Assembly (NCBI GenBank): GCA_020725385.1
Contig: DYFC01000059.1
Location: 1 to 12,075, forward strand
Length of the DNA: 12,075 nt
Direction of reading: 5' to 3'
From: Nitrospira japonica
GTDB lineage: Bacteria > Nitrospirota > Thermodesulfovibrionia > Thermodesulfovibrionales > SM23-35
This document shows, piece after piece, positions 1 to 12,075 of the stretch. The position numbers and the translations under genes were made by a program. The notes below the pieces were generated by a model. It saw only the letters and a program-made list of their open reading frames with translations. It was not told where the DNA came from and made no database searches. Position 1 is the stretch's first letter. The number at the start of each line of letters is the position of its first letter.

Positions 1-74
1 AAGGCGATAGTTTAATTACTGAAAATCTTTTTCCTATCTCTTATTCAAAAAAGAAAAATTTAATTTGTATTGAA

Positions 75-282
75 AAACTTTTGCGAAGCAAATCATATTC
101 GTCTCATTCCCGGAAGAAGATTGGACTACGGGTCCACAGTCCACAGTCGACAGTCCACAGACCACAGTTTTTAGTGCTGAAGGCTGAAGGCGATAATGTT
201 AATTTGATATGACTTTGGAATATTTTTAAATTATCCTAAAAAGAGAAACTTTTACTAAGCAAATCCTTTAAGCCTTATTCCC
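75..282 (+). repeat. Diverged non-coding duplicated block (75-111 vs 246-282)
   Basis: AAACTTTTGCGAAGCAAATCATATTCGTCTCATTCCC vs AAACTTTTACTAAGCAAATCCTTTAAGCCTTATTCCC: 29/37 identical, ungapped. AAGGCGATA lies upstream of each (1-9 and 187-195). Confidence 0.6.
132..191 (+). repeat. Heptamer tandem repeat (GTCCACA-type x5) followed by GCTGAAG-type units; left copy of a flanking direct repeat
   Basis: GTCCACA GTCCACA GTCGACA GTCCACA GACCACA at 132-166, then AGTGCTGAAGGCTGAAGGC at 173-191. Positions 138-167 are identical to 11853-11882. Confidence 0.9.
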
Positions 283-324
283 CCACAGCCTATAATTGAA
301 ACCCAGTTTTCAAGAAATTTATCC

Positions 325-1230
325 TTAGTTTTCCCTGTAAGAACTATACACTAATTTTATATTCTTTACTATCTCTCCAATCTTGTGAAAGTTTCCTGAG
401 TTGAGCATTATAATATTATACTCCAAACCCCTCTTAAAATATTTATCTTTTTTATGGCAGTTCTTATTGGTATTAAGAATAAGGGTTACATAATCTTTTC
501 CCAACATTCTAATAAAGTGTCCATAATCATAAATATCTCTATCATTTATTTTTCTTAACTCTTTTACCAAAAAAAGATGATTCCTAAAAGTAAAAATATA
601 GCTAAAAAGTAAAGATTGTTTTCTGTCTTCATTAGTCAAAAGCCCGTTTAATATTATATTCTCTGACTCTCCAATGATCTCTGATAATAAATAAGCAGTC
701 TTCTTTATACTTAAAACCAATCCTCTATTTGATTTTAGATTATCTGAGAAGCTGCTACCTTTAAGTTTATATCCAAAAGAATTTACAAAATCCCCTACAT
801 CCACATTTTTATCAAAAATATATTCTTTAAATAAAGGATAAATCTCAATAACATTCCCCGAATCTGCATTGATATAAATTATGCAGCCATTACTCTTTTC
901 ACTTACAAACCCTTCATATGCGGCAAGCGACATTATCTTTGTCCCGCCGGTAAGATTTAGGATTATCTCATTTTTCTTATACTGTTTAATAATTTGCCTT
1001 ATCTTTCCGATTGTCTCCTCATAACCAATATAACTTACTAATTCTTCTCTAATATCTACGCCATATTTTTTTATTATATCCAGAAATCTCTTACCTTTAT
1101 CGGATTTTTCAGCAGTATTAAAAAGCACTACTATATCAGGCTTAAATTCAGGAAAATAAAAAGGTATAAGATCGGGTATAATATTATCTGATGCAAAACA
1201 GATATAGACTCTTTTACTATTAGTAATCAT
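325..1230 (-). CDS. Card1/Can2 (DUF1887)-like CARF protein with degenerate, probably inactive C-terminal PD-(D/E)xK domain
   Basis: N-terminal CARF motifs RVYICFASDNIIPDLIP, PDIVVLFNT, LNLTGGTKIMSLAAY and VGDFVNSFGY parallel the adjacent gene. The C-terminal LFSYIFTFRNHLFLVKELR aligns with ELDVVFTYNNKLFVIECKS but lacks the D and ExK. Confidence 0.8.
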   Translation of the reverse strand: MITNSKRVYICFASDNIIPDLIPFYFPEFKPDIVVLFNTAEKSDKGKRFLDIIKKYGVDIREELVSYIGYEETIGKIRQIIKQYKKNEIILNLTGGTKIMSLAAYEGFVSEKSNGCIIYINADSGNVIEIYPLFKEYIFDKNVDVGDFVNSFGYKLKGSSFSDNLKSNRGLVLSIKKTAYLLSEIIGESENIILNGLLTNEDRKQSLLFSYIFTFRNHLFLVKELRKINDRDIYDYGHFIRMLGKDYVTLILNTNKNCHKKDKYFKRGLEYNIIMLNSGNFHKIGEIVKNIKLVYSSYREN

Positions 1231-1233
1231 AAC

Positions 1234-2208
1234 TTACTCTGAAATCCATTGTAAAATTATTTCATCAAGTCTTTTTAAGTCATCAAAATATATAATCTTA
1301 ACGTCTAATCCGTAGAGAGATGAATAATCGATTTCACTTTTATTTCTTGCACTTATCAACATAAGTCTAACAAAGTCACCTCCTATTTGCTTGCCAAGCA
1401 CATTAAGTTTTTTTGAACCAGATATCATACCACAACCTGATTTACATTCAATAACAAATAACTTATTGTTGTATGTAAATACGACATCGAGTTCATTCTC
1501 AAGTAAATTAGGACTTATGATGTTAATATTACATTTTAACCTTGCCTCATCCTTAATATATTTGCTTACACAATAGTAAGCATAATACTCAAGCCAAAAT
1601 CCTCCACCCTCATAGACAATATTATTATTCTCAAAAAATGTAATTATTTTACTATTAATTTCACTATTGTTATTAAATAGATAATTTCTATTATCATAAA
1701 TTAGTTTACCGAGTAGTTTTACATAGTTAGTGGAGGCATTACTTTTTGCAATATACCCATAACTATACAAATAATCTTCAACGTTTATTGAATCTTCGAA
1801 ATCATACATTTCTATCTTTGGCTTTATCTGCAAAATCATCTTTTCTGCAGTATTTACATATAAAATCCTATATTTTATCCTCTGACTCTTTAAAAATGCT
1901 GTATATGCGGCAAGTGCCATTATCTTTGTCCCGCCTGATATATTCAAAACAAGTTCATAACCATTGTAATAATAAATAATTTTCTCAATCACATTCTTTA
2001 TACAATCAAATGCTATTGAGTTTTCCAAGGACTTTATTAACACATCCATATTATGTCTTTCGAAAATCTCCTTTAGCCGTTGAGCCTGGTTTTTCTTTTC
2101 AGGGGTCTGCAATAATATAACTTTATCAGGATAAAACTTCTTCATAAAGGCAGGTATCATATTAGGAACCGGTTGGTCAGAGACAAGGCAGATATAAATC
2201 CGTTTCAT
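1234..2208 (-). CDS. card1: Card1/Can2 family cOA-activated nuclease (CARF + PD-(D/E)xK, DUF1887)
   Basis: CARF: ICLVSDQPVPNMIP and LNISGGTKIMALAAY. Nuclease: GGFWLEYY ... NELDVVFTYNNKLFVIECKSG, then KL..LGKQIGG, typical of Card1/Can2. Confidence 0.88.
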   Translation of the reverse strand: MKRIYICLVSDQPVPNMIPAFMKKFYPDKVILLQTPEKKNQAQRLKEIFERHNMDVLIKSLENSIAFDCIKNVIEKIIYYYNGYELVLNISGGTKIMALAAYTAFLKSQRIKYRILYVNTAEKMILQIKPKIEMYDFEDSINVEDYLYSYGYIAKSNASTNYVKLLGKLIYDNRNYLFNNNSEINSKIITFFENNNIVYEGGGFWLEYYAYYCVSKYIKDEARLKCNINIISPNLLENELDVVFTYNNKLFVIECKSGCGMISGSKKLNVLGKQIGGDFVRLMLISARNKSEIDYSSLYGLDVKIIYFDDLKRLDEIILQWISE

Positions 2209-2214
2209 AAGATA

Positions 2215-3984
2215 TTATTTTTTTAAACCGAGTTTTTTGAGTTTGATACTTAGCGTTGATTCGGGTATCTTTATCTTTTCTGCGAGAACCTTCTGCTTTT
2301 TATACTTGCTAGTCAGCTTTGAGAGTATCTTTTTTTCATATTCCTCCAGATATTTATCATATCCCAGATTCTCTATGACCTTTATTTCTGCATCTTCGTC
2401 CTTATTTGCTGTATAATCTTCTACGATATCTTCCCTCTTTCTAATCTTATTTTCTTCTAAAACGCTCAATAAGATATCCTTTTTTATAACCCCATCTTTA
2501 CTCCTGATTGCTGAATTAAGAATAACATTTTCAAGAACTCTAACATTCTTATTTTTCCAATTACACATATTTAATATTTTTAAAGCCTCATCATCTGTTC
2601 TATATTCTGTTCCTCTCTCAATACTCTTCTTTTTTAATATAAGTCTTACAATCAACTCTATATCCTCAATCCTGCTATTCAGATTATCTATATTCACTCT
2701 ATACCTTGATATCCTATTGAAAAAGTCTTCGGGGAGCTTCTCTTCCTGTATCAGCTTTTCAGGGTCCTCATTTAGGGCAAATATCATATAAATTTTACCT
2801 TCAATATTCTCTGGGTAGTCATCTCCAACTCTCCTTACTTGTTTAAATTGAACAAACCTGTTTAATTGCGAAGAGACCTCATAAGGCATCTTTTCAACTT
2901 CATCAAAGAAGAGAATAGACCCTTGATCCACTGCGGTCTTTATCATTCCGACTCTGTCAGTATCGGCACCAGTAAACGAACCTTTTTTATGTCCGAATAA
3001 CTCAGAGGCTATCAAGTCTTTGGAACTTCCCCCAATATTTATAACCATCATCCCTTTACCCAGCAGATTTGCATAATATCTTGCAAAGAGTTCCTTACCT
3101 GTCCCGGTCTCTCCATACAACAAGACTATTTCACAATCGTTCCTTGCAAAAGCCTCAAGGTCTGCTGTTGTTTTTTGAAAGGATCTACTTACTCCTGCCA
3201 GAAACGCCGTTTTACTCGTAGCATCAAACGACAACTTCTCTATCTCATCTGTATCCTTTATCAGAATTACCTTATCATCGGGTTTATAAATCTGATAGGT
3301 CTGCTTACTCGTATCGACCTCTTCCTGAAATTTACTAACAATATTTTTATATGTAGTCCCAAGATTAATCCTGTCACCAAACTTGTTTTTCAAACGGACA
3401 TAAGAGATTTCAACGAGGTCTATCTTAATATTATCATGAGGTACTTCTCTGCCATCTTTTAACAATAACCTGCCACCAGGCTCAGGGAAGAAAAAATTTC
3501 TCTCTGTTTCTATGTAAGGCGGAACCATAACATGATACAGCTTATCTTCCTTCCCGCCAAGCAGCGTCATTATCAGTGCCATATATGCAGTCATAGTTTT
3601 TCTTCCGCCCGCAATTGATGTAAAAAGTCTTTTCTCTACATTTATCCGCTGTATCTCTTTTACGGCATTGAATATAAAATTTGCTGTATCTTCACTGTCT
3701 TTTGAATCCCTTATGTCCAGAATTTCTTCTTTATTACTGCTGTTAATAACATAGACATTTTCGGCATAAGTAAATCTGACATTTGTTTTATAGAGTTCGT
3801 TGAACCTTCGGATCTTTTCGTCAAAGTTTACACTCTTAAGAACTTTCAGACCTTCTGATGTAGTAATTATATATATTTCGTCAACCGGTTCTTTATTGCA
3901 TACAGCAAGGCCATATAATGTCTCTGTTACAACCTGCGGAGTCGTCCCGACAACACTTACAAGTATTCCATTTTTCTTCTGCAT
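2215..3984 (-). CDS. CARF (NE0113/Csx14-type) - sigma54-interacting AAA+ - Fis-type HTH transcriptional activator
   Basis: CARF: VGTTPQVVTETLYGL, IITTSEG, DIR, SIAGGRKTM, DKLYHVMV, FFFP. AAA+: Walker A GETGTGKE, SELFGHKKGSFTGA (GAFTGA-like loop, 2965-2982), Walker B ILFFDEV, EDFFNRI, RIEDI, sensor II WKNKNVRVLEN. C-terminal HTH QKVLAEKIKIPESTLSIKLKKLGL. Confidence 0.92.
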   Translation of the reverse strand: MQKKNGILVSVVGTTPQVVTETLYGLAVCNKEPVDEIYIITTSEGLKVLKSVNFDEKIRRFNELYKTNVRFTYAENVYVINSSNKEEILDIRDSKDSEDTANFIFNAVKEIQRINVEKRLFTSIAGGRKTMTAYMALIMTLLGGKEDKLYHVMVPPYIETERNFFFPEPGGRLLLKDGREVPHDNIKIDLVEISYVRLKNKFGDRINLGTTYKNIVSKFQEEVDTSKQTYQIYKPDDKVILIKDTDEIEKLSFDATSKTAFLAGVSRSFQKTTADLEAFARNDCEIVLLYGETGTGKELFARYYANLLGKGMMVINIGGSSKDLIASELFGHKKGSFTGADTDRVGMIKTAVDQGSILFFDEVEKMPYEVSSQLNRFVQFKQVRRVGDDYPENIEGKIYMIFALNEDPEKLIQEEKLPEDFFNRISRYRVNIDNLNSRIEDIELIVRLILKKKSIERGTEYRTDDEALKILNMCNWKNKNVRVLENVILNSAIRSKDGVIKKDILLSVLEENKIRKREDIVEDYTANKDEDAEIKVIENLGYDKYLEEYEKKILSKLTSKYKKQKVLAEKIKIPESTLSIKLKKLGLKK

Positions 3985-3988
3985 CTGC

Positions 3989-4312
3989 TTACTCCGTTCT
4001 CAAAAGGATACCAAATTCATAATTATCTAATATGTATTCTTTCGAGAGTTCCCCTTTCATATTAGGGTCTGTTACCCTCTTCGTAATCCTGAAAATGAGA
4101 GCCTCATCCCCCTTATTCAGTCTTACCTGAATCCTGTTGACATCAATTTTTATCCCTGTCAGTAATTCCATCGCATCAGCTGTCTCCTGATAACCTATTG
4201 CAGACTTAAAATTTCCCTCCAATAGCCATTCCCTGGCTTTATCAAGTGATATTTTGTTGTATTTATAAACACCCTCTTCGGTTATAACAGCCGAATTAAG
4301 TATATATCTCAT
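3989..4312 (-). CDS. crn2: AcrIII-1/Crn2 family (DUF1874, STIV B116/YddF-like) ring nuclease homologue; catalytic His position is Tyr
   Basis: 107 aa. Motifs YILNS, G.Y....IS, SAIG(Y)QETA..M..L.GI.I.VNR, L..GD.ALIFR...R match the DUF1874 pattern. RBS AGGAG (complement of 4319-4323). Confidence 0.82.
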   Translation of the reverse strand: MRYILNSAVITEEGVYKYNKISLDKAREWLLEGNFKSAIGYQETADAMELLTGIKIDVNRIQVRLNKGDEALIFRITKRVTDPNMKGELSKEYILDNYEFGILLRTE

Positions 4313-4335
4313 ATCAATCTCCTTTTAATATTAAT

Positions 4336-4364
4336 ATCCTACAACAAACCCCTTAGAAATTCAA
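4336..4364 (-). promoter_or_regulatory. Candidate sigma70 promoter for the crn2 / CARF-activator / card1 operon
   Basis: Minus strand TTGAAT (4364-4359), 17 nt spacer, TAGGAT (4341-4336), just upstream of the RBS and ATG at 4312. Confidence 0.5.
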
Positions 4365-4378
4365 ATAATTAAAGAATT

Positions 4379-4431
4379 CAAAAAATCAAATATGGCAAAC
4401 AAAAAATCAGATAAAAAACTGTTCTTTATCT
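4379..4431. promoter_or_regulatory. Candidate regulator-binding sites (direct repeat plus palindrome) upstream of the sigma54 promoter
   Basis: CAAAAAATCAAATA (4379-4392) / CAAAAAATCAGATA (4400-4413), 21-bp period. Imperfect palindrome AGATAAAAAAC-T-GTTCTTTATCT (4409-4431), 10/11 arm match. Confidence 0.4.
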
Positions 4432-4443
4432 CTCTTAAACATA

Positions 4444-4460
4444 CTGGCACAGGAGTTGAC
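4444..4460 (+). promoter_or_regulatory. Candidate sigma54 (RpoN) -24/-12 promoter
   Basis: CTGGCACAGGAGTTGAC = TGGCAC-N5-TTGA. GG (4446-4447) and GA (4458-4459) have the exact GG-N10-GC spacing, with C>A at -12. Predicted TSS near 4471, RBS AGGAGG at 4477-4482. It is divergent from a sigma54 activator gene. Confidence 0.65.
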
Positions 4461-4489
4461 ATATCCGGAAAACATCAGGAGGTATTAAT

Positions 4490-4651
4490 ATGAAAGAACC
4501 AAAATCAGCAAAACTTTGTAGTATCTGTCACGACAAGAAGGCATTATTTGTATCAAATGGCAACATCAAGTATGAAAAAAGCCACAATCTGTGTTACAGA
4601 TGCTTCAGAAGCTTGAGAGACAGTCTCTATAGTAAATTACTAAATGAATAG
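4490..4651 (+). CDS. Small 53-aa putative zinc-finger protein (CxxC...HxxCxxC), not in the ORF track
   Basis: MKEPKSAKLCSICHDKKALFVSNGNIKYEKSHNLCYRCFRSLRDSLYSKLLNE*. Perfect AGGAGG 7 nt before the ATG. The TAG stop overlaps the AGGAGG RBS of cas1. Confidence 0.8.
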   Translation: MKEPKSAKLCSICHDKKALFVSNGNIKYEKSHNLCYRCFRSLRDSLYSKLLNE

Positions 4652-4661
4652 GAGGTAGCTT

Positions 4662-5660
4662 ATGCAAAAGAGGATAAATCTATTTGTTACAGAGCAAGAG
4701 AGCATCTTAGGCGTTGAAGGAAACAGAATATACATTAGAAAGGAAAAGAATAATCTACTAGATATACCTATCCTCAACATAAGACAAATAGTATTGTTTG
4801 GCAATATTACAGTTACACCAAGAGCAATCACAAGACTGCTCAACGATGGAGTATTTATTACTTACCTTACAACAAATGGAAAATTTCTTGGGCAAATACT
4901 ACCGGCAGAGCATTCGGATTGCAATATTATTAAGCTTCAGGTCAAACGGGCAGATGACAATGCATTCAGATTTAGAATTAGCCGGGACATCATCGATGCA
5001 AAAATAAACAATTCAATATCTCATCTTTTACAGAGAAGAAGAATAAAATCAGAAGCAGATGAACTTATAGCTGAACTCAAGAAAAACCAATCCAGACTAA
5101 GTCAATGTACAAAATTTGATGAATTAATGGGAATTGAAGGTATTTGTGCAAAAATATACTTTAGCGGGTTAAAAAGACTCCTGATAAAGGATTTTGGATT
5201 TAAAGGGAGGACAAAGCACCCTCCTGAAGATCCCGTAAATGCAGCTCTCTCCCTGTCATATACCTTACTCTATTCCATTATCTTTTCTATGCTACATATA
5301 CACGGACTGAATCCATATATAGGTTTTTTGCACGAGACAAAATACGGACACGCAGCCCTTGCATCAGACTTACTTGAAGAATTCAGAGCCTATGTCTGTG
5401 ATAAATTTGTATTAAAGTGTTTTAACCAAAACATGTTTGATGCTAACTCATTTACAAGAACTGAGAAAGGGGTATTTTTCAAAGATGATAAATTAAAATT
5501 ATTTCTCAAGAATTGGGCAGAGAACCTTGATAACGAAATAAATTATAACAATTCATTCAAAACAAACGTTTACAGGCTAATTGATATTCAGTCAGAAAAC
5601 ATAAAAAAATCAATCTTAAGTGGAGAAGATTATAAACCATTTATCTTCGAGGATGTTTAA
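4662..5660 (+). CDS. cas1: CRISPR-associated endonuclease Cas1
   Basis: LMGIEGICAKIYF, FKGRTKHPPEDPVNAALSLSYTLL, GLNPYIGFLH, ALASDLLEEFR (catalytic E/H/E intact). RBS AGGAGG at 4650-4655. Confidence 0.97.
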   Translation: MQKRINLFVTEQESILGVEGNRIYIRKEKNNLLDIPILNIRQIVLFGNITVTPRAITRLLNDGVFITYLTTNGKFLGQILPAEHSDCNIIKLQVKRADDNAFRFRISRDIIDAKINNSISHLLQRRRIKSEADELIAELKKNQSRLSQCTKFDELMGIEGICAKIYFSGLKRLLIKDFGFKGRTKHPPEDPVNAALSLSYTLLYSIIFSMLHIHGLNPYIGFLHETKYGHAALASDLLEEFRAYVCDKFVLKCFNQNMFDANSFTRTEKGVFFKDDKLKLFLKNWAENLDNEINYNNSFKTNVYRLIDIQSENIKKSILSGEDYKPFIFEDV

Positions 5661-5661
5661 G

Positions 5662-5985
5662 ATGAGGACAAGAAGAATGTATATAGTAGTAGTTTATGAC
5701 GTATGTGAATCAGAAGGTAACCCCAAAGAGAAGAGAAAGAATCGCAGGAAGTTGTATAAAAGGCTTAAGGATATAGGCTCCCCCGTCCAGTTCAGTGCCT
5801 TTGAATTTAATGTGACTCCCGAACAAAAGGCCCAGATTGAAAGTATAATAAACCGCTATATTGAACCAAGTGACAGAGTCTCTGTATATACTCTATGTGA
5901 AGAATGCAGAAAGAAGATTGAGAGATTTCAGACAAAGACATTAAAACCTGTTATAACAGATGATATTTCATCTATGGAGGTATAA
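5662..5985 (+). CDS. cas2: CRISPR-associated protein Cas2 (alternative start 5677)
   Basis: YIVVVYDV, G.PVQFSAFE, DRVSVYTLCEEC. Directly follows cas1. GAGGA lies 8 nt before both ATG 5662 and ATG 5677; the track start at 5620 is a GTG inside cas1. Confidence 0.93.
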   Translation: MRTRRMYIVVVYDVCESEGNPKEKRKNRRKLYKRLKDIGSPVQFSAFEFNVTPEQKAQIESIINRYIEPSDRVSVYTLCEECRKKIERFQTKTLKPVITDDISSMEV

Positions 5986-5986
5986 A

Positions 5987-6445
5987 ATGATGAATACAGA
6001 CATTTATCTCCTTTCTTCATCATCACCGGTAGCAAAAAACATGAAAATCTCATTTTCGGTTCAATTAGGCAAGGAAGAAATTATAAAGACAATAAATATC
6101 AGTAAAGAAGGTTCACCGATTGAAGCCGAATACATAGGGTTAATTTATATATTTGAGAAAATATTTGCCGAGAAGAAGATTAAAAAATTGACAGATGTAA
6201 ATATATTTACTAATAATCTCACTGTAGCAATGCAGATAAACGGTAAATTCAGAGTCAGCAGCAACAGGGTTATTGCTCTGTATAGCAGATTCAAAGCCTC
6301 CTCTTCACATTACAGACTAAATGCCCAATACCTTGAAAAGAATAAAATTCGGGAGAATATACGCAATGAAGACAGTGTATATTCGGAAAAAGAGCTCACA
6401 AAAATTCTCAATGAAATCGATTCGGAAGAGAGTATATGGAAGTAA
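5987..6445 (+). CDS. RNase HI-fold (RVT_3-like) protein, apparently catalytically degenerate
   Basis: EAEYIGLI and VNIFTNNLTVAMQINGKFRV resemble the RNase HI motifs AEY.AL and DS.LV..Q..G.y.v. GGAGG at 5976-5980 supports a start at 5987 or 5990. Confidence 0.7.
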   Translation: MMNTDIYLLSSSSPVAKNMKISFSVQLGKEEIIKTINISKEGSPIEAEYIGLIYIFEKIFAEKKIKKLTDVNIFTNNLTVAMQINGKFRVSSNRVIALYSRFKASSSHYRLNAQYLEKNKIRENIRNEDSVYSEKELTKILNEIDSEESIWK

Positions 6446-7269
6446 AACATACTGTTATTGGAAGATTTTATGTTTCACTGAGATTTGAGAAGAAAGGAGT
6501 TATACACGGAAGGGGCGGAGAGCAGATTCACGGAATTATATTCAGAGAACTCAAAAAGATATCAAAGGAAATATCAACTCATTACCACGATTCGGAAAAA
6601 CCTTCTGCCTTCGCAATATCATACCTTCTGCCAGACGCTCCCGGTCAAAAACCATATCTGGAAAACGGAAATCTCATAATCAACAAAGGCGACACACTCC
6701 GATTCATCGCAGGATGTGTGGACGAAGGGCTCCTCTCTGTATTAATCAAAGTTTTTCTTGAGATAATTAGGGATAGCAGAATTGTAAGGATCGGGAATAT
6801 CCCTGCCACAATTATACAGACAAATCTGACAGGGAAAGGCAAAACAGAATTTACAACCTATGAGGAGATTATAAAGAAACCAGCCAGAAAAACCAGAATA
6901 CTACTAAGGACTATTACACCTGTGAGTTTCAGGCATAATGGTATGCAAATAAGTTTCCCTCAGCCATTTAACGTTTTTTATTCACTTCTAAAAATCTGGA
7001 ACAATTATTCAAAAATAAAATTCGACGAAAGTTTACTGGAAGATGCTCAGAAGATTATGGTATCAAAGTACAATCTCCGATCTGAGATAATAAATTTTGA
7101 TAATTACGAAATTTTTGGCTCCAGGGGATTTATAGTTTACGACCTCTCAAAGCTGAAAGGGACCGAGAGCCACAGAATCTTCAATATTCTTGCAGACTTT
7201 GCAAATTACTCCGGAATCGGCTACAAAAGGTCAATGGGGATGGGGATGGTAGAGATAAAATTCATCTGA
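6436..7269 (+). CDS. cas6: CRISPR pre-crRNA processing endoribonuclease Cas6
   Basis: C-terminal Gly-rich loop FANYSGIGYKRSMGMG, plus TPVSFR, FPQP..VF.SL..IWN and the N-terminal HG/..HD.. pattern. Confidence 0.95.
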   Translation: MEVKHTVIGRFYVSLRFEKKGVIHGRGGEQIHGIIFRELKKISKEISTHYHDSEKPSAFAISYLLPDAPGQKPYLENGNLIINKGDTLRFIAGCVDEGLLSVLIKVFLEIIRDSRIVRIGNIPATIIQTNLTGKGKTEFTTYEEIIKKPARKTRILLRTITPVSFRHNGMQISFPQPFNVFYSLLKIWNNYSKIKFDESLLEDAQKIMVSKYNLRSEIINFDNYEIFGSRGFIVYDLSKLKGTESHRIFNILADFANYSGIGYKRSMGMGMVEIKFI

Positions 7270-7271
7270 TT

Positions 7272-8693
7272 TTATTTATCGACTAAATCAACAAGCTGAC
7301 GGGTTTTCTCTATATACTCACCTGCATTGTCAATATAATCTTTAAGTGGCTCCTTCCAGTTCAGTTTTTCAGAGGTTCCCAGAAAACAGTGGTCAATACT
7401 GTTTCGTTTCTTACCTATCTGGTCTTCAAGCGTTTTAAACATCTCTGCCAATTCCGGTCTTTCATTAAACCAGCTATTTAAATGACTTAAAATCTTTTCT
7501 TTGGCTCTATCCCCGCAGTTAGGAAATACATCCCCCGGGTCAGGATACATATCATTATTACACACGCTTCTTACAGTATATAGACATTCGTCCCAGAAAT
7601 TTTTCTTATTTACATCAAAATCAATATCACTTACTCCAATCTTTTTAGTTATTATATAGGCAGCACATATAGCAAGTGTCTCCCTCAAAACCGAGAATGT
7701 CTCGATTATTCTTCTTCTTTTTAAATACCACTCTGCAAGACTTATCATATTGAACAACGTGTCTTTAGAAATGAAGTTGATATTAATTTCTCTTCCTTCC
7801 CCGATCATTTTAGTATTTTTCTCCCCAGAAATACCCTTAACAGACAGAATATCACTCCGGATATATTCTATAATCTCATTTACAGGGGACATCATAGGAA
7901 AATCGGACAGTATCTTTTCTGCCTCTTCTCTAAATCCGTCCATTTTACATCCAGCAGCAACTGACTGATAAAAAATATCCTCAACCTTTAATATATCATT
8001 TGCCGCATTTAAGAGATTTAATGAGATAATAATCTCCTCAAAAGGAAGTTTCCCCCTTTTTTGGCTTTTAAGATATCTGGTCAGGTTAACCATCTTTTTT
8101 GTAAATATATCTCCTCTTCCTGTCTCCCTCCACTCCATCAGTGACTCTGACCATTCAGCAAGCCCAATCATTGGAGTCAGGTCAAAGATTAGTGATACCT
8201 CTTCATCATTTATCTTTTCTTTTGCATCAAAAGCACCGTAATATACAGACTCAATATTGAAACCATAAATGTTTTTATAAAAAAGCAGTGCAAGTATCAG
8301 TGTAACAGGAAGCGCCCTGAAACCGTGAGTAATATCTATTATCAGTCTTACATCCTCCTCCCCTTGTGTTTCAGTTTTGAGCTTTGTCCCTATTTGGTTA
8401 AAAATCTCCCACATCTGATTTTCTGACTGACCACTAGGTATGTCAACAGCTTCAATCTGCCCTCCGTAAATACCTCTCAACTCAACTTCTAACTTATTAT
8501 CCCAATGTTTACTTTTTGCCCCCTCGGTAAGAAAAACGACAATTTTATCAATATTATACCCCTTTTGTTTTAATAACTGACATAGAGCCACCTGAAAATA
8601 TTTATTTCTGTCACTTACCAGAGAATCATCAAGTTTATATCTTGCTTCCTTATAATCACCAGTTCCCAGAAATGAAATTAAAATATTCCTCAT
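7272..8693 (-). CDS. csx1: Csx1/Csm6-type CARF-HEPN ribonuclease (TM1812 / DxTHG family)
   Basis: ILISFLGTGDY, VFLTEGA, IPSGQSENQMWEIF, IDITHGFRALP, VYYGAFDA, IFDLTP; HEPN RNSIDH (R-X4-H). Start refined to 8693, with a GGGAGG RBS 5 nt upstream. Confidence 0.92.
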   Translation of the reverse strand: MRNILISFLGTGDYKEARYKLDDSLVSDRNKYFQVALCQLLKQKGYNIDKIVVFLTEGAKSKHWDNKLEVELRGIYGGQIEAVDIPSGQSENQMWEIFNQIGTKLKTETQGEEDVRLIIDITHGFRALPVTLILALLFYKNIYGFNIESVYYGAFDAKEKINDEEVSLIFDLTPMIGLAEWSESLMEWRETGRGDIFTKKMVNLTRYLKSQKRGKLPFEEIIISLNLLNAANDILKVEDIFYQSVAAGCKMDGFREEAEKILSDFPMMSPVNEIIEYIRSDILSVKGISGEKNTKMIGEGREININFISKDTLFNMISLAEWYLKRRRIIETFSVLRETLAICAAYIITKKIGVSDIDFDVNKKNFWDECLYTVRSVCNNDMYPDPGDVFPNCGDRAKEKILSHLNSWFNERPELAEMFKTLEDQIGKKRNSIDHCFLGTSEKLNWKEPLKDYIDNAGEYIEKTRQLVDLVDK

Positions 8694-8703
8694 AAATGCC
8701 TCC

Positions 8704-11700
8704 CTATACTTTTGGTAAAACTGCCGGTATATACTCGGCATCACTTTTAAGTTTTATAAGAGTATCTCTGTGAGAATCAGCCAACGGATTTGAGATAATA
8801 TCCGAGACAAATGTGGATATATCACCTGCATACTTTCTTAAAAGATATTTCTCATCTTTGCTTTCAGATTTATCAAAATTTATCGTTTTTATTTTTTTGC
8901 CCAATTCCTTTGCCTCATTAAAATCCGTTTTTGTCAGCTTGCTTATATATATCCACTCCGCAACACATAACAGATAAAGAATACAAACAATATGGATTTT
9001 ACTAATGTTATTCTTTATATAAGTCAGAAGATTTTTATAAAACACAGCCGAATAATCAGAAGAACGGCCATTTAAAAAGTCCACAATGATCTTCATATGC
9101 ATAGAAAGTATCTCGGGATAATATTTCTCAAGATTTTTATCATTTCCCTTATTTGTAAACATTATCGGCTTTGCATCATCAATCCCACTCCATAAGTTTA
9201 TCAGATTCGCAATCTTATCACCACTATTCCTTTTGTATCTCTTGTACGACATATAAAGGAGATAATAATATCTTGTCTTTTCGAAGAGCAGAAATCTTCT
9301 GTTTGAATTTGATTCTGTAATATCTTTATAATAATTAGCAAGATAACCCTCAATTTCATTAATATATCGTTCTATCAGCTGACGATTTTCACTCTCTTTA
9401 GTATTTATCAAAGCCCTAATCAGAGTTATACCTGACTGCATTCTTTCTGACAATCTCAGGTTGTTATATGCCTTTTTGAGCAGTAAAACCGCCTCTTCTG
9501 CCCTTCCGCTTACAGCAAGTATATGTCCCTTTGCAGAACAAGAAATATACAATGAACTATTCTCTTTGTACCTGATTTTTTCTATTAAGTCATCAATAAT
9601 TTGTAGTGCCTCACTGTAATTGAGACTATCAGCAAGCATATGGGCATATACCAGTTTCGCCTCAACGAGATATTCCTCAATATTCTCAGAGCTCAATATT
9701 TTTGGGTCGATTTCCTTTGTATAATCCTCTATCTTTTGAAGATATTCTAAAGCTTTAACAGAATTTGCCCTGTGAGTATATTGTCTTGCTATCTCCTTAT
9801 AAATCCAAACTTTCAAATCGTGCCTTAAATTATCAACATTTTTTACACTATCAAGTTTTGATTCAAGTTCAAGGAGTTTATCCAAATCATATCCCAAATT
9901 CTGCATCTCTGTTAATGAATCTTCTATAGACCTGATTAAATCTAAAGGTTCATCCCTGCTTTCAGCAAAGGTAAAGATATATTTAAAAAGTGAGTTGTAT
10001 TTTAGTAGTCTCAGAAATTTATAATTAATCTTAAGTACATTATCTTCCAAACTTAAAAGCGGGATATTTTTAATCTCCTTTATTTCGAGACAAAGAATAT
10101 CTCTGATTAAGTTCAGTCCGTCCATAACTCTTTCCCTGACAGATGCTCTGAGATTTATTTCAACAAAGTCGTCATCACTCTCTGCAAAGCCTTTAAGTAT
10201 ATTTCTGAACTCACTCTCGGTTATGTCCAGCTCTATCTTCTCACTCTTCTTGTTTTTGAAACTCTTTTTTATAATCTTCTCAAGGTCGATTATTGAATAT
10301 TTCTTTAGAGACGGATAAGCAATATCAAAAAAACGGGTTGAGGTAAAAACAGCCCTTAGTCCTTCAAGTATTTCGATATTATCCACTGAAACAACATTGA
10401 AATTTGTAAGGATGTTTTTAATCTTTTTGTCTTTAATATCAATAGTTTTTAAATGCTCACACAGATAATATAAACTTTCAAAAAATTTAATACCGTCGTT
10501 ATCTTTAGAATAATAAAATACTACGGGCTTCAATATTCTTTTCAATATACATCTACTATTCTTTCCTGAGTATAAATATTTCTCCCAGTCATCAGAATTG
10601 ATATCTCTCATAGCTCTAATGATAGAGCCTTTCATACCATCAATTATCTGATTCACATTATTTGCTATAAAGAAGGAATAATATCTGTAATTAGACCTAA
10701 AAACTGCTACCCAAAAAAGAAAATAGATGACCAACAAAACAATTATCAATGGCTGCTTTATAACGCTAATAAAAGATTTCCACAAAATGCCAGATACGCT
10801 GGACATTCTCTCTATATGTAAGTCCTTCTTCTTTAATTCACTCATAAACTCAAACGAGGGCCAGACCGGTTTTGCCTGAGCAGGGAGTTCTGTCAGTTTA
10901 TCGATACCCTTTCTGATATCTACATCCTTTGCCGAAAATTTCTTCTCAACCTCACCCGCAATAAAAACTAGACTACCTACTGATTCATCAATAGAATCTA
11001 TGAGCTCTTTTGAAGCCTTATTGATATTATCCACCGTTGCAGAAGCTTCTTTAAGAGATATACTAATCTTTATATTATCCAGATTCTCTTTTTTCTTTTT
11101 AACAATTGAGAGGACCGTCTCTGTTTTGGACTTGAATACAGACCACTCTTTATCTATATCTCCCCGTTCAAAGATACCCTTGTACTGTTTACAGTAATAC
11201 CCCTCTCCCCCAGCATAAGGACTGCACTCAAAAGACATAAGTTTTTTCAGATAATTTTCATAATCTCCCTTATATCGCACAGCCTCCTTTAAAAGCTCGT
11301 CCGAGAATTTTACAAAATTTAGATAATATTCATTTGTTTTTCTGGCAGTTGTGTTTGAACTCTCCTCAATATGAGACATAAAGGCGTGAGACATCCCAAG
11401 TACAACCAAAGAGACCATAATATACAAAAAAACAAGAAAATACTCCAACCACTTGAATGCCAAAAAAAGATTCCATAATGCTAAAAGGTCATTAAATACT
11501 TTTACAATAATTAAGACTGCTAAAATTAAAATCCCGCCAAATCCAATATTAGAAATAACGTTTGTTCCACCGTAAAAGTCTCTTATATCTAACAACGCAT
11601 GCAAGTCAAAATAGGCAATAGTAATGCATAAAGTTATAAACAATACAGTTGATACCCAATACTCTATAGCTGATTTAAATGTTGATAATAAATGTACACT

Positions 11701-11706
11701 TTTCAT
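8704..11706 (-). CDS. Large uncharacterised membrane protein: N-terminal TM helices, coiled-coil region, further TM helix, C-terminal helical/TPR-like region
   Basis: 1000-aa uninterrupted ORF. Hydrophobic segments at about aa 17-37, 53-72, 76-108 and 320-337. Heptad-rich region at about 115-305 with ECSPYAGGEGYYC. TPR-like AHMLADSLNYSEALQII and KGHILAVSGRAEEAVLLLKKAY. Stop overlaps the csx1 RBS. No clear RBS at its own start. Confidence 0.7.
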   Translation of the reverse strand: MKSVHLLSTFKSAIEYWVSTVLFITLCITIAYFDLHALLDIRDFYGGTNVISNIGFGGILILAVLIIVKVFNDLLALWNLFLAFKWLEYFLVFLYIMVSLVVLGMSHAFMSHIEESSNTTARKTNEYYLNFVKFSDELLKEAVRYKGDYENYLKKLMSFECSPYAGGEGYYCKQYKGIFERGDIDKEWSVFKSKTETVLSIVKKKKENLDNIKISISLKEASATVDNINKASKELIDSIDESVGSLVFIAGEVEKKFSAKDVDIRKGIDKLTELPAQAKPVWPSFEFMSELKKKDLHIERMSSVSGILWKSFISVIKQPLIIVLLVIYFLFWVAVFRSNYRYYSFFIANNVNQIIDGMKGSIIRAMRDINSDDWEKYLYSGKNSRCILKRILKPVVFYYSKDNDGIKFFESLYYLCEHLKTIDIKDKKIKNILTNFNVVSVDNIEILEGLRAVFTSTRFFDIAYPSLKKYSIIDLEKIIKKSFKNKKSEKIELDITESEFRNILKGFAESDDDFVEINLRASVRERVMDGLNLIRDILCLEIKEIKNIPLLSLEDNVLKINYKFLRLLKYNSLFKYIFTFAESRDEPLDLIRSIEDSLTEMQNLGYDLDKLLELESKLDSVKNVDNLRHDLKVWIYKEIARQYTHRANSVKALEYLQKIEDYTKEIDPKILSSENIEEYLVEAKLVYAHMLADSLNYSEALQIIDDLIEKIRYKENSSLYISCSAKGHILAVSGRAEEAVLLLKKAYNNLRLSERMQSGITLIRALINTKESENRQLIERYINEIEGYLANYYKDITESNSNRRFLLFEKTRYYYLLYMSYKRYKRNSGDKIANLINLWSGIDDAKPIMFTNKGNDKNLEKYYPEILSMHMKIIVDFLNGRSSDYSAVFYKNLLTYIKNNISKIHIVCILYLLCVAEWIYISKLTKTDFNEAKELGKKIKTINFDKSESKDEKYLLRKYAGDISTFVSDIISNPLADSHRDTLIKLKSDAEYIPAVLPKV

Positions 11707-11852
11707 AAATTTTTTAAATCACACTAATTTATTAAATTCAACATAAAATTCGCAAGAAATTTCTATTTGACACAACTAACATTTTTTTGTATTACTTAAA
11801 GGTGTCAGGTACAAATCGCTCTTTGACAATTGAATATGAGAGGGATTGAGAT

Positions 11853-11933
11853 AGTCCACAGTCGACAGTCCACAGACCACAGAAAGGACAGTGCTGAAGG
11901 CAAAAGTAGTGCTAAAGCACTGAAGGGCTGAAG
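11853..11933 (+). repeat. Heptamer tandem repeat (GTCCACA-type x4) plus GCTGAAG-type units; right copy of the flanking direct repeat
   Basis: AGTCCACAGTCGACAGTCCACAGACCACAG (11853-11882) is identical to 138-167. AGTGCTGAAGGC (11890-11901) is identical to 173-184. GTGCTAAAG, CACTGAAG and GGCTGAAG units follow. Confidence 0.9.
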
Positions 11934-12075
11934 TGCCCAAAGACTCAAAGGAGTATCCGGATAAAGAGACGGGCTGAAGTTTTGGGAAAGGACGCAAAAT
12001 CTTCTCAGAAAAGAGAAGAAAAATACAGGTCGCTATAAGCAAGTTTTGGTTAATTAGAAAAGGCAAAATGGGGAG

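Follow-up and report, generated by a model that had tools for sequence, protein, structure and literature searches.

Gene content of the locus

The window, a 12,075-nucleotide stretch of Nitrospira japonica DNA that corresponds to an entire 12-kb contig, contains two divergent operons separated by a short control region (Table 1). The plus-strand operon has the gene order ZnF-cas1-cas2-RNaseH-like-cas6, as in the original prediction; the RNase H-like ORF also has Atlas feature matches to RNase H type-1 / RVT_3 clusters (scores 0.91-0.94). The minus-strand operon begins with a DUF1874 gene, 4 nt upstream of the activator, and continues with a Card1/Can2-like effector gene (6-nt gap) and a second Card1-type gene (3-nt gap). 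The DUF1874 gene was missed in the original gene inventory and it, not the activator, borders the divergent gap, although the size given for the gap was right. Judged by its domain matches, the locus is rich in cA4-pathway parts: two Card1/Can2-like CARF ORFs; a Csx1-like CARF-HEPN ORF, whose HEPN-type motif was taken from the translation; and the DUF1874 protein.

Table 1. Features of the window, with the evidence for each assignment
Feature	Position	Strand	Evidence
Second Card1-type CARF protein without recognised nuclease domain	325..1230	-	PF23400 E 3.3e-11 only
Card1/Can2-like CARF + nuclease effector	1234..2208	-	PF23400 CARF_Card1 E 1.8e-19; PF09002 Card1_endonuc E 2.3e-15
Activator, 589 aa: NE0113-type CARF, sigma54 AAA+ (GSFTGA), lid, C-terminal HTH	2215..3984	-	Pfam and NCBIfam above cut-off; motifs
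DUF1874 / STIV B116-like (Crn2/AcrIII-1 family) protein, 107 aa, Tyr41 at catalytic His position	3989..4312	-	PF08960 E 4.8e-21
Divergent control region, 177 bp	4313..4489		ORF map and sequence
Direct repeats AATTCAAAWAAT (4358, 4375) and CAAAAAATCARATA (4379 and 4400, spaced 21 nt apart); possible upstream activator sites or A-tracts	4358..4413		Repeat scan
Palindrome AGATAAAAAAC-T-GTTCTTTATCT, candidate regulator-binding site	4409..4431		11-nt arms, 91% complementary
-24/-12-like site TGGCAC-AGGAG-TTGAC, GG at 4446-4447	4445..4460	+	Pattern scans
Zinc-ribbon ORF, 53 aa, four Cys (CxxC...CxxC), first gene of operon	4490..4651	+	Translation; only sub-threshold CXXCH matches
cas1	4662..5660	+	PF01867 E 3.5e-88; TIGR00287 289 bits
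cas2	5620..5985	+	PF09827 E 7e-18
RNase H-like ORF, 161 aa	5960..6445	+	NF041175 E 1.9e-6, below cut-off
cas6 (PF10040 type)	6436..7269	+	E 1e-16
Csx1-like CARF (TM1812/DxTHG) protein with RNSIDH HEPN-type motif	7272..8744	-	TIGR02221 81.8 bits; TIGR02549

The activator and its DUF1874 partner

Pfam places Cas_NE0113 (PF09623, E 1.3e-32) at residues 15-207 of the activator, Sigma54_activat (PF00158, E 2.4e-36) at residues 263-430 and AAA_lid_14 at residues 437-516, and the NCBIfam model TIGR02584 (cas_NE0113) scores 135 bits over a cut-off of 80.65. The enhancer-binding (bEBP) architecture is complete, as had been predicted: Walker A (GETGTGKE), Walker B (FFDEVE) and the GSFTGA loop are all present, and the NorR and NtrC models align up to their C-terminal ends. 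The assignment of the CARF domain to an NE0113/Csx14 type holds for NE0113 but not for Csx14, as TIGR03642 matches, weakly, only the ORF at 7272-8744. An AF2 model of residues 1-235 (pLDDT 94.9), when used in a Foldseek search, matched Cad1-CARF, Sso2081, Sis0455, Card1, Cam1, Csm6 and Can2 as the best solved structures (Cad1-CARF at E 8e-8); the model describes the N-terminal domain as a CARF fold that is nearest to cA4/cA6-binding CARFs. Two of the matched proteins, Sso2081 and Sis0455, are ring nucleases.

The DUF1874 protein exceeds the cut-off of PF08960 and can be aligned to AFV3-109 and STIV B116, and in this it resembles Crn2/AcrIII-1. His47 of Crn2/AcrIII-1 is reported to be absolutely conserved and catalytic, with a more than 2500-fold loss of activity in H47A (bioRxiv 10.1101/778746). 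In the alignments of the window's protein to 2j6b, 2j85 and 2x4i, in contrast, a Tyr stands opposite the His, and Tyr occupies this position in all 45 of the homologues found. In effector-containing loci, ring nucleases are reported only with cA4-dependent effectors (bioRxiv 10.1101/2024.09.24.614671).

The divergent control region

The control region carries TGGCACAGGAGTTGA, a TGGCAC-N5-TTGA element (4445-4459, plus strand) that is the sole exact match to TGGCAC-N5-TTGM within the window; when up to one mismatch is allowed, the window contains three matches versus an expectation of 0.53, and at least three occur in 4 of 200 shuffled sequences. It is also the only site in the intergenic DNA of the window, on both strands, that has the GG and at most three mismatches to TGGCAC-N5-TTGC. 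The element lies 30 nt before the ATG (4490) of the zinc-ribbon ORF, which has an AGGAGG ribosome-binding site at 4478-4483, and transcription of the cas1 operon would start near 4471. Across the 2.46-Mb genome, TGGCAC-N5-TTG occurs at 14 sites, three of them intergenic including the one described here, and all three are located 29-41 nt ahead of a correctly oriented ORF. The other two have the canonical TTGCT; the -12 element of the candidate site, TTGA, is non-canonical.

As a sigma54 model we used a 24-nt PWM derived from 14 well-placed intergenic sites of the host genome, all of which have TTGC because they were chosen for it. The candidate site scores 7.5 bits on this PWM versus 18.4-28.4 bits for the training sites, and its score is at background level; 272 sites genome-wide, mostly within ORFs, score at least 8 bits. 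In the host genome, TGGCA[CT]-N5-TTGA is weakly enriched in intergenic DNA (4/17, versus 14/20 for TTGC). A relaxed -24/-12 pattern has 47 intergenic matches genome-wide and is found within 2.5 kb of six of the ten other bEBP genes, two of these sites being non-canonical (TTGT, TGGCAG). The chance of a relaxed match per 177 nt of one strand is approximately 0.01 (310 matches in 4.9 million positions). No sigma70-like match of at least 9/12 was found on the plus strand of the control region. The promoter-like site proposed ahead of the cas1 operon is present and suitably placed, but has a non-canonical -12 element and a low PWM score.

The palindrome in the control region, which may be bound by a regulator, is centred some 26 nt before the GG, and tighter patterns derived from it match a single place in the genome, namely the palindrome itself. 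The enhancer sites of bEBPs usually lie farther upstream than the approximately 50 nt that separate it from the presumed start.

The CARF-bEBP family and related loci

Fusions of this type form a real but rare family. Both CARF and sigma54 domains are present in 24 of 25 candidates, which were chosen among the 150 top matches when 1.84 billion representatives were searched with a profile, and a GAFTGA-like loop is kept in most of the 25, with degenerate loops in four to six. The fusion was not found in 316 other genomes of the host's order.

Three related metagenome loci from two clusters (L099, L100 and L101) were compared with the window. Around the fusion, the three loci conserve the DUF1874 gene, cas6 and CRISPR arrays; in L099, the DUF1874 gene is accompanied by two arrays and by a cas6 with 37% identity to that of the window (E 2e-51). 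A homologue of the DUF1874 gene lies directly upstream of the fusion in each of the three loci fetched, and the identity of the DUF1874 partner is 64-65%, compared with only 38% for the fusion next to it. The nearest DUF1874 homologues are on contigs equal in size to the fusion contigs (11807, 7227 and 30554). No cas1, divergent or other, is visible in the three loci, L099 starting within a CRISPR array so that genes past the array are outside the view, and no sigma54-like site with up to one mismatch was found at a promoter-like position in them, the best having two. An excess of HIP1 octamers in L099 (3 versus 0.09 expected) hints at a cyanobacterium; cyanobacteria are not known to have sigma54.

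Source of the signal

The original prediction presupposed both rpoN and cas10 in the genome, and one half of this held: rpoN is present, but Cas10 occurs only in a form that lacks the cyclase motif. Over the assembly, the Cmr2 model gave zero matches and the Csm1 model a single sub-threshold match. The latter is Csx11 (337 bits), the sole Cas10-like gene of the assembly, and the RAMP genes are confined to its locus. GGDD-type cyclase motif variants are absent throughout its 1038 residues, the palm-2 position reading TTPD, and Csx11 has been described as an inactivated Cas10 (PMC3150331). A search of the assembly for SMODS cyclases / CD-NTases found none. The source of cyclic oligoadenylate (cOA) is therefore missing from the assembly, although completeness stands at 96.6% and the window fills an entire contig, so that a second locus could be unassembled.

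A possible signal-induced adaptation circuit and its alternatives

The window may represent an island of about 11.7 kb that is self-contained and combines CRISPR accessory and adaptation genes, and its tightly packed minus-strand operon encodes the Tyr-for-His DUF1874 protein, the rare CARF(NE0113)-bEBP and the two Card1/Can2-type CARF proteins. A cyclic oligoadenylate, probably cA4, would bind to the activator's dimeric CARF domain, and this would release or assemble the AAA+ ring. Acting from the 177-bp gap, the activator would then remodel sigma54-RNA polymerase at the TGGCAC-N5-TTGA site and turn on the divergent operon, so that spacer acquisition and crRNA processing would be limited to times when an infection signal is present. 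The co-transcribed DUF1874 protein could be a slow or non-catalytic cA4 binder that determines the signal's threshold or duration. We give this mechanism as a whole a probability of about 45%. Its observed basis is the domain architecture, the modelled CARF fold, the presence of rpoN, the single suitably placed -24/-12-like site and the conserved DUF1874-fusion pair, whereas the ligand, binding of the activator within the gap, control of the operon by sigma54 and the part played by the DUF1874 protein are inferred. Against it count the absence of a cyclase-competent Cas10 from the assembly, the non-canonical -12 element with its low PWM score, the lack of a visible cas1 in the related loci, the degenerate loops of some family members, the hint of a cyanobacterial origin of L099 and the closeness of the palindrome to the presumed start. 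Overall, the observation in the original prediction was partly confirmed, with corrections, and its interpretation is partly supported.

It is unlikely, although the likeliest of the alternatives, that the conserved role of the cOA-responsive bEBP is not in spacer acquisition but in crRNA biogenesis (cas6 and CRISPR arrays) or signal feedback, with cas1-cas2 as mere co-passengers in this island. Consistent with such a role, the window's operon ends in cas6, and L099 combines the DUF1874 gene, arrays and cas6 while no cas1 is seen over 12.6 kb. Also, when compared by eye, the repeat of an orphan array on C9 has a 3' end, GGGAACTGAAAC, similar to the L099 repeat in reverse complement, GGGAACTGCAAC; the similarity fits a Cas6 and a repeat type in common. 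However, this reading draws on only three related loci from two clusters, and cas1 may lie past the array with which L099 starts; no sigma54-like site was found there near the arrays or cas6, and the promoter-like site of the window stands ahead of cas1.

Two further readings appear less probable still. One, rather improbable, is that the CARF domain senses RNA ends, linear A2>P/A4>P cleavage products or the binding of a partner such as the DUF1874 protein rather than Cas10-derived cOA, with a general stress or damage response as output. The lack of a cyclase-competent Cas10 or CD-NTase in the assembly and the missing catalytic His of the DUF1874 partner speak for it, as does RtcR, whose CARF is reported to be governed by RtcAB binding and tRNA fragments and not by cOA (PMC9650030, PMC7790460). 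The NE0113 domain, however, is not RtcR-like; the nearest solved folds of its model are cOA-binding CARFs; the island holds three further CARF proteins of cA4-effector types; and the assembly is incomplete. We consider it just as improbable that the -24/-12 match is due to chance, or that the island is a horizontally acquired orphan remnant unwired in its host, the cas1 operon being transcribed from an unrecognised sigma70-type promoter. In line with this, the PWM score is that of background, a perfect TTGACA at 4457-4462 overlaps the -12 element, and the island looks foreign: neither the fusion nor a Cas1 of more than 36% identity was found in the order's 316 other genomes, one relative in 100 has the DUF1874 gene, the island is flanked by a 30-nt direct repeat, and a CRISPR array was not found on the contig. 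Yet the TTGACA has no usable -10 at 16-18 nt on the plus strand of the gap, every ORF is intact and tightly packed, and a relaxed match would arise by chance in only about one in a hundred such stretches.

Comparison with known systems

If the CARF-bEBP circuit is correct, the spacer acquisition genes may be switched on during infection by a CRISPR signal through a sigma54 activator. That cOA-induced adaptation stands in for priming in type III systems is speculation. The earlier statement that no example had been characterised stands in the literature searched for the bEBP form, but not for the logic, which has a precedent in Csa3a (PMC8699464); for a sigma54-dependent cas1 promoter there is one in Salmonella (PMC3844500).

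RtcR shares the CARF-sigma54 AAA+-HTH architecture, and its CARF is reported to gate a bEBP that acts at the adjacent sigma54 promoter of the rtcBA RNA-repair operon (PMC4012209, PMC9650030). The AAA+ and C-terminal part of the window's activator aligns to the RtcR model (residues 254-564, E 2e-43), which scores 148.9 versus a cut-off of 650 and leaves residues 1-253 uncovered; the activator's CARF is of the NE0113 type (PF09623), and the prediction of a different CARF subfamily in RtcR was correct. The window also differs in lacking rtcA and rtcB, the neighbours being cas genes, CARF effectors and the DUF1874 protein. NE0113 (TIGR02584) proteins also exist on their own, with a length of about 380 aa, and are common among the host's relatives (31 of 100; 68 of 400 genomes in a sample of the phylum). 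They have an N-terminal CARF 33-42% identical to that of the activator, but another C-terminal region of about 170 aa replaces the AAA+ and HTH.

A -24/-12 promoter ahead of cas1, as proposed in the window, is reported in Salmonella Typhimurium LT2, where such a promoter (STM2938) expresses cas1 according to microarray, ChIP-chip and reporter data with a promiscuous bEBP (PMC3844500). That promoter, in contrast, lies inside a gene of a type I-E operon and, as far as that account goes, involves no CARF protein, and its native activator and signal are given there as unknown (PMC3844500). A parallel in logic is archaeal Csa3a, which is reported to bind cA4 and, when overexpressed in S. islandicus, to raise cas1/cas2 transcripts and spacer uptake; that cA4 acts on the acquisition cassette by way of a CARF transcription factor has already been proposed for it (PMC8699464). 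In both cases a CARF regulator adjoins acquisition genes in reverse orientation (cas4-cas1-cas2 for Csa3a), and the same circuit is proposed. Csa3a differs in its wHTH output, replaced in the window by a bacterial sigma54 AAA+ motor, in its CARF family and in its archaeal host, and the target operon in the window adds cas6 and an RNase H-like gene. By analogy with Csa3a, the CARF-bEBP/cas1 circuit is plausible, though unproven.

Gene layout of the contig

The assembly amounts to 2.46 Mb in 71 contigs and is 96.6% complete, and the window is the whole of one of these contigs (C59). The minus strand contains four closely spaced genes in one operon, and the plus strand contains an adaptation module across a divergent gap (see table). 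The activator's operon is headed by a DUF1874 gene, a partner that the original prediction had missed. Several CARF effectors of cA4 type lie near the activator: the two Card1/Can2-like ORFs and the Csx1-like ORF. No CRISPR array is present on the contig, and neither a tRNA nor an Rfam family was found in it. Of the sequencing runs searched, none of RNA is listed as containing the window, and one DNA run contains a small share (0.06), which says nothing about expression or habitat. The adaptation module, which holds an RNase H-like ORF, contains no reverse transcriptase of its own. The 1000-aa ORF has N-terminal hydrophobic segments and shares 41 nt with the start of the Csx1-like gene. Neither Pfam nor the Atlas search gave a usable match for this ORF (none at all in Pfam), and it may encode an unrecognised membrane-associated ancillary protein.

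Genes and intergenic region of contig C59, grouped by predicted operon
Feature	Position	Strand	Evidence
STIV_B116-like/DUF1874 protein, 107 aa	3989-4312	-	PF08960, E 4.8e-21
Activator, 589 aa, begins 4 nt downstream of the DUF1874 gene	2215-3984	-	Pfam and NCBIfam
Card1/Can2-like CARF-nuclease	1234-2208	-	Profile match
Second Card1-type CARF protein, 301 aa, without detectable nuclease domain, directly after the full Card1/Can2-like gene	325-1230	-	
Divergent gap, 177 bp	4313-4489		
Four-Cys ORF, 53 aa, first plus-strand gene across the gap		+	
cas1, after the four-Cys ORF		+	E 3.5e-88
cas2, after cas1		+	
RNase H-like ORF, 161 aa, between cas2 and cas6	5960-6445	+	Weak NCBIfam match; feature-based matches
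cas6, last plus-strand gene		+	
Csx1-like CARF protein with RNSIDH motif	7272-8744	-	
Membrane/repeat protein, 1000 aa, no family match	8704-11706	-	

A Tyr-type DUF1874 protein accompanies the activator

The partner is a clear member of the DUF1874 family (PF08960, 75.2 bits against a cut-off of 26; 2j6b, E 3e-12). It shares this family with the Crn2/AcrIII-1 ring nucleases but lacks their catalytic histidine: in HMMER alignments, Tyr41 of the partner stands opposite the histidine of AFV3-109, STIV B116 and ORF114 (2j6b, 2j85 and 2x4i). According to the SIRV1 gp29 study (bioRxiv 10.1101/778746), H47 is the catalytic residue and is conserved without exception, and activity falls more than 2500-fold in H47A. 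Tyrosine occupies the catalytic position, within the motif (S/T)(I/L)GY(Q/E)ETA, in all 45 homologues found (protein-search entries P0280-P0324), and the partner therefore belongs to a distinct subfamily that is slowed or non-catalytic. Its members may be ring nucleases that evolution has 'detuned', or proteins that bind cA4. One of the Tyr-type homologues is named 'YddF family protein' by NCBI.

The pairing recurs outside the window. In all three loci with a related fusion that a single metagenome scan returned (L099, L100 and L101), the DUF1874 gene lies directly upstream of the fusion and on the same strand. The fusions of these loci form one cluster that is 38% identical to the activator, and their DUF1874 proteins are 64-65% identical to the partner, a conservation far above that of the activator. 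The nearest DUF1874 homologues come from contigs of 11807, 7227 and 30554 nt, which are the sizes of the contigs that carry the fusions P0002, P0003 and P0124; from these matching sizes, rather than from the contigs themselves, we infer that the two genes are co-located there. Among 100 relatives of the host, a DUF1874 homologue occurs in only one (34% identity), where it does not share a contig with the NE0113 gene, and thus the partner is no general companion of NE0113 domains. A complex prediction for the activator and the DUF1874 protein scored 0.00, which counts neither for nor against the pairing.

Sensor and motor of the activator

The amino-terminal domain of the activator matches PF09623 (Cas_NE0113; residues 15-207, 113.8 bits against a cut-off of 23) and TIGR02584 (135 bits against 80.65); it is an NE0113 domain and not of the Csx14 type, which the original prediction also named. 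No solved relative of this domain is detectable by sequence. An AlphaFold2 model of residues 1-235, built from 76 sequences, has a mean pLDDT of 94.9, and a Foldseek search of the PDB with this model gave 67 matches at E <= 0.001; all 29 of those among the matches listed (to rank 50) are CARF domains. The listed matches are cOA binders: Cad1-CARF (cA4 or cA6), Sso2081, Sis0455, Card1, Cam1, Csm6 and Can2, of which Sso2081 and Sis0455 are Crn1-type ring nucleases.

The AAA+ part of the sigma54 activator module agrees with the original description. PF00158 covers residues 263-430 (125.4 bits against a cut-off of 20.2), an AAA_lid_14 domain is also found by Pfam, and the sequence contains a Walker A motif (GETGTGKE), a Walker B motif (FFDEVE) and a GSFTGA loop, one conservative change from GAFTGA. 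The GAFTGA loop is the contact to sigma54. Together with the C-terminal part, the AAA+ domain aligns to the NorR, RtcR, NifA and NtrC models of NCBIfam, and extends to the final residues of those for NorR and NtrC. No HTH family matches the activator at E <= 0.01; HTH_8 matches 12 of 25 family members, the activator not among them.

Rarity and spread of the fusion

Residues 1-260 gave 287 matches in a word-indexed search of 5.8 billion proteins. Four of the best 120 (the query included) also contain a sigma54 domain, and the rest of those 120 are NE0113 proteins of about 370 aa that stand alone. Among 1.84 billion representatives, a profile search recovered mostly ordinary bEBPs; 22 candidates were chosen from the best 150, to which P0001, P0002 and P0003 were added, and both domains are present in 24 of these 25. 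The NE0113-bEBP fusions make up a genuine, if small, family with no fewer than 24 clusters at 50% identity. The loop of the 25 members is mostly GAFTGA, GAYTGA or GSFTGA, and is degenerate in four to six.

Stand-alone NE0113 proteins are common in the host's lineage: 31 of 100 relatives have one, as do 68 genomes in a sample of 400 from the phylum. None of the order's 316 other genomes was found to contain the fusion. When these genomes were queried with the junction, every one matched through the AAA+ part, and the query is useful as a negative only; it gave no other match with strong coverage of the fusion linker. None of the 2354 matching records in a tblastn search of the plasmid collection covers 80% or more of the fusion. 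Several candidates were discarded. In a scan of genome contigs with an alignment of the full-length fusion, 78 of 80 loci matched in the AAA+ part only and are generic bEBPs; the two N-terminal matches are a stand-alone NE0113 protein of 364 aa (L048) and a gene cut at a contig end (L046). Long frames in two genomes (G317 and G215) proved to be ORFs of only 374 and 466 aa.

The candidate sigma54 promoter

The sequence TGGCACAGGAGTTGA at 4445-4459(+) is the sole exact match to TGGCAC-N5-TTGM in the window, with a perfect -24 element and TTGA as the -12 element. It is also the only intergenic site in the window, on either strand, with an intact GG and at most three mismatches. If the GG is taken as -25/-24, transcription would start near 4471, a position that precedes an AGGAGG ribosome-binding site by 7 nt and the ATG by 19 nt. 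No sigma54-like site with an intact GG and at most two mismatches lies upstream of the minus-strand operon or of the csx1 and 1000-aa genes. On its plus strand, the gap contains no sequence that matches a sigma70-type promoter at 9/12 or better; the -12 element overlaps with a perfect TTGACA, after which no usable -10 is seen. The gap also contains a 23-nt palindrome (4409-4431), the only match in the genome to the tighter patterns tested, and two direct-repeat pairs (4358-4413).

TGGCA[CT]-N5-TTGC occurs 20 times in the genome, 14 of them intergenic and 12-225 nt before an ORF, and TGGCAC-N5-TTG occurs 14 times, with three intergenic sites: two canonical promoters and the site at 4445-4459. 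TGGCA[CT]-N5-TTGA is intergenic in four of 17 cases, a mild enrichment only. A relaxed -24/-12 pattern has 310 matches, 47 of them intergenic, from which the chance of a match in a given 177-nt stretch on one strand is about 1%. Six of the ten other bEBP genes have an intergenic relaxed match within 2.5 kb, TTGT and TGGCAG variants included. Two intergenic variants each adjoin another bEBP gene, TGGCAT-N5-TTGT at C30:25181(-) and TGGCAG-N5-TTGCT at C17:4934(+), and suggest that the host tolerates departures from the TGGCAY-N5-TTGC core. On a 24-nt PWM built from 14 canonical sites of the same genome, the site scores 7.5 bits, whereas the training sites score 18.4-28.4; these were picked for TTGC and AT-rich spacers, and the matrix is therefore biased against the site. 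A score of 8 or more is reached by 272 sites, most of them in coding DNA. Taken together, the site at 4445-4459 is probably a working sigma54 promoter.

Source of the signal

The original prediction had staked the circuit on a host that has both rpoN and cas10. The first is encoded on contig C2 (484-aa frame; Sigma54_DBD, E 2.7e-60), and the genome encodes 11 bEBPs. For the second, a Cas10 with a GGDD-type, active-cyclase motif was not found in the 96.6%-complete assembly, which does not prove its absence, and only a Csx11 was recovered. The Cmr2 model has no match in the genome and the Csm1 model a single sub-threshold one, to this 1038-aa Csx11 (337 bits against a Csx11 cut-off of 249). Csx11 lies in a type III locus at C29:41000-58500 (L003) with Cmr1/4/6-like RAMPs, a second cas6, its own cas1 and an 8-repeat array; no RAMP genes were found elsewhere in the genome. 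A separate reverse transcriptase of the group-II-intron type adjoins cas1 in this locus. Csx11, here equated with type III-C, contains both an HD motif and a CxxC pair. None of the GGDD-type variants listed in PMC11229360 is present in Csx11. The same source describes type III-C loci as without cyclase sites or known effectors, and Makarova et al. 2011 (PMC3150331) treat the Csx11 subfamily as inactivated Cas10. No SMODS cyclase was found in the assembly either. The genome as assembled thus encodes four CARF proteins and a DUF1874 protein, without a predicted cOA synthase.

Related loci and the origin of the island

Among the related loci, L099 contains, in order, an array, small ORFs, the DUF1874 gene, the fusion, a second array, cas6 and housekeeping genes, and L100 and L101 are short. 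No cas1 is visible in the three loci, of which L099 starts inside an array, and a divergent cas1 beside the fusion is so far unique to the window in this comparison. None of the three has a site within one mismatch of the consensus at a promoter-like position; the best site, TGGAACGGGGATTGT, lies about 640 nt upstream of the L099 DUF1874 gene and recurs in the near-identical L100. What these loci conserve is therefore the association of the DUF1874-activator pair with this Cas6/array type. The stretch that separates the fusion gene of L099 from the CRISPR array holds tandem 44-nt repeats with the palindrome GGGGCGATTGATTAATCGCCC (3747-3993), which recur 2.3 kb away (6266-6373). HIP1 octamers number three in the 12.6 kb of L099, where 0.09 would be expected, an excess that hints at a cyanobacterial source.

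An orphan array in the host, at C9:35905-36450 (L110), contains eight repeats GATGCAGTAGCGAGCCCTATGACGAGGGAACTGAAAC and lies amid housekeeping genes, away from any cas genes. At its 3' end, this repeat resembles the repeat of the L099 arrays on the opposite strand, and the Cas6 of the window is 37% identical to that of L099 and unrelated to that of C29. Judged from the repeat resemblance and the Cas6 relationships, the C9 array is therefore likely to be a client of the island's cas6 and cas1-cas2.

The Cas1 of the window has no match above 36% identity in the order's other 316 genomes. At E <= 1e-60 the order has one match, at 36%, and the host's own C29 Cas1 is 35% identical. An exact 30-nt direct repeat with GTCCACA-like heptamer units (138-167 and 11853-11882), followed by AGTGCTGAAGGC, flanks all genes of the contig; the two flanking stretches as a whole lie at 138-190 and 11853-11901. 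The 30-nt repeat has no other copy in the assembly, and no integrase is found on the contig. These repeats may be the boundaries of an island that is mobile or has recombined, and by its Cas1 identities and flanking repeat the island looks foreign to the host's order.

A model for signal-induced adaptation

What holds spacer acquisition silent in healthy cells and switches it on upon infection has, to our knowledge, yet to be settled, above all for type III systems, which have no priming. The circuit of the original prediction is still the most economical model for the window once the Tyr-type DUF1874 partner is added to it. In the amended form, cOA, probably cA4, would be sensed by the NE0113 CARF domain of the activator, which would then fire the putative sigma54 promoter of the ZnF-cas1-cas2-RNaseH-cas6 operon, and the co-transcribed Tyr-type protein would tune the cOA signal. 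We give this full chain a probability of about 0.45, with the source of the signal and the target as its weakest links. A cOA-gated sigma54 activator beside cas1-cas2-cas6 would tie interference signalling to adaptation in bacteria directly, with a tight off/on control. Acquisition is a toxic function, and the strict activator dependence of sigma54 promoters fits such control.

A more far-reaching reading, which we regard as unlikely, is that the Tyr-DUF1874 protein and the activator form a conserved cA4 sensor and timer on a mobile, effector-less and foreign island, which hears a type III signal in trans and induces its own cas1-cas2-RNaseH-cas6, with the detuned ring nuclease setting the duration of adaptation. 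If so, the island would be a transferable module that acquires spacers only when the cell is infected, a bacterial, sigma54-driven counterpart of Csa3a.

Comparison with known regulators

In the literature searched, neither the NE0113-bEBP family nor its always-Tyr DUF1874 partner was found, and no CARF-bEBP in a CRISPR locus is described, although the 2020 CARF classification and supplementary family tables, which may list the architecture, lie outside this search. The papers found on NE0113, TIGR02584 or PF09623 contain nothing on a CARF-sigma54 fusion, and among those searched for a link between CARF, sigma54 and cOA only RtcR-related papers were found.

The architecture of the activator is as in RtcR (PMC4012209). 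The RtcR model NF038308, however, scores only 148.9 against an equivalog cut-off of 650 and aligns to no more than residues 254-564, which means that the sensor is unlike that of RtcR; the window also contains no rtc genes. Csa3 consists of a CARF domain and a winged HTH without an ATPase, whereas the output of the activator is an AAA+ and a lid domain; Csa3 models do not match the activator, and match other ORFs of the window weakly. For the proposed target, the sigma54-dependent cas1 promoter of Salmonella, as given in PMC3844500, provides a precedent, and the proposed circuit as a whole parallels Csa3a of the Sulfolobales as described in PMC8699464.
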